A stretch of DNA of 63,406 nucleotides, the filler included. It is 7 parts of 7 records of this genome, joined end to end, with 100 filler letters (N's around TTAATTAATTAA, not from the genome) between each part and the next. Parts side by side here need not be neighbours in the genome. Positions count along the whole stretch, not along the records: positions 1 to 7,048 come from SRR31147125_27553; 6 more parts are not named here. One strand, written 5' to 3'. Within the stretch, counting starts at the first letter, position 1. The number at the start of each line of letters is the position of its first letter. Both the position numbers and the translations under genes were made by a program. Positions 1-63,406 of the stretch are shown piece by piece. Below the pieces are notes generated by a model that saw only the letters and a program-made list of their open reading frames with translations, was not told where the DNA came from and ran no database searches.

Positions 1-1
1 A

Positions 2-900
2 AAAAGGCTCGGTGCCCCCTACTTCACCTCCGCCCATTTCACCGCACCTTACGACGCTGAGCAGGTTGCAGCCGTTCTGCAGGAAAAGAAAGATCCGGTC
101 ATAGGCCTGGTGGGAACCTCAACGCTCCCCTTCCCTTTTACGAGTACCTGCAGAAGAACGTACTGGGAGCACGCTTTGTCGACGTAACTGACAAGATCGA
201 CCTGCTCAAGGCGGTCAAAAGCGAGGAGGAGATCGCGCTGATCAAGCGCGTCGCAGTGATGCAGGACGTCGCGTTCGAGCACCTGCTGAAGGTGATCAAA
301 CCAGGGATGAAAGAGTCCGAGGTATATGCAGAAGTCGTTTATTCATGCAACCTGCAGGGGAGCAGCCGGGGGCTGGTCCTAGTCAATTCCGCCCAGCCGG
401 GAACGCCAGCACCTTTCAAACCACTGCACCTGCAGAACAAGGTGATCCAGGAAGGCGACCACATCTCCCTGCTCATCGAGATGAACGGCCCCGGAGGATT
501 TTACACGGAACTCGGCCGAACCATATCCTTCGGCAAAGCCTCGCAGGAACTCCAGGACGCTTTCGGCGTCGCCGTAGAGGCCCAGACTCTGACGCTGAAC
601 AACCTGAAACCGGGAGCGATCCCCGGACAACTCTGGAACGACAACAACGAGTTCCTGACCTCCAGGGGCTACCAGGCAGAGGCCAGGCTCTACGCCCACG
701 GGCAGGGGTACGATCTCGTCGAACGCCCCCTGATCCGGCACGACGACCCGATGGTGATCGTCCCGGACATGGGCATCGTCGTGCACCCGACCGCCGCAAC
801 GGAAACCGTCTGGATCGGAGTGGTGGACAACTACATGGTGACGGAAGACGGGGTCGGCCCGTGCCTGCACCGGACCCCGAAGAAAATCTTTGAGATCTGA
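2..900 (+). CDS. M24 (Xaa-Pro peptidase/creatinase-like) family protein, 5'-truncated, with a -1 frameshift near 131-140
   Basis: Pita-bread-fold motifs (KSEEEI, ELGRT, HGQGYDLVERP, VVHP). The N-terminal part reads in frame 2 (RLGAPYFTSAHF...IGLVG) and switches to frame 1 at TTCCCTTTTA. Confidence 0.75.
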
Positions 901-907
901 TACTGCC

Positions 908-1846
908 ATGAACGTGCTCATTGTCGAAGAATTCGCCCCCTATTACAAGAAACGGATCAAAGAACGATTCCCAGATCTTGAAATCGAAACTGCGGTTGAC
1001 GAGACATCCGCGCTGCAACATATCGGGCAGGCCGAGGTCCTGCTCGCGATAAAGGCCTCAGATGAGCTGATCGGCAAAGCTGAGAACCTGAAATGGATCC
1101 AATCGCTGATCTCCGGGACGGATTTCTTCACGAGTCTTCCATCGCTGGACCAGAATGTCCTCATTACCTCGAGTCGCGGAATTCACGGTCCGCAGATGGC
1201 GGAAACCACCTGTCTGCTGATGCTTGCGCTGAACAGGCACCTGCCTGCCAATTTAAAGAACCAGGAAAAGAAAGTGTGGCAGCGCTGGCCGACTAAACTG
1301 CTCTACGGCAAAGCGGTGGGCATCCTCGGAGTGGGCACCATCGGCACGCAGTTGGCCTGCGTGTGCAAAGCATTCGGGATGGAGGTGCACGGCCTGACGA
1401 CGACGGGACGGGAAATCGACGGGGTCGACCACCCGTATGGATCGGATGGACTAAGTGAGTTGATCCCCCGGGTCGATTACCTGGTCAATATCCTCCCTGC
1501 TTTCCCCAGCACCATCGGGTTGATCGGAGCGGAGCAGTTCGCGGTGATGAAGCCGAGCGCATTTTATATCAGCGTTGGACGCGGTGACACCGTTAATGAA
1601 GATGCGCTGATCGATGCGCTACAAAACAAAACCATTGCCGGAGCCGGACTCGATGTATTTGCCGAAGAGCCGCTGCCCGCACACAGTCCACTCTGGAATA
1701 TGGACAACGTCATCGTAACGCCACACATCGGCGGAATGAGTGACATCTACCCGGACCAGGTGCTGCCCAACATCCTGGAGAATATCGCACGCTACCTGGT
1801 CGGAGAAAGAAGAGATTTGATCAACGTAATCAACTGGAAGAAGTGA
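908..1846 (+). CDS. D-2-hydroxyacid dehydrogenase (NAD-binding)
   Basis: GILGVGTIG Rossmann motif, SVGRG, AGLDVFAEEPLP, TPHIGG; ATG at 908. Confidence 0.9.
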   Translation: MNVLIVEEFAPYYKKRIKERFPDLEIETAVDETSALQHIGQAEVLLAIKASDELIGKAENLKWIQSLISGTDFFTSLPSLDQNVLITSSRGIHGPQMAETTCLLMLALNRHLPANLKNQEKKVWQRWPTKLLYGKAVGILGVGTIGTQLACVCKAFGMEVHGLTTTGREIDGVDHPYGSDGLSELIPRVDYLVNILPAFPSTIGLIGAEQFAVMKPSAFYISVGRGDTVNEDALIDALQNKTIAGAGLDVFAEEPLPAHSPLWNMDNVIVTPHIGGMSDIYPDQVLPNILENIARYLVGERRDLINVINWKK

Positions 1847-1910
1847 TCCGGATACACTGAAGTTTGTAGACCTGTCATGTTGTCGCGGCAGGTTGTCCAT
1901 CAGGGCTGGT

Positions 1911-2345
1911 AGCTACGACACCTCCATCATACCTGAATTCGACATCATGTGCCTGTCGACCAAGACGCCCTAGCAGGAGAAAGAAGACGGCGTCCTCGAT
2001 TATCTCGAAGAAATCCACAACAAGAAAGCGAACGCGCACGTACTCGGCCGGGTCGGCAGCGGCAGCTATTTCCACGTCTTCCTGATCAAGGCATCCAAGT
2101 ACATGGTCTACCCCGGCTTCTACACGCCGTCCACCTACATCCTGATCACCCTGGAGATGGGTCAAATCACCCCGCCGTTCGGCATGCTCCTCTTCGTGAT
2201 GAAGGGCGTGGTACCGGATGACATCGAATTCAAGGACATCTGCTGGGCAGCCGTCCCGTACATCGTATTCGACATCATCCTCATCGCCGCCATCCTCATC
2301 TGGCCGAGCATCGCGCTGTGGCTCCCCGCCACGGTGGGCAACTGA
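1911..2345 (+). pseudogene. Collapsed TRAP operon remnant: DctP fragments in frame with a DctM C-terminus
   Basis: Frame 3 reads IIPEFDIMCLSTKTP*QEKEDGVLDYLEEIHNKKANAHVLGR (DctP-like, TAG at 1971), then EMGQITPPFGMLLFVMKG...WPSIALWLP (DctM C-terminus). Confidence 0.7.
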
Positions 2346-2417
2346 GAGAACGGAGTTTCCGGCCCCCGCACCATGCAGGAGTGATGCTGCGGGAATGCCG
2401 GATATCGAACACAACTG

Positions 2418-3017
2418 CTACTGCATTGCTTTCAGCCCAGCAAAGTCGATCGATTCGGCGAACCCGAGCAATTCCTCCTCGTCGATTCCGTTGCCGTCGA
2501 TCGTGATGATGAACTTTTTGGCTACGTTCACCATGATCTCGCCAGAACGATTCTGCGCGTTGTACTTCACGATGGATTTGTTGCGCTTGATCTTCTTGAG
2601 TTTGCCCCCGTCAGCACCGGCGATGGCCGGGTTGAACATGTTGATGAGTCCCATGAACATCGGTGACTCACCCATGATGGTCATCGACACACGGCCTCCC
2701 TTGGACTGGTCCGCGCGGGTGTAAACCCGCTCAATCGTCGACGCGCCACCGAGCATCCCCATGCTCTGGGAGACTGCTTCGCCGGCCTGCCATCCGTCGG
2801 GAGGTTCCGGCAGGAACGCGGCCATGTTTTCACTGCTCATCTGGAGGATGAGCTGCTTCGCGTAATCGATCGCCTCCAGCGCTTCCGAATAAGCCTTGTC
2901 ATTGTAAGCATCTTCAGCTTCCTTGAGTGACTCCAGGATCTCATCCGCGATAGCCGGCGCAGCCCAGAAACTCATCACCAGCAGTACCGCCACAAACCGT
3001 GTAATTGATACCCTCAT
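2418..3017 (-). CDS. Secreted hypothetical protein
   Basis: GGGGGAG RBS before ATG 3017; signal peptide ending A-I-A; helical N-terminus. Confidence 0.7.
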   Translation of the reverse strand: MRVSITRFVAVLLVMSFWAAPAIADEILESLKEAEDAYNDKAYSEALEAIDYAKQLILQMSSENMAAFLPEPPDGWQAGEAVSQSMGMLGGASTIERVYTRADQSKGGRVSMTIMGESPMFMGLINMFNPAIAGADGGKLKKIKRNKSIVKYNAQNRSGEIMVNVAKKFIITIDGNGIDEEELLGFAESIDFAGLKAMQ

Positions 3018-3338
3018 TATTCTCCCCCTGAATAATTGTTTCCCCACCATTTTCGTGAGTAACGTAAAGAACTCTCCCCGGATACCTGTCAGTTTTGGTA
3101 TCCGGGGGACAGCCTAAAAACTACATCCAGAAGTAAGACATTTCAAGGTATAATAATTGAGACACATCGACGCGCATGCTCCGCAACGCTCATCCCGGGC
3201 TTATCATTCGTACCGTTTCATAAAATTCCTGCTGCTTAGTAAATTTACTATGTATATTAAGCGCTTCCTGGTATATCCCTGTGAGATTCATTATATGACA
3301 GGTAAGCTGAAAACCGGACATGCAGCAAAGGAGGAGGA

Positions 3339-5240
3339 ATGGGCGCGGGGCGACAGGGTACACGAATAAGAGCATGCGGAACGAGGCTTGTCCTGCTGTT
3401 GTGCGTCACCTTGTTGTTCAGTACGCCGGCACTATCGTCCAGCAGGGTAGCGCTGGTCATTGGCAACGGTGCATATAGGAGCAGCCCGCTCAACAACCCG
3501 GTCAACGACGCCACTGATATTACAAGAATCCTCGAAAGACTCGGTTTCGACGTCATCATCAGAAAGGATGCGACCAGGCGAGACATGCTGCAGGGACTCT
3601 ACTCTTTCGCCGACAAACTGAAACGGGCCGACATCGGCCTGTTCTTCTATGCCGGACACGGTGTACAGATCGACGGCATCAACTATCTTCTGCCGATCGG
3701 GGCAGACATCAGGAGTGCAATCGACGTTGAGGACGAGGGGTTAAGCGCCAACCGCATACTCGGCAAGATGGAGGAAGCCGGTAATCGCCTCAATATCGTA
3801 ATCCTCGACGCCTGCCGTGACAACCCGTTCCCTTCATCCGTTCGCTCGTCCGGGCAGGGGCTTGCCCGCATGGAGGCGCCGGTCGGGTCCCTCATCGCCT
3901 ACGCGACCTCCCCCGGCTCGGTGGCGATGGACGGCAGCGGACGTAACGGCATCTTCACCAAACACCTGCTCACGGTCCTGCCGAGAACCGATCTCACGAT
4001 TCGCGACATGTTCGATGTCGCCGGGCTGGCAGTGATGCGTGAAACGGGCAGGAAGCAAGTTCCGTGGCTGCACTCTTCGCCCATGGAGCGCGTGTATCTC
4101 GCCGGGGGCAACCCCGACGCCGTAATCAGCGATGCGGGCAGCGGTTATCAGACTGGACCTGAAACGACCACGTCCCTGAGCACCGGCAGCCCGAGTGTTG
4201 ATACTGCCGCATCGCCGCCGCTGCTGCGGCCGCACTCAAAAGTGTCTCTCAAGACTGCACAGAACAACTCTCACTCTTTGGAATCGATCAATTCCCGTTT
4301 TCCCGACGTATCGAACCTGAGGTGGAAAGCGGTATCTGTTTTTACAAAAGGCCTTTCGACCTTCCACAACGATTCACTCTCACTCCTCAAGGATGTCTCT
4401 GACATGACGGGGGGGAGGATGAAAATTAAACTGTATACCGCCGGGGAACTCGTTCCTTCCATGCAGGTATTCGATGCTGTTGCAAAGGGTACGGCACAGG
4501 TCGGGATAGCGGACCCGAAATACTGGAAAGGAAAAGACGAGGCGTTCGTACTGATCAGTTCGGTGAGCGCCTGCCTCGCGAAACCCCTGGAAGAACAGTA
4601 CCGGTGGCTGATCAGGGGAGAAGGAAGACAGACGATAGACCGCCTGTTCGACAAGTTCGGCATTGTTGCGTTTCCATTCACGCTCTATGGTCCGGAAGGT
4701 CTCTGGTCCACGAAACGGCTTGACTCCGTTCAGGACCTCAAAAAGCTGAAGATTCGAATGGTGAGCCATCAGATGGACATTTTCAACGACCTCGGCAGCA
4801 CTGCGGTTCCATTACCGGGGGGAGAACTGTACCTGGCGCTGGAGCGGGGAGTAATTGCCGCGACAGAGTTTTCGATACCGTCGATTGACGAACGATTCGG
4901 ACTGGACAAAGTAGCGGACTACTATTACTACCCTTCGATCCACCAGGCGTTTATGCCACTCTACCTGATGATCAACAAAAACGCGTGGAACAACCTTTCC
5001 ACAGAGCAACAGGAAGCAATTCGCATTGCCTGCCATAACAGCGTGGTCAAAAGCCTGGAGGAAGGCCCCGCCAGGATACAGAAAGCCCTGGACAGGCTGG
5101 AAAGCAGGGGTGTCGAGATCGGCAGCCTTCCCCGGGATATCGGGGAGGCGCACTGCGATCAAAGCCAGCGCTACTATGAGCAAATATCACGGAAATATCC
5201 TTCTTTCGATACAATGTACAGGGCTTACACCGAACAATAA
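3339..5240 (+). CDS. Exported caspase-family (peptidase C14) protein fused to a TRAP DctP-type solute-binding domain
   Basis: GGAGGAGG RBS and signal peptide; RVALVIGNGAY, FFYAGHG and ILDACRDNP dyad motifs; S/T/P-rich linker; C-terminal KYWKGK, KIRM, LPGGELYLALERGVI. Confidence 0.85.
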   Translation: MGAGRQGTRIRACGTRLVLLLCVTLLFSTPALSSSRVALVIGNGAYRSSPLNNPVNDATDITRILERLGFDVIIRKDATRRDMLQGLYSFADKLKRADIGLFFYAGHGVQIDGINYLLPIGADIRSAIDVEDEGLSANRILGKMEEAGNRLNIVILDACRDNPFPSSVRSSGQGLARMEAPVGSLIAYATSPGSVAMDGSGRNGIFTKHLLTVLPRTDLTIRDMFDVAGLAVMRETGRKQVPWLHSSPMERVYLAGGNPDAVISDAGSGYQTGPETTTSLSTGSPSVDTAASPPLLRPHSKVSLKTAQNNSHSLESINSRFPDVSNLRWKAVSVFTKGLSTFHNDSLSLLKDVSDMTGGRMKIKLYTAGELVPSMQVFDAVAKGTAQVGIADPKYWKGKDEAFVLISSVSACLAKPLEEQYRWLIRGEGRQTIDRLFDKFGIVAFPFTLYGPEGLWSTKRLDSVQDLKKLKIRMVSHQMDIFNDLGSTAVPLPGGELYLALERGVIAATEFSIPSIDERFGLDKVADYYYYPSIHQAFMPLYLMINKNAWNNLSTEQQEAIRIACHNSVVKSLEEGPARIQKALDRLESRGVEIGSLPRDIGEAHCDQSQRYYEQISRKYPSFDTMYRAYTEQ

Positions 5241-5269
5241 CGGCTCTTCTCATACCGAGGCCTCTGGCT

Positions 5270-6838
5270 CTACTTACCTGTCGAGAGCGTGCCTGTTGCC
5301 GCCCGTACCCCTGAATTTCCGGGCTGTATACGCATCCTTCTATCTGCAAAGAACGGTGCCAGTTTGTCCTGCTCCGAAGGCCTGGTGAGCAACGAAACGG
5401 CGACAAACACCGTACCTGAGAACAGCATCGAGACAATCACCCCGTGCCCCATGAGGACCGGGTGTAGACTCTCCAGGTAGGGAGAGGCCAGAGGCGCCGT
5501 TTTTACCAGATCAAGTATCACGAACCCTGTCTGGACAAAGAATCCCGTCCACAACGATGCCACCGCACCGGGCCCCGTTGCCCGTTTCCAGTAGAGCCCG
5601 CCCATAAGCACAAAAAAATAGGATGCCGAGGCGATGTAGGTCGCGATGTGGATCGCATCGATAATGGACGTGATGAAGAACGACCCCGCCGTCGCACAGG
5701 AAATGATCAGCAGGACGCTTAACCGGCTGATCACGCGCATCTGCTGCTCGCTCGCGTCCCTGTTGACGGAGCGCTGGTAGATATCCCGCGCAATACAGGA
5801 TGCACCGGATGCGGCAAACGTATCGGCGCAGGACATCGCCGCAGCCGCCAGGCACACGGCACAGAGAGCCAGACTGAAATCCGAGACCCCGTTGCTCATG
5901 ATGAAGTTCAGAAGCGCCGGTTCCGCCTGAGCCATGCCCATCGGGAACCCGGCCTTCGCAATCTCCGGATAGATGGTGTTGAGCCCCAATGCAATGAGCG
6001 CGCAACCGCCGAAGACAATGGTTACGAGCAGAGAACCGAGCTGCATTCCATGGCGTGCGGCGGTCTCGTCCCGTGCCGCCCAAACCCGCTGCCACGGATC
6101 CTGTTCGGTGACCCAGCCCGGCACGATAGCGAGAACGAAGATGAGTATCATCGGTAGGCCGATGGACGCAGGATTCCACCACCCCTCCGGCGCAGCCGTC
6201 ACGATCTGCCCCCACGAGACATCTGTTGCCGCCGTCGCCCCGCTCATCACCACAACTGCCATAACCAGGATGAATATCGACAGAAAAACGAACTGGATCA
6301 CGTCTGATGCGATAACTGCAGAGAGACCTCCCAGGGTCACGTATACAGCCACAGCGAGACCAACGATCAGCGCGGCATAGGTGGGGCTGATCCCGTAAAA
6401 CACCTGCAGGACCATCGCAAACCCTTTGATATCGGCGACGGCGAACAGGATCATCACCACGGTGATAATGATCGCCACCGGCAGCCGCAGATGTCTGCCA
6501 TACCTGATCTCCAGCAGCTCGGGCTGGGTAATCGCGGGCAGTGACTTGATCTTGCTGACCAGAAAGGAAATGACGAGAAGCGCGATGATATTGGGTGCGA
6601 CAAAGCCCCAGACCGACCCCATCCCCAGCAGCATATAGAAGCCGATGACCGCCAGCAGTCCCCCTGCCGTCAGCCAGGACGCAGCAGCAGAGAAGCCGAT
6701 GGAAAGCGCGCCAGCGGATCTCCCCGCCAGCCAGAAGTCAACCTGGGAGTGCTGTTTTCGGTTGAAATAGATCCCGGTCAGAACCAGAAATAAAAGGTAG
6801 AAAAAGAGAACAACAAGAAACAGATGATAACCCGTCAC
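5270..6838 (-). CDS. Sodium:solute symporter (SSS) family transporter
   Basis: About 13 hydrophobic segments; DFWLAGRS, YVTLGGLSAVIASD, QRVWAARD, AAAMSCAD motifs; GGAGGT RBS before GTG. Confidence 0.9.
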   Translation of the reverse strand: MTGYHLFLVVLFFYLLFLVLTGIYFNRKQHSQVDFWLAGRSAGALSIGFSAAASWLTAGGLLAVIGFYMLLGMGSVWGFVAPNIIALLVISFLVSKIKSLPAITQPELLEIRYGRHLRLPVAIIITVVMILFAVADIKGFAMVLQVFYGISPTYAALIVGLAVAVYVTLGGLSAVIASDVIQFVFLSIFILVMAVVVMSGATAATDVSWGQIVTAAPEGWWNPASIGLPMILIFVLAIVPGWVTEQDPWQRVWAARDETAARHGMQLGSLLVTIVFGGCALIALGLNTIYPEIAKAGFPMGMAQAEPALLNFIMSNGVSDFSLALCAVCLAAAAMSCADTFAASGASCIARDIYQRSVNRDASEQQMRVISRLSVLLIISCATAGSFFITSIIDAIHIATYIASASYFFVLMGGLYWKRATGPGAVASLWTGFFVQTGFVILDLVKTAPLASPYLESLHPVLMGHGVIVSMLFSGTVFVAVSLLTRPSEQDKLAPFFADRRMRIQPGNSGVRAATGTLSTGK

Positions 6839-6924
6839 GACAGATACCTCCCGGTCGGCACAGACCGCGAGCCGACAAAAAATCAGCCCGGGGATTTACC
6901 GTCTCTCCGGAAAACACCTATCTC

Positions 6925-7048
6925 TCCCCAAGATATTCTGGCTCGTGGATCGTCCTACTCACCGCGCCTTCCCATACCGTTTCGAAGAAAGCTTACGGTA
7001 CAGTGACACCTTGCGGTTTTCGTCCCCACATACAGCGGCGGGTCCGCC
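6925..7048 (-). ncRNA. Cobalamin (B12) riboswitch, 5' part cut off by the contig end
   Basis: Minus strand reads GCGGACCCGCCGCTGTA...GGGGACGA...GTCACTGT...ATGGGAAGGCGCGG...GAGCCAGAATAT, matching the conserved CCCGCxxCTGT, CACTG, GGGAAGG and B12-box elements. It lies about 90 nt upstream of the SSS start. Confidence 0.85.
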
Positions 7049-7148
7049 NNNNNNNNNNNNNNNNNNNNNNNNNNNNNNNNNNNNNNNNNNNNTTAATTAA
7101 TTAANNNNNNNNNNNNNNNNNNNNNNNNNNNNNNNNNNNNNNNNNNNN
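7049..7148. other. Artificial contig linker
   Basis: N-run with central TTAATTAATTAA (stop codons in all six frames). Confidence 0.99.
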
Positions 7149-7553
7149 CCCCCCATCTTCTAAAGCGGCCGGGTACGGATGCTCAGGCGCCAGGCGATAC
7201 TCCACTGCGACCACGATGCGCCCAGAGGCCCGAGCTACTTTCCGGCAGATCGAATCGTAGACGTCGACGCTGCCAACCATGTGCCCTCCACCGTGGAAAA
7301 ACAGGGCGAGCGGGATCGCGCTCCCTTTTTCGGGGTGATATATCCGCACCGGGACCTGGCGACGGCCACCGCTTACCGTCTCGTCAACCACCAGTGAAAT
7401 ATCAGGGAAATCAGTCGTATAGGTCCGAGTCAATGCCGCCAGCCCTTCCCGGGCGATTTCCGGTGTCAGCCTGTTTCCTTCTTCCTGCCACTCCGTGAGA
7501 ATGCGATTGTATTGCTGCAGCCACTCCTGCAGCATAGTTGCTGATCGGTCCAT
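7149..7553 (-). CDS. Alpha/beta hydrolase (HSL-like esterase), 3'-truncated
   Basis: VPVRIYHP, FFHGGG and VEYRLAPEHPYPAALED motifs. Confidence 0.85.
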
Positions 7554-7811
7554 GGTTTACCTGTCTGCCTGTGAGCAGGATGGGTATTTGAAATTTAATG
7601 TGATCCTTACCGTGCCCCATTATCACGACGCTATCATTTCCGGGTAACTGAGGGTCTATTCTTCCGAAATATCGGAGTTATTCACCACGGTTGAACAACA
7701 GCAGGATCAGCCTCCCGTGAGCCTCCTTTCACTGGCTTGCGGGAGATGCGATGCAACAGTATACCGGTTATTTATCAGGTTTGTATTAAAACTCAATACG
7801 GAGAACAAGTC

Positions 7812-9101
7812 ATGGAACGAGTGGTAATCGTCAGCGGAGCACGCACTGCAGTCGGTAATTTCGGCGGTTCATTGAAGAACTTCCCGGCAATCGAGATCGG
7901 CTCGCTGGTCATCAAGGATGTGTTGAAAAGGGTGAACGGTCGCCCGGTCGTCACCGAAGCCATGGAGTCGGCCAGACCCGACAAACTGCGTGAGCAGGGA
8001 AAGATCGCCCTTGAACAGCAGGGGGACGACTGGGACCAGGAGGCGCTCCCTATCGCCGTAGATGAAGTCATCATGGGCAACGTGCTGCAGGCGGGACAGG
8101 GACAGAATCCGGCGCGCCAGGCCATGATCCGAGCCGGCCTCTGCAAAGAGACTCCGGCCTGCACCATCAACAAGGTGTGCGGCTCCGGGCTCAAGGCCAT
8201 CACTATGGCGGCATCGTCGATCATGGCCGGTGAGGCGGATGTCATTATCGCTGGCGGGATGGAGAACATGTCGATGGCCCCGCTGGCCCTGCCAAAAGCA
8301 AGGTGGGGATACCGGATGGAGGTCTCCGGCCAGGGCGACGTTACCGACCTGATGGTGTTCGACGGACTCTATGAAATATTCTACGGGTATCACATGGGCA
8401 TAACAGCCGAGAACATCGTGAAGAAATACAACATCAGCCGCGACGATCAGGATGCACTCAGCCTGATGAGCCACCAGCGCGCGATGCAGGCAATCTCCGG
8501 CGGGATGTTCAAGAAAGAGATCGTACCGGTGACCCTGAAAACACGGAAAGAAGAGCTGGTTTTCGATACCGATGAACGCCCGATGGAGAGCAGCATGGAG
8601 AAACTGGGGCGGCTGCGCCCGGTATTCGAGGCCGACGGATCGGTGACCGCCGGCAACGCGTCGGGTATCAACGACGCCGCGGCGGCGGTGCTGATGATGT
8701 CGGCATCCAGGGCAGAGCAGCTTGGTCTCACCCCGATCCTCGAAATCAAGGGATTCGCGTCCGCGGGACTTGACCCCGCCTACATGGGCCTCGGCCCGGT
8801 CCCAGCAATTCGGACCGCACTCGCCCGGGTCGGAATGGATATACACGACTTCGACATGATCGAGTTGAATGAGGCGTTTGCGGCCCAGGCGATCGGCTGT
8901 ATGCTCGAACTCGACATCCCTGTCGAAAAGCCGAACCAGGCAGGAAGCGGTATCTCAATCGGTCACCCGATCGGCTGCACCGGCGCCCGTCAGGTGGTCA
9001 CTGGGATGCACCTCATGCAGCGCGAAAACCTGTCCAGCGGCCTGTTCAGCATGTGCATCGGTGGTGGAATGGGAATGGCGATGGTCGCGGAATTGGTCTG
9101 A
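7812..9101 (+). CDS. Acetyl-CoA C-acetyltransferase (thiolase)
   Basis: NKVCGSG, NEAFA, GHPIGCTG and MCIGGGMG motifs; ATG at 7812. Confidence 0.95.
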   Translation: MERVVIVSGARTAVGNFGGSLKNFPAIEIGSLVIKDVLKRVNGRPVVTEAMESARPDKLREQGKIALEQQGDDWDQEALPIAVDEVIMGNVLQAGQGQNPARQAMIRAGLCKETPACTINKVCGSGLKAITMAASSIMAGEADVIIAGGMENMSMAPLALPKARWGYRMEVSGQGDVTDLMVFDGLYEIFYGYHMGITAENIVKKYNISRDDQDALSLMSHQRAMQAISGGMFKKEIVPVTLKTRKEELVFDTDERPMESSMEKLGRLRPVFEADGSVTAGNASGINDAAAAVLMMSASRAEQLGLTPILEIKGFASAGLDPAYMGLGPVPAIRTALARVGMDIHDFDMIELNEAFAAQAIGCMLELDIPVEKPNQAGSGISIGHPIGCTGARQVVTGMHLMQRENLSSGLFSMCIGGGMGMAMVAELV

Positions 9102-9135
9102 TGTTACGAGTTGTCTACCCCCTTCTTTATACAGG

Positions 9136-9172
9136 AAAACGGCCGGCATGTGTATGCCGGCCGTTTTTTTTC
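9136..9172 (+). terminator. Bidirectional intrinsic terminator
   Basis: AAAACGGCCGGCAT-GTGT-ATGCCGGCCGTTTTTTTT between convergent genes. Confidence 0.85.
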
Positions 9173-9202
9173 TGCGATCCCGGCCTTGCGACCGCTGTAT
9201 CA

Positions 9203-9409
9203 CTACTCTTCCTCTTCTTCCTCCGAAACGTCGTCTCCCTTCTTCTCAGCCCGATAGATGGTAAAAACGCCATCATCGCCGGAAATCAGGCCGGGACCGG
9301 GCTGTATCTCTCCGGGCACGGGAACATCGGCGTAGTCGGTGCCTCCGCAGCCAGCGAGCAGGATCAGGACCAGGAACAGCAGTATCGTGTACGCGCCTCT
9401 CATTCGCAT
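9203..9409 (-). CDS. Small lipoprotein
   Basis: Lipobox LLAGC after a hydrophobic stretch; acidic tail; begins 9 nt downstream of the porin. Confidence 0.7.
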   Translation of the reverse strand: MRMRGAYTILLFLVLILLAGCGGTDYADVPVPGEIQPGPGLISGDDGVFTIYRAEKKGDDVSEEEEEE

Positions 9410-9418
9410 GGGCTCGCT

Positions 9419-10705
9419 CTAAAATTTGACCCTGGCACCCGCAATCAGGGCGCTTACGTCATCGTAATCGAAGCCGGTACTGTCGAGAGAGTGCAGCCGG
9501 TAGGCAATATAGAGTTCAGAGGCCCAGTCGTCCACCTTCTGGACATAGGCGAGCGAGAAGACATCTGCCTCGTCACCGCTGGCTTCAAAATCAGAAAACT
9601 GTCCGTAATCGATGGAAAACGACGACTTGCCGAGCGCAAAGAACTGAGCCTGGTATCCAAGTTTGCCGTACCAGAACGAAGGATCGTCCTGATCCTCTTC
9701 ATCCGAAAAGCTCTGCTGCCCGGCGGCGAACGTCACGTTAAAGCCGCTGTCATGAAGAACTGAAAAAGAACCGGACACCTGGTCGTCAAAACTCTTGAGA
9801 TCGCCGCCATCGGCCCAGCCCAGAGCCGCTGCAAGCTTGAGACCGGCACCATCGAATTTCCGGGAGTAGCGTGCGGCGATATCATATGCACTCTCTTCAA
9901 CGGCCGATGCGGAGACGGAGAAGCCAGCCAGCGACGGGGTATCGTACCGGAACCTGTCACTGCGGCTCAGGCCGTCCATGTTGTTGAACACATCGCCGAC
10001 CTCGATCTCACTGAGCATCGAGGACGCACTGTCATACCAGAGCTGGCCACCGGACATACCTTCAATATTGCTGTACGTAACGACCGAGGTGCCGGAGAGG
10101 TCGGACTCCGCAGTTCCGTCGGTGGCGGTGCTGCCGCGCCCAATTGCAAGCTTGCCGAACACGCCCTTGAACCAGAGATCGGCGTGGCGAAGCTTGATAT
10201 CGGGGCCTACCGATTGCTCGAGCTGATTCACGGAATTCGACGGATTCGATTCCAGCTCGTACTCGATTTTACCACCGATCCCCTGCCCGCTGGCAAGTTT
10301 GGCATCGGCCTGGACGCCCATCCGGGTGCTCGAGTTGTCGTTGTCTACGAAATAAAACGTGCTGTCATCACCGTTGTCCGCCCACAGCCCGGCCCGGTTG
10401 ACCTGACCGTACAGGGTTACTTTGGCTTTACTGCTTTTGGACGTTACCATCTTATCGGTTTTGAGATCTTCAATCTCGGCCTTATCGACTTTTTCAGCCA
10501 GCATTTTTTCATTTTTGCCGCTCATCTCGAGCAGCATCTGAACCTGCTTTTTGAGTTCCGCAATTTCATTTGCCTGCTTGTCAATCTGTACCTGCTGCGC
10601 CTCAATCTGTTCCTCCGACGTCATCGCCGAAGCAACACCAGAGGTGGTCATCGATAATATCGCCGCAAGTACAAAAATACCAGTACTCCTGTAGTGCTTT
10701 CTCAT
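9419..10705 (-). CDS. Outer-membrane porin with N-terminal coiled coil
   Basis: Signal peptide, coiled coil, VTLYGQVN first strand, alternating beta pattern, C-terminal Phe (RVKF). Confidence 0.85.
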   Translation of the reverse strand: MRKHYRSTGIFVLAAILSMTTSGVASAMTSEEQIEAQQVQIDKQANEIAELKKQVQMLLEMSGKNEKMLAEKVDKAEIEDLKTDKMVTSKSSKAKVTLYGQVNRAGLWADNGDDSTFYFVDNDNSSTRMGVQADAKLASGQGIGGKIEYELESNPSNSVNQLEQSVGPDIKLRHADLWFKGVFGKLAIGRGSTATDGTAESDLSGTSVVTYSNIEGMSGGQLWYDSASSMLSEIEVGDVFNNMDGLSRSDRFRYDTPSLAGFSVSASAVEESAYDIAARYSRKFDGAGLKLAAALGWADGGDLKSFDDQVSGSFSVLHDSGFNVTFAAGQQSFSDEEDQDDPSFWYGKLGYQAQFFALGKSSFSIDYGQFSDFEASGDEADVFSLAYVQKVDDWASELYIAYRLHSLDSTGFDYDDVSALIAGARVKF

Positions 10706-11039
10706 ATCAAACTCCTGTATAGTGTTATAGTGAGTGAACCATCAATACCGCTGTTGATTAGTACGTCAAAGGTCCACCGGTTCCAGCTATAACAAAAATA
10801 GAAAGCAAACATTTTCGTTATATCATAAAACAGTTCGTATTATGTTCGCCTCAACCAACCTCACCCCACGACACGAACATCGGCCCTCACTGTTTGGTCA
10901 AGGCTCCCCAGCGGGGAAAGTTTCACTATTCAGAACTAAAAACTAGCAGCGTTCTAATAGTGCCTGAATGCAGCCACCTTAAGCTGTTTGTTCAGAGTAG
11001 CTTTGAAAAATCTCAAATACTGAACGGGGAGTTTACGCC

Positions 11040-13256
11040 ATGTCTGAGACGTTGGAAAAACAGGTTGCAGGAAGTGGAACACAATCAGATACCACACACA
11101 CCGACAGTCAAGAACCGAACGCGCCGGTTTTCGAGCTCGGTTCTCCCGAGTATTACCTCAATCGTGAGCTCACCTGGCTGGAATTCAACCGGCGGGTGCT
11201 CAACGAAGGTCGGGATCCCAGGAATCCGCTCCTCGAACGGCTGTTCTTCCTCGCGGTCGTCGGCTCCAACCTCGATGAATTCTACATGAAACGCATCGGC
11301 GGGCTGAAGCAGCAGGTCGGCGCCGGGGTCATAAAACCCACCGTTGACGGGCGCAGCCCGCAGCAGCAGATCGACGAGTGTCATCAAGTCGTGCTCGACA
11401 TCCTCGAACAGCAGCAGGTACTCGAAACCGAGTTGCAGAAGCTGCTGAAAGAGGAAGGCATTGTCGTAACAGGCTACAACAGCTTGACCAAAGCACAGCA
11501 GCAAAACGCAGACACTTATTTCATGGATGAGGTTTTTCCACTGCTCACCCCGCAGGGGATGGACCCGGCGCACCCTTTTCCGTTCCTCTCCAACCTGTCG
11601 GTCAACCTGCTCGTCGAGGTGCGGAGGCCAGACGATGACCACCCCTACCTCAATCGCCTGAAGATCCCGGTAAGTACCGGCGGGATTTCCCGTTTTGTGA
11701 AGATCGGAGACGAGGATGTCTATATCATCCTCGAAGACCTGATCGCCAATAACCTGGACCGGCTGTTCCCGGACATGATCATCGTGGCACGTGAAGTGTT
11801 CCGTGTTACCAGAAACGCGATAACCGAAAAGAACCAGGAGCAGGCCAACGACCTGTTGTCCACGATCGAGTCCGCCCTCCGGGACCGGAAGTTCGCCGAG
11901 ATCGTGCGGCTCGAGGTCGATCATACGATGAGTGCGGTTCACCGCGGTATGCTCGCCGCAGAGCTGGGGATCGACGAAGAGAAGGATGTGTTCAAAGTGA
12001 CCGGGGTGATGGGCAAAAAAGACATGTTCGAACTCGCCGGTCTGGATCGGCAGGACCTGCACTTCCCGGCTCACCAGCCGGTCGACCACCCCGATCTTCT
12101 CGGCGACAACCCGAACATTTTCCACATCATCCGGGAAAAGGGCTCGATTCTGCTTCAGCACCCGTATGAATCGTTCGACACGTCGGTAGAGCGCTTTTTA
12201 AAGGAGGCAAGCCGGGATCCCAAAGTGCTGGCCATCAAGATGACCCTCTACCGCACCGCGAGGGTTTCACGGGTCGTGCAATACCTCATCGAAGCTGCCC
12301 AGAACGACAAACAGGTCGCGGTGGTCGTCGAACTCAAGGCACGCTTTGATGAATCAGCCAATATCCGCTGGGCGCGCAGTCTCGAAGAGGTCGGCATTCA
12401 TGTCACGTACGGCGTTGTCGGGCTCAAGACTCACTCGAAGGTGATATTCGTAGTCCGCAGGGATTATGATAAACTGCGCAGATACGCTCACATCGGCACC
12501 GGCAACTACCATGCGGGCACCGCCCGGGGGTATTGCGACCTCGGTCTGTTCACCTGTGACGCAGATATCGGGACCGATCTCACGGAACTGTTCAACTATC
12601 TCACCACCGGCTACACGCCGATACGTAACTACACGAAACTGCTCCCGTCTCCGAAGCTGCTGAAAAAGGCGCTGCTCACGAAGATCGAACGGGAGATCGG
12701 ACACAGGGAGAAGAACGGTTCCGGCCTGATCCAGATGAAGACCAATGCGCTCGAAGACGCGGACATCGTTGCAGCCCTCTACCGTGCTTCCCAGGCCGGT
12801 GTGCATATCGATCTCATCGTGCGCGACACGTGCAGGCTTCGTCCCGGCATCACGGGGCTCTCTGAGAATATCAACGTCATATCCATCGTCGGACGATTTC
12901 TCGAGCATACGAGGATCTTCTATTTTCACAACGACGGTGCCGAGGAGTTCTTTATCGGCTCCGCGGACCTGATGAAAAGGAACCTGGAAAGCCGCGTGGA
13001 AGTATGTACTCCCGTCGAGTCTCCCCAGCTCCAGGTGCTGCTGCGTGAGATGCTCGACATTCAGCTCTCAAACCATTGTAATTGCTGGGAAATGCAGGGC
13101 GACGGGTCCTATGTGCAGCGTCAAGCCGTAAACGAGGAGGAGGCGATAACGACCTTTGATCAGTTGATCGCCAATGCTGAGAAACGCTCCAAACAGAGTC
13201 AGAAGATACTGGCAAAAAAGATCAAGAAATCCGGAAAAAAGCGTGGTAAAGTATAA
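11040..13256 (+). CDS. ppk1: Polyphosphate kinase 1
   Basis: YLNRELTWLEFNRRVL, HPFPFLSN, KMTLYRT, KTHSK, GRFLEH, GSADLM motifs. Confidence 0.97.
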   Translation: MSETLEKQVAGSGTQSDTTHTDSQEPNAPVFELGSPEYYLNRELTWLEFNRRVLNEGRDPRNPLLERLFFLAVVGSNLDEFYMKRIGGLKQQVGAGVIKPTVDGRSPQQQIDECHQVVLDILEQQQVLETELQKLLKEEGIVVTGYNSLTKAQQQNADTYFMDEVFPLLTPQGMDPAHPFPFLSNLSVNLLVEVRRPDDDHPYLNRLKIPVSTGGISRFVKIGDEDVYIILEDLIANNLDRLFPDMIIVAREVFRVTRNAITEKNQEQANDLLSTIESALRDRKFAEIVRLEVDHTMSAVHRGMLAAELGIDEEKDVFKVTGVMGKKDMFELAGLDRQDLHFPAHQPVDHPDLLGDNPNIFHIIREKGSILLQHPYESFDTSVERFLKEASRDPKVLAIKMTLYRTARVSRVVQYLIEAAQNDKQVAVVVELKARFDESANIRWARSLEEVGIHVTYGVVGLKTHSKVIFVVRRDYDKLRRYAHIGTGNYHAGTARGYCDLGLFTCDADIGTDLTELFNYLTTGYTPIRNYTKLLPSPKLLKKALLTKIEREIGHREKNGSGLIQMKTNALEDADIVAALYRASQAGVHIDLIVRDTCRLRPGITGLSENINVISIVGRFLEHTRIFYFHNDGAEEFFIGSADLMKRNLESRVEVCTPVESPQLQVLLREMLDIQLSNHCNCWEMQGDGSYVQRQAVNEEEAITTFDQLIANAEKRSKQSQKILAKKIKKSGKKRGKV

Positions 13257-13391
13257 TCCGTAATCGGGGCATCATTCCGGACCTGACAGCAGAAATTGTT
13301 GTCAGGTTACGGGAAGAGCGGTCTCCACCATGGCCTGCGCATGCCCGAAGCAGAGCCTTTCGGAAAGTACAGCCTGGAGACGCTAAGCATG

Positions 13392-13592
13392 TTATATACT
13401 GTCGAGAATGGACAGCGTGGACTTGTGTTTTGCCGGTTTGCGATACACGCTCTCGAGAAAGAGAGTGAAGTCGTCTCTCGTGAACTGGTCCCCGTGGTGC
13501 CGCAGAAACATCGAGATCAGGCTCCAGCGCTCCGACTCATCCCTTATTTTCCATGCATCAAGTACGTTATTGAGCACAGTCCTGTCCATCAC
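13392..13592 (-). CDS. Small hypothetical protein (about 66 aa)
   Basis: AGAGGG RBS before GTG/ATG; helical composition; upstream 11-bp-period repeats. Confidence 0.5.
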   Translation of the reverse strand: MMDRTVLNNVLDAWKIRDESERWSLISMFLRHHGDQFTRDDFTLFLESVYRKPAKHKSTLSILDSI

Positions 13593-13677
13593 ATCCCTCT
13601 TGGATCAAACGATATCTCGGTTGGAGAGATATCACCGGCTTTTGCAGCCTCTGTTGACCCTATGATAACACCGCAAG

Positions 13678-13704
13678 ATTAGATGATCGTTAAGGGACTG
13701 ATAA
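13678..13704 (-). promoter_or_regulatory. Putative Pho-box-like direct repeats
   Basis: TTATC/TTAAC/CTAAT at exact 11-bp spacing on the minus strand. Confidence 0.45.
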
Positions 13705-13816
13705 TACTGTATTTTAGCAGGACATCCAGGAAGACTGAAAAGAGAGCTCCGTACCCACGGAACGAGACGGCCGGGACGTGAAACCATGGATATCCGACGT
13801 CCCGGCCACAAGTAAA

Positions 13817-15652
13817 CTATGTATTCAGTATTATAAGAAATTCACTTCCTTTTCCGACCGTACTTCTGACATCGACATCACCACCGTGAGCCTGTACGAT
13901 ATGTTTGACGATGGCAAGACCGAGACCAGTCCCGCCTACTTTTCTGCTGCGTGCCCGGTCACTCCTGTAAAAGCGCTCGAACAGACGCGGGAGATGTTCC
14001 TCCGCGATCCCGATACCATTGTCGATAACCGAAATGACGACTTGTTTCTCACCGCCCTCTTCCCGCTCGCGGGCCTGGATTTTTACCTCCTGGCCTTCCT
14101 CGCTGTAAGTTATCGCGTTTATCACGAGGTTGACGATTGCCTGGGTCAACAGAGTCTGGTTGAGGTTCAAGGTTATTTGGTCGGGACAGTCAGTAACGAT
14201 AGTCACACCGTTCTCCCGCGCTGTCTGCATGGAGTTATCGACCGCTTCCTCCATCACAATTTTCAGCTGTTGCCGGTCGAAAGTTACCTGACTGTCGTGT
14301 GCATCACGCTCTATCCGTGAAAGCGCGAGCAGATCGTCGATGATTTCCTCGAGCTGCTCGGACTGACGCAGGACAATTTCGAGAAATTTCTCGCTGTCCT
14401 CGCGATCGTTCAGAGCCCCGTCAAGGAGGGTCTCCACGTAGCCCCGGATGGACGTGATGGGGGTTCGCAGTTCGTGTGACACGTTGGCAACGAAGTCGCT
14501 TCTGATCGTCTCGAGTTTCTGCAGGCGCGTGACATCGTTGAGCACGATCAGCGCTCCGATTACGTTCCCTCCGCCGTCATAAAGCGGTACCGCATGAGTC
14601 TGAAGATAGGTGGAACCGACACTGCTTCCGTTGAGTATGATCTCATCTTCAAACGGCTGTCTGCCCTTCAGAATCCGTTCGATCTGCTGGTGCAGCGCAA
14701 CGTTTCTGATCGACTCATGGAGCAGCTTCCCTCGAGCAGCAGTGCGCTCCACCTCGAACATCTGCGCCGCCGCCTCGTTGATGCTGATGATGCGCTCGTC
14801 GTTGTCCACCGCAACGACCGCTTCCGCCATGGAGGAGAAAACAGCCTCGAGCTGGTTGTGCTGGTTGGATATCGTGTTGATCTTCTCGTCCAGCTGGACG
14901 GCCATCTGGTCCATTGCAGTGGCCAGGCTGGCAATTTCCCTCGACGCGGTGGTCTTCTGGCTCAGCAGCATTCGCCGTGAGAAGTCCCCGTTGGCATAGT
15001 GCTCGGCTCCCCGGGTCATGTCCTCGAGCGGCCGACTGATGTTCTTCGACACGAAATAGGTCATCACGAACGCACAGATAATCGCCAGGAAGGCTCCCCC
15101 GCCAATCTTCAGACGGATATCGGACAGCTGGGAATCGATAGCGGTGACAGGCATCGCCAGACGAAGCACCGCGATAGCCTCACCCGTATCCGGCTTCTCC
15201 GCGCCATACCCGTCCGATGTGTAGAGCGGAATGGCCGTATAGAGCAAGCGCTGCCCGAGCGTGTTGCTGAAACGCAGCGACTGACCGGTATCGCCTGAAA
15301 ATGCGGTGTCGATCTCCGGACGCCGGCGGTGATTGTCCATCCGTGCGGGATCTTCGTTGGTATCGGCGATTACCTTGCCGTCAGGTTCTATAACGGTTAT
15401 CCGGGTTCCGGCCGCCCGCCCTGACTGCACGACAAGCTCACGCAACCGATCATCATCTCCTTCAGTATAGAGATCGACCACACGAGATCTGATGAGGTTG
15501 GCCCGATTTTCAAGATCTCTCCCCGTCTCTTCAATGTAGAACCCGTCAAACGTGCGGGAACTGTACCAGGCAACCCCGGTTATCGTCAGGAGCAGGATGA
15601 TCAGGTTGACAACGAATATCTGCCAGAACAGCTTTTTCTGCTTTATTACCAT
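13817..15652 (-). CDS. phoR: Phosphate sensor histidine kinase (HAMP-PAS-HisKA-HATPase)
   Basis: FVANVSHELRTP, NLVINAITYS, GGTGLGL; adjacent to phoB and phoU. Confidence 0.9.
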   Translation of the reverse strand: MVIKQKKLFWQIFVVNLIILLLTITGVAWYSSRTFDGFYIEETGRDLENRANLIRSRVVDLYTEGDDDRLRELVVQSGRAAGTRITVIEPDGKVIADTNEDPARMDNHRRRPEIDTAFSGDTGQSLRFSNTLGQRLLYTAIPLYTSDGYGAEKPDTGEAIAVLRLAMPVTAIDSQLSDIRLKIGGGAFLAIICAFVMTYFVSKNISRPLEDMTRGAEHYANGDFSRRMLLSQKTTASREIASLATAMDQMAVQLDEKINTISNQHNQLEAVFSSMAEAVVAVDNDERIISINEAAAQMFEVERTAARGKLLHESIRNVALHQQIERILKGRQPFEDEIILNGSSVGSTYLQTHAVPLYDGGGNVIGALIVLNDVTRLQKLETIRSDFVANVSHELRTPITSIRGYVETLLDGALNDREDSEKFLEIVLRQSEQLEEIIDDLLALSRIERDAHDSQVTFDRQQLKIVMEEAVDNSMQTARENGVTIVTDCPDQITLNLNQTLLTQAIVNLVINAITYSEEGQEVKIQAREREEGGEKQVVISVIDNGIGIAEEHLPRLFERFYRSDRARSRKVGGTGLGLAIVKHIVQAHGGDVDVRSTVGKGSEFLIILNT

Positions 15653-15677
15653 TGTTAATCAATAGGGTGTGGATCCG

Positions 15678-16388
15678 TTACGCATCCGATTTATAGCGAT
15701 ACCCGACTCCCCTGACGGTCTCGATCAGGCTGCCGGAACTCCCCATCTTTTTCCGCAGACCGAATATCTGCACATCGATGGCCCGGGGCGTGATCAGAAA
15801 ATCATAGCCCCGCACCGAATCGATAATCTGCTGCCTGGTGAACACCCAGCCCGGTTTCCCGGCAAGCAGCGCGAGGATGCCGAATTCGGTCATGGTCAGG
15901 TGCAACAGATCTCCCCGCAGCTTGACCTCGTGACGGCCTTTGTTGATCTCCAGGTCATCCACCATGATGGTCGCCTGGTCATCGGCAGCCTCGGTTTTCT
16001 GTTTTTCGAACCCCCGGCGCAGGACCGCCTTGATCCGGGCGATCAGGACCTTCGGGCTAAACGGCTTGGTGACGTAGTCATCTGCGCCGTAGTCGAGCCC
16101 TGCAACAATATCTTCCTCTTCGCCCTTCGCGGTGAGCATCACTATCGGTATATAACGGCCGCTCTGATCGGATTTGCGTCGAATCGTCTCGCATACCTCG
16201 AGCCCACTCATTCCGGGCAGCATCAGGTCGAGCAGTACGCAGTCGATATCCTCGCGGAGCAGGACCTCGAGCGCTTCTTCTCCGGAATCAGCACAGGTAA
16301 CGTGAAACCCGGCCTTTATCAGGTTGTAGCTGACCAGCTGCTGGATGGCAGCTTCATCTTCGACGACGAGAATAGTTACTTTTGCCAT
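15678..16388 (-). CDS. phoB: OmpR-family response regulator PhoB
   Basis: REC domain (LLDLMLP, KPF), winged helix ending IETVRGVGY; pho gene context. Confidence 0.88.
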   Translation of the reverse strand: MAKVTILVVEDEAAIQQLVSYNLIKAGFHVTCADSGEEALEVLLREDIDCVLLDLMLPGMSGLEVCETIRRKSDQSGRYIPIVMLTAKGEEEDIVAGLDYGADDYVTKPFSPKVLIARIKAVLRRGFEKQKTEAADDQATIMVDDLEINKGRHEVKLRGDLLHLTMTEFGILALLAGKPGWVFTRQQIIDSVRGYDFLITPRAIDVQIFGLRKKMGSSGSLIETVRGVGYRYKSDA

Positions 16389-16556
16389 GGCTTGTTTCTT
16401 CTGCTGAGTTTTATCGTGTCCGCCACCGAGCGGTCAGGCAACCACTCACAAGTAACGGAGTTACGCTCACAAATCAAAAAAACGTTGCCCGGGCTGTTTA
16501 TCACACGAGGTCACTTTTCAGCATTTTATGTGCTCCTGCAAGTCCTTTTCTCACCA

Positions 16557-16594
16557 TTAACGCAATCCTAATAATTAGTTAACAGAAAAAGAAC
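16557..16594 (+). promoter_or_regulatory. Putative Pho-box-like direct repeats upstream of phoU
   Basis: TTAAC(16557), CTAAT(16568), TTAAC(16579), AGAAC(16590): 11-bp period. Confidence 0.55.
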
Positions 16595-16698
16595 AATCAC
16601 GGTCTAGATTCCCGGTCAAAGATTAAACAGGCCCGGATGAACGAGGGTGTTTATCACACAACGTCAACGAATCTGAACGGCTGCAAGACAGGATAGAC

Positions 16699-17364
16699 AT
16701 GGAACCATTTTATACCTTTCACCTGGAGCTCAAGAGCCTCAACAAGAAGCTGCTGAGTCTCAGCGCCCAGATTGAGGAGCGCGTGCGGAGCGCCGCGGCA
16801 ATCATCAAGAACTACGATGAGGCGGACGCCCGGGCGCTGATTCTCAGCGACTACGAAATCGACGAACAGGAAGTGGAAATCGAAGAGGACTGCCTGAAAA
16901 TCCTCGCGCTGCACCAGCCGGTCGCCAGCGATCTCCGCTTTATCATCGCGGTGATCAAGATCAACAACGAGCTGGAACGGATCGGCGACTACGCCGTCAA
17001 CATCGCGCTGCGCGCCCGCAATATCAACCAGGCGGCAAGCATGGACCTCCTCGAAGAGATCGACTTCACTGAGATGTCCGAAACGGTGATCACGATGCTC
17101 AAGGACAGCCTCGACGCGCTCATCAACCGCGATGCGTCTCTTGCCCGGAAGGTGTTCCTGATGGACGATACGGTGGATGGATACCGCAACTACGTACATC
17201 GAATCGTCCAGGATCTGATCGCAGAGCATCCCGAGCATGCGGAGGGGTTGCTCAACACCTACCTGCTTGCACGACACCTCGAACGGGTCGGTGACCGGAC
17301 CACCAATATCGCAGAAGAAGTCATCTACCTCGTCGAAGGGGTGGTGACAAGATCAATAGATTAA
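16699..17364 (+). CDS. phoU: Phosphate signalling protein PhoU
   Basis: HQPVASDLR, ELERIGD and LERVGDRTTNIAEEV repeats. Confidence 0.95.
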   Translation: MEPFYTFHLELKSLNKKLLSLSAQIEERVRSAAAIIKNYDEADARALILSDYEIDEQEVEIEEDCLKILALHQPVASDLRFIIAVIKINNELERIGDYAVNIALRARNINQAASMDLLEEIDFTEMSETVITMLKDSLDALINRDASLARKVFLMDDTVDGYRNYVHRIVQDLIAEHPEHAEGLLNTYLLARHLERVGDRTTNIAEEVIYLVEGVVTRSID

Positions 17365-17385
17365 CCAGGGATCACCCACACCACC

Positions 17386-18360
17386 ATGCTCTTCACCTAT
17401 CTCTTTCCCGCCATACTCGTTATCGGCGTAAGCGGTTTTTTTGCCGGACGGATGAAAGCTTTCCGGGTCGCCGCAGCCAACGGCGGGGTCAAGGAACTCC
17501 ATTCCCTCCCCAATCACTACGGCATGCTGACAGCAATGGCAATTCTGCTCCCGGCACTGCTGGTGTACGGATTGTGGGTCTCTTTCGAGACATCTGTTGT
17601 CGATTCCCGGATCATGAACGAGCTGCCCGCGCAGCTCGCCACCGACTCCGGCAGCAGATCGCTGGTACTCAACGACATCAAAAACATCCTCGCCGGCAAT
17701 GTGACGGTCTCCAGGGATCCGGAGGTCGTCCAGGTCGCCACGCGGTATACGGACATTCAGCAGAATTACCGCTCCATCGTGACGGGGGCGGTCCTGCTGC
17801 TCATGGCCGTGTTCGCGGGCGTTTCATATCGCTCGATATCGGCGTCGCTGCGGGCGCGCAACATCGTCGAGTCGGTCATCACGTTCATCCTGATCCTCTG
17901 TTCGGGGGTCGCCATCCTGACTACGCTGGGCATCGTCCTCTCGGTCCTGTTCGAGGCAATCCGCTTTTTCAAGATCATTCCGCTGCAGGATTTCCTGTTC
18001 GGTCTCAGCTGGAGCCCCCAGATGGCGATCCGCGCGGATCAGGCCGGTTCGTCCGGTGCGTTCGGGGCGGTTCCGGTCTTCGCCGGCACCTTCATGATCG
18101 CATCGATTGCGATGACAGTCGCGATACCGGTCGGCCTCCTCTCCGCCATTTACCTCTCCGAGTTCGCCGACCACCGCATCAGGACCCTGGTCAAGCCGAT
18201 GCTCGAGATCCTCGCCGGAATTCCCACGGTCGTGTACGGTTTTTTCGCCGCCCTCGTGGTGGCACCGATGATCAGGGAAAGCGGCGGATTCTTCGGTCTG
18301 TCGGTGGCTTCAGAGAGTGCGCTGGCCGCAGGGCTGGTCATGGGAATCATGATCATCCCC
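17386..18360 (+). CDS. pstC: Phosphate ABC permease PstC, 3'-truncated
   Basis: EILAGIPTVVYGFFA and GIMIIP motifs; long N-terminal extension. Confidence 0.93.
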
Positions 18361-18460
18361 NNNNNNNNNNNNNNNNNNNNNNNNNNNNNNNNNNNNNNNN
18401 NNNNTTAATTAATTAANNNNNNNNNNNNNNNNNNNNNNNNNNNNNNNNNNNNNNNNNNNN
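18361..18460. other. Artificial contig linker
   Basis: N-run with TTAATTAATTAA. Confidence 0.99.
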
Positions 18461-18697
18461 TATTTAAACCTCTAGACCTTAATAAATCGAAAGCATCTAT
18501 ACCGTTTATGCTCGGTATTTTGATGTTGTTTAATCCCAAAGCTCTTGCTAATGCGTTGGGAGTATAGCCCATTTCATCCATTATATTAAGTGCTTTTTCT
18601 TTAGTTTTGGGCTTGCATTACCTTTGTTATTGATGATTCTGGATACTGTGTTATAGAGAGACCTGAATTTTCTGCAATATCATATATTTATACTATC
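18461..18697 (-). pseudogene. Degraded LacI-family repressor (HTH region)
   Basis: Segments in shifting frames: IYDIAENSGLSI / VSRIINNKG / KTKEKALNIMDEMGYTPNALARAL; no intact ORF. Confidence 0.75.
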
Positions 18698-18713
18698 AAT
18701 ACTCCGAAACTTG

Positions 18714-19010
18714 AGTAAGCACTTACATGAATGGTGGTATAGTGAAGAAGAATATGCAACACTTAATAAGTAAAGTCTAGAAAATAGCAGTATTTAAGGT
18801 TGTATACAGGGTGCTATATCAAATAAATAATTTATATCATAACAAACGACATGTAAGGGTTTACAATTATATCTTGACATTGTAATTTTCGGATGCTATC
18901 ATAATAACATAAAATGAAGAATATGACAGATAAAACGTGGGAAGAGTCTGTTTTATATCATTTTTTGTGTAGGGAACCCATTTTTTTTATCATATATGTA
19001 AGGGCTTACA
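18714..19010. promoter_or_regulatory. Three LacI-type operators and a sigma70 promoter
   Basis: AGTAAGCACTTACA (18714), TGTAAGGGTTTACA (18852), TGTAAGGGCTTACA (18997); TTGACA(18874)-17 bp-TATCAT(18897) with extended TG. Confidence 0.75.
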
Positions 19011-19052
19011 AATGAGTATGCAAGAGTTCGTATTTTTTACAGGAGTATTTTA

Positions 19053-19500
19053 ATGCATAAAAAACCTTCAAGGCAAAAGCTGAGCAGACCAATTAAAGTA
19101 TTACAATTTGAAGAGGGTAGTTTTCTTCGGACATTTGCAGATTATATTATTTATTGATTACTATAATTCTATTGGTGAAATCCACAAATTGTTGAAACTC
19201 TCGTTTGCAATGTATCTGTCGTTTTATAAAGGTGCTTTGAAAGATGAAGACGGATACTATGGCATAAGAAACGGTGAAAAATATAAAGTGTTTGAATATG
19301 AATATGCACTGGAGATATATAGAAGAAATGCTGATTTATCAAATGATAAACTGATTGAGCTTGTCATGAGTGACGAAAAGCTTTGGGGGATGAATTTGAT
19401 GGAGATGGATAAATTCTATGAAAAAGTATGCAGTTATGTTGATGCGATTAACAACGATGGTGTCTATAAAGTTCTTTCTAGTTGCGTGGAGGCAATATGA
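19053..19500 (+). pseudogene. uxaB: Internally deleted tagaturonate reductase-like gene
   Basis: AGGAG RBS and ATG 19053 give RPIKVLQFEEGSFLRTFADY (compare LQFGEGNFLR), joined out of frame to a UxaB-like C-terminus (SFAMYLSFYKG...LWGMNL...INNDG). Confidence 0.7.
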
Positions 19501-20336
19501 AAATCTGTGTTAGAGCGCACGATTTAAAAGTAAAAGGTGAAAATCAAATAGTAAAAATGCTCAAAGATTATGATGCGGACGGTATGCAGTTAGTCTGCTA
19601 CAAGTCGTTTGAAGATATAGATAAGCAGACAGGCAGTATAACACCTATGCGGGCAAAAGCAATTGGTGATACGTTTAAAATGGCATCATTAGATACAACG
19701 TTAATCGGTGCGTACTTTAATCCGGTTCATAGTAACAGATTTGAAGTAGAAAGAGGAATAAAAGTATTTAAAGAATACCTGAGTGTAGCAAAATTGCTTG
19801 GTGGCTGTGTTGTTGCTTCTGAAACAGGTTCTTATAATGATGAGCCTTGGGTATATCATTCTAAAAATCGCACAGAAATTGGTTTAAATGTAATAATTAA
19901 TACGTTTAGAGACTTATGTGATTACGCTGAAAAACAAAATGCAATGGTAGGCATGGAAGGTGCAAGCGGACATGTTGTTTATGACATCGATACAATGTGT
20001 AGGGTTGTTGAAAAAATAGAAAGAGATAATTTAAAAGTTGTGTTTGATTTGTATAATTTTTTAGATGAAACTAACTATCGTGATTATTTGAATATTATGC
20101 AGTATGGCATCGATAAGCTCGATGATAAAATATATTGCTTTCATATGAAAGATTGCATAATTGATGATGAGGGATATAAACAATGTGCTGTAGGAGCAGG
20201 AAATATGAATTTTGAGAAGATATTATCTATGATTAAAAATTATAACAGTGATGCAGTACTAATTTTGGAAGGAACAGTCGGACGGGATATTGCAAGAAGT
20301 GTAGAATATTTAAGGAATATTTGGAGACGCATTTAG
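19497..20336 (+). CDS. Sugar phosphate isomerase/epimerase (xylose isomerase-like TIM barrel)
   Basis: AYFNPVH, SETG, GMEG, VFDLYN and FHMKD motifs. Confidence 0.85.
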   Translation: MKICVRAHDLKVKGENQIVKMLKDYDADGMQLVCYKSFEDIDKQTGSITPMRAKAIGDTFKMASLDTTLIGAYFNPVHSNRFEVERGIKVFKEYLSVAKLLGGCVVASETGSYNDEPWVYHSKNRTEIGLNVIINTFRDLCDYAEKQNAMVGMEGASGHVVYDIDTMCRVVEKIERDNLKVVFDLYNFLDETNYRDYLNIMQYGIDKLDDKIYCFHMKDCIIDDEGYKQCAVGAGNMNFEKILSMIKNYNSDAVLILEGTVGRDIARSVEYLRNIWRRI

Positions 20337-20381
20337 GTTATTTTTATAGTGTAAAAGCCTTATTATTTGGAGGATTATTTA

Positions 20382-21497
20382 ATGGCACATATACAATTGA
20401 AGAACATCAACAAAATATACAGCAGTAACGGTTTTCATGCTGTTCATAATTTTTCTTTAGATATTGAAAAAGGTGAATTTGTTGTGTTTGTTGGACCATC
20501 AGGATGTGGCAAATCAACAACATTGCGTATGATCGCAGGGTTAGAAGATATATCTACTGGTGAGTTGGTAATAAACGATGTACTTTCAAACCAAAAAACA
20601 CCAAGAGATCGTGGTGTGGCCATGGTGTTTCAATCCTATGCGCTGTATCCGCATTTATCTGTATACGATAATATGTCATTTGGACTGACGTTAAAAGGTG
20701 TTGATAAGGATGCCATTGAAAAGAAAGTTAACAGGATTGCGAAGATTTTGGGTCTTGGTGAATACTTGGAACGAAAACCACGCGAGCTTTCAGGCGGACA
20801 AAGACAGCGTGTAGCTGTTGGTCGTGCGATTATTCGAAGTGTTGAAGTTTTCTTGATGGATGAGCCATTATCAAATTTGGATGCAAAACAACGTGTATCA
20901 ATGCGTGCAGAGATTATGCAGATTCATAATCGTGTTGGTGCTACAACAATATATGTAACGCATGATCAAACAGAAGCGATGACTATGGCGGATCGAATTG
21001 TGGTAATGGATAAAGGAGTGATTCAACAAATTGGTACTCCTTGGGAACTATATTTTGAGCCAGCTAATCGTTTTGTGGCTGGGTTTATTGGGGAACCTCC
21101 TATGAACTTTGTTGGATGTACAGTTAAGAAGGACGGATTGTATTCTGAAAATACAAAAGAAAAAGTAGATATTGCTGATTTAGATAGTAGTCTTTTTAAA
21201 GGCAGAGAGGCTGTCGATTTTGGGTTTAGACCTGAAAGTGTGATTTTGCCCAAATATGCGCAGACTGATACAAAATATATAAAGATGCGAGTCAGTATTA
21301 TACTGACTGAATTGCTGGGTGACAATGTTAATGCCTATTCATACTTTGAAGGGCAAAAGATAATTTTTAAAGTTTCACCATATGATATGCCGGAAATAGG
21401 AGACCACATTGACATTTTTGTACCACAGATAGGTATGTATTTCTTTGACAGAGAAACAGGTGAAACAATTTATAATGGAAATGGTCAAACAAAATAA
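20382..21497 (+). CDS. CUT1 sugar ABC ATPase (MsmX/UgpC-like)
   Basis: GPSGCGKS, LSGGQRQR, MDEPLSNLD, YVTHDQ. Confidence 0.95.
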   Translation: MAHIQLKNINKIYSSNGFHAVHNFSLDIEKGEFVVFVGPSGCGKSTTLRMIAGLEDISTGELVINDVLSNQKTPRDRGVAMVFQSYALYPHLSVYDNMSFGLTLKGVDKDAIEKKVNRIAKILGLGEYLERKPRELSGGQRQRVAVGRAIIRSVEVFLMDEPLSNLDAKQRVSMRAEIMQIHNRVGATTIYVTHDQTEAMTMADRIVVMDKGVIQQIGTPWELYFEPANRFVAGFIGEPPMNFVGCTVKKDGLYSENTKEKVDIADLDSSLFKGREAVDFGFRPESVILPKYAQTDTKYIKMRVSIILTELLGDNVNAYSYFEGQKIIFKVSPYDMPEIGDHIDIFVPQIGMYFFDRETGETIYNGNGQTK

Positions 21498-21534
21498 AAT
21501 GATGATGATTTTTTTATAAAAAAGGGGAGCCGAT

Positions 21535-22119
21535 ATGAATAGAAAGTTGTCTATAAATGGATATAGAGCAATTGATATAACGATTTTAACGGCGATTCTG
21601 TGTCTTTTGGAGATTGCAGGAAGACTAGCACTTAATGCCTTCCCGAAAGAATTGTTTTCATTCTCGGTTGTATTGCCTATTACGCTGATTGCGCTGATGA
21701 GACATGACAAGCTTGGCGTAATAACAGCAGCTGTAGGGGCAATCGTCTATTGCGCAGTAAATGGAGCAGACATTAATGTATATATCATATATATTTTAGG
21801 TAATTTATGTGTAGGTGCTGTGCTGTTATGGTTTAAGTACTTAGGAAAAGGGGAAATACGAAGTAGTTTAAAGCTTGTGATACTCTATGTATTTTCTGGA
21901 TATCTGGCTATGAATATCGGCAGAGGTATATTTGCCGCAATTATAGAGGGCGCACCGCTGATATCAACTACAGTTCGATATCTTTCAACTGATTCACTGA
22001 CTGGAATTATGGCAGTGATTATCATACTGATTGCAAGAAAACAGGATGGAATATTTGAGGATCAATTGGAATATTTGATTAGACAATCCGACAAGGAGGA
22101 ACAAAGTAATGCAAAATAA
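21535..22119 (+). CDS. Integral membrane protein of unknown function
   Basis: 194 aa, 5-6 hydrophobic segments, AAGGGGAG RBS, overlaps the next permease. Confidence 0.75.
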   Translation: MNRKLSINGYRAIDITILTAILCLLEIAGRLALNAFPKELFSFSVVLPITLIALMRHDKLGVITAAVGAIVYCAVNGADINVYIIYILGNLCVGAVLLWFKYLGKGEIRSSLKLVILYVFSGYLAMNIGRGIFAAIIEGAPLISTTVRYLSTDSLTGIMAVIIILIARKQDGIFEDQLEYLIRQSDKEEQSNAK

Positions 22120-23134
22120 GCAAGAAGAAATATTGCCGGAACATATACGCATTCAAGATGAGCTAGAAAAAAATTATTGGAAGAATATAGGTCGGAAGAT
22201 CATAAAAGACTGGCGCTTATATGTGATGCTACTACCTATATTATTGATATTCCTATTTTGGAGATACTTTCCTTTATATGAGTTGATTACAGCGTTTAAA
22301 ACATCAGATTCAAGTATAGATGTTTTAGAACGAAATTTTGTTGGTTTTCAACACTTTTATAATTTGATTTTGGGTGCAGATTCAGCTGGTTTTTGGCAGG
22401 CTTTCAGAAATACATTTCTTTTAAGTTTTTATACTTTGCTGTTTGGTTTTCCTGTTCCGATAATATTGGCATTATTCTTTAACGAAATTATGTCTAATGG
22501 ATATAGAAGTTTTCTTCAAATTTCTGTATATTTGCCCAAATTTGTATCAACCGTTGTTATAACTACGTTGTGCACGATGTTACTAAGAGGCGGAAGTGTG
22601 TTTACGCAGCCAGGAATTGTGGCTCAGTTGCTGGTTAAAATTGGCATGATACCGGCTGAAGATGCTTTTACTGGTATGTTGTATATACCAAAATACTTTA
22701 GAGCGATATATCAAGTATCTGGCATATGGGAAACAGCTGGTTATGGATCTATTGTATATTTTGCAGCGATTATCGGTATATCACCAACCAGTTATGAAGC
22801 GGCAAGAATTGACGGCGCATCAAAGATGCAGCAGTTGAAACATGTAGTAATCCCAGGTATCTTATCAACGATAACAATCATGTTGATTATGCAGATCGGT
22901 CAACTACTAATGATTGGGTATGAAAAAGTTTTGCTATTATACAATTCATATACGTACAGTACAGCGGATGTTGTATCAACATATGTATTCCAGCGTGCAG
23001 GTATACAAGCGGGTGCTCAAACAAATCAATCGCTTGCATCAGCAGCTGATATGATAAATGCAGTTACATCGATGTTGCTGGTTATGGGGGCAAACCAGAT
23101 TAGTAAACGCGTATCTGATACATCAATATACTAA
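22109..23134 (+). CDS. Sugar ABC permease (LplB-like)
   Basis: YLPKFVSTVV; YEAARIDGA EAA loop. Confidence 0.92.
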   Translation: MQNKQEEILPEHIRIQDELEKNYWKNIGRKIIKDWRLYVMLLPILLIFLFWRYFPLYELITAFKTSDSSIDVLERNFVGFQHFYNLILGADSAGFWQAFRNTFLLSFYTLLFGFPVPIILALFFNEIMSNGYRSFLQISVYLPKFVSTVVITTLCTMLLRGGSVFTQPGIVAQLLVKIGMIPAEDAFTGMLYIPKYFRAIYQVSGIWETAGYGSIVYFAAIIGISPTSYEAARIDGASKMQQLKHVVIPGILSTITIMLIMQIGQLLMIGYEKVLLLYNSYTYSTADVVSTYVFQRAGIQAGAQTNQSLASAADMINAVTSMLLVMGANQISKRVSDTSIY

Positions 23135-23145
23135 GGAGACAAATA

Positions 23146-24027
23146 ATGAAAAGGTTAGATAGAACTGAAATAATCTTTAAGACATTAGCTTATACTTTTC
23201 TGACAGTATTTGCATTAATGTGTATATACCCTTTTGTTTATGCAATTTCAGCAGCACTCAGTGGTAGATCTGCTTACTATATGGGTAATATTGTGTTGTT
23301 GCCTGTTAACCTGCAGTTTGACGCATTTCGAGATATCATTTTTACAAAACGTTTTTGGATTAGTTACTCCAATACGATGTTTGTTACATTTTACGGAACA
23401 ATGTGGGCGCTTGGCACATCTATTCTGGGTGCTTATGCATTGAGTAAATCAAGGTTGGTTTTTAGAAGAGGTTTTAACTTTTACTTGGTGTTCACGCTTT
23501 GGTTTTCTGCTGGCTTGGTTCCTCAATTTTTGAATTACAAAGCAACTCAAAGTGTTTTTGAGATGGTAGGTATCATGGATGACAAATGGTTGATTGTTAT
23601 TGCGATGGGTATGGCGGCATTCAACGTTGTTTTGCTGAGAAATTCATTTGAAAATGTTCCGAGTGAGATTGAAGAAGCGGCAATTGTGGATGGTTCAAAT
23701 GAATTTCAACTGTTGTTCAAAGTATATGTACCAATGTGTAAATCTACAATTGCAACTGTTGGCTTATTTTTTGGAATCAGTAGATGGAATGGTTACTTCT
23801 GGGCACGAACAATGACAAGAAACAGAAATGAATGGCCGCTTCAGGTATTCATTCGTGATCAACTCGAAGAAATTATGGAAATGGAATATGAAGCGACAAC
23901 ATCCTATGCACCAGACTCTCTTATTTATGCGATGGTTGTATGTGCGATAATACCTATTATAATTATATACCCATATATTCAAAAGTATTTTGCAAAGGGT
24001 GTAAATGTTGGTGGTGTTAAAGAATAG
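23146..24027 (+). CDS. Sugar ABC permease (LplC-like)
   Basis: IEEAAIVDGS; YPYIQKYFAKGVNVGGVKE. Confidence 0.92.
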   Translation: MKRLDRTEIIFKTLAYTFLTVFALMCIYPFVYAISAALSGRSAYYMGNIVLLPVNLQFDAFRDIIFTKRFWISYSNTMFVTFYGTMWALGTSILGAYALSKSRLVFRRGFNFYLVFTLWFSAGLVPQFLNYKATQSVFEMVGIMDDKWLIVIAMGMAAFNVVLLRNSFENVPSEIEEAAIVDGSNEFQLLFKVYVPMCKSTIATVGLFFGISRWNGYFWARTMTRNRNEWPLQVFIRDQLEEIMEMEYEATTSYAPDSLIYAMVVCAIIPIIIIYPYIQKYFAKGVNVGGVKE

Positions 24028-24102
24028 ATTATAAAGCTTACTCAGAATAATGAGTAACATTATGAATAGTATTACGAAAAAATATTACTAGGAGGAAAAG
24101 AA

Positions 24103-24711
24103 ATGAAAAAAATTATGGTAATGATTCTCGTTATAGTAATGATGACATCTTTTATGGCTTCTTGTGTAAAAGTTGATCCAGAAGTTACTGAGAATCCAGA
24201 ACAAGCTGAAGAAGTTAAAGAGGAATCAACCGAAGTCGTTGAAGATAAGGTTGACATCTATGATACTTCTGAATCAGTTGAACTGAATATGTCGGTTTTC
24301 TATAGAAGCGGAATTGGCATGAAATATTCAGTTGGTGAAGGATCTGGCACACCACAGCCAGAATATAATGCGGCTGACGGTAAAACTTATCGCGAAGGTG
24401 ACTGGAAACCAGTTTGGGAAGAGTTGCAGTCAAGACTTAATTTCTCAATTAATGACAAGACACCAGCAGATGCAAAAGACATTCGTGCTGCATTTTCTAC
24501 ATGGGAAGCACAAGGTTTCAAAGATGTTGACATTATGGTTGGTAATCTAGACGATGTTAACAGAAATGCGGTTACAAACGGCACATTCTTACCACTCGAC
24601 GAGTATCTTGACTTAATGCCAAATTTCAGTGAGTTTTTAGATGCTAACGGTATCGTTAAAGAATCAATAACAACAGGTGATGGACATATCTATGTTGCAC
24701 CATACTTTGAT
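24103..24711 (+). CDS. Sugar ABC solute-binding lipoprotein, 3'-truncated
   Basis: Lipobox MASC; LPLDEYLDLMPNF and DGHIY motifs. Confidence 0.85.
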
Positions 24712-24811
24712 NNNNNNNNNNNNNNNNNNNNNNNNNNNNNNNNNNNNNNNNNNNNTTAATTAATTAANNNNNNNNNNNNNNNNNNNNNNNNNNNNNNNNN
24801 NNNNNNNNNNN
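24712..24811. other. Artificial contig linker
   Basis: N-run with TTAATTAATTAA. Confidence 0.99.
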
Positions 24812-24862
24812 GAGCAGCATCGGTATCAGGGTTAGTAATCTCCGTATTGAGTATGCTAACAT
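24812..24862 (-). CDS. Start of an OppB/DppB-like ABC permease (truncated by contig end)
   Basis: AGGAG RBS, then MLAYSIRRLLTLIPMLL; not in the ORF track. Confidence 0.75.
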
Positions 24863-25193
24863 CAACTTTCTCCTTATACACGCATAACGGGATATTTCAA
24901 AACCCGATTCATGCTTTTTACTTCGATAGTTTCAGCAAGCGGGAGTGTTTTTCAGAGACAGTACTCCCATAAAACAGTATAACACACTATCGAAACATCT
25001 GTTTTCACAACCGTTATTTTCAGAAACTTCGGTATGCAAACCTCTCCCGTTTATATACCGAAATCCCCCTCTGTATTTGAAAATATATTAACGGCTTGTG
25101 GATATTCGCCTGAAACGAATAAGCAGCTCACATCCGGACAATATCCCGGAACGGGACACACCGTTCTGTCCGAACAACTGCATCATACAATTA

Positions 25194-25224
25194 TCACAAA
25201 GGCGGCCGTTAGCCGCCTTTGTGA
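25194..25224 (-). terminator. Stem-loop after the SBP gene
   Basis: TCACAAAGGCGGC-CGTTA-GCCGCCTTTGTGA. Confidence 0.65.
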
Positions 25225-25253
25225 AATGTTACATGTATTATCTCAACAATTTC

Positions 25254-26927
25254 CTATTTCTTAGCAAATTTGTTGAACCAGATCATCCTTGTGTAAGGAA
25301 TGTCTACCGGGGTTACACGCATGTGATCCATTGCCTGGATTGACTTGATGTCAGCTGTGTTCTTGGAGAACGCGTAATCAAGGATACCAGCGCCGGAATT
25401 CTTAACCATGTTAGGATCGCTGTCGAATGTCGGGTAGCAGTGGATTTCATCAATCTTGGCTACGCCTTCAACATAGTCTGCGAAAGGAGTAAGAACGAGG
25501 TAGTCGTTCATCTTCACTTCTGCAACTTCAAATGGTCCAGAACCTACAGGCATCTGCCAGAAAGAATCCTGCTGGAAGTTCAAAGGATCGCAGTCGCCCA
25601 GGTATTTTTCGGGCAGGATAGCGAACTGTGAAAGTGTCAGCAGTACGAGAGGATCAAGAGTTGCAAAATTCAATGTAATGACATTGCCGTCTACGACAAC
25701 ACCACTGATTTCATCTGCGTCACCAGCCTTGAAAGCGTCAAAACCTTCGAGAGCTCCAAAAGTTCCCATGAATACAGGGTGAGCGGAAGGAGTAATTGAT
25801 GAAGCCATTTCGATGCTGAATTTAACATCGTCGGCTGTAAGAGCAGATCCGTCATGCCATGTCAGGCCGTCTTTCATTACCAGTTCAAGGCTCATGCCGT
25901 CGTCGCTGAGAGTATAGGAGTCAACCATTACGCCTCTGGTCGGAGCAAGAGATCCGTCACAAGTAAGCAGTCTGTCGAAAACGACTTTGTTTGTCATAAA
26001 GATTCCGGGGTTGAACCATGGAGTCTGGAAAAATTCGATAGGTCCACTGTTGGTTCTCAGGATCTGTTTGCCGTTTTCTTCCGGCATTGTCCAGTTGATG
26101 ATTCCCCAGTCATAGTTGTACTGAGCGTTTCCATACATTTCGCCATTTCTGTTGACTTTGGTGCTTTCAACTACAAACAGTTTTTGGTAGTAGAGTGGGT
26201 ATGAGTAGAGCATTTCTGAGTCGTAGCGTTCAATTTCAAAGAAAGCTTCTTTCTGTTTTTCAACATCGGAAGTTGCATTGATTGCATCGATCAGTTCGTT
26301 CAGCTTGGGATCTGATGGAGTGTTTGCGTTCACACCAGGTCGGTAGCCGTTGTAGTATTCCTGCAGAGCAAGTGCTGCTCTCGCACCATATCCGAGGTCC
26401 CATACGATGTTGGCGGGTCCGTCAACGGGGTCATCGGGAAGCGCATTCAGCTGGTTAGCTACATCACCTTCCAGTTTCCTGAAAGTCATCTGAACACCAA
26501 CTTCGGCAAGCTGTGCCTGGATAGCGGTCATCAGGTCGATGGTCTGCTGGTCGCCATAGTAGAATACCAGGTCAAGAACCTGACTTTCGTCCCAGTTTGC
26601 GGCTTTAAGCAAAGCACGGGCTTTATCGGGATCGTAGCTGTACTGTTCCAGTCCGGGAGCCTTGAAAGAGCCGTTCGGAATCTGGCTGTCGGCAACGATT
26701 ACCATGCCTTCGAATAATGTTTCAGCGATTGTGTCCATATCGATGGCATACGCGATTGCTTTACGTACACGTACATCGGACAATGGATTGCTATTTGTTG
26801 GTCCACCTTCTTCGACCATCATGTCTTCAGCTGGAGCTTCTTCTTCAGCAGCGCCTTGAGCAAAGACAGGAACAAATACAAACAGCATTATTCCAAGGAG
26901 CACAAGCAGTTTTGTAATTTTATTCAT
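25254..26927 (-). CDS. ABC solute-binding protein family 5, circularly permuted
   Basis: GGAGG RBS; spirochaete-type leader (VFAQGAAEE); DVRVRKAIAYAID precedes WHDGSALTADDVKFS and PVGSGPF. Confidence 0.85.
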   Translation of the reverse strand: MNKITKLLVLLGIMLFVFVPVFAQGAAEEEAPAEDMMVEEGGPTNSNPLSDVRVRKAIAYAIDMDTIAETLFEGMVIVADSQIPNGSFKAPGLEQYSYDPDKARALLKAANWDESQVLDLVFYYGDQQTIDLMTAIQAQLAEVGVQMTFRKLEGDVANQLNALPDDPVDGPANIVWDLGYGARAALALQEYYNGYRPGVNANTPSDPKLNELIDAINATSDVEKQKEAFFEIERYDSEMLYSYPLYYQKLFVVESTKVNRNGEMYGNAQYNYDWGIINWTMPEENGKQILRTNSGPIEFFQTPWFNPGIFMTNKVVFDRLLTCDGSLAPTRGVMVDSYTLSDDGMSLELVMKDGLTWHDGSALTADDVKFSIEMASSITPSAHPVFMGTFGALEGFDAFKAGDADEISGVVVDGNVITLNFATLDPLVLLTLSQFAILPEKYLGDCDPLNFQQDSFWQMPVGSGPFEVAEVKMNDYLVLTPFADYVEGVAKIDEIHCYPTFDSDPNMVKNSGAGILDYAFSKNTADIKSIQAMDHMRVTPVDIPYTRMIWFNKFAKK

Positions 26928-26992
26928 AATTACACCTCCTAAAAATTCAAGCCGTTCAACGAACAGCATCAAAACCTATATAATTGTAATAA

Positions 26993-27035
26993 GGTTATAA
27001 CCAAAGATTGTAAAGCACATTTTTTCATTTGTCAA
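26993..27035 (-). promoter_or_regulatory. Sigma70 promoter with palindromic operator
   Basis: TTGACA-17 bp-TACAAT on the minus strand, followed by the perfect palindrome GGTTATAACC (26993-27002). Confidence 0.65.
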
Positions 27036-27345
27036 ATGGATAGTGCGGTAAATTACCCCGTTCATAAACTGCAGGTGATTTCACCGGTACTTTCCCTAAA
27101 TAATTACCGTGCTGATTAACGGTCATTCAAGTATTTCCTTTACTCTATGCCCGTAAAACTGTTATTTCGGATATCCAGATTCTTGTTTAATTACCTGTGG
27201 AAATCCTAAAAGATCTTGGATAATTATATCACGCATGCGTTTATTTCAACTGTAAATTTTTACGGGGACTCTGTAAATTTCTACGATACCAATTAGTCGG
27301 AAGGCGATTACCTATACAGGACAACTGCTGAATCCGGGTTATTTA

Positions 27346-28604
27346 CTACCTTGAGGTACCCGTTTCACCAGTGGCCTGCATAGCTTTACCGCCTCTTTTA
27401 AGAAATCGAATATACAGGGATATCTGGATGATGATCACAATCCCAAGCACTATTATTCCGACCAGATAGGGCGTCTTCACAGAAAAGAGCATTCCGACCG
27501 CGCCCCCGCCCAGAGAGCCGACTCCTACCCCTATTCCGATAGTTCCCTCATGATACCCGTTCAGCTTACCGCAGTTGCTGGCATCGCTTACCGAGTTCCC
27601 ATAATACATACCGGCAAAATAGTTGTGTCCGGTCAGGCATCCTATACAAACCAATGCCAGAACAATGACACCAACATGTACCGTTGCGTAGAGCAGCAGA
27701 AGACCGGCTATAGCGATGAACTGGACCGTCATAATAACGGTAAAACGGTAGTGCCAGAATGATGAAGCATACAGAATGAAATAGACAATAATTACCGCGG
27801 CCCGCATAATTCCCAGGATTATTGCGTGCTGTTCCGGTGGTATTCCGATACCGACCGCCAGCTTCGGGAACAGATGCAGAATCAGGCTGCCGACAAACGC
27901 TCCGCCGATATTTCCCACCCAGCTTAATAGGATGAAAAGCTGCTTACGTTCGGGATTGATTTCACGCCCGGAAGTACATTCATACTGGGAAGTATAGTTA
28001 TCACCTGATACGGCAACCTTTGCTGCTGACATATAATAGATAAGCAGCAGGTTCACTGCACACATAATCACACCAACATACAGCTGAGCTCCCGGCAGCA
28101 CATTGTAGAGTCTGCCCGCGGTATAGTTTCCAAAAATCATTCCCAAATTCCAGGAAATACAAAATTTTATGACAATACCACTGACCCGGCGGCTGCCGAT
28201 CTGTCCGCGTTTCGGTACCGTATTCAGATTCAGCCAAGCCAGTATTGCAGGATAGATAATTCCAGCCGAGGCTCCGGCAATACCGTAAGATATAAAAGCG
28301 CCGACACCTCCGAGGGCAGTATACGCATGGCGGCCGTACAGATAAGCAAAATGGTTGTTCCGAGATACATAAACTGCTTTTTACGATCAATACGGTCCGA
28401 CCATCGGCCGAAATAGATGCTGCTGAAGGCAAAAGCCAATGAAAACAGCGCTCCAAAAACACCCATGACCAGTAGGTTGGCTTCACGTTCAGCTAAGCCC
28501 CTGGCCGTGGTGAACACCAATATATTGAGAACCGCGTCATTCAGGAGCGTTACGATATAGGGGAAGTAGCCGTTTATAGAGAATCGATTGTCTTTGTGCG
28601 CCAT
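27346..28604 (-). CDS. MFS transporter split by one frameshift near 28290
   Basis: GRWSDRIDRK motif A; the hydrophobic reading continues in the second frame (YGIAGASAGIIYPAILAWL). Confidence 0.75.
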
Positions 28605-28609
28605 GATCC

Positions 28610-29263
28610 TTAACCCTCTTTAGATGCCAGACTTTTGATGTGTTTACGAACAGCGTATTCGGCTGAATCCCGATTCCCGTTAAAGATGGCGTCAATCAGC
28701 TCTGTATGTCGTCCGTTCTCCTTTATGGAGCTGCGTTGCCATCCGGCACTACGTGTGATAACCGAATTATTCCATCCGTCAACGGTAAGAAACAGAATGG
28801 TGGCCACACGCTCAAACTGATCGACAAGCATCCGCATCCCCGTCATTTCAACCATTCGTTTATGCAGTAGGAAATCCTGATAATCCGCTGCCTGAAAAGA
28901 CTCCTCTTCAAGCAGCCGTGTATGTTCGGAAACCAGGCAGAACAGCTCACTTTTCTCCTGCTCTGTCCCTCGTACAGTCAGTATTCTGGCCGCCTGCACC
29001 TCTATGCCTTCCCTGACGATGGTATACTCTTCAATCTCCTGCAGTGAGAGCTGTCTCACTGAAATCCCGGTTTGGGGCCGCACCAGCAGGATACCTTCCT
29101 GTTCAAGTCGCCGAACCGCTTCGGTTATAGGAACAACCGACATCGCAAAACGTTCTGCCAAAGATCGCATAGACCACGCGTTGTCACCTGAAAACTCTCC
29201 GGTGATCACCATTTTCCGTATTCCGCTATAGGCCTGTGTGCTTTTGGTTATCTTTATATTCAT
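28610..29263 (-). CDS. GntR-family regulator (FCD domain)
   Basis: SLAERFAMSVVPITEAVRRLEQEG HTH; D..LH and AVRKHI FCD residues. Confidence 0.88.
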   Translation of the reverse strand: MNIKITKSTQAYSGIRKMVITGEFSGDNAWSMRSLAERFAMSVVPITEAVRRLEQEGILLVRPQTGISVRQLSLQEIEEYTIVREGIEVQAARILTVRGTEQEKSELFCLVSEHTRLLEEESFQAADYQDFLLHKRMVEMTGMRMLVDQFERVATILFLTVDGWNNSVITRSAGWQRSSIKENGRHTELIDAIFNGNRDSAEYAVRKHIKSLASKEG

Positions 29264-29286
29264 GTATTTTGCCCCATTAAAACAAT

Positions 29287-29401
29287 GTAGAAACGTTTTA
29301 TACGTTTCTACTAAGGCAAGTACCCTTGCCAAATTTCTTGACGGCACTGTCAGCGGCTGGTATAGTGCAAATCAACAACTGTCATAACAGTGATATGACA
29401 G
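29287..29401. promoter_or_regulatory. Two inverted repeats in the divergent gntR/mttB promoter region
   Basis: GTAGAAACGT-N5-ACGTTTCTAC (29287-29311) and CTGTCATA-N7-TATGACAG (29379-29401). Confidence 0.55.
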
Positions 29402-29444
29402 CAAGTATACAGTGGTATTGCCAATCCATCAAGGAGAACTTCAC

Positions 29445-30639
29445 ATGGGAGAAATGCACCTATCCATCCTGTCTCAAGAAGAAGTAAAACACGTTCATCA
29501 CAAAACCCTTCATCTGCTGGAAAGCACGGGATTCAATGTGCTGCATGACGAAATACTTACACAGTTCAAAAAGCGCGGTGCTGATGTAAATGAAACAAGC
29601 GGCAATGTCAGACTGCCGTCCGAACTCGTTATGGAGCTGCTGAGTAACGCGCCGTCTTCCATACAGCTTGGCGGGCTGAACGGGAAGGTGCTTGAAGCCG
29701 GTGGTGATAATGTCTATTACACCTCTCTCATTCTGGACCCGTTCATGGCCGACTGGGACGAAGGCATCAGGCCGCCAACCCTTGCTGATGTACAGCGCAA
29801 TACCGCCATCGGAGAATCCCTGGATCGTGTGTCGATCATGATGCGCATGCAGTATCCGGTCTCGGATTTTCCCGAACCCGACTGCTATTACAAGAGCATG
29901 GAAGTGTTCCTTTCCAATATGACGAAGCATGTCTCAGCCTATCCGGATAGCGTAGAAAACTGCCTGGATTGGATAAATTCAACCAATATTGTAGCAGAAT
30001 CATCAAATCGGGGTCAAAACGATGCGTCACTCCTCAGCATTGCCATGGCCGTGCAAAGTCCGTTAACGGTAAACGACACCAATATAGAGATCATGAAACT
30101 CGCCATTCAGAACAGATCTCCCATCATCACAACCGTCTGTCCCATGGCTGGATCAACCGCTCCCTACAGCGTGGCCGGAACCTTCCTGCAGGCCAATATT
30201 GAAGCCCTGATCCCCATCCTCATCGCGCAGCTTCTCTCTCCGGGCTATCCGGTTTTCTATGGTGTTGGTCCGTCAATTACCGATATGCAAAGCGGTCGCG
30301 ACCTCTACTATCGAGCCGAAAAGATGCTATTCAAAACTATGGCGAACCAGATGAGTTCCTTCTACAATCTCCCCTGCACCGGTGAAGCCGGCGGGTCTCT
30401 TACCCATCTGCCGGATATGCAGAATGGCGCCGAAAGTCTTGCTTTTCTGCTTGCCTCCCATGCCTGGAAGCAGAATATCATCGGCGGTCTCGGAAGCTTG
30501 GGCAATGCCAACGGAATGTCCAGCGAACAGATCATCATGCAGTGCGGGCTGATCGATATGGCAGAACATCTCAGCCGGGGAGTACGTTTTACAGAGGATG
30601 ATGCTGAAGTTGAATCCATTAAGCGAACGGGACCTGGGG
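29445..30639 (+). CDS. Trimethylamine methyltransferase (MttB) superfamily protein, non-pyrrolysine, 3'-truncated
   Basis: VQSPL, PMAGSTAP, SITDMQSG, PDMQNGAE and IKRTGPG motifs; no in-frame TAG. Confidence 0.88.
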
Positions 30640-30739
30640 NNNNNNNNNNNNNNNNNNNNNNNNNNNNNNNNNNNNNNNNNNNNTTAATTAATTAANNNNN
30701 NNNNNNNNNNNNNNNNNNNNNNNNNNNNNNNNNNNNNNN
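30640..30739. other. Artificial contig linker
   Basis: N-run with TTAATTAATTAA. Confidence 0.99.
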
Positions 30740-30740
30740 G

Positions 30741-31472
30741 CAGAGCCAAGCTCAGGAGTTCGTTGGTCAGCTGGAAGAACGCGGAGCGACAGCGCACTGT
30801 ATCCCGACGATTGAGATTGTCCCCCCAAAAAGCTGGGCGCCACTCGACAAGGCGATGCGGGACCTCGATGAGTTTGATGTCGTGATCTTTACATCGGTGA
30901 ATGCGGTCAGTGCTTTTTATGAGCGTCTGCAGGAAAATAACCTGTACTATGGCATTTTGACCCAGCTGACCGTTGTCGCCGTTGGATCGAAAACCGCCGA
31001 GGCTTTGCGCGACAATTTCACCCGCGCCAATTTGATTCCTGATGACCACCGGGCGGAAGGTCTGGTTGCATTATTGAAAGAGCACGGAGTCGCGGGGAAA
31101 AGAGTTCTGTATCCACGTGCCGAAGTTGTTCGACCGGTTCTGGTCGATGGTTTAAAACAGGCCGGGGCCGAGGTTGTGGACCCTGTCGCTTATCGGACGG
31201 TTCTGCCTGAGGAGAATGCCGCTCAGATCAGGGATCTGCTGGAGAGCGGGCAGCTGGATGCCATCTGTTTCAGCGCGTCTTCGACGTTCAAGAATCTGGC
31301 AACAATGCTGGGGGATGATACGGAACGTCTGCTGGGCTCGACGCATCTTTTTTCGATCGGACCACAAACCTCGGAGACGATCCGTCAGGCAGGGTTTACG
31401 GTGGATCTGGAGCCTGAAAAGTGGACCATGGGGAGTCTGCTTGACGCTATGGCCGATTTCTATCAGGCCTGA
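30741..31472 (+). CDS. hemD: Uroporphyrinogen-III synthase, 5'-truncated
   Basis: IFTSVNAV, AVGSKTA, AYRTV, FSASST and SIGPQT; frame open to the contig edge. Confidence 0.9.
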   Translation, partial: QSQAQEFVGQLEERGATAHCIPTIEIVPPKSWAPLDKAMRDLDEFDVVIFTSVNAVSAFYERLQENNLYYGILTQLTVVAVGSKTAEALRDNFTRANLIPDDHRAEGLVALLKEHGVAGKRVLYPRAEVVRPVLVDGLKQAGAEVVDPVAYRTVLPEENAAQIRDLLESGQLDAICFSASSTFKNLATMLGDDTERLLGSTHLFSIGPQTSETIRQAGFTVDLEPEKWTMGSLLDAMADFYQA

Positions 31473-31542
31473 TCTGTAACACTTTGACGCGCATCAGCCC
31501 GACTTCACAGGTTTGATGCTTGCTGTAACACAGGAGAATCCT

Positions 31543-32517
31543 ATGTACTTTCCCAGTTATCGTCCTCGCCGGTTGCGGCGCAATGAGAATATCCGGCGCA
31601 TGGTTCGCGAAACCCATTTGCGTGTTGACGACCTGATCTACCCGATGTTCAGTGCTTTTGGAGAGAACATCAAAAAAGAGATCAGCTCGATGCCCGGTAT
31701 TTATCAGCAGTCGATCGAGAACATTGTTGCCGAAGCCCGGGAGGTTTACGAGCTCGGCATCCCGGCAGTGATCCTTTTCGGGATTCCGGAAGAGAAGGAT
31801 GCCGTTGGCAGTGATGCCTACTGTGCGAGCGGGATCATCCAGAACACGATCCGCGCGCTCAAAAAAGCGTTGCCGAAGTTGACAGTTATTACCGATGTCT
31901 GCATGTGTGAGTATACTGATCACGGGCATTGTGGTGTCATCAAGGATGGTGATGTTGATAACGACAGCACGCTTGAACTGCTGGCCAAGGAAGCCCTGTC
32001 ACATGCTCAGGCCGGAGCGGATATCGTTGCGCCTTCCGATATGATGGATGGTCGGATCGCAGCACTCCGCGATATTCTGGATGAGAACGGCTTTGAGCAT
32101 ATTCCGGTGATGAGTTACGCCGTGAAATATGCCAGCGCCTATTACGGACCGTTCCGTGAGGCCGCTGAGAGCACTCCTGAGTTTGGCGATCGGCGCAGTT
32201 ACCAGATGGATCCGGCGAATCGTCTGGAGGCCCTGCGCGAGGCGAATCAGGATGTCGCTGAAGCCGCTGACTTTCTGATGGTCAAGCCGGCGTTGGCCTA
32301 TCTGGATGTCTTAAGGGAGCTCAAGGATAACTTTGACCTGCCGTTGGTCGCCTACAACGTTTCGGGCGAATACAGCATGGTCAAGGCGGCCGCTGAAAAA
32401 GACTGGATTGATGGCGAGCGGGTGATGATGGAGACGCTTCTGGGAATGAAGCGCGCTGGCGCCGACCTGATTATTACTTATCACGCGAAAGAGGCCGCCC
32501 AGTTGTTGCAGAAGTAG
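31543..32517 (+). CDS. hemB: Porphobilinogen synthase
   Basis: [28 protein letters not shown] and MVKPA. Confidence 0.97.
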
Positions 32518-32540
32518 CGGCTGGTGCTCTCGTTGTTTGA

Positions 32541-32571
32541 AAAAGGGGCTATCCTCAGGGTAGCCCCTTTT
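32541..32571 (+). terminator. Intrinsic terminator-like hairpin
   Basis: AAAAGGGGCTATCC-TCA-GGGTAGCCCCTTTT. Confidence 0.75.
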
Positions 32572-32587
32572 GTTCTTAAGGTGAACG

Positions 32588-33871
32588 ATGTCTGATTACG
32601 TGCTTGATCAACTTCCGAATGGTGCCCGCCTGGTGACAGTCCCGATGCCGCACCTGCATTCTGTTGAACTCGTCTGTTATCTTGCTGTCGGAGGGCGGTG
32701 CGAAACGGAAGAGTTGGCCGGGATCTCTCATTTTCTTGAACATATGATTTTTCGTGGGACCAAAGATCATGCGACCAGTACAGATCTGGAGCGCGCGTTT
32801 GAAGCAATCGGCGGATCGGTCAACGCGTCAACTGACAGTGAGACGACCTGCTTCCATTCGCGGATTCATCCCGACTATCTGGAGCGTGGTGTGGCTCTGT
32901 TCGCCTCAATGTTGAGAACCCCACAATTTCAGGACATCGAAACCGAACGACGGATCATTCTGGAAGAGGCCCGCGAGGATTACAACGAGCAGGGCGTGCA
33001 GATCAACCCGGATAATCTGATGGTTGGCCTTCTCTGGCCGGGACACGCACTCGGACGCTCTCTGATCGGCACGCCGGACAGCTTGGAGCGGATCAGCATG
33101 GATGACCTGAGGACCTATTATCAGCACTGGTATCAGCCACAGAATCTGGTCGTCTGTGCCTGCGGTGCTGTTGACAGAGATCGTACTCTGGCTTCTGTTG
33201 TTGAACAGTTTGGTGACTGGGCTCCTGGTGCGCCACTGGATGATTTGTCGATCCCGGACCTTGGACCGGCAGAGTCGAGAAGCTGCTGGGTCCAGGATTC
33301 CGATTCTCAGGTCTCTGTGCAACTGGCCTTCCCGCTGCCGGGACGGTCTGATGCGTCCACCTTGGCGTTGCGATTGCTGCGCCGCGTGTTGTCGTGGGGT
33401 GGTGGCGCGAAGCTGCCGCTACGGTTGCGTGAGGAGCTTGGCCTGACCTATGCTGTTGAGGCGAACTGTTCGATGTTGAAAGATACCGGTTATCTGGCCA
33501 TCGACCTGTCGGTGGCGCCGGAAAATCTGGTTCGCAGTGTCGATGAGCTGCTGCAGGTTGTTCGCGAACTGAGCCAGGTCCCCCTGAGTGTCGAAGAACT
33601 TTCTCAGTTTGTTGAGAGTTACTGCTTTGATCTTGATTATTCTCGGGATCAGACGGAGGCTCTGGCGGTCAGGTACGGTTGGGGTGTTCAGGCCGACTAC
33701 CTGCGGACTCTCGAACAGGATATTGCGGAGATGAAGCTCCTGACGCCGGACGATCTTCTGGCGGCCGCACAGCGCTATCTGCAGACAGAAAACGCCAGAT
33801 TCGTCGCCGTTGGACCCTGGTCCAGCGAAGATCGGGATCAGGTTGAGGCGTTGCTTCAGCTGGCGGGTTGA
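32588..33871 (+). CDS. M16 family zinc peptidase
   Basis: Inverted zincin SHFLEHM, GGSVNAST and LREELGLTY. Confidence 0.92.
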   Translation: MSDYVLDQLPNGARLVTVPMPHLHSVELVCYLAVGGRCETEELAGISHFLEHMIFRGTKDHATSTDLERAFEAIGGSVNASTDSETTCFHSRIHPDYLERGVALFASMLRTPQFQDIETERRIILEEAREDYNEQGVQINPDNLMVGLLWPGHALGRSLIGTPDSLERISMDDLRTYYQHWYQPQNLVVCACGAVDRDRTLASVVEQFGDWAPGAPLDDLSIPDLGPAESRSCWVQDSDSQVSVQLAFPLPGRSDASTLALRLLRRVLSWGGGAKLPLRLREELGLTYAVEANCSMLKDTGYLAIDLSVAPENLVRSVDELLQVVRELSQVPLSVEELSQFVESYCFDLDYSRDQTEALAVRYGWGVQADYLRTLEQDIAEMKLLTPDDLLAAAQRYLQTENARFVAVGPWSSEDRDQVEALLQLAG

Positions 33872-33878
33872 GTGTTTA

Positions 33879-36695
33879 TTACTGAATGCGCACCGTTTTG
33901 TAGAGAAAGTTCTTAAAACGGAAAAATGCACGCTTCCCGTCCTCAGACGTGTCCTCCGGGTTGCAGGCCTTGAGCAGGCGCGCCAGTTTCGGCATGTTGG
34001 TCGCCCCTTTTGCGCGTGCCCGGTTGACCAGAGTCAGAACCAGATCACGTGTGATCTCCTGCTGTGAATAAGGTTGGTAAACAACCGACCAGAAATCTTC
34101 CTCCTCTTCGGTCCGGATCCTTTCAATCAACGCTTCAGCCAGCTGTGTCGTGTCGTTCCCAGTAGTGGATGGTGAGGTCTGGGGTTTGATCGCCTTCTTG
34201 ATTTCACTTCCCTGGATCACCTGCCCCTGGCGGAACAGCATGGCCCGCAGCAGGATACTGCGCAATTCCCGGATATTCCCGCTGTAGTGATGCTGGCGGA
34301 GGATGTCTTTGGCTTCTGTGCTGAGCACGGGAGGCTCTTCCAGTTCAATCTCCGGTTGATGGTAGACGTGAAAAAGGCGGCCGAGAAAGTGAACGGCAAG
34401 ATCAGGAATGTCCTCACGCCGATCATTCAGAGACGGAACCTCGATGATCAGCTCCGACAGGCGATGATACAGGTCCTCACGGAATTTTCCTTCTGCAATC
34501 AGCTGCCTCAAATCCCGATTGGTTCCGGCGACCAGTAGGACCTGCGAATGGCGCGTGATGTTTTCGCCCAGGCGGACAAATTCACCGCTGTCGAGAAAGC
34601 GCAGCAGCTGGACCTGGGTCTTCGGATCCGCATCGCCGATCTCATCAAGAAAAACCACACCGCCGTGAGCTTCTTCGAGGATGCCGCGGCGATCACTGTG
34701 GGCTCCGGTGAAGGCCCCGCGCTTGTGTCCGAACAGTTCCGAATAGGTTAGCTCCCCGCTGTAGGCAGCGATGTTGCTCTTCTTCAGTGGCAGCGTGTCA
34801 CCCGAGGGAATCAGCTTGCGATAGATCTGGTTAAGCTGGTCAAACAGGTTGTTGAACAGAAACTCCTTGCCGGCACCGGTTTCACCCGTCAGCAGAATCG
34901 ATGGCAAACCCAGGAACTCTCCCTGTTCAGGGCTCCCCTGGCGTGTCCACTGCACAATGCGGTGGCAGAGGGGAGGGCTGATCCTCTGGATGGTATCAAT
35001 GATCTCCTGGGTTTTCGTCGAATTGCCGATGATATTCCCCAGGCGATAGGATGTGATCTGCGGATCCTTGTAGTCGACGTCCTTGCGCAGGCGATCCATT
35101 TCGCCGGTCAATTGTTCCAGCTTCTGAAGAATCGCCAGGTGATGGCCGATCAGGCGCTCGATAATCAGCAGGATCCGGCGGTGTTCTCCGCTAAAATAAT
35201 GTGGCTTGAGACTGTCCAGACAGATCACCGCAAGGGTTTCATCGTCATAGATGACAGGTACGGCGATCTCACTGCGGATCGCTTCGGTGACCGGCTGGTA
35301 AAAGCAGTCATTCGCTTCGTAGTCGAGGCTGTCGACCATGATTTCGACTTTTCCCGTGGCCGCAGCGAGGCCGGTTAGACTACGCTCTTCAAAGGGTAGT
35401 TCTTCACCGCCAATTTTGATCGGCGGGATGTATTTTTTCAGCCAGCCTTTATTCTTGGCTCCGACCAGGTTCCCCTGTGCATCATCAACCACAAGCCACC
35501 GGCCACCCTCCTGCTCACGGACAAGGGCGATGCTGCCGGTATCGGCACCGATCAGCTGGGTGGCTTTCGATAGAACTCTGTGGAGGAAGGGCTGCAGCCC
35601 GTCACTAGACTGTTGCAGCAGGTCACCGATCTCCGACAGGATCTGAACTTCGAGGTGTTCGTCACCAATTTCCTGGACAACCCTCTGGGCCATTTCTGCG
35701 TGCGAGTCGAGGAGATCGCGTTCAAATGAGCTGAACTGGTAGCGCTCCTTGGTGTAGTAATTAACCAGGCAGATGACGCGTCGCGTGCGCTTGTCGTAAC
35801 GCGGGACCATGTAGAGAGACTTCAGCCCAAGCTCTTCTGTCAGGTACTGTTTCTGTAAATTTTCTGCCGCCAGGTCTGGAATGTAGAGAGGGGCCAGAAG
35901 GCTGTCATCGGTGATAACGCCGGCCCGGTCGATGAAGCGTGAGACGAGGGATTCTCCCGGAGTCAGGTTGATCTGGCGCTCTTCTTCGTACAGTTTTCCA
36001 GCCTCAGTTTCCTTGGAATAGGAGGCCAGAATCTGCATGGTTCGTTCTCCGTCGATGGCTGAGGGGATCGGAACCAACACCGACGCAAGGGCAACCTGCT
36101 CAATCAGCTGGGCCGCAGACTCAACCATGAACAGGGCGGCATCCCGTTTCTTGGCTTCGTCAACCCGGCGGCTGAGCTGAAGCTGCTGCTGGTATTTTCG
36201 AGCGCGGTCAAGAGTTGGCGTCGTTTCACGTAGCAGGCGTCTGATGTTTTTCAGCCGCTCTTCCGGAGGGAATCGGCTCGGTTGGGAGTGGTCCAGACAC
36301 AGGACCCCGATGGCCCGGCCAAGTTGAATAATTGGAATCAGGACGCTTGATCCCCCCGCATATTCATCGAGTTCTGGTGGCAGACTCTTGGGGTGTTGGG
36401 ACAGGTCGTCAATGGCAAGTTCCTGCTTTTGCATATAAACCTGTGGGATGAGCAGGCGGCTGTTGTTAACAGGGAAAGAGGTCTCAAGAACTTTGCTCTG
36501 ATTGCCACCGGATGTCGCTGAGCAGACGAGGGAGCCCATACTCAAGTTTTCCAGGTAGATCCGACAGTGGCCACCGCCGCTGAGCAGTTGAACCCCTTCA
36601 ATCAGTCGGTGCAAGATCTCTTCAAGGTTCTCTTTGCCGAAATCTTTGATTGTGTCGATAATGCGTCTGGCTTGTTGCTGGGTTGTCTGTTCCAT
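33879..36695 (-). CDS. Multi-GAF sigma54-dependent transcriptional activator
   Basis: GETGAGKE, SELFGHKRGAFTGA, FLDEIG, FREDLYHRL, GNIREL; about 540-aa GAF-like N-terminus. Confidence 0.9.
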   Translation of the reverse strand: MEQTTQQQARRIIDTIKDFGKENLEEILHRLIEGVQLLSGGGHCRIYLENLSMGSLVCSATSGGNQSKVLETSFPVNNSRLLIPQVYMQKQELAIDDLSQHPKSLPPELDEYAGGSSVLIPIIQLGRAIGVLCLDHSQPSRFPPEERLKNIRRLLRETTPTLDRARKYQQQLQLSRRVDEAKKRDAALFMVESAAQLIEQVALASVLVPIPSAIDGERTMQILASYSKETEAGKLYEEERQINLTPGESLVSRFIDRAGVITDDSLLAPLYIPDLAAENLQKQYLTEELGLKSLYMVPRYDKRTRRVICLVNYYTKERYQFSSFERDLLDSHAEMAQRVVQEIGDEHLEVQILSEIGDLLQQSSDGLQPFLHRVLSKATQLIGADTGSIALVREQEGGRWLVVDDAQGNLVGAKNKGWLKKYIPPIKIGGEELPFEERSLTGLAAATGKVEIMVDSLDYEANDCFYQPVTEAIRSEIAVPVIYDDETLAVICLDSLKPHYFSGEHRRILLIIERLIGHHLAILQKLEQLTGEMDRLRKDVDYKDPQITSYRLGNIIGNSTKTQEIIDTIQRISPPLCHRIVQWTRQGSPEQGEFLGLPSILLTGETGAGKEFLFNNLFDQLNQIYRKLIPSGDTLPLKKSNIAAYSGELTYSELFGHKRGAFTGAHSDRRGILEEAHGGVVFLDEIGDADPKTQVQLLRFLDSGEFVRLGENITRHSQVLLVAGTNRDLRQLIAEGKFREDLYHRLSELIIEVPSLNDRREDIPDLAVHFLGRLFHVYHQPEIELEEPPVLSTEAKDILRQHHYSGNIRELRSILLRAMLFRQGQVIQGSEIKKAIKPQTSPSTTGNDTTQLAEALIERIRTEEEEDFWSVVYQPYSQQEITRDLVLTLVNRARAKGATNMPKLARLLKACNPEDTSEDGKRAFFRFKNFLYKTVRIQ

Positions 36696-37133
36696 CGCGA
36701 GATCTCTTTGGAATGAGTATTTTTTTACACACAGGAGTGTATCTTTTTTATCATTTTTTTCTCAGAGAATAATATTAAATTTCTAAAAATTTAAAATTCA
36801 ATAATATTATATATTTATGATCTTGATTCGGTTGTTTTATGTAGATAATTCTATGTTTGACTTTTAACACCGCCGGAATTGGTCGCTGTAAATATTAAGA
36901 AAACAGTTTGTTTTCAGTGGGTTATGATTTTTTGTGTTGTTCGTCATTGTAAGTAAATTGTCATGGGCTTTTATTTATTAGTAGGAATGGTTCTGTTTTA
37001 GCTTCTAAGGTCTTGAATATTAAGTGTTTTCTTCTATTAATTGCTTGCTGATAATATGGTCTTGCCTGATAATGTTAGATTAGATTCGTCGGTTTTGTCT
37101 GTGTCTTCCGGTTGAAGGTATAAAGGTGGAAAT

Positions 37134-39224
37134 GTGAAAGCTGCGGTTTTCGAACTATCAGATGCAACCTGTGTTGAGCGAGATGTGTCTGAGCTGCTCT
37201 GTATGCCCCAGGTCCTGATCGATCTGATCGAGGCCTGTCTCGGGGGAGCGGGAGTCCAGTCTCTGGCAGAGATTGTTCTTCAGGACGCCGCATTGACGAC
37301 GAAAATTCTGGCAGCTTCCACGAAAACCGGTAGTGAACCGCTCGACGCATCGGAGCCTGTTACCGCGGCATTGACGGAGCTTGGTGTCCCTATGGTCACA
37401 GGCATTGCCCTGCAGTCTGCAAAGCAGATTGTCGCCAGCGGACTTCGTGGTCCGGCCCTGACATTTCAATACGGGCTCTGGTTTTCATCCCGCGTGGCCG
37501 CAACCGCAGCTCGATGTCTGGCGCCGTCGATCAATTATCCCCGCATTGAGGAAGCACAGCTCAGCGGTCTGCTCCTGAACCTCGGAATTCAGATTTTCTT
37601 TGGCCGCGACCGGACGGGTTACCCAGTTCTGGATGTTAAGCCCTGGAGCAGTTCCGTCCAGTGTCAGTTTGAACAGGGTCGCTATGGGATGGATCATCTT
37701 CAACTAGCGGATGAGCTGATCGGTCAGTGGGAGCTGGATTCTTTTCTTGCTGATGCCGTCCATTTTCTCCACGCGGACATTCTGCAGGTTGAGCAGAGCA
37801 GCTCTTTACTGAAAATTGCCCGTCTGGCCAATGCCTTCAGTCAGAGCCCTGAAGCCCTGTCGGATGAAACGCGCCAGTTGGCGGACCACCTGTTCGGGCT
37901 GACACAAAGCGAAGTCGAGTATCTTTTCGACTGGGCGCACGGACTCTATCCGGCCTACTCCGGATCGATGAAGGATGAGACCCGACTTGAAGAGGACTTT
38001 TCCGCTTCGATTCAACGCTTGACCGATCTGATCTTTATGCTCGCGGATCAGGAAGCCGCTAGAGCTCGCCTCTCCGGCGCTGAAGATCGCCTCGACCTGA
38101 TCCGAATTGCCCGCAGCCTTTACCTGGAGAACAGCTCAGCTGCGGACGCTGTTTTTTTTCTTCTGGATCAGCAGAACAATCAGATCGTTGGGATCCCGGT
38201 TGAGGGGCAGCCTCGGGTGGCCGCGGAAATGAAAATTTCCTGCGATGCCGATATCTGCCTTGCGACCAGGGCGCTGCTTCACGGCGAGCCTTACCATTCC
38301 TTGTCAGACAATCAATCCCTGAGCGTGACTGATCAGCTGTTGATGCGGCTGTGCAAATGTCCGGCGATCTTTTGCGTTCCTTTCCGTGTTGACGGCCGCC
38401 CTTTAGGTGTTGCAGTTCTTGGTGTCCGCGAGAAGGCTGCACTGGAGACTCTTCAGTCGTTACAGATCCGCATGTTCGGACAGGTGATCAGCAGTGCTCT
38501 GTCTGAGGTCGCCGATGGTGGGGACGTTTCCCTGCCGGGCGAGGGGAACGCAGCGCTGCAACGCGTCAGTCAGGAAATCAACACGCCGCTGACGGTGATT
38601 GGAAATTATGCTGAGGTTCTCGGTTATCTGCACAAGGAAGGTGAAAACGCTGAACTGGTCGAATCGATCAAGAAGGAAGCACAGCGGATCGATGAAATCG
38701 TCAGCTACTACCTGGATCAGCAGGACGTGCCGGACCTTCCAGAGCAGAGCACCGATCTGAATCAACTCCTCCGTGAGCTGGTCGCACAGTCGGATGATGC
38801 TGAACTGAAGCGCCAGTCGATCCAGCTTCAACTCTGCCTGGACAGTGATCTGGAGCGAATTGCGACGAACCCGGTCCTGGTCAGAAAAGTTTTAAACGGC
38901 CTGCTGCAGAATGCGCTGGAAGCACTGGCTGATGGAGGCACTGTCAGCCTGTCGACGCGCACCCGAATTGTTGCCGATTTTGGCCGCTGCCTGGAATTTG
39001 TCGTGCAGGATGATGGCCCCGGAATCCCGCTTCCGATTCAGGAGCAGCTTTTCCGTCCGGTTGTCAGTACCAAAGGTGGAACACATGCCGGAATGGGGCT
39101 GAATATTGTGAAAACTATGGTGGATGATCTCGGTGGTCAGATCAGCTGCCACAGTTCATCGGGCAGTGGAACCAGTTTCCATGTCTTGCTCCCCTTTAAG
39201 GGGCATCGTCTGTTGGATGTTTAG
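37134..39224 (+). CDS. HDOD-GAF-histidine kinase-like protein
   Basis: HDOD-like N-terminus; N/G1/F/G2 boxes (NALEA, DDGPGI, LFRP, GMGL); H-box reads SQEINTPL. Confidence 0.85.
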   Translation: MKAAVFELSDATCVERDVSELLCMPQVLIDLIEACLGGAGVQSLAEIVLQDAALTTKILAASTKTGSEPLDASEPVTAALTELGVPMVTGIALQSAKQIVASGLRGPALTFQYGLWFSSRVAATAARCLAPSINYPRIEEAQLSGLLLNLGIQIFFGRDRTGYPVLDVKPWSSSVQCQFEQGRYGMDHLQLADELIGQWELDSFLADAVHFLHADILQVEQSSSLLKIARLANAFSQSPEALSDETRQLADHLFGLTQSEVEYLFDWAHGLYPAYSGSMKDETRLEEDFSASIQRLTDLIFMLADQEAARARLSGAEDRLDLIRIARSLYLENSSAADAVFFLLDQQNNQIVGIPVEGQPRVAAEMKISCDADICLATRALLHGEPYHSLSDNQSLSVTDQLLMRLCKCPAIFCVPFRVDGRPLGVAVLGVREKAALETLQSLQIRMFGQVISSALSEVADGGDVSLPGEGNAALQRVSQEINTPLTVIGNYAEVLGYLHKEGENAELVESIKKEAQRIDEIVSYYLDQQDVPDLPEQSTDLNQLLRELVAQSDDAELKRQSIQLQLCLDSDLERIATNPVLVRKVLNGLLQNALEALADGGTVSLSTRTRIVADFGRCLEFVVQDDGPGIPLPIQEQLFRPVVSTKGGTHAGMGLNIVKTMVDDLGGQISCHSSSGSGTSFHVLLPFKGHRLLDV

Positions 39225-39232
39225 GAGTTCAC

Positions 39233-41416
39233 GTGCTGTTGAATGCAAGGACAAATAAACAGATTTCTGAGCCTGTTGCGCAATCGCGTCTTTTGATTGT
39301 TGACGATCAGTTATCTCTGTTGCACAGCCTGCAGGCCTTGATGCGGATCAACGGCTATCAGGTGGACCTTGCGCGTAGTGGCGGTGAAGCGATTACCAAG
39401 CTGCAGGATCGCGACTATCAGCTGGTGCTGCTTGACCTTCAGATGCCGGGGATTGATGGTCTTGAGGTTCTCGAATTTATTCAGCAGGCTGGCCTTGAGC
39501 TCGAAGTGATCGTTATCAGCGGCGAAACTTCTTTTTCTACGGTTAAGGAAGCTCTTCGGCTCGGGGCTTTCGATTTTGTCCGTAAGCCCTACAATCCGCA
39601 GGAGTTGCTTAGCGCGGTTGATCGGAGTTTTGATCATCTGCAACAGAAGCAGCAGGAAAGTGTCGTGACACGTCAACTCAGTCAGTCGGAGCGGGTGCAT
39701 AAATTCATTGTCAACAACTCCCCTGACTTTATCTACATGCTCGACAACAGTGGGCGCTTTACCTACGTCAACGAGAAAGTCGAAAAAATTCTCGGTTACA
39801 AACGCAGTGAGCTTCTGGGGCAGCATTTCTCGATGCTGATCCACCCGCATAACGCAGCTGATATCCACAAGTTTTTTAGCGAACAGCGGACCGGAAGCAG
39901 GGCGACGCAGAATGTCGATGTGCGCCTGCTTATCAACCCGCAGATTGAGCAGGACAGCAGTTTGGAGGGAGACGCCCTGGTCGCTGAGCTGAATTCGGTA
40001 GGGTTGTATGAAAGAGATCATGAAGGGGAACGCGTCCATGTCGGGACCCTCGGTTCCGCAAGGGATATTACTGAGCGCAAACGTTCAGAGGAACGGATCA
40101 GTCATCAGGCCTATCACGACATGTTGACCCGGCTGCCGAACCGAGCTCTTTTCAATGATCGGATCAACCAAGCGTTTGCCCACGCCAAACGCAGCGGTGA
40201 GAAGTTTGCGTTGATTTTCATGGATCTGGACCGCTTCAAGCTGATCAACGACACCCTCGGTCACATAATGGGCGATCGCATGCTGCAACTGGTCTCTGAA
40301 CGGATTCTGGACTGTCTCAGAGCCGAGGATACTCTCTGCCGTTTCGGTGGGGATGAGTTTGCGCTGCTGCTGCCGAATGTGACCTCAAAAGAGAGTGTGT
40401 CATCGGTGGCCGAGAAGATCCTCAAGGCGATTCGCGATCCATTCTATCTGAACAACCACGAGCTTTACATCAGTATGAGCCTTGGGATCGCCATGTATCC
40501 GGAAGCGGGGGATTCGCGTGAAAGTCTGTTGCAGAGCGCTGATATTGCCATGTATCAGATCAAGAGCGATGGCAAGGACAGTTACTGCTTCTACAATGAG
40601 TCGATGGCGAACGGGTCCGAGTTTATTTCGGTCGAGCGGGATATGTATCGGGCGCTTGAGAAGCAGCAGTTTCAGGTTTATTTTCAGCCGAAGGTTGATC
40701 CGGATAACCATATGATCGTCGGCATGGAGGCTCTGCTGCGCTGGCACCATCCACAGCGCGGTGTGATATATCCCGACGACTTTATCTCTGTCGCCGAGGA
40801 GTCGAAGCTGATCGTGTCCATTGGTGATTGGACGTTGCGGGCCATCTGTAAAGAGATTGTGCGCTGGCGTAATCAGGGATTACCGAAGATCAGGGTTTCC
40901 CTGAATATTTCTCCCGTTCAGCTGGAACAGAACGATTTTGTTGGCCGTTTTATCAATGTCTTGCAGGAGTATGAGCTGTCAGCCGATACTTTTGAGATCG
41001 AGTTTTCCGAGGAAGGTCTGATGAAGGGGCCCCGAGACATGGGGCAGATTCTTCAGTCGCTGCGTGATTACGGGGTTTCGGTTGCCATCGATGATTTTGG
41101 TCGTGGCTTTTCCTCCTTGAGCTATCTGCAGGATATGCCGATCAATACGTTGAAGATTGATCGTGCTTTCGTTCGCGATATCGATGAACAGACTCCCCAG
41201 TCGAGAGTGGTTGATGGCATCGCCATGATGGCGAAGGGTCTGAACCTGAATCTTGTGGCCGAAGGGGTTGAGAATCTTCGTCAGCTCGATTATCTGAAGA
41301 AGCTTGGCTGTCAGGAGGTCCAGGGTTTTCTCTATGGCAAAGCGGTCTCCGCTCAGGAGACGATGACCATGCTCAAAACGCGTCCCAGTGAAGGACCACA
41401 TTTCAGCGTGTCATAA
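39233..41416 (+). CDS. REC-PAS-GGDEF-EAL c-di-GMP enzyme
   Basis: LLDLQMP, RxxD plus GGDEF, EALLRW, DDFGRGFSSL and AEGVE. Confidence 0.93.
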   Translation: MLLNARTNKQISEPVAQSRLLIVDDQLSLLHSLQALMRINGYQVDLARSGGEAITKLQDRDYQLVLLDLQMPGIDGLEVLEFIQQAGLELEVIVISGETSFSTVKEALRLGAFDFVRKPYNPQELLSAVDRSFDHLQQKQQESVVTRQLSQSERVHKFIVNNSPDFIYMLDNSGRFTYVNEKVEKILGYKRSELLGQHFSMLIHPHNAADIHKFFSEQRTGSRATQNVDVRLLINPQIEQDSSLEGDALVAELNSVGLYERDHEGERVHVGTLGSARDITERKRSEERISHQAYHDMLTRLPNRALFNDRINQAFAHAKRSGEKFALIFMDLDRFKLINDTLGHIMGDRMLQLVSERILDCLRAEDTLCRFGGDEFALLLPNVTSKESVSSVAEKILKAIRDPFYLNNHELYISMSLGIAMYPEAGDSRESLLQSADIAMYQIKSDGKDSYCFYNESMANGSEFISVERDMYRALEKQQFQVYFQPKVDPDNHMIVGMEALLRWHHPQRGVIYPDDFISVAEESKLIVSIGDWTLRAICKEIVRWRNQGLPKIRVSLNISPVQLEQNDFVGRFINVLQEYELSADTFEIEFSEEGLMKGPRDMGQILQSLRDYGVSVAIDDFGRGFSSLSYLQDMPINTLKIDRAFVRDIDEQTPQSRVVDGIAMMAKGLNLNLVAEGVENLRQLDYLKKLGCQEVQGFLYGKAVSAQETMTMLKTRPSEGPHFSVS

Positions 41417-41437
41417 GGCAGACGGTATCCAATGTTG

Positions 41438-41471
41438 AAAAGCCCGGCTGAGTTAATCAGCCGGGCTTTTT
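41438..41471. terminator. Bidirectional terminator
   Basis: AAAAGCCCGGCTGA-GTTAA-TCAGCCGGGCTTTT between convergent genes. Confidence 0.85.
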
Positions 41472-41475
41472 GTCT

Positions 41476-42783
41476 TCAGGAGGGTTCAGGGGTCGCCTGA
41501 CCGAGCAGTTCGGTTATGTGGAGAACAGGTTGTCGCATCTGCGCTTCACGCAGCCCCCAGGCGAGCTGAAGGTGGCAGCCGGGGTTGGCCGTGACCAGAA
41601 TGTCGGCGTCGGTCTGCTTGACGTTGTCCAGCTTGCGGTCAAGGATCTTTTGACTTTCATCCGTGAACTTAAGGCTGAAAGTGGCTGCTGAACCGCAGCA
41701 CCAGCTCGCTTCTTCCATCTCACGAAACTCGATTCCCGGAATCGACTGGATGACCTCACGAGGCTGAAGACTGATGCCCTGTGCGTGGCAAAGGTGGCAG
41801 GGCTCGTGATAGGTGACCACTTTGTTGACCGGCTTCAGCTCTTCGGTTCTGATGCCAACCTCAACGAGGAACTCACTGACATCCTTGATCTTGTTGCGGA
41901 ATTCTTCCAGTCGAGCGTGATCCTGACGCTGTTCCAGAATCTCCTCGTATTCTTTGAGCGCGGATCCGCATCCAGCGCAATCTGTCACGATTGCTTCAGC
42001 GTCGAGCTCCATGAACAGGTCGAGGTTGTGGGTTGCCAGGCTGCGTGTTGTTTCGCGGTCCCCTTCCGTCAGGTGCGGAGCTCCACAACATTTCTGCTGC
42101 TTTGGGGTGATGACATCATAACCCTGGTGGTTCAGAACCCGAACCGTCTGGCGGGACACTTCCGCGTACATCAGGGTCATGACGCAGCCGAGGAAAAATG
42201 CCACTGTACCGCGTTTTTCCGTTGTTGTCGGGCTGAATTCCGGGATCTGCTGGCGTAGCGGTTGATGCATTTCAGGCATCATCCCTTCCGCCTTGTCAAT
42301 CCACTTCGGTGCCAGCTTGAGGATTTTGCTGTGACGGACCAGCCATTGAATGCCGAGTTTCTGGTAGAGGCGTGCCGGGAGCATCGATGTTTCGAGCAGG
42401 TCCGGGCTGGGCAGCATTTTTTGCAGAACAAAACTGCGGAAGCCGGCTTGCCATTTCGGCAACGGTTGCTGCTGATGCGCCTGAGCGCGACAGATTTCCA
42501 TGACTTCGCCGGCTTTTACGCCGGATGGACAGGCTGTCGTGCAAGCGCGGCAGTCGAGACAGAAGAAAGCTTCTTCTTTCATCGCTTCGTTAAAGTCGAG
42601 GTTGCCTTCAGCGACGGCACGAGCCAGGGCGACGCGGCCGCGTGGGCTGGAGCGTTCCCGACCGGTCAGCGAGAAGGTCGGGCAGGTCGGCAGGCAGAAA
42701 CCGCAGCGCATGCACTGCAGAACATCCTCATACTCCGGAGCATCCTGAACGGTGAAATTTCCAAGTTTATTCGGCTCGGACAT
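41476..42783 (-). CDS. glcF: Glycolate/lactate oxidase Fe-S subunit (GlcF-like)
   Basis: Two CxxCxxCxxxCP motifs and two CCG domains. Confidence 0.85.
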   Translation of the reverse strand: MSEPNKLGNFTVQDAPEYEDVLQCMRCGFCLPTCPTFSLTGRERSSPRGRVALARAVAEGNLDFNEAMKEEAFFCLDCRACTTACPSGVKAGEVMEICRAQAHQQQPLPKWQAGFRSFVLQKMLPSPDLLETSMLPARLYQKLGIQWLVRHSKILKLAPKWIDKAEGMMPEMHQPLRQQIPEFSPTTTEKRGTVAFFLGCVMTLMYAEVSRQTVRVLNHQGYDVITPKQQKCCGAPHLTEGDRETTRSLATHNLDLFMELDAEAIVTDCAGCGSALKEYEEILEQRQDHARLEEFRNKIKDVSEFLVEVGIRTEELKPVNKVVTYHEPCHLCHAQGISLQPREVIQSIPGIEFREMEEASWCCGSAATFSLKFTDESQKILDRKLDNVKQTDADILVTANPGCHLQLAWGLREAQMRQPVLHITELLGQATPEPS

Positions 42784-42784
42784 C

Positions 42785-44179
42785 TCATGACTCCTGCGTG
42801 TTGTCAAACATCTTGCCCGGGTTGAGGATGCCTTGTGGATCGAAGGATTCTTTGATTCGCCTCATAACGGCAACACCTCCGGAGCCGATCTGGCGCGCCA
42901 GGTAATCTTTCTTGGCAATGCCGATTCCATGCTCACCGGATACGGTTCCGCCCCACTCAAGGACGCTCTCATACAGTTCATCGTAAAATGCGTGTGCGCG
43001 CTTCATCTCATCTTCATCGCGTTCATCACACAGGACCGTTGGATGCAGGTTGCCGTCGCCAGCGTGGCCGAAGGTGCCGACGGTCAGCTTGTACTTGTCG
43101 GCCAGTTTTTCGATCAGGGCAAAGGTTTCCGGCAGCATGGACCGTGGAACGGTTGCATCTTCGAGCAGTGTCGTCGGTGAAACCCGTGCCAGTGCAGACA
43201 GGGCGGTACGTCGTGCTTCGGCCAATTTAGTGGCTTCGTCAGCGTCTTTAGCGATATGGATCTCAGCGGCACCAACCTTTTCCAGAATCCCCTTGACCGC
43301 TTCAGTTTCTTCGGTGACAACAGCCGGATGGCCATCTACCTCGATCAAAAGCAGGGCGGCCATGTCACGGGGAAGGCCGATTTCAACATAATCTTCGACA
43401 CAGTTGATTGTTGCCTTGTCCATGATTTCCATGGTCGACGGGATAATCTTTGCGGCGATGATCTTTGAAACCGCCTGTCCGGCGGTGCGAATGTCATCAA
43501 AGTAAGTCAGGAACGTGGTTTTGTCCTGTGGAGGCGGAATCAGTTTGACGGTCACCTCAGTGATAATACCGAGAGTTCCTTCGGAGCCGACGAGCAGGTC
43601 TTTGAAGGCATACCCGGCGACGTCTTTGACACTTTTTCCACCTGTGGTGAGCAGTGTCCCATCCGGAAGGACGCACTTCAGAGCCATGACATAGTCACGG
43701 GTCACACCATACTTCAAGCCGCGCAGTCCACCGGCATCTTCCATAACATTCCCGGCCAGGGTTGAAATCTTCTGGGAGCCTGGATCGGGTGGGTAAAACA
43801 GACCCTTTTCAGCAACGGCATTGAACAGATCCAGGGTGACGACGCCTGCTTCGCAGGTCGCGGTCAGGTTTTCCTCATCAATCTCGAGGATGCGGTTGAG
43901 CTTGTTTAGGCAGATAACAATGCCGCCGTCGACAGGGATGCTGCCGCCGGACAGGCCGGTTCCGCTCCCGCGCGGGGTGATCGGAATGCCTTCGTCACGG
44001 GCGATCATCATGACGGCCTGAACTTGCTCGCTGCTGGTCGGATAGACAACGACATCCGGCATGGCGTGCAGCCCGGGAGTCGAGTCGTATCCGAGGACCA
44101 GAAGGTCCTCTTTTTCAGTAATGACGTTTTCCGGAGCGAGCAGATCTTGCAGTTTTGTGACGATTTGATCGGGTATCAT
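42785..44179 (-). CDS. glcD: FAD-linked glycolate/D-lactate oxidase subunit (GlcD-like)
   Basis: RGSGTGLSGG, YPPDPGS, GHAGDGNLH, SGEHGIG and NPGK. Confidence 0.9.
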   Translation of the reverse strand: MIPDQIVTKLQDLLAPENVITEKEDLLVLGYDSTPGLHAMPDVVVYPTSSEQVQAVMMIARDEGIPITPRGSGTGLSGGSIPVDGGIVICLNKLNRILEIDEENLTATCEAGVVTLDLFNAVAEKGLFYPPDPGSQKISTLAGNVMEDAGGLRGLKYGVTRDYVMALKCVLPDGTLLTTGGKSVKDVAGYAFKDLLVGSEGTLGIITEVTVKLIPPPQDKTTFLTYFDDIRTAGQAVSKIIAAKIIPSTMEIMDKATINCVEDYVEIGLPRDMAALLLIEVDGHPAVVTEETEAVKGILEKVGAAEIHIAKDADEATKLAEARRTALSALARVSPTTLLEDATVPRSMLPETFALIEKLADKYKLTVGTFGHAGDGNLHPTVLCDERDEDEMKRAHAFYDELYESVLEWGGTVSGEHGIGIAKKDYLARQIGSGGVAVMRRIKESFDPQGILNPGKMFDNTQES

Positions 44180-44219
44180 AAAGTCCTCAAAAAAAGCTTG
44201 TTTTCAAACAGGTTCAGGT

Positions 44220-45560
44220 TTAGCGACCGAAGAACAAATCGGGGAGCCAAGTGATGATTTGTGGAAAGGTAATCATCAGTGCCAGGCCGACCACTTGAAT
44301 AATAACGAACGGGATAATGCCGCGATAAATGTCGCCCATGGTGTATTCCGGTGGGGCAACCCCTTTAAAGTAGAACAGGGCGTAGCCGAACGGAGGCGTC
44401 AGGAATGACGTCTGCAGGTTGACGCAGACAAGCATGGCGAACCAGAGCGGGTTGAAGTCGAGGTCCATGGCAATCGGGGTGAAGATTGGAACAACGACGA
44501 GCAGGATCGCTGCCCAGTCGATGAACATCCCCATGATGAAGACAACCGCCATCATGATCGCGAGAACGACGTATTCGCTGACGTCCATGCCGAGCAGCAT
44601 GTCGGCAACCACGTCGCCGCCGCCCATACTGAGGAAGACAACGCTGAACAGCTTGCCGCCGACAAACAGGAGCATGATCATGCAAGTGGTACGCAGCGTT
44701 GAATCGCAGGATTGCTTGATGACTTCCCAGTTGAACTTCTTATTGGCGATGGCTAGGACAATCGCACCGAGACAACCAAGTGCAGCCGCTTCAGTCGGTG
44801 TCGCGACACCTGCCAGGATGGTTCCCATAACGGTCAGGATCAGTCCGAACGGCGGAACAAAGCTCTTCATCGTCATGGTGAACTTCTGCATGGCCGAGTA
44901 GGTCCGCTCTTCCACCGGAATAACGGGGCCCAGTGACGGGTTGATAATGCAGCGGATCGCCACGTAGCCCAGGTAGAGACCGGACAGGAGCAGGCCGGGA
45001 AGGATTGCGCCGGCGAACAAGCTGCCGACCGATGTTTCCTTGAGCCCTGTCAGGCCACCGTAGACGACCAGCATGATACTTGGTGGAATCAGGATCCCGA
45101 GGGTTCCAGACGAGCAGATAATTCCGGCCGCCAGGCCGCGGTCGTAGCCGCGTCTCAGGAGCGCTGGTCCTGCCATCAGTCCCATGGCGACGACGGATGC
45201 GCCGATAATCCCTGTGGTCGCGGCAAAGACGGTCGAGACGACGATAACCGCCATTCCCAGTCCGCCCCGCAACCCGCCTAGGACGATATACAGAGCATCA
45301 AACAGACCCTCAGAGACTTTCGAACGGTCAAGAATCTGGGCCATGAAAATAAACAGAGGGATGGCCACCAGGACGTAGTTCTGTGAGATTCCCCAGGCAT
45401 TGTTCGAAAACAGGTCGAGCAGCGCCATGATGTTGCCGCCGTTGTCGATCAGTCCGTAAACGGTCGCAACGGCTGCAAGGGTGATCGCCAGAGGATGCCC
45501 AAGGGTGATCATGACCATCAGGGTGACAAACATTAAAACTGTAAGTATTTCCGGACTCAT
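44220..45560 (-). CDS. dctM: TRAP large permease
   Basis: GTLGILIPPSI, TPTEAAA and FLTPPFG. Confidence 0.93.
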   Translation of the reverse strand: MSPEILTVLMFVTLMVMITLGHPLAITLAAVATVYGLIDNGGNIMALLDLFSNNAWGISQNYVLVAIPLFIFMAQILDRSKVSEGLFDALYIVLGGLRGGLGMAVIVVSTVFAATTGIIGASVVAMGLMAGPALLRRGYDRGLAAGIICSSGTLGILIPPSIMLVVYGGLTGLKETSVGSLFAGAILPGLLLSGLYLGYVAIRCIINPSLGPVIPVEERTYSAMQKFTMTMKSFVPPFGLILTVMGTILAGVATPTEAAALGCLGAIVLAIANKKFNWEVIKQSCDSTLRTTCMIMLLFVGGKLFSVVFLSMGGGDVVADMLLGMDVSEYVVLAIMMAVVFIMGMFIDWAAILLVVVPIFTPIAMDLDFNPLWFAMLVCVNLQTSFLTPPFGYALFYFKGVAPPEYTMGDIYRGIIPFVIIQVVGLALMITFPQIITWLPDLFFGR

Positions 45561-45597
45561 GTACTTATCTCCAGATCATCTAGGAATGATCGATTTT

Positions 45598-46098
45598 TTA
45601 ATCTTTGAGGGAACGAAAATCACTGATCAGCTTCGAGATTCCCTGTAGGAAAAGCAGGCAGAAGCCGATTGCCATAATGGTTTTAAACGGGTAGAGCGGA
45701 GGAGCCCAGGAGGTGGATGCACGCTCCCAGTTTTCCCACGAGTTGGCCGCATAACGCACTGCCCCGATCGACAGCATGCCGATGGTCGGGATGAAGAGAA
45801 CGATGTTGATGATGATTCTCAACGTTGCGCGCGGTTTCTTCGCCAGCCGCGATTCAAAAATATCAATGGCAACGTGACCGTCATTCTTGTGGGTGTAGGC
45901 AAAACCCAGGGCGAAATGGCAGCCGTAGATAATGGTTGTTGCTTCAAACGCCCACTTGGTTGGGGCATTGAGCAGGTAACGCATAATAACTTCGTAGACA
46001 ACAATGATGATCAGAGGCAGAGCCAGATAGGCTGTAAACTGGCCAACTTTGTTGTTCAGAGTGTTAATTCCGTTTTCAATCGATGACATCATAGCCAT
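45598..46098 (-). CDS. dctQ: TRAP small permease
   Basis: YEVIMRY and GHVAIDI motifs, 4 TM segments; likely start at 46098. Confidence 0.9.
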   Translation of the reverse strand: MAMMSSIENGINTLNNKVGQFTAYLALPLIIIVVYEVIMRYLLNAPTKWAFEATTIIYGCHFALGFAYTHKNDGHVAIDIFESRLAKKPRATLRIIINIVLFIPTIGMLSIGAVRYAANSWENWERASTSWAPPLYPFKTIMAIGFCLLFLQGISKLISDFRSLKD

Positions 46099-46255
46099 AG
46101 GTGCTTCTCGCTTTGCAGTGAGGAATATTCGCAGGATGCTGAAAAAAGATTTTCTGGTCGTTGTGGCAGATCGTTTTTCAACAGTCCGTTCGTGCGTGGT
46201 TAAACGATGAGGCGGAGGCTTCGCAGCCTCCGCCATCAGTTATTACAGGTAAGAT

Positions 46256-47410
46256 TTAGTACTGCTTGCCGGCGATGTAATCATCGATCGGCCATGGCTC
46301 AACGCCACTGCGCTGCTCACGCCAGGTTGCGAAGTCTTTCTTGAACTGCTCTTGAGAATCGAGAGCTTTCTTGACGTCCGGATGCTTGGCTTTGACGCGC
46401 TCGAGGTAGTCTTTGGTCTTTGCGGCAAAAGCACTGCGGGTTTCTTTGTCCATGGTGACAAATTCAATTTTTTCTTTGAACTTGTTGATCGCCTGAACGT
46501 TCAGGTTCTCGATCCAGGAGTTGGACCATGCCTGAGTTTCGCGAGCGGCAATTTCAACAATCCACTTCAGGTCAGCAGGAAGCTCGTTCCATGCGTCCTT
46601 GTTGAAGAACAGACCACACTGGATGCCTGGCTGGTGAACACCCGGCTCGATGACGTACTTGGTGATTTCGTCAAAACCCATCGGGTAGTTGATGGCAGGT
46701 GAAGAGAACTCAGCCGCATCGATAACGCCACGCTCGAGAGCGAGATAAACTTCGCCGCCCGGCAGTGGAGTAACAGAAGCGCCCAGCTCATTCATGATGT
46801 CCATGAACCAGCCCGGAGTCCGCAGGCGCATGCCTTTGAAGTCTTCCATCTTGGATGCTTTTTTGTTGGAGAAGAGGCCCATCTCCTGACCACCCTGGCC
46901 ACCAGGGAGGACGTGGAGGTTGTAACGGCCATAGAGTTCCTGCATCTGCTCGAGACCGCCACGCTCATAAAGCCAGATGTTGTAACCTTCTGCATCGAGT
47001 CCGAATGGAACAGAAGCGAATGCAACGAAAGCTTCGTTCTTGCCTTTCCAGTAACCAGGCCAGTCGTGACCTACCTGAGCGGAGCCCTTGCTGACAGCAT
47101 CGAAAGATTCCATGGCGCCAACAAGCTCACCAGCGGAGAAGACTTTGATATCGAGACGGCCGCCTGAGGCGAGCTTGACAGAGTCAGCAAAGTGCTGAGC
47201 CATATCGAAGAAGAGCAGACCTTTGGACCATGGCATGACCATTTTCCAGCGGATCTTCTCATCAGATGTCTTGATTTTACGGAGTTCTTTCTTGACGGCT
47301 TCGTGACGCTGGTCTGTCCCGAATTTCTCTCTCTTGGCGGCAAATGCGTTCGGTGCAAGTGCCAGGGTCAGGATCAGAACCAGACCGATGAACAACTTCA
47401 GCTTTTTCAT
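46256..47410 (-). CDS. dctP: TRAP solute-binding protein (monocarboxylate/TakP-like)
   Basis: YWKGKN, VPFG, RLRTPG and LPGGEVYLALERGVIDAAEF. Confidence 0.93.
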   Translation of the reverse strand: MKKLKLFIGLVLILTLALAPNAFAAKREKFGTDQRHEAVKKELRKIKTSDEKIRWKMVMPWSKGLLFFDMAQHFADSVKLASGGRLDIKVFSAGELVGAMESFDAVSKGSAQVGHDWPGYWKGKNEAFVAFASVPFGLDAEGYNIWLYERGGLEQMQELYGRYNLHVLPGGQGGQEMGLFSNKKASKMEDFKGMRLRTPGWFMDIMNELGASVTPLPGGEVYLALERGVIDAAEFSSPAINYPMGFDEITKYVIEPGVHQPGIQCGLFFNKDAWNELPADLKWIVEIAARETQAWSNSWIENLNVQAINKFKEKIEFVTMDKETRSAFAAKTKDYLERVKAKHPDVKKALDSQEQFKKDFATWREQRSGVEPWPIDDYIAGKQY

Positions 47411-47484
47411 GTGTTCCTCCTTGTTTGGGTTCTTGTCTCTCAGACAAATGATGGTGATGGCAAAAAGTAGATCGACTTGATTAT

Positions 47485-47556
47485 CTGTCCACTTTGCAAA
47501 ATAAATGGTATGACCAATAAGGTGGACAGGCTAGTTTAACTTTTATTTTGTGTCAA
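47485..47556 (-). promoter_or_regulatory. Promoter with FadR-subfamily (LldR/GlcC-like) operator
   Basis: TGGTATGACCA (47506-47516) flanked by CTGTCCAC/GTGGACAG; TTGACA-17 bp-TAGCCT on the minus strand. Confidence 0.6.
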
Positions 47557-47604
47557 GGAATAAAACATTGTTCCGTTCTCACAATTAAAAAAAGTGTCTG
47601 GGTT

Positions 47605-48399
47605 TCAGGTGTGAGAATCATCCTCGGTACCATGGTCTAAAGCCATGGATCGCAACTTGCGAGCCGCGCTGGCTTGACTGATTCCGAGCGCAGCGGCAAT
47701 TCTCCGAGTTGTTCCGAACTGTTTTTTGGCCTGCGTCAGAATGTCGCGCTCATGTTCTTTGAGCATTTTCTTCAGGCCGATGTTTTGAGGTATGGATGTT
47801 TTGAGGGCTGGAATGTCGACCTTGTCCCAACTGATCACGTTGTCCATACAGGTCACAATACTGCGTTCTACCGTATTCTCCAGCTCTCGAATGTTGCCTT
47901 TCCAGGGCATGCTGATCATGTGATTGACCAGGGCTTCGGTAAACTTTTTATAGCTGTTGTACTTACGATTGTACTTATCCGTGAAATGCTGAATCAGCGT
48001 CGGGATATCTTCCCGTCTTTCCCTGAGAGGTGGAATGTTAATCGGCACGACATTAAGACGGTAGTAGAGGTCTTCGCGAAACTTCCCCTCACTGACAAGG
48101 GTCGCCAGATCTTTATTGGTCGCAGCGATCAGGCGGATATCGACATGCTGAAGGGTGCGGCCTCCGACCCGATAGAATGATTTCTCCTGAATAGCACCCA
48201 GCAGTTTTGATTGCAGGTGGAGCGGAAGCTCAGAAATCTCATCCAGAAAAACAGTGCCTCCCCGAGCCATTTCAAACAGGCCAACCTTTCCCTTGCTGTC
48301 GGCCCCGGTAAAAGCGCCGGACTCGTATCCAAAGAGTTCCGCCTCGATCAGGTTTTCCGGGATCGCGGCACAGTTGATTTGCATGAGTGCCTTGTTTTT
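47605..48399 (-). CDS. Sigma54-interaction-domain regulator, 5'-truncated
   Basis: [25 protein letters not shown] and a C-terminal HTH. Confidence 0.92.
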
Positions 48400-48499
48400 N
48401 NNNNNNNNNNNNNNNNNNNNNNNNNNNNNNNNNNNNNNNNNNNTTAATTAATTAANNNNNNNNNNNNNNNNNNNNNNNNNNNNNNNNNNNNNNNNNNNN
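48400..48499. other. Artificial contig linker
   Basis: N-run with TTAATTAATTAA. Confidence 0.99.
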
Positions 48500-48666
48500 T
48501 AGTAATATCTTATGGAGCTTGGACTCCCTTTTAAGGGATAAGGGGGCTAAGCCTGGTATTGTCAATCTCTTTGGGCGGGACAGTCTATTTATGCTTTTTT
48601 TGTGCATGCCTATAGAAATGCTGAAGGTTGTTTTAAAACATGCAGATATTATAGAGGTTGTCGCGT

Positions 48667-48708
48667 TTCGTAGTGGAACGGATAACATTCGTAGTGGAAC
48701 GGATAACA
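48667..48708. repeat. Perfect 21-bp tandem duplication
   Basis: TTCGTAGTGGAACGGATAACA x2. Confidence 0.95.
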
Positions 48709-48728
48709 AAGGTGAGGCTCGTTAGAGA

Positions 48729-49076
48729 ATGGCAATCTTCTACATCGCACTATCTGTTTGTATAATTACAATTTCCATCAAACTATACAGAGTGAAAGAC
48801 TTTTCCTTGGCGTTTCTTCTGTTTTGGGTTCTCATAGGGACAGCACTCTTCATCAATGCTGTGTTTCCAAGCGTACTTGAGTTCTTTTTAAGCTTTTTTT
48901 ATAAAGGCCCCAAGATTCATTTTGCCGTCATTGTTTCGATTATTATTCTTTTCCTTATCATACTTAAGCTTTCGGTTGTCATCGTCCGTTCAAACAAAAG
49001 AATAGAAAGGTTGGCAAGAGAGCACGCATTGCTTTCAAACTATATTAGTGAGCGAACCGACAAGGGGCGTAGGTAA
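48729..49076 (+). CDS. DUF2304-like small membrane protein
   Basis: Three TM segments, FPS motif, C-terminal IERLAREHALL; adjacent to a GT2. Confidence 0.75.
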   Translation: MAIFYIALSVCIITISIKLYRVKDFSLAFLLFWVLIGTALFINAVFPSVLEFFLSFFYKGPKIHFAVIVSIIILFLIILKLSVVIVRSNKRIERLAREHALLSNYISERTDKGRR

Positions 49077-49139
49077 CGCATGGATGGCTACCGCATTGAT
49101 TGCGAAGAGGAATGCAATACAGAAAATGGACAGTTCTAT

Positions 49140-49840
49140 ATGAAAGTTCTTGTAAAAATTGCCGCATATGATGAGGAAAAAAATCTGGGTCATGTACTGA
49201 AACAAATGCCTGATAATATAGATGTCCTTGTCATTGATGACGGATCGACCGATAGAACTTCCGCTATAGCCCTTGAGCACGGCGCGCATTTGATTAAACA
49301 TCCGGTTAATCTGGGACAGGGGGCTGCAGATATTACAGGGTTCATGTGGGCACTGGAAAACGACTATGACATTGTCATAGAGATGGACGGAGATGGTCAG
49401 CACAGTCCCAATGATATCCCACGTTTCATTGAACATATTGCAGCCTCAGGAGCCGATATTGTTACCGGGTCCCGTATTCGGGGATCGGCTCATGAAGATA
49501 ACTCACAGATCCGTAGGTTTTTTTGCCTACATTCACCCGTATAATAAATATTGCCACCGGGTATGAGTTGACAGATGGAATGTGCGGTTTTAAATTGTAT
49601 AAAATGTCCGTCATTAGGGAGCATCGGGATATATTCCATAAAATATTGGAACCGCAGTATCTGGCCAGTGAACTTTATATCCGTTTTGCACGCCGGGGCT
49701 TAACGGTAGAGGAAATACCCATTCATGTAGATAAACGTATGACAGGGCAATCAAGAAAGGGATTGGTTAAATACGGGGTCCGTGTTTTAGGAATTATTCT
49801 TTTTCTGCTTGTTGAACGGTATCTAAAAACAAGTGATTAA
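49140..49840 (+). CDS. Family 2 glycosyltransferase (DPM1-like), frameshifted at T7 49518-49524
   Basis: VIDDGSTD, NLGQG, MDGDGQH and GSR, then TDGMCGFK and RMTGQS in the -1 frame. Confidence 0.85.
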
Positions 49841-49860
49841 AAGTGGTTTGGGTGAAATGA

Positions 49861-50765
49861 ATGCTTCCTAATTTTCTTATTATTGGTGCCCCACGGTCAG
49901 GAACAACCTATTTAAAGTCTTGTTTAGAGCAGCATCCAGATGTCTATATGCCCAGTAAAGGGTTTTCCGGAGACATCCATTTTTTTTGCCCCAATTATAT
50001 TGCTCAATCCTGGTCAAAAGGGATTTCGTGGTACAAAACTTTATTCAATGACGGGGTTTCTAAACAGGCTGTGGGAGAGAAAAGCTGTTTTTATTTATCA
50101 GACGTCGATGCCCCTCATCTGATAGATAGGTACCTGCCGGATGTAAAGTTGATTGCTATTTTAAGGAATCCGGTATACAGAGCCCAGTCCACATTTCGGT
50201 ATAATATCAGCGAAATACCGGATCACCTCTCTTTTCTGGATGCATGCAGGGATGATACCATCGCCCATCTGGAATTTATTGAGTCGGGGTTATATTATAA
50301 GCATTTGAATCGATACTGGGGCCTTTTTTCAGACGAGTCTATTCATATTATTATTTTTGACCATCTTATTGAGGATCCATTAAAAACACTTAAAGGTGTT
50401 TTTAACTTTTTGAAAATTGATGATCAGTTTATTCCTGCCGGTTTTTTGGAAAAGAAAATATTTCAGTGGACAATGGCACAGCCATCTATCAGCTCCGTCA
50501 AGCCGTGGGCCGTCTTAAGCTTCGCTATCCTGAGATTTACAATAGGTTAAAACGATTGCCCTTGGCTGAGGCATTTCGTATATGGATTGGTAAATCGAGC
50601 GACTATTCTTCCTCAGCAAGCAGCCCATCAAGGATAAAGCCCCATGAGTGGGAACAGCTTTCGACGATATTTTTAAAGGATACAGAGAAGTTGAGCAACG
50701 CCCTTGGAGAGGATTTGGTGAAACTCTGGAGATTCGATCGGTCCAAGGAAATTGAGGATGTATAG
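49861..50765 (+). CDS. Sulfotransferase, frameshifted near 50455
   Basis: PNFLIIGAPRSGTT (5'-PSB) and LRNPVYRAQS (3'-PB); C-terminus in the -1 frame. Confidence 0.85.
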
Positions 50766-50790
50766 AAAAATGAATATGGGGAAAATATAG

Positions 50791-51843
50791 ATGTATAAAA
50801 CAGCATTCAATATTGCTAAACAAACCATCAGCAGTAAAATAGGCTACCCGTTAAGACCAACATATGCTGTTTTTGTCGTAACCAAACGTTGTAACATGAT
50901 GTGCCCCATGTGTGGTATCTTAAAAGAGAACGGAGATAATGATCTGGATATCGATAACTACCAGAGGGTATTTTCGTCCGGCCTGAGATCACTTGACGTG
51001 GTTAAAATAACCGGAGGGGAACCGTTCATTAGGACAGACAGTTCAAAGCTTCTCTCCTACCTTTGTAAAGAAGCGAACGCATCAATTTTTCATGTAACGA
51101 CAAATGGATATTACACGGATCGGATTAACGATTTCCTAAATCAAATCAGAGGGAAAAGGGTCAGTCTTTCCATTTCACTTGACGGTGACGAGGCCACCCA
51201 TGACAGGATCAGGGGAGTAACGGGTGCTTTTCGGCAGGCGAAAGAGACGATATCCATGATTAAACGAGATCATCCACTCGTTAAAGTGACGGTCAACTGC
51301 ACCATTTCAGATTTGAACCATGATACCTATCAGCGACTGGGCAGATCAATTCAAGATATTGGCGTGGATCAACTTGTTTATTTTATCGCTGATTCGAACC
51401 AGAATTACACGGATTCTATGGGCCTGAAAAGAACAGTTGGAATGCCGGATGAATCCCTGGACGAGCATCAAAAAAAAATTCAGATGGATGTCCGGCAGCA
51501 AAATATGAAGCATAGCTTGTCCTATCGACTGACTAATGGGTACTACTTATCAGGATTAAAATCGGGCAAGGAGAAGAGGTCTGTTCGGTCTTCCCATCGA
51601 TGTATGGCGTTGTGGAGTTATTTTCGGATGATGCCCAATGGTGATATCGTTATGTGCGTAACAAAGCCCCTCGTAATTGGTAACATTAAGGAAAAAGGCT
51701 TCGATGAGATCTGGTTTGGGGAGAGGGCTAAAAAGGCGAGGAAAATAGTGAGTCAATGTCAAGACTGCTGGAAAGAGTGTGAAGTGATACCCAGCTGTAT
51801 TTATTCAGGGAATCTGGCAAGGTACTTGTTTTTTAGGAGATAA
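50791..51843 (+). CDS. Radical SAM/SPASM-twitch protein
   Basis: CNMMCPMC, TGGEP, TTNG, SLDG and C-terminal Cys cluster. Confidence 0.9.
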   Translation: MYKTAFNIAKQTISSKIGYPLRPTYAVFVVTKRCNMMCPMCGILKENGDNDLDIDNYQRVFSSGLRSLDVVKITGGEPFIRTDSSKLLSYLCKEANASIFHVTTNGYYTDRINDFLNQIRGKRVSLSISLDGDEATHDRIRGVTGAFRQAKETISMIKRDHPLVKVTVNCTISDLNHDTYQRLGRSIQDIGVDQLVYFIADSNQNYTDSMGLKRTVGMPDESLDEHQKKIQMDVRQQNMKHSLSYRLTNGYYLSGLKSGKEKRSVRSSHRCMALWSYFRMMPNGDIVMCVTKPLVIGNIKEKGFDEIWFGERAKKARKIVSQCQDCWKECEVIPSCIYSGNLARYLFFRR

Positions 51844-51849
51844 CAGTCG

Positions 51850-52889
51850 ATGCAGGAAATATTTTCAGTATTCAGTTCCGTTTATAAATTAACATTTTCC
51901 CAAAAGCATTTTAAAAACCGGGTAGCGGTCATGAGGGATTATATATCCAAGAAGGGTACGGTTCGATCTTATCCGACCGTTGCAGCCATTGAAACAACGA
52001 GTATCTGCAATCTGAATTGCATCATGTGTGGCCGGGATATTGGGCAAAAGGGCATTGAAAAAAAGCACATGGATTTTGGACTGTTTCGGAAAATTGTGGA
52101 TGAATGCAAAGGTCGAGTTGAATTGTTCGTGATGCACTCCGGGGGGAACCGCTCTTACATCCAAGAATTGTTGATATGATCAACTATGCAGGACAGGCTG
52201 GAATCGGGACATGGATGTCCAGCAATGCAACAGTTTTGACAGAAAAAAAATCCCTACAGCTTTTAAAGTCCCATCTAAACGGGTTGGTATTCTCAGTGGA
52301 TGGATATCTGCCGGAAACCTATGAAAAAATTCGTGTTGGCGCTAACTATAAGAAAGTTATTCATAATATCCACAGATTTCTTGAACTGAAAAAACAATTG
52401 AACTCCAAACTGATGATTACCGTGCAGATGATCGAGATGCCCGAGAATAAAAATGAGGTTGAAGCATTTCGGGCATACTGGGCCAAGTACGGAGTTAATG
52501 TTCTAAAGCCCATGATCAATTGGGATATCAAGAGCGAGGATGAATTGAGATTTAAATCCATTTTATGTGATCGTCCTTGGTATTGGCTTAATGTCAGATC
52601 TTCTGGGATAGTTTTGCCATGCGGCCATGATTTAGATATGACCTCAATATTGGGTGATTTTACAACGCATGCCCTGGATGAAATTTGGAATTCACCTGTT
52701 GCCGTTCAATTCAGAGAGTCCGTTCGAAACGGTAAGGCCGGGCACCCCGTCTGTTCGAAGTGTGATTATGCCCCGGCAAGGAAGCGGGGCATAGCTGGAA
52801 ACACAGCACAAACCCTTTTTGATATGCTAACACTTATCCAAATGCTTTTTTTAATCGGATACAATAAGCAAGACCGTAAGGGTTTATAA
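51850..52889 (+). CDS. Radical SAM/SPASM-twitch protein, frameshifted at G6 52141-52146
   Basis: CNLNCIMC; adding one G restores GGEPLLHP; CDRPW...PC...CSKC. Confidence 0.85.
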
Positions 52890-52892
52890 TTT

Positions 52893-53433
52893 ATGAGTTT
52901 TTTAGAAAACGTTGCGGCCCCTGGGAGGCTGATGCATCCTCTCAGGCAGAGGGGATAAAGGTTGTCAGGGCATTTTATACACGTATTCTTCACCTCATTG
53001 TCCGATTCATCCCCATGCTTCCGTCAATGAGGGGACAACTCCACAGATGGCGGGGGTAAGGGTTGGTAAAGATATTCACATTGGTACCAATGTTTTCATA
53101 GATGATGCCAGGCCTGAATCCATCGTAATAGAAGATGAGGCTACGATTATTGCCGGTACCATGATCCTTGGTCATGCCAGATATCCAAGGCATTTCCAAT
53201 CAGTCCTTACAGACAATTGGGAGGGGGTTTGCATTAAAAAAGGAAGCTACATTGGTGCAAAGGCCTTGATACTTCCCGGAGTTACCGTCGGGTGCTGTGC
53301 TGTCGTTGCCGCTGGTGCCATTGTGAATCGGGACGTGCCTGATTTTACAATGGTGGCGGGTGTTCCTGCGAAGGTGATAAAAACGTTTGAAGCGGAACGA
53401 TTTGAAAATATTTTTAAGGAAAACGGCAGTTGA
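52893..53433 (+). CDS. Hexapeptide-repeat acyltransferase with frameshifted 5' part
   Basis: GVRVGKDIHIG, IGAKALILPGVTVG and VAGVPAK; adding one G at 53052-53056 gives LHRWRGVRVG. Confidence 0.8.
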
Positions 53434-53451
53434 CTGCTTAAGCAGGGTATA

Positions 53452-54382
53452 TTGATTTCGAATTCTAAAAAGTGGTTTGGAAGGGGACTTCGATCCTTTG
53501 GAATACTGATATTTATATTTTTCCTGAGTCGAATCAATTTGAGACACCTGTGGGCGGTTCTTGCTGAGGTGGATTTAACGATTGTCTTTTCCGGCTACGT
53601 GTTGTCTTTGCTTTTAATTGTTTATCGTGTGATTCGATGGCATTATTTGATCAGATTATCCGCGATGAATGACAGTTTTAGGAACTCAGTTTTTGTATAT
53701 CTTTCCAGCTATTTTCTTGGTTTTATCACACTCAGTAAAATCGGTGCCGGTATTCGGATGGTTTACTACAAGAGGCGAGGGGAGAAACTGGGCAGATCAG
53801 TTTATGCCTTTGCTATGGAAAAACTTCTGGATTTGTTTGGTATTATACCGTTTTTTTTAGGGTTGTATTGGTTTTATAATTGTGCTGGTGGGTTGTTCAG
53901 CAGCCTTATGGTCTATGGATTAGGAAACATTGGGATTTTTGTTTTTCTTTTTTTACATGAAGCATCTTTTTCGGATAATTCCTGTCAAGTTTAAAACAAA
54001 ATCACAATCCATGGAGATTCCGGATATTTTGCCAAAAAAGTTGTTCGTCCTAATAGTGAGCACCAATTTGGCCTATCTTGTCAATAACCTGGTATGCTAT
54101 TGTATGGCATTCGCTTTGGATTTGCCTGTTTCATACGGATACCTGTTTTTGGCAATGTCCTGTTCGCTTTTGGTCAATATACTGCCCATCACCTTTGCAG
54201 GTATAGGCACCCGCGATGCTGTATTGATATACTATTTATCCAAAGTTGACGTATCATCCGAGTCGTCAATCATTCTATCCGTACTGATTTTGAGTAGCAT
54301 TCTGATTCATATCAGCGTTGGTTTAACAGCATGGCTGTTAATGCCTTCCGAACTTGTTTTTCGAGGAGGAACAGATTCTTGA
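53452..54382 (+). CDS. Flippase-like (LPG-synthase TM region) membrane protein, frameshifted near 53950
   Basis: RVIRWH, EKLLDL and LPITFAGIGTRD motifs across two frames. Confidence 0.8.
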
Positions 54383-55812
54383 ATATATTTATTTTTATCC
54401 CAAATAAACTTGACGGTCAGAAATTTTTAAGGTTTGAGCGATGCCAGGGCCCTGGAGAAAACATGAGGCCGCCCATTAGTGCAGCCTATATAGCTGCGGT
54501 TCTGAAAGAGAATAGGTTTGAAAATGTCCTGATAAAAGATTTCAGGCTCTATGGTTCTGGCCTAGAGGAGATGATCAAATGTGTCGGAGAGTTTAAAACG
54601 GATCTCCTCCTTCTACACAGTGTGACACCCACGATGAAAGATGATGTTGTCATCTCCAAGGCTTTGAAACAAACATATCCTGATTTGGATATCGCATTTT
54701 TTGGCCCCCACGTTACCGTCCGGCCAGAAGATGTGCTCTCCGATGAGATACGGTATGTGATACGAAATGAGCCTGAATACACCTGCCTTGAACTCGTTCG
54801 GGCCCTTGAGCAAAGTTCGGATTTGGGTATTGTTGAGGGGCTGAGTTATTTTAGTAACAGGGCTGCCGTTCATAACCCAGACCGTGAAGGTATTACGGAT
54901 CTTGATGCCCTTCCCTTCCCAGACCGGGATATGATTGAAAATGAAAAATACATTATTTCCACTATGGGAAGAGCGTTTACCTTGATCAAGACGTCTCGGG
55001 GCTGCCCGTTTGACTGTATCTACTGTACTGCACAAAGTTACTATGGGAAAAAATGGCGGGTAAGAAGTGTCGATAATATCATTGCGGAAATTAAGCTTGT
55101 AAAAGAGAAATATGGTATCAATGATTTCTTTTTTAATTCCGATACATTTAACCTGAATAAGAAATGGACGTTTAAGTTATGTAATCGGATTTTGAATGAG
55201 GAACTCAATATCAGGTGGATGGCCAACAGTCGAGTAGATACCATCACCGAGGAGATGGCGCTTCTGATGAAAAAATCCGGTTGCTGGCTTGTGGCTTTTG
55301 GGATTGAATCCGGCTCTCAGGAAATGTTGGATCGAATGAAGAAAGGGATCACGGTTGAGCAGGCTGTTAATGCCATCCAGATTGCAAAGAAATGCGGCTT
55401 GAGAACGACCTCTAACTTTATTTTCGGAATTCCGGGTGAATCAAAAGAGACAATATGGGAAACCATGAAATTTTTAAACGATATTCGTCCTGACTATGTA
55501 AAAGTCAACCCCGTGGTGCCTTATCCCGGGACTCCTTTTTGGGATATAGTTGAAGAAAAAGGATATTTGACCACGACCGACTGGGATAAATTTTCTCAAG
55601 GCGTTGCCGCCATAGTTGAATATCCGGATTTGACACGGGAAGAAATACAAAGGGCAGCCCAGCATGCAACACGGAGATTTTACTTGCGACCGGGAAAGAT
55701 TATTGATGAATTGAAGATGGTCTCCAGTCTGAGTGAGTTCTTGTTTTTAATTCGGGGCGGATTCAAGTATATCCAAATGAAGTTATTTCAGTTTGTCAAA
55801 CTCGAGAAATAG
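54379..55812 (+). CDS. Cobalamin-binding (class B-type) radical SAM protein
   Basis: GPHVT, TSRGCPFDCIYC, FGIESG and PYPGT; GAGGAGG RBS before TTG 54379. Confidence 0.9.
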   Translation: MNIFIFIPNKLDGQKFLRFERCQGPGENMRPPISAAYIAAVLKENRFENVLIKDFRLYGSGLEEMIKCVGEFKTDLLLLHSVTPTMKDDVVISKALKQTYPDLDIAFFGPHVTVRPEDVLSDEIRYVIRNEPEYTCLELVRALEQSSDLGIVEGLSYFSNRAAVHNPDREGITDLDALPFPDRDMIENEKYIISTMGRAFTLIKTSRGCPFDCIYCTAQSYYGKKWRVRSVDNIIAEIKLVKEKYGINDFFFNSDTFNLNKKWTFKLCNRILNEELNIRWMANSRVDTITEEMALLMKKSGCWLVAFGIESGSQEMLDRMKKGITVEQAVNAIQIAKKCGLRTTSNFIFGIPGESKETIWETMKFLNDIRPDYVKVNPVVPYPGTPFWDIVEEKGYLTTTDWDKFSQGVAAIVEYPDLTREEIQRAAQHATRRFYLRPGKIIDELKMVSSLSEFLFLIRGGFKYIQMKLFQFVKLEK

Positions 55813-55824
55813 GATTGGGCCTCT

Positions 55825-57361
55825 TTGACTAAAATATCTGTGGATATGTTTCCTGATTTAACTATCACTGAACAGCGACAAAAACAAATAATTCCGAGAT
55901 TCATCAGTTTCGGAATTATTTTTTGGGTATCTGTTTCGCTTTATTGGGCAAATTTCCCTATGGGAACCTATGATTTTGGCCATGACATATGGTCAAAAGG
56001 TAATTTTCTAATAGCTTTTTTGGGGAACACTGATTTCTCCAGTGATTATTTCATGAGCAGTGATTATTATAAGTTTTTCACTGGGATGCGCCTTCAGGTT
56101 CCTTTTGTCAGCCTCTTGGGTAGCTATGAATCCTATGCGGCATTTCTTCTGGCCTTTTTGTTTTTTTGTGGAACATGTCTTTTATTTTTGATTAATCGGA
56201 TCCTCACAGGATCCCATTCACTTGGACTGATTTCCGCATTATTATTTACTCTTTCTTTTGTCGTTGTCTCGTATTATTCATCCCAGGATAATTTTTCTTT
56301 TATTCAACCGGACAGTATTTCAACAAAGACCATCTCTCTGACATGGTATCTGTTACCATTGTTCATTTTTTTGAAAATGAAAAGTCGTGACTTCCAGGTC
56401 ATTATTATAACAATTTTATGCTCCTGCCTTATCTGGATTCATGCCCTGACCTTCTTAGGCCCTGGCGTTGCCACTCTTTTTATTTTATTTGTGGAGTATC
56501 TCTTTTTCAATAAAACGATTGTATTGAAAAAGAAGATCCTGGTGACTTTCGTCTGTTTTATTATCGTTGGGGTCAATGGGCTTGGATACACCAAAATATA
56601 TTTTTCTCAAAGTCATGTGAGCAACCCTCCGATATCGGACTTTGATAAAAAAGTGATGTCCCAGGATAAGCAGGTGCATCGAAAGGCCAACTATACAGAT
56701 CCATTCAAACTGGTGAATTACAGAGCTGATCTCCATGAAATTAATGGATTCAAATTCTTATTTGCTGCGGCGCTTTTTTCGCTTGTACTTTTTAGAAAGA
56801 ATCGAAACGCAATGCTTCTGGCAGGTATAGCCGGCTTTTGTTTCCTTTTTAATGTCCTGGTGCAAAAAATTGACTACTCACTGGGACATCGCTTTAATCT
56901 GCACTTGTTGAACCGTAATGCAAAATGGTTGTTTTTTTATAGTTTTTTAATTTTCATGGCCTATTTTCCAAGCTGGAGCGATTTTATTCGCCAAGCAATA
57001 ACAGCAAAGGGCCGTGAAGCATTGCAAAGATTGAAATGTGAGGGTGTAGTTAAAAAATGGGCAGCTGTTCCTGTTACAGTAATTGTCATAGATGCGTTGC
57101 TGAGCATGATCGCCTATTTTGTTTGTTATGGGGTTTGGATACTTTATAGCATGCCGGACAGTGCAAAGGCCGGTCATATTCAATTTCATCTTAGGACCTG
57201 TATTGAATCCGTTTGGATAGTGGCTTTTTTTCAGGTGACGTTTTTCTGGGGGCATGGGTTTTACAGGAATGATTTTCTACCTGTTCGTTCATTCAGAGCC
57301 TTTGTTGCCAAATTAAAAGACGCTTTGATTTGCCATGCTTTCATCATTTGTGTTTTGTTTT
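55825..57361 (+). CDS. Polytopic membrane protein, 3'-truncated
   Basis: More than 10 hydrophobic segments; located in the glycan locus. Confidence 0.7.
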
Positions 57362-57461
57362 NNNNNNNNNNNNNNNNNNNNNNNNNNNNNNNNNNNNNNN
57401 NNNNNTTAATTAATTAANNNNNNNNNNNNNNNNNNNNNNNNNNNNNNNNNNNNNNNNNNNN
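57362..57461. other. Artificial contig linker
   Basis: N-run with TTAATTAATTAA. Confidence 0.99.
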
Positions 57462-57462
57462 G

Positions 57463-60400
57463 GCATACCCGAATCCAGCCGATTATCAACAGCTTGAAGT
57501 GCTTCCTGCTTTAAATAAGAGCTGCGATTCAATGGTGGTTAGTATAAGAAAATCCAATTCTGCAGCTTTGACTGAAACTCAGGTGTTTTGTAACGATGAA
57601 GGCAAAGCTCAGATTAGCGATCTTGGATGTGAACTGAGCTATAGAGGCACTAACAGTACATATATTCTCGCTTGTGGAAGCAAAAGAATTCAGGATATTT
57701 ACTATTTTAGTGCAGATAACTGCAAGTTTGCAGATGGCGATGATGTTGAGATCGAAATTGAAGAAGAAGATATCCTGGAAATAGAAGAAGATGATTTGGA
57801 TGAAGAAGATATAGATCCTGAAGAGACAGGTGGTGAAGGTGTCGATGAAGAAGATATAGATCCTGTAGAGACAGGTGATGATGGACCTGATGAAGAAGAA
57901 ATAGATGACACACCTGAGATTGATGAGGAAGCAACTTCCACATGTGTAGAAGATAAAGAATGTCCAACTTACCATTATTGTAATTATGATGTAAGTCCCA
58001 GGGTATGTACATTGGGTTGCCATCCTGGTAACAATTATTGTATTCCCGGTGTGGCTCAGTGTAACGATCACGGGTTATGCATTCCAATTATTTTTGAAGA
58101 TGGTGATAAAGAGGAAGAACCGGATATTCCATGTACAAAGGAAAATGAAGCTACACTCTGTGGCGATGGACATTTTTGTCTTGTTTCTCAGGGACTTTGT
58201 ACCAAAGAATGTTCTATATCCATAAAATGCGAAACTGGTGAGCACTGCGATCTGGATCGTGGTAAATGCGTCTCGGACACAGATCCTTGTAAAACTGATA
58301 GTGATTGTTCGGCAAATCCCTGTAATATTTGCGAGCTGGGGTCTTGTGTTAAGGGTGAATGTTGTCCTGGAGATTCTGTAGGATATTGTTCTATTTGTGT
58401 TCAGGGAAAAATAGTCGATGATCCTGCCTGTCAGGAAGGTGACGGAGACGAAGAAGAAGTACAAACTGCTTGTACCGATCAAAACTGGGAGACCGTATGT
58501 CCATCTGCTCATTTCTGTCTTGATGGATTCTGTTATCAGGAATGTACCGAAGCTTCATATTGCATAGCGAAATACAATAATCAAACCTATTACTGTACAA
58601 CATTTGGACAGTGCATGGAAGACACCAAGGAATGTGACACGCATCAGGATTGTATAACGAAAAACGGTCCACGACATTATTGTTCTGGAGACTATTGCTA
58701 TCAGGATTGTGCAGACAACAGTGGTTGTTCCGTTCCTCCTGTAACGGAATGTAATGAGTTTGGTCAATGCATAGAACCTGTTCTTGATGGTGATGTCGAT
58801 GAAATTAACTGCAATATTTATACAGGCGATATTGTTTGTGACGAAGGCGATTACTGCAAGATCGAAACAGGTCAGACAGAGGGTACTTGTACTCACGATT
58901 GTACACAAGATACAGTAGTAGAGGATTGCGGAGCTAATAAAGTTTGTTCATATAGAGGTAGATGTCAGGATCCGGAAATTGAAGAAGATGAAGACCTGGC
59001 TGAAATCGTAGAAGTCATAATGTGCGCTACCGATGGAACTTGTCCTCCGGGGTATGTGTGTCAACCATCACTTAATACATGCGATTATATCTGTAAACCC
59101 GGAGAACACGGGAAATGTCATGTGGGATATAAATGTGATGCGAATTACGAATGTACAATTCCATGTGATGCTAACGAAGATTGTGGACAGCTTGAATCTG
59201 ATGATATGGAATTTGAATACGACATGAACAAACCATGTACAAAAGATATTGATTGTCCCGATCCAGCATACGAGTATTGTGATACAAATGTAGGTTTCTG
59301 TCGTTCAGAATGCTTCCCTTGTCCTGATGGCTACATATGCGACAGAGGTAAGTGTATACTTACTGGCGGTGAAGTTGAGGAGGTGGATTGCGAAAACGAC
59401 CAGGAAGGATGCTGTTTGAACAATGAAGATTGTCCAGACGATCAATATTGTGGACTCGACTTCACTTGCAAATCCGATTGTACAACTGATTGGGATTGTA
59501 ATCCTGGTTGGGTGTGTGGTGATCGTGGTATATGTCGTCTTGATTTCCCTGAATGCCAGAGCCATGTAGACTGTCCTGTAGGAATGTTCTGCGATTCAAC
59601 AATATACCCACGACACCGTTGTGATGCTGAATGTTTAACGGACGACGATTGTTTGAATCAAGGTGGACACTGTAACAATCTTGGAAAATGTGCAGCTGAC
59701 GAGAGTGTTGCAAGAGAGAAATGCACACAAGATATAGATTGTCCTGTTGCCAGTTATTGCAAAGGTGAATATTGCGGCTTTGATTGCTTGCCTCCGAACA
59801 AGGGTTGCACAGGTGAGGATGTTTGCCTGTCTACAGGAAAATGTGGACCAAGACCTGATCCTCCTTCCGAGGAAGATGGTGACGAGATGGAAGATGACGA
59901 GGATGAAAACTATGAAAGCGATCTTGATTCCGAAGAAGGTGACGGCACAATACCGCAATGTAGTACCAATGCTGACTGTCCTTATAACTCTCACTGTGCA
60001 GATGATGGAAGCGGAACAAAACGATGCACTTCTAATTGTATGAATGATTCCAATTGCAGTAGTGGAAAGGTTTGCGACTGCAAAGGCTTCTGTGTTGATT
60101 CAGCAAGTGAAGATACAACCCCTGCTTATTGCGCATCAATGACCTGTTCTGCTGGATGTCTTGATGTTTCATATTGCTGGCAGGATGTTTGCCGTATGGA
60201 TTGTGTTACATCTGTATTTATTACACTGCCTTGCCCAAGTGGGTTTGATTGTACACCTGATGGTCAATGTGTACCGGTTGATGGTGATATAGATGAAATT
60301 GAGGTGGAAGAAGAACAATCGACACCGGAGATTATATGTAAAAATGATTCATGTATCTGTCCGTACCACACAGTATGTAATGGTGTGACGGAACGTTGTG

Positions 60401-60693
60401 AACCAGCCGGTGAGCCTCCTTGCATTTCGGATCACCATTGTGGAGATTCAACTAAAGGATGTAATTATAGAGGTGAATGTGTGACAAAGCCTGTACCAGA
60501 TCAGTATGCGGCTTGTTATCATGATAAAAACGGAAATGATGGATGTTTAAATGATGAAAGCTGTCCCGATTATTCATATTGTTGGGACACTCAGTCAAGT
60601 ACCGGAAAAATTTGCAGGACAGATTGTGTCAATGGCATTCCTGGAATGGAATGCGAATCCGGCACTTGTACTGATCGTGGAAAATGCCAATAA
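57463..60693 (+). CDS. Large Cys-rich repeat protein with acidic linkers, 5'-truncated
   Basis: Many CxxDxDC...C...GxC modules separated by DGD/E-rich linkers; frame open to the contig edge. Confidence 0.88.
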   Translation, partial: AYPNPADYQQLEVLPALNKSCDSMVVSIRKSNSAALTETQVFCNDEGKAQISDLGCELSYRGTNSTYILACGSKRIQDIYYFSADNCKFADGDDVEIEIEEEDILEIEEDDLDEEDIDPEETGGEGVDEEDIDPVETGDDGPDEEEIDDTPEIDEEATSTCVEDKECPTYHYCNYDVSPRVCTLGCHPGNNYCIPGVAQCNDHGLCIPIIFEDGDKEEEPDIPCTKENEATLCGDGHFCLVSQGLCTKECSISIKCETGEHCDLDRGKCVSDTDPCKTDSDCSANPCNICELGSCVKGECCPGDSVGYCSICVQGKIVDDPACQEGDGDEEEVQTACTDQNWETVCPSAHFCLDGFCYQECTEASYCIAKYNNQTYYCTTFGQCMEDTKECDTHQDCITKNGPRHYCSGDYCYQDCADNSGCSVPPVTECNEFGQCIEPVLDGDVDEINCNIYTGDIVCDEGDYCKIETGQTEGTCTHDCTQDTVVEDCGANKVCSYRGRCQDPEIEEDEDLAEIVEVIMCATDGTCPPGYVCQPSLNTCDYICKPGEHGKCHVGYKCDANYECTIPCDANEDCGQLESDDMEFEYDMNKPCTKDIDCPDPAYEYCDTNVGFCRSECFPCPDGYICDRGKCILTGGEVEEVDCENDQEGCCLNNEDCPDDQYCGLDFTCKSDCTTDWDCNPGWVCGDRGICRLDFPECQSHVDCPVGMFCDSTIYPRHRCDAECLTDDDCLNQGGHCNNLGKCAADESVAREKCTQDIDCPVASYCKGEYCGFDCLPPNKGCTGEDVCLSTGKCGPRPDPPSEEDGDEMEDDEDENYESDLDSEEGDGTIPQCSTNADCPYNSHCADDGSGTKRCTSNCMNDSNCSSGKVCDCKGFCVDSASEDTTPAYCASMTCSAGCLDVSYCWQDVCRMDCVTSVFITLPCPSGFDCTPDGQCVPVDGDIDEIEVEEEQSTPEIICKNDSCICPYHTVCNGVTERCEPAGEPPCISDHHCGDSTKGCNYRGECVTKPVPDQYAACYHDKNGNDGCLNDESCPDYSYCWDTQSSTGKICRTDCVNGIPGMECESGTCTDRGKCQ
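57799..57885 (+). repeat. Near-perfect 45-nt coding tandem repeat (DEEDIDP.ETG)
   Basis: GATGAAGAAGATATAGATCCTG[A/T]AGAGACAGGTG at 57799 and 57844. Confidence 0.85.
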
Positions 60694-60771
60694 AGGAATA
60701 ACGTCATGAACGGACGATATTACAGAAAAAGCCCCAATACCCCCAATCTCTTTCATTTGTCGGAGGCCAAG

Positions 60772-63406
60772 ATGACTGCCCCCTGGCGTAACAAGACAAA
60801 ATTGTTTGGATGGATGCTTATCCTGATGGTGTTCGCTGTAGCGTCGCTGTTTTCAATGGACAAAGCAGAAGCCGCCTGGACCCATGGAGGTTCGTATTTC
60901 TTAACAAGAGCGAATCTGCCGGGAAACTTCGGATTTTATAATGCTCAGGTTACTTTGTATCCTGGTCAGTGGACTCAGGCGCAGTTCTACATACATACTC
61001 CAGGTAGAATTGTAGCGCATACCTGTTATAACAGTGGTGGATACAAGCTTTCCACGCAAGTTAGACTTGGTAATGAGCAAGGTTCTTGGTGGGGACAGCA
61101 TTACAACAATTGTCCCAACAGTAGTGGTGGGAATGTTGGGGGAACCGGTGCCTGGATGAGTGTTTGGGCATCATATGCAAATACAAATGCTGCCAACTGC
61201 TATTATAGAACGGTAGATAGTAGCAAGGATTGGTATTGTCCTTACAGGTCGTTTACTACAACTGCGGAATCTGGTGCTCGTTGGCATTTTCAGCGACATT
61301 ATGCCAGAGTGCAAAGTAGAGAGAAAGTAGCTGCTGGTAGTCCCTACTTTCGTATTAGATGGGATGACGATTTCCTGTTTTATGGATACTGGAATAATAA
61401 TTCATATGCCGTTCCATCTAATATGGGTGTTACAACAGAGTGGCCGCCATGGCAGAGGACATCCAAAACTTTCAGTGCTTCGACTCGTGATGTTGGAGGT
61501 TGCTACAAGTCTAGCTGGGATCATGGATATACCTATATCAGGGGTAATTGGGGTAGTTTACCAGGATGGACTTATTGGTCAAATCGTTCAACACATAGTG
61601 TATCTACAACTTACCCTGGCCAAGGTGCAGTCACTTGGTACGTAATGGGATGGGGTTGGGAAGATTTCAATACTTCTGCTAATAGTTCTCATAGCCGTTG
61701 GCGTACAAACCAGCATCACTGGACCTTATATTACGATTACACTAAACCTACACTAACACAAACAGCAGCTCCTACTATAACCAAGAGCCCTTGGGCAACA
61801 TCAAATACAAATATTTCCTGGAAACTGTCCGACGGTCATTCAGGCGGAAGATATTTCAGAATTTACTGGTCAGGCGAATCCAGTGGTTGGGATTGTGCTA
61901 ATAGCACCACTTGTCAGAATAAAACTTTGACTACGAAACAAAATTCGGAAGGAAGCAGACTTCTTTATATTAGCGGGGTCGATTATGCATATAATTGGGG
62001 GTCGACTACAAAAACTTACTATCTTGATACAGTGGCTCCTACCTTCCGAAGAACAGATTCTTATGGGGGTGCGCCCAACAGGTGGAATCAATCATCAGGA
62101 ACAGTATCCTTTCATTCGCAGGATGTAACATCGGGGTTATGGAGATTTGCTTATTGGGACAGGTCGGGTTCCTGGTGTACTAAAGCTGATGGAGTCTCTT
62201 ATACTTCAAGTTTTGGTGGAACTAAAGATGAAAAGTATTTTACTCGTAATCTGCCTAACAATGAACAGCATTTTTTCTGTGTTCGTCCCTATGATATGGC
62301 AAATAAAACCACAACTTCATATCATACTGTATGGTATGGTGTTGATACGCTAAATCCTGTTATTAGCTTTAGCGAAGCATGTGGATCATGTCCATCCGGT
62401 AGCTGGTTCCACACAAACAATAAAATTACTGTAACGGCAAGTGATAATACACATCGTTACCTTAATTGTAGTTGGTCTGGATATCCGGGATATCCAAGTG
62501 ATGGATCAAATACTAACACCAGAAGTACATACTTCTCTTATGCGACTAGCGGTTCAGGAACAAGAACTTTGTATTGTTCTGCCTGGGATTGGGCTGGTCG
62601 TAGAACAAACAGCTCACATGTTTATAAACGTGATATTAATGGACCGGGTACTCCAACCTTGACGTCTTCAGCTCCATATGACTCATGGTATAACGGAAAC
62701 TCGATCGCTTTTAATGTTTCTGCATCGGACACTTCAGGTATTAAAAAATATCAATGGCGAATCGATGGCGGAACGAACGGTTCAGGTGATATCGAACCCG
62801 CACAAACACCAACCAACACAATTGGTTTCCCTCAAGGTCGGCATCAATTTGAATTACGTGCCAGAAATAATGTTCACACTAATGATGACGCATATGCCTG
62901 GAGTGGATGGAGAACCTATTGGGTTAGAGTCGATACGCAAAATCCGTATCCTGTTCCGGAAGCTCCGAATGTTTCTGGCGTTTCTCGTATCAAAAGCACA
63001 AAACCTCAGTGGCGTTTCAAAAAATCACCCGGAGATCGCTCTCCCGGTTCAGGCTTGAGATCATCAAACAGATATCTCTTCCGTTATTGGGGAACAAATC
63101 TATCATCAAGAGATTATTGGGTGCAGGCAAGTTCCTGTGGTACGACATATTGTCTATTCACACCTCCTGTCACTCTCTCTAATGGCCATACATATTACGC
63201 TAAAGTTTATACATATGATGCTGTTAATCGCGGTTCAGGATGGTCTTCTAATGGTTCTGTCACTGTTGATACGGCAGCTCCGGCAACAAGATCGGTTTCT
63301 GTTTCAGGTTTAACCAAAATTGGTGATACGTATTATAGCGGTGGTACAAGTGTAAATGTCGTTTTAACTGCTACAGATGCCTGGAAAAAAACGTTAAATA
63401 TGCATT
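60772..63406 (+). CDS. Secreted Ig-like repeat surface protein, 3'-truncated (at least 878 aa; absent from ORF track)
   Basis: Frame 1 is stop-free from 60706 to the window end; GGAGG RBS before ATG 60772; signal peptide ending AEA; D-x-x-x-P (DTxxP-type) junctions about every 100 aa. Confidence 0.9.
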   Translation, partial: MTAPWRNKTKLFGWMLILMVFAVASLFSMDKAEAAWTHGGSYFLTRANLPGNFGFYNAQVTLYPGQWTQAQFYIHTPGRIVAHTCYNSGGYKLSTQVRLGNEQGSWWGQHYNNCPNSSGGNVGGTGAWMSVWASYANTNAANCYYRTVDSSKDWYCPYRSFTTTAESGARWHFQRHYARVQSREKVAAGSPYFRIRWDDDFLFYGYWNNNSYAVPSNMGVTTEWPPWQRTSKTFSASTRDVGGCYKSSWDHGYTYIRGNWGSLPGWTYWSNRSTHSVSTTYPGQGAVTWYVMGWGWEDFNTSANSSHSRWRTNQHHWTLYYDYTKPTLTQTAAPTITKSPWATSNTNISWKLSDGHSGGRYFRIYWSGESSGWDCANSTTCQNKTLTTKQNSEGSRLLYISGVDYAYNWGSTTKTYYLDTVAPTFRRTDSYGGAPNRWNQSSGTVSFHSQDVTSGLWRFAYWDRSGSWCTKADGVSYTSSFGGTKDEKYFTRNLPNNEQHFFCVRPYDMANKTTTSYHTVWYGVDTLNPVISFSEACGSCPSGSWFHTNNKITVTASDNTHRYLNCSWSGYPGYPSDGSNTNTRSTYFSYATSGSGTRTLYCSAWDWAGRRTNSSHVYKRDINGPGTPTLTSSAPYDSWYNGNSIAFNVSASDTSGIKKYQWRIDGGTNGSGDIEPAQTPTNTIGFPQGRHQFELRARNNVHTNDDAYAWSGWRTYWVRVDTQNPYPVPEAPNVSGVSRIKSTKPQWRFKKSPGDRSPGSGLRSSNRYLFRYWGTNLSSRDYWVQASSCGTTYCLFTPPVTLSNGHTYYAKVYTYDAVNRGSGWSSNGSVTVDTAAPATRSVSVSGLTKIGDTYYSGGTSVNVVLTATDAWKKTLNMH

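Follow-up and report, generated by a model that had tools for sequence, protein, structure and literature searches.

MALT1 and orthocaspases such as MaOC1 are cytoplasmic proteases of the C14 fold family, with a His-Cys dyad in YAGHG and LDxCR contexts. Orthocaspases are described as cleaving after arginine or lysine (PMC6426788), and DGR variable proteins with orthocaspase heads have been reported (PMC7517822). The activators and substrates of bacterial caspase homologues are largely unknown, and most of their accessory domains hint at no signal. The only printed trace that we found of a caspase homologue joined to a transporter-type solute-binding protein (SBP) domain is YP_004811164.1 of Streptomyces violaceusniger, entered in the supplement of Asplund-Samuelsson et al. 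2012 (PMC3501461) as Bac_PepC14 - TM helix - SBP_bac_5; in the main text of that paper the words 'solute' and 'SBP' do not occur, and the combination is a table entry only. We found no paper in the literature that describes a caspase joined to a DctP domain, and this fusion family is unstudied.

SBP folds are reused as sensor modules in SBP/VFT-domain sensors such as BvgS, and DegS-type periplasmic proteases are activated by ligand binding to their PDZ domain. SBPs in signalling have been reviewed by the Krell group (PMC8050422), in a main text without the words 'protease', 'peptidase' and 'caspase'. In TakP of Rhodobacter sphaeroides, a DctP-type receptor, Arg177 forms a salt bridge with the carboxylate of pyruvate, the ligand and cation residues are Y100, Q156, R177, E214, W215 (through its main chain) and E240, and the C-terminal region is a long swapped dimerisation helix, described as a shared feature of TakP homologues (PMC1839085). 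In TRAP DctPQM systems the P subunit is free, has its own signal peptide and is encoded beside the genes for Q and M. The DctP-type domain described here departs from the last two descriptions and is the tail of a caspase-like protease, in a single open reading frame.

Results

A single uninterrupted gene encodes a putatively exported protease with a DctP tail. The DNA analysed (the window; 63,406 nucleotides) consists of contigs joined by N44-TTAATTAATTAA-N44 spacers, which start at 7049, 18361, 24712, 30640, 48400, and 57362, and the contig of the fusion gene is therefore window positions 1 to 7048. The gene starts with ATG, its reading frame is uninterrupted in translation, and its coordinates in the initial annotation were exact.

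3330..3337, plus strand: Shine-Dalgarno-like GGAGGAGG, read from the sequence upstream of the ATG
3339..5240, plus strand: whole gene for the putatively exported Peptidase_C14 - linker - DctP fusion (P0001), 633 aa (ORF list, translation, Pfam)
7049..7148, no strand: artificial spacer N44-TTAATTAATTAA-N44, the end of the fusion gene's contig (sequence inspection)

Only 1-4 nt separate GGAGGAGG from the ATG. A promoter scan found no sigma-70-like site upstream of the gene, and promoter and terminator scans around it gave nothing exceeding shuffled expectation.

The initial annotation had read P0001 as a signal peptide, an intact His-Cys dyad, a linker of about 70 residues rich in Ser, Thr and Pro, and a complete DctP domain that keeps the arginine of a KIRM motif, and each of these elements was borne out. 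The elements in the N-terminal part are the following.

3339..3437, plus strand: signal-peptide-like N-terminus, residues 1-33, with a basic n-region, a hydrophobic core and ALS/SS (hydropathy, by eye)
3444..4091, plus strand: Peptidase_C14 (caspase/paracaspase-like) domain, residues 36-251 (Pfam, E 3.4e-38)
3657..3659, plus strand: codon of the catalytic His107, in YAGHG, which starts at residue 104 (phmmer alignment with the MALT1 His)
3813..3815, plus strand: codon of the catalytic Cys159, in LDACR, which starts at residue 156 (phmmer alignment with the MALT1 Cys)
4107..4307, plus strand: disordered S/T/P-rich linker, residues 257-323 (AlphaFold2 pLDDT <50)

We called the signal peptide of P0001 from hydropathy and visual inspection. 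Residues 12-32 are the sole strongly hydrophobic 15-residue window (Kyte-Doolittle at least 2.0), and AlphaFold2 places a helix at residues 10-26. Twenty of 22 family members likewise have one hydrophobic window only, at the N-terminus, and none of the 22 fusion proteins has an internal hydrophobic segment or a second signal peptide.

The head is probably a catalytically competent C14 cysteine protease of the paracaspase/orthocaspase type, specific for Arg or Lys. The match to PF00656 is complete (132.1 bits against a cut-off of 21.4; positions 2-231 of the 233 in the profile), pLDDT in the domain is mostly >90, and the closest solved structure is the MALT1 paracaspase domain (E 4.7e-17). In an alignment of the fusion proteins (A2), the catalytic His is present in 22 of 22 and the catalytic Cys in 21 of 22, with Ala in its place in P0182. 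Asp57, Asp157, and Asp198 are invariant in the same alignment and align with D365, D462, and E500 of MALT1 (offset from chain numbering), which we take to be its S1 pocket. Because these acidic residues stand at the S1 positions of MALT1, the head is predicted to accept basic P1 residues in an acidic S1 pocket and to cleave after Arg or Lys.

Ser, Thr and Pro make up 38% of residues 253-324, and the linker has no hydrophobic segment. In the AlphaFold2 model of full-length P0001, a disordered tether connects two well-folded domains whose placement relative to each other is not confidently predicted (pTM 0.52).

The tail has the fold and the pocket of 2-oxo-acid receptors. Two features are relevant.

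4311..5237, plus strand: TakP-type DctP (TRAP solute-binding) domain, residues 325-633 (Pfam DctP, E 1.3e-40)
4755..4757, plus strand: codon of Arg473, in KIRM, which starts at residue 471; equivalent of TakP Arg177 (alignment to 2hzk)

PF03480 matches residues 339-616 with 140 bits (cut-off 23.4), over positions 8-282 of the 286 in the profile, and NCBIfam TRAP_S1 matches the tail with 72.8 bits (cut-off 50). The tail also matches PDB 7ug8, a structure with alpha-ketovalerate and Ca as ligands, at E 1.7e-46, and TakP (2hzk) at E 1.3e-40; Foldseek gave TM scores of 0.87-0.88 (target-normalised) and 29-31% identity to the two. The domain begins at the mature N-terminus of a DctP protein, behind the hydrophilic linker and without a signal peptide of its own. 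P0001 has no transmembrane segment after its N-terminal signal, and its sole other domain is the C14 peptidase.

The small-molecule and cation pocket of P0001 is, as judged from the alignment, intact, as in the transporter sister clade. The TakP pocket positions described in PMC1839085 correspond to Y395, E453, R473, E510, F511, and Q536, and the six-residue signature Y/E/R/E/F/Q is identical in the window's own canonical DctP and in 32 of 61 canonical relatives. The equivalent of Arg473 is present in 21 of 22 fusions (A2) and in all 61 canonical relatives. Beyond the pair P0001 and P0002, a related fusion, the cation-binding residues of the tails vary and the Arg alone is conserved (A2), so the ligand class of P0001 should not be generalised to the whole fusion family.

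The tail also lacks the swapped dimerisation helix of TakP. Ten residues follow the anchor Phe623 in P0001, and the median is 12 in 21 fusions versus 39 in 61 canonical relatives. The initial annotation had suggested that the tail might control dimerisation; the missing helix removes the known dimerisation route of the DctP subfamily and weakens that idea.

We propose that P0001 would be a Sec-exported, two-module envelope protein in which the DctP module, on a disordered tether of about 65 residues, would serve no TRAP transporter and would act as a ligand-binding tail. The ligand would most likely be a cation-coupled monocarboxylate, for example a 2-oxo or 2-hydroxy acid, and Venus-flytrap closure of the tail on it would decide the timing or the target of cutting by the head. 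For the explanation as a whole, in which flytrap closure of a transport-independent tail directs cutting by an exported protease, we estimate a probability of about 0.5. The wider claim, that the tail binds a ligand independently of transport, has slightly better than even odds. Strict allosteric or oligomeric gating of proteolysis by the ligand is tentative, with the odds against it; no fixed contact between head and tail is predicted, and the model therefore gives no structural hint of allostery. We infer the identity of the ligand, the activity of the protease, and the coupling of binding to proteolysis. With such coupling, the activity or the target of an extracytoplasmic protease may depend on a metabolite.

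The fusion family is rare but recurring. The architecture is found in 21 protein clusters besides P0001. PF00656 and PF03480 occur together in 7 of the 120 matches listed for homologues of P0001. From a listing of 150 we scanned the 52 representatives that matched in at least two stretches or in a single long one, leaving the remaining 98 aside, and 16 of the 52 have both domains. The cluster of P0015 has eight members, on contigs of up to 54 kb, and that of P0033 has seven. In addition, a gene of the form C14-SH3_3-DctP is present in two alphaproteobacterial genomes from a single order, where its ROK-dinB location is syntenic. A search for the combination of Peptidase_C14 and DctP, the check that came with the initial annotation, yielded other occurrences both in the clusters and in these genomes.

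We searched genomes with a profile of A2, scoring the top three candidates per genome in the large searches, and found a match spanning both domains in 1 of 401 Alphaproteobacteria and in 2 of 23 genomes from the order of G571. There was no such match in 401 Desulfobacterota, in 401 genomes from the order of G406, or in five further genomes. With patterns from the caspase motifs (alignment A1), none of 79 loci on genome contigs was a fusion; one candidate, L044, was rejected because its DctP-like match is unrelated, on the opposite strand and 7 kb off. An alignment of the tails of P0001 and P0002 (A3) found 80 canonical DctP loci on metagenome contigs, none with a caspase match; the best-looking of these tail loci, L145, is a canonical SBP near the window's own DctP. 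Among longer proteins, a homologue search with the tail returned P0002 alone. The fused tail of P0002 is 47% identical to that of P0001, and the nearest standalone DctP proteins reach at most 42% identity (at most 40% at a query coverage of at least 95%).

Heads and tails of the family have been exchanged. In trees whose canonical SBPs were chosen by likeness to P0001 and which are biased to that extent, the tail of P0001 is sister to that of P0002 (support 99-100); the head of P0001 falls in a clade with caspase-PEGA(-FGE-sulfatase) proteins (SH-aLRT 98), apart from the head of P0002. In AU tests a single clade was rejected for the 22 heads (p 8.3e-6), and the 21 tails could be one clade (p 0.48). 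The tail tree is therefore compatible with a fusion that arose once and the head tree is not; since the fusion heads do not form one clade, heads and tails must have been exchanged. The end branches of the fusion domains are long, with 1-3 changes per column versus a whole-tree median of 0.17.

Related heads carry a variety of other modules. FGE-sulfatase was counted by hand in 42 of the 120 matches listed, and PG_binding_1, SH3_3, and PEGA are also present. A PEGA spacer was detected in P0015 (24.4 bits; cut-off 20.8), and P0002 scored slightly below the cut-off (20.5 bits). SBP_bac_3 tails stand behind related heads, in the same domain order, in four of four proteins checked. An Atlas cluster named 'Caspase/TctC' (61 members, score 0.81) is a lead for TctC tails. 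Ten further caspase-region ORFs from four genomes included nine with a caspase domain and none with a TctC tail. We propose that these proteins make up a modular family, with a putatively exported caspase head, an optional spacer (PEGA or SH3_3), and an exchangeable C-terminal binding module (lectin-like FGE-sulfatase, PG_binding_1, SBP_bac_3, or DctP).

The tail might direct the protease to a place without gating it. It would then anchor or aim a constitutively active protease, for example at a carboxylate-bearing polymer of the envelope or at the C-terminus of a protein or peptide, and the small molecule would have no regulatory role. Most other tails in the caspase clade of P0001 bind polymers (PG_binding_1, SH3_3, lectin-like modules), which is at least as compatible with targeting as with gating, and the cassette-like exchange of heads and tails and the predicted lack of head-tail contact point in the same direction. 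P0001, however, keeps the full small-molecule and cation signature of the transporter sister clade and the closed-cleft fold of 2-oxo-acid receptors, and we know of no DctP-type cleft that accepts a polymer. We consider targeting by a constitutive protease unlikely.

The contig of the fusion gene carries a remnant of a TRAP membrane component and no intact dctQM. The initial annotation had noted that no intact dctQM is adjacent, and this holds within the contig of about 7-8 kb, on which the sole TRAP membrane-component sequence is the following feature, about 1 kb upstream of the fusion gene.

2103..2345, plus strand: C-terminal remnant of DctM, an ORF of 80 aa (Pfam DctM, profile positions 357-412 of 413, E 2.4e-08)

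With the window's DctM as a tblastn query, the remnant was matched at query residues 375-440 only, with 32% identity. We found dctQ or dctM beside the fusion gene at none of three loci (the window contig, barring the 66-residue DctM remnant, and L176 and L181), all of them short contigs of 7-16 kb and two of them relatives of each other. In L176 (15.8 kb) and L181 (11 kb) there was no match to DctQ or DctM below E=2. Contigs as short as these leave room for partner Q and M genes elsewhere in the genome. The neighbours of the P0001 gene (encoding an exported protein of 210 aa, an SSF transporter and a 2-hydroxyacid dehydrogenase) were present at none of 174 loci, and we therefore claim no conserved partner. 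The same contig has a possibly frameshifted M24 gene. Together with the DctM remnant it raises the possibility of gene decay at this locus, with the fusion ORF itself intact.

The likeness of the tail to the window's own DctP had been described as a close parallel. The motif pairs quoted for it are present in the BLASTP alignment, the two proteins belong to the same subfamily, and they have the same six pocket residues, but identity is only 36% (111/305), and the DctP gene (46256-47410, minus strand) is on a different contig. The comparison shows that the two belong to one subfamily and share a pocket signature; it does not point to a recent duplication.

The tail could be a working TRAP substrate-binding subunit that serves a DctQM encoded at a distance, with the caspase as an accessory that might handle turnover or processing. 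Some orphan SBPs are known to work with transporters encoded far away, the TRAP_S1 score exceeds its cut-off, JGI labels relatives as TRAP substrate-binding proteins, and both the intact pocket and the DctM remnant would suit such a role. What makes it quite unlikely is the absence of dctQ and dctM from all three loci, the loss of the subfamily's C-terminal helix from most fusions, and branches that are several-fold longer than those of canonical SBPs; a head of 250 residues on a tether of 65 would also be an unprecedented load for an SBP that docks. A binding protein repurposed, as the initial annotation suggested, and no longer serving transport is in keeping with several results, namely the missing signal peptide of the tail, the truncated helix, the long branches, the head and tail exchange, and the lack of dctQM at three of three loci.

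Self-processing of a precursor is improbable. According to this possibility, the head would cut basic sites in the linker and free a DctP-like protein, and the fusion would be a device for maturation or secretion. Orthocaspases and metacaspases autoprocess after basic residues (PMC6426788), and the disordered linker of P0001 holds Arg or Lys at several positions in residues 300-330. The linker sequences are, however, not conserved, a folded PEGA or SH3_3 domain takes their place in relatives, and the freed domain would still be without partner Q and M subunits and without the dimerisation helix.

The fusion in P0001 is genuine. Run X1, the probable source run, yields a Logan contig (8046 bases) that covers window positions 1800-5600 with no differences and at a flat depth of 11.8, and thereby spans the linker; this contig represents a second assembler, probably working on the same reads. 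Runs X2 and X3 gave just motif matches of 30-50 bases, from other organisms, and no independent sample of the gene. A search for RNA runs gave none. Based on the identical second assembly, the recurrence of the architecture in 21 other clusters, and the two genomes with the syntenic site, we conclude that the gene is not a single-assembly chimera. A chimera, or two neighbouring genes read through by way of a sequencing error, might be suspected from the short metagenome-type contig at about 12x depth, the other signs of decay on it, and the absence of the exact P0001 sequence from a collection of 15 billion proteins, but it is so improbable that we set it aside, given those same observations and a DctP part that starts at the mature N-terminus and lacks the signal peptide required if it were a gene of its own.

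Discussion

We return to our preferred reading, in which P0001 would be a protease whose cutting is directed by ligand binding to a transport-independent tail. In its fold and in six pocket residues, the receptor that forms the accessory domain of P0001 matches 2-oxo-acid receptors of solved structure, and for this reason its likely trigger can be guessed and the coupling is accessible to bench work. P0001 offers the transporter field a plain example of a TRAP DctP domain without Q and M, fused to an enzyme, with the dimer helix of the subfamily lost. For annotation, the label 'TRAP transporter substrate-binding protein' given by pipelines conceals the protease and is probably wrong about the function.

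A wider view is that putatively exported caspase heads with interchangeable transporter-type tails (DctP, SBP_bac_3, SBP_bac_5, and the TctC lead) would form a general and so far undescribed class of metabolite-triggered envelope proteases, in which flytrap closure switches on a protease in the periplasm. We offer this as speculation and think it doubtful. If true, bacteria would have in this class a counterpart to ligand-activated caspases, and P0001 would be its first member with a guessable trigger.

The head of P0001 resembles MALT1 and orthocaspases such as MaOC1 in fold family and in the contexts of its His-Cys dyad, and it has three acidic residues at the aligned S1 positions of MALT1. 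Those proteases are cytoplasmic, whereas P0001 is predicted to be exported, lacks death, Ig, or NACHT-type partners, and has a transporter-type solute-binding domain as its tail. Like P0001, YP_004811164.1 joins a caspase homologue with intact Cys and His to such a domain, but the SBP family is a different one, and its head is predicted to lie inside and its SBP outside, with a membrane helix between them.

The tail compares with TakP (2hzk/2hzl) and with the Synechococcus 2-oxo-acid receptor 7ug8 in that the residues of the sodium-pyruvate site described for TakP (Arg, Tyr, and the acidic ligands of the cation) are kept or conservatively replaced. Unlike these receptors, it is tethered behind a protease, without its own signal peptide and without dctQM nearby, and it is shorter than TakP by about 27 C-terminal residues, which correspond to the swapped dimer helix described for that protein.

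As in the SBP-domain sensors, the SBP is covalently joined to an output domain, here in a single ORF with one N-terminal signal. The sensors have a kinase, cyclase, or chemoreceptor-like transmitter that reaches the cytoplasm, and P0001 has none of these. DegS and BvgS are mechanistic analogies only, the protease of P0001 being a cysteine enzyme and DegS a serine enzyme, and its output being a protease where BvgS has a kinase.

The heads closest to that of P0001 (62-64% identity, clade support 98) belong to predicted exported caspase-PEGA-FGE-sulfatase proteins of Desulfobacterota. These proteins share the layout of P0001, with a signal, a head, a spacer, and a C-terminal binding module, and differ from it in the terminal module, which is lectin-like in the caspase-PEGA-FGE-sulfatase proteins and, from its fold and pocket, a small-molecule receptor in P0001.

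The fusion gene and its contig

The caspase and DctP domains are encoded by one ORF, which begins with ATG and specifies a protein of 633 aa (P0001). The contig that carries it corresponds to window positions 1-7048. Six N44-TTAATTAATTAA-N44 spacers split the window into seven separate pieces; the window is therefore not one molecule, and features on opposite sides of a spacer are not to be called neighbors.

Features of the fusion gene, its contig, and the spacers
256-900, + strand: complete M24 peptidase catalytic domain
890-1846: complete 2-hydroxyacid dehydrogenase gene, directly before the DctM remnant
2103-2345, + strand: 80-aa ORF, DctM C-terminal remnant (last 56 profile positions, 357-412 of 413)
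2418-3050, - strand: 210-aa protein with a signal-like N-terminus, divergent to the fusion gene
Immediately 5' of the fusion ORF, + strand: GGAGGAGG stretch, read from the sequence
3339..5240, + strand: fusion ORF
Residues 36-251 of P0001: Peptidase_C14, complete domain (Pfam E 3.4e-38)
Residues 339-616 of P0001: DctP, complete domain (Pfam E 1.3e-40)
7049-7148, 18361-18460, 24712-24811, 30640-30739, 48400-48499 and 57362-57461: N44-TTAATTAATTAA-N44 spacers

The N-terminus of P0001 has a basic stretch followed by the only strongly hydrophobic window of the protein (residues 12-32), ending in ALS/SS. Judged by hydropathy and by eye, it resembles a Sec signal peptide. An AlphaFold2 model, made with the 22-sequence alignment of the fusion family as input, showed two domains predicted with confidence (pLDDT over 90 in most blocks); the segment that joins them, residues 257-323, falls below pLDDT 50. 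With a pTM of 0.52 for the whole model, no fixed arrangement of head and tail is predicted. The linker is 38% Ser, Thr and Pro. Each element that the initial annotation had named for this ORF was found at its position by ORF listing, Pfam, hydropathy or the AlphaFold2 model.

The fusion gene is real. A Logan contig of 8046 bases from sequencing run X1, probably the source of the window DNA, covers window positions 1800-5600 with 0 differences and a flat depth of 11.8; it comes from a second assembler working probably on the same reads and is not an independent sample. In two other runs, X2 and X3, there were only short matches to motifs, and these belonged to other organisms. In addition, the DctP part starts where the mature forms of canonical relatives begin, after a hydrophilic linker. 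There is no second signal peptide before it, which argues against read-through of a separate exported gene, as such a gene would need its own signal. Together with the recurrence of the fusion in other clusters and in two genomes (below), these findings bear out the proposed fusion and make an artefact extremely improbable.

An open frame at 2-187 (+ strand), in another phase, runs off the window start ahead of the M24 domain; its 61-aa piece had no Pfam match, and the region may be a frameshifted gene or contain a sequencing error. For the 210-aa protein, neither Pfam nor NCBIfam gave a match, and none of 174 retrieved loci contained it.

The caspase head

The head of P0001 looks like an active protease that would cleave after basic residues. 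Its nearest solved relative is the MALT1 paracaspase domain (E 4.7e-17), followed by the Geobacter caspase-like protein 3bij. The intact His-Cys dyad noted initially was confirmed: in the alignment with MALT1, its dyad is matched by His107 (YAGHG) and Cys159 (LDACR), which are kept in 22/22 and 21/22 sequences of the family alignment, respectively. Asp57, Asp157 and Asp198, invariant in all 22 sequences, align with MALT1 positions 365, 462 and 500, the acidic residues of an S1 pocket selective for Arg. Profile match, dyad and S1 residues place the head in Peptidase C14, and it is the dyad and the S1 acidic residues that suggest activity and specificity. Orthocaspases are reported to cleave after basic residues (PMC6426788).

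The DctP tail and its ligand pocket

The tail of P0001 belongs to the TakP-like subgroup of the DctP family by profile, fold, conserved Arg and pocket. Its closest solved structures, in sequence as in fold, are 7ug8 (E 1.7e-46), a Synechococcus receptor crystallized with alpha-ketovalerate and calcium, and TakP of Rhodobacter sphaeroides (E 1.3e-40), with target-normalized TM-scores of 0.87-0.88. According to the TakP paper (PMC1839085), the sodium-pyruvate site consists of Arg177, Tyr100, Gln156, Glu214, the Trp215 carbonyl and Glu240. The equivalents in P0001 are, in order, Arg473, Tyr395, Glu453, Glu510, Phe511 and Gln536, so that the Arg of KIRM singled out initially corresponds to the TakP Arg. 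The window's canonical DctP has this six-letter signature too, as do 32 of 61 canonical relatives, so P0001 has the pocket found in a working transporter receptor of its sister clade. Its ligand can reasonably be guessed to be a cation-coupled 2-oxo or 2-hydroxy monocarboxylate. Among the fusions as a whole, conservation is limited to the Arg (21/22), with variation at the remaining pocket positions; the acids bound probably differ from member to member.

The window's canonical DctP gene (46256-47410, minus strand) lies on a different contig, inside a dctPQM operon. It had been described as a close parallel of the fused domain. At 36% identity (111/305) and with the two genes on separate contigs, the comparison shows membership of the same subfamily rather than a recent duplication, and it is uninformative on adjacency.

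Probable independence from transport

Several signs suggest that the fused binding domain has left TRAP transport. No dctQ or dctM adjoined the fusion gene in the three short loci covered, two of them related to each other: the window contig and two loci with C14-SH3_3-DctP genes, L176 (15.8 kb) and L181 (11 kb). These were checked by Pfam on long ORFs and by tblastn with the window's DctQ and DctM, with nothing below E=2. The initial statement that no intact dctQM is adjacent holds at the window contig, where the ORF at 2103-2345 is the only TRAP membrane-component sequence. This ORF is a remnant and not a full gene; since the rest of dctM is absent, it is the leftover of a lost or rearranged TRAP locus.

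The tail has also changed. TakP homologues have a long C-terminal helix swapped between subunits (PMC1839085). Past the anchor Phe623, P0001 has 10 residues, and the median is 12 in 21 fusions versus 39 in 61 canonical relatives. In the tail tree, the end branches of fusion domains are 1-3 changes per column, against a whole-tree median of 0.17. The closest free-standing DctP among 5.8 billion proteins is at most 42% identical to the tail of P0001 (at most 40% over at least 95% of the query), and the tail of another fusion, P0002, is 47% identical.

Modularity of heads, spacers and tails

Heads and tails of the fusions appear to have different histories. The head of P0001 is 62-64% identical to those of caspase-PEGA(-FGE-sulfatase) proteins and groups with five of them (SH-aLRT 98), apart from P0002, and its tail is sister to that of P0002 (support 99-100). 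A single clade for the 22 DctP-fusion heads was rejected by the AU test (p 8.3e-6). A single clade for 21 tails was not (p 0.48), in a tree that left out P0151, with its partial tail, and 20/80 metagenome loci with a short or weak match. The simplest reading is that a specialized, tethered DctP lineage was passed between caspase heads, or that heads were swapped by recombination among the many paralogues. One Desulfobacterales genome contains 10 separate caspase-range matches to P0001 (47-53% identity, in frames of 281-789 aa), so that this genome by itself has a large set of paralogous, exported-type caspases.

P0001 has no spacer domain. A PEGA spacer was found in P0015 (24.4 bits) and, just below the 20.8 cut-off, in P0002 (20.5 bits); P0024 and P0027 have SH3_3. 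These heads are also joined to other terminal modules. The lectin-like FGE-sulfatase was counted by hand in 42/120 matches among those listed, and PG_binding_1 and PDZ occur as well. An SBP_bac_3 tail, in the same N-to-C order, was present in 4/4 proteins checked. One Streptomyces protein in the supplement of a 2012 prokaryotic caspase survey (PMC3501461) is arranged as Bac_PepC14, membrane helix, SBP_bac_5. The nearest ESM Atlas cluster, 'Caspase/TctC' (61 members, score 0.81), is a candidate architecture only, and no TctC tail was found in 10 further ORFs scanned, 9 with a caspase domain. The family plan is a head, an optional spacer and an exchangeable binding module; P0001 itself has no transporter partner nearby.

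Recurrence and rarity

The fusion recurs but is rare. PF00656 and PF03480 occurred together in 7 of 120 relatives among the matches listed and, in an exhaustive search of cluster representatives at 50% identity, in 16 of 52; these 52 were every match with at least two matched stretches or one long stretch, from 150 listed. Two fusion clusters comprise 7-8 members each, from several contigs as long as 54 kb. When 1236 genomes were searched with the family profile, two members of a single alphaproteobacterial order proved to encode the fusion in full length, G571 (739 aa) and G1231 (corresponding to the 732-aa P0024). Both are C14-SH3_3-DctP, and both genes follow the same ROK and dinB-like genes. 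With the best 3 candidates per genome, the fusion was in 0/401 Desulfobacterota, 1/401 Alphaproteobacteria and 0/401 genomes of a second proteobacterial order.

Two side observations came from the genome searches. In G1231 (L181 3619-7080, +), a STAND-like gene encoding 1153 aa (SAM, adenylate/guanylate cyclase, AAA_16, TPR) lies between the dinB-like and fusion genes; its end overlaps the fusion gene's long open frame, and it is missing at the syntenic site of G571. Two DctP-range matches (G137:C130:1467-2420 and G175:C12:141281-142303) lie in frames of 488 and 478 aa, ~100 aa above canonical SBP length and without a caspase-range match; they may represent further TakP-like receptors extended at the N-terminus.

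Discussion

P0001 is an exported protein in which a competent-looking Arg/Lys protease head is joined by a flexible tether to an intact carboxylate receptor tail. We propose that the ligand of the tail would be a small acid of the 2-oxo or 2-hydroxy type, and that the open or closed state of the tail would decide when, or on what, the head acts. We put the probability that the tail binds ligand independently of transport, in the service of the protease, at roughly 0.5-0.6. The initial annotation had read the fused DctP as a sensor controlling proteolysis or dimerization; of this, repurposing of the binding protein away from transport is well supported by the lack of a neighboring QM, the lost helix and the long branches. 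Strict gating of the protease by ligand is less probable; against it, no head-tail contact is predicted and the dimer helix of the subfamily is gone.

A tail that purely targets, aiming a constitutively active protease, is unlikely. Somewhat less likely again is a TRAP subunit that still works with a distant QM. The tail has a working receptor's pocket but lacks three features of a P-subunit, namely its own signal peptide, a neighboring QM and the C-terminal helix. That P0001 is a precursor that processes itself and releases the tail is improbable.

The ORF at 3339..5240 is a member of a rare, recurrent and uncharacterized family. It is already known that bacterial caspase homologues have accessory binding domains and that SBP folds are reused outside transport. 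In searches of openly available full text, we found no paper on a caspase fused to DctP or to another TRAP, TTT or ABC receptor domain. The main texts of two caspase surveys (PMC3501461 and PMC4933709) do not contain 'SBP', 'solute', 'DctP' or 'periplasm' (nor, in PMC4933709, 'TctC'), and a review on SBPs in signaling (PMC8050422) does not contain 'protease', 'peptidase' or 'caspase'. As a printed trace of a caspase with an SBP, we found only the one SBP_bac_5 row in a table of the 2012 supplement. InterPro surely shows the caspase-DctP architecture; annotation pipelines label such proteins TRAP substrate-binding proteins. Because the ligand of the tail is predictable, the trigger of a bacterial caspase, a long-standing question, becomes directly testable.

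There are known systems that may work similarly. SBP-domain sensors and ligand-activated envelope proteases of the DegS kind offer analogies for how a bound ligand might act in P0001, which is itself a member of neither group.
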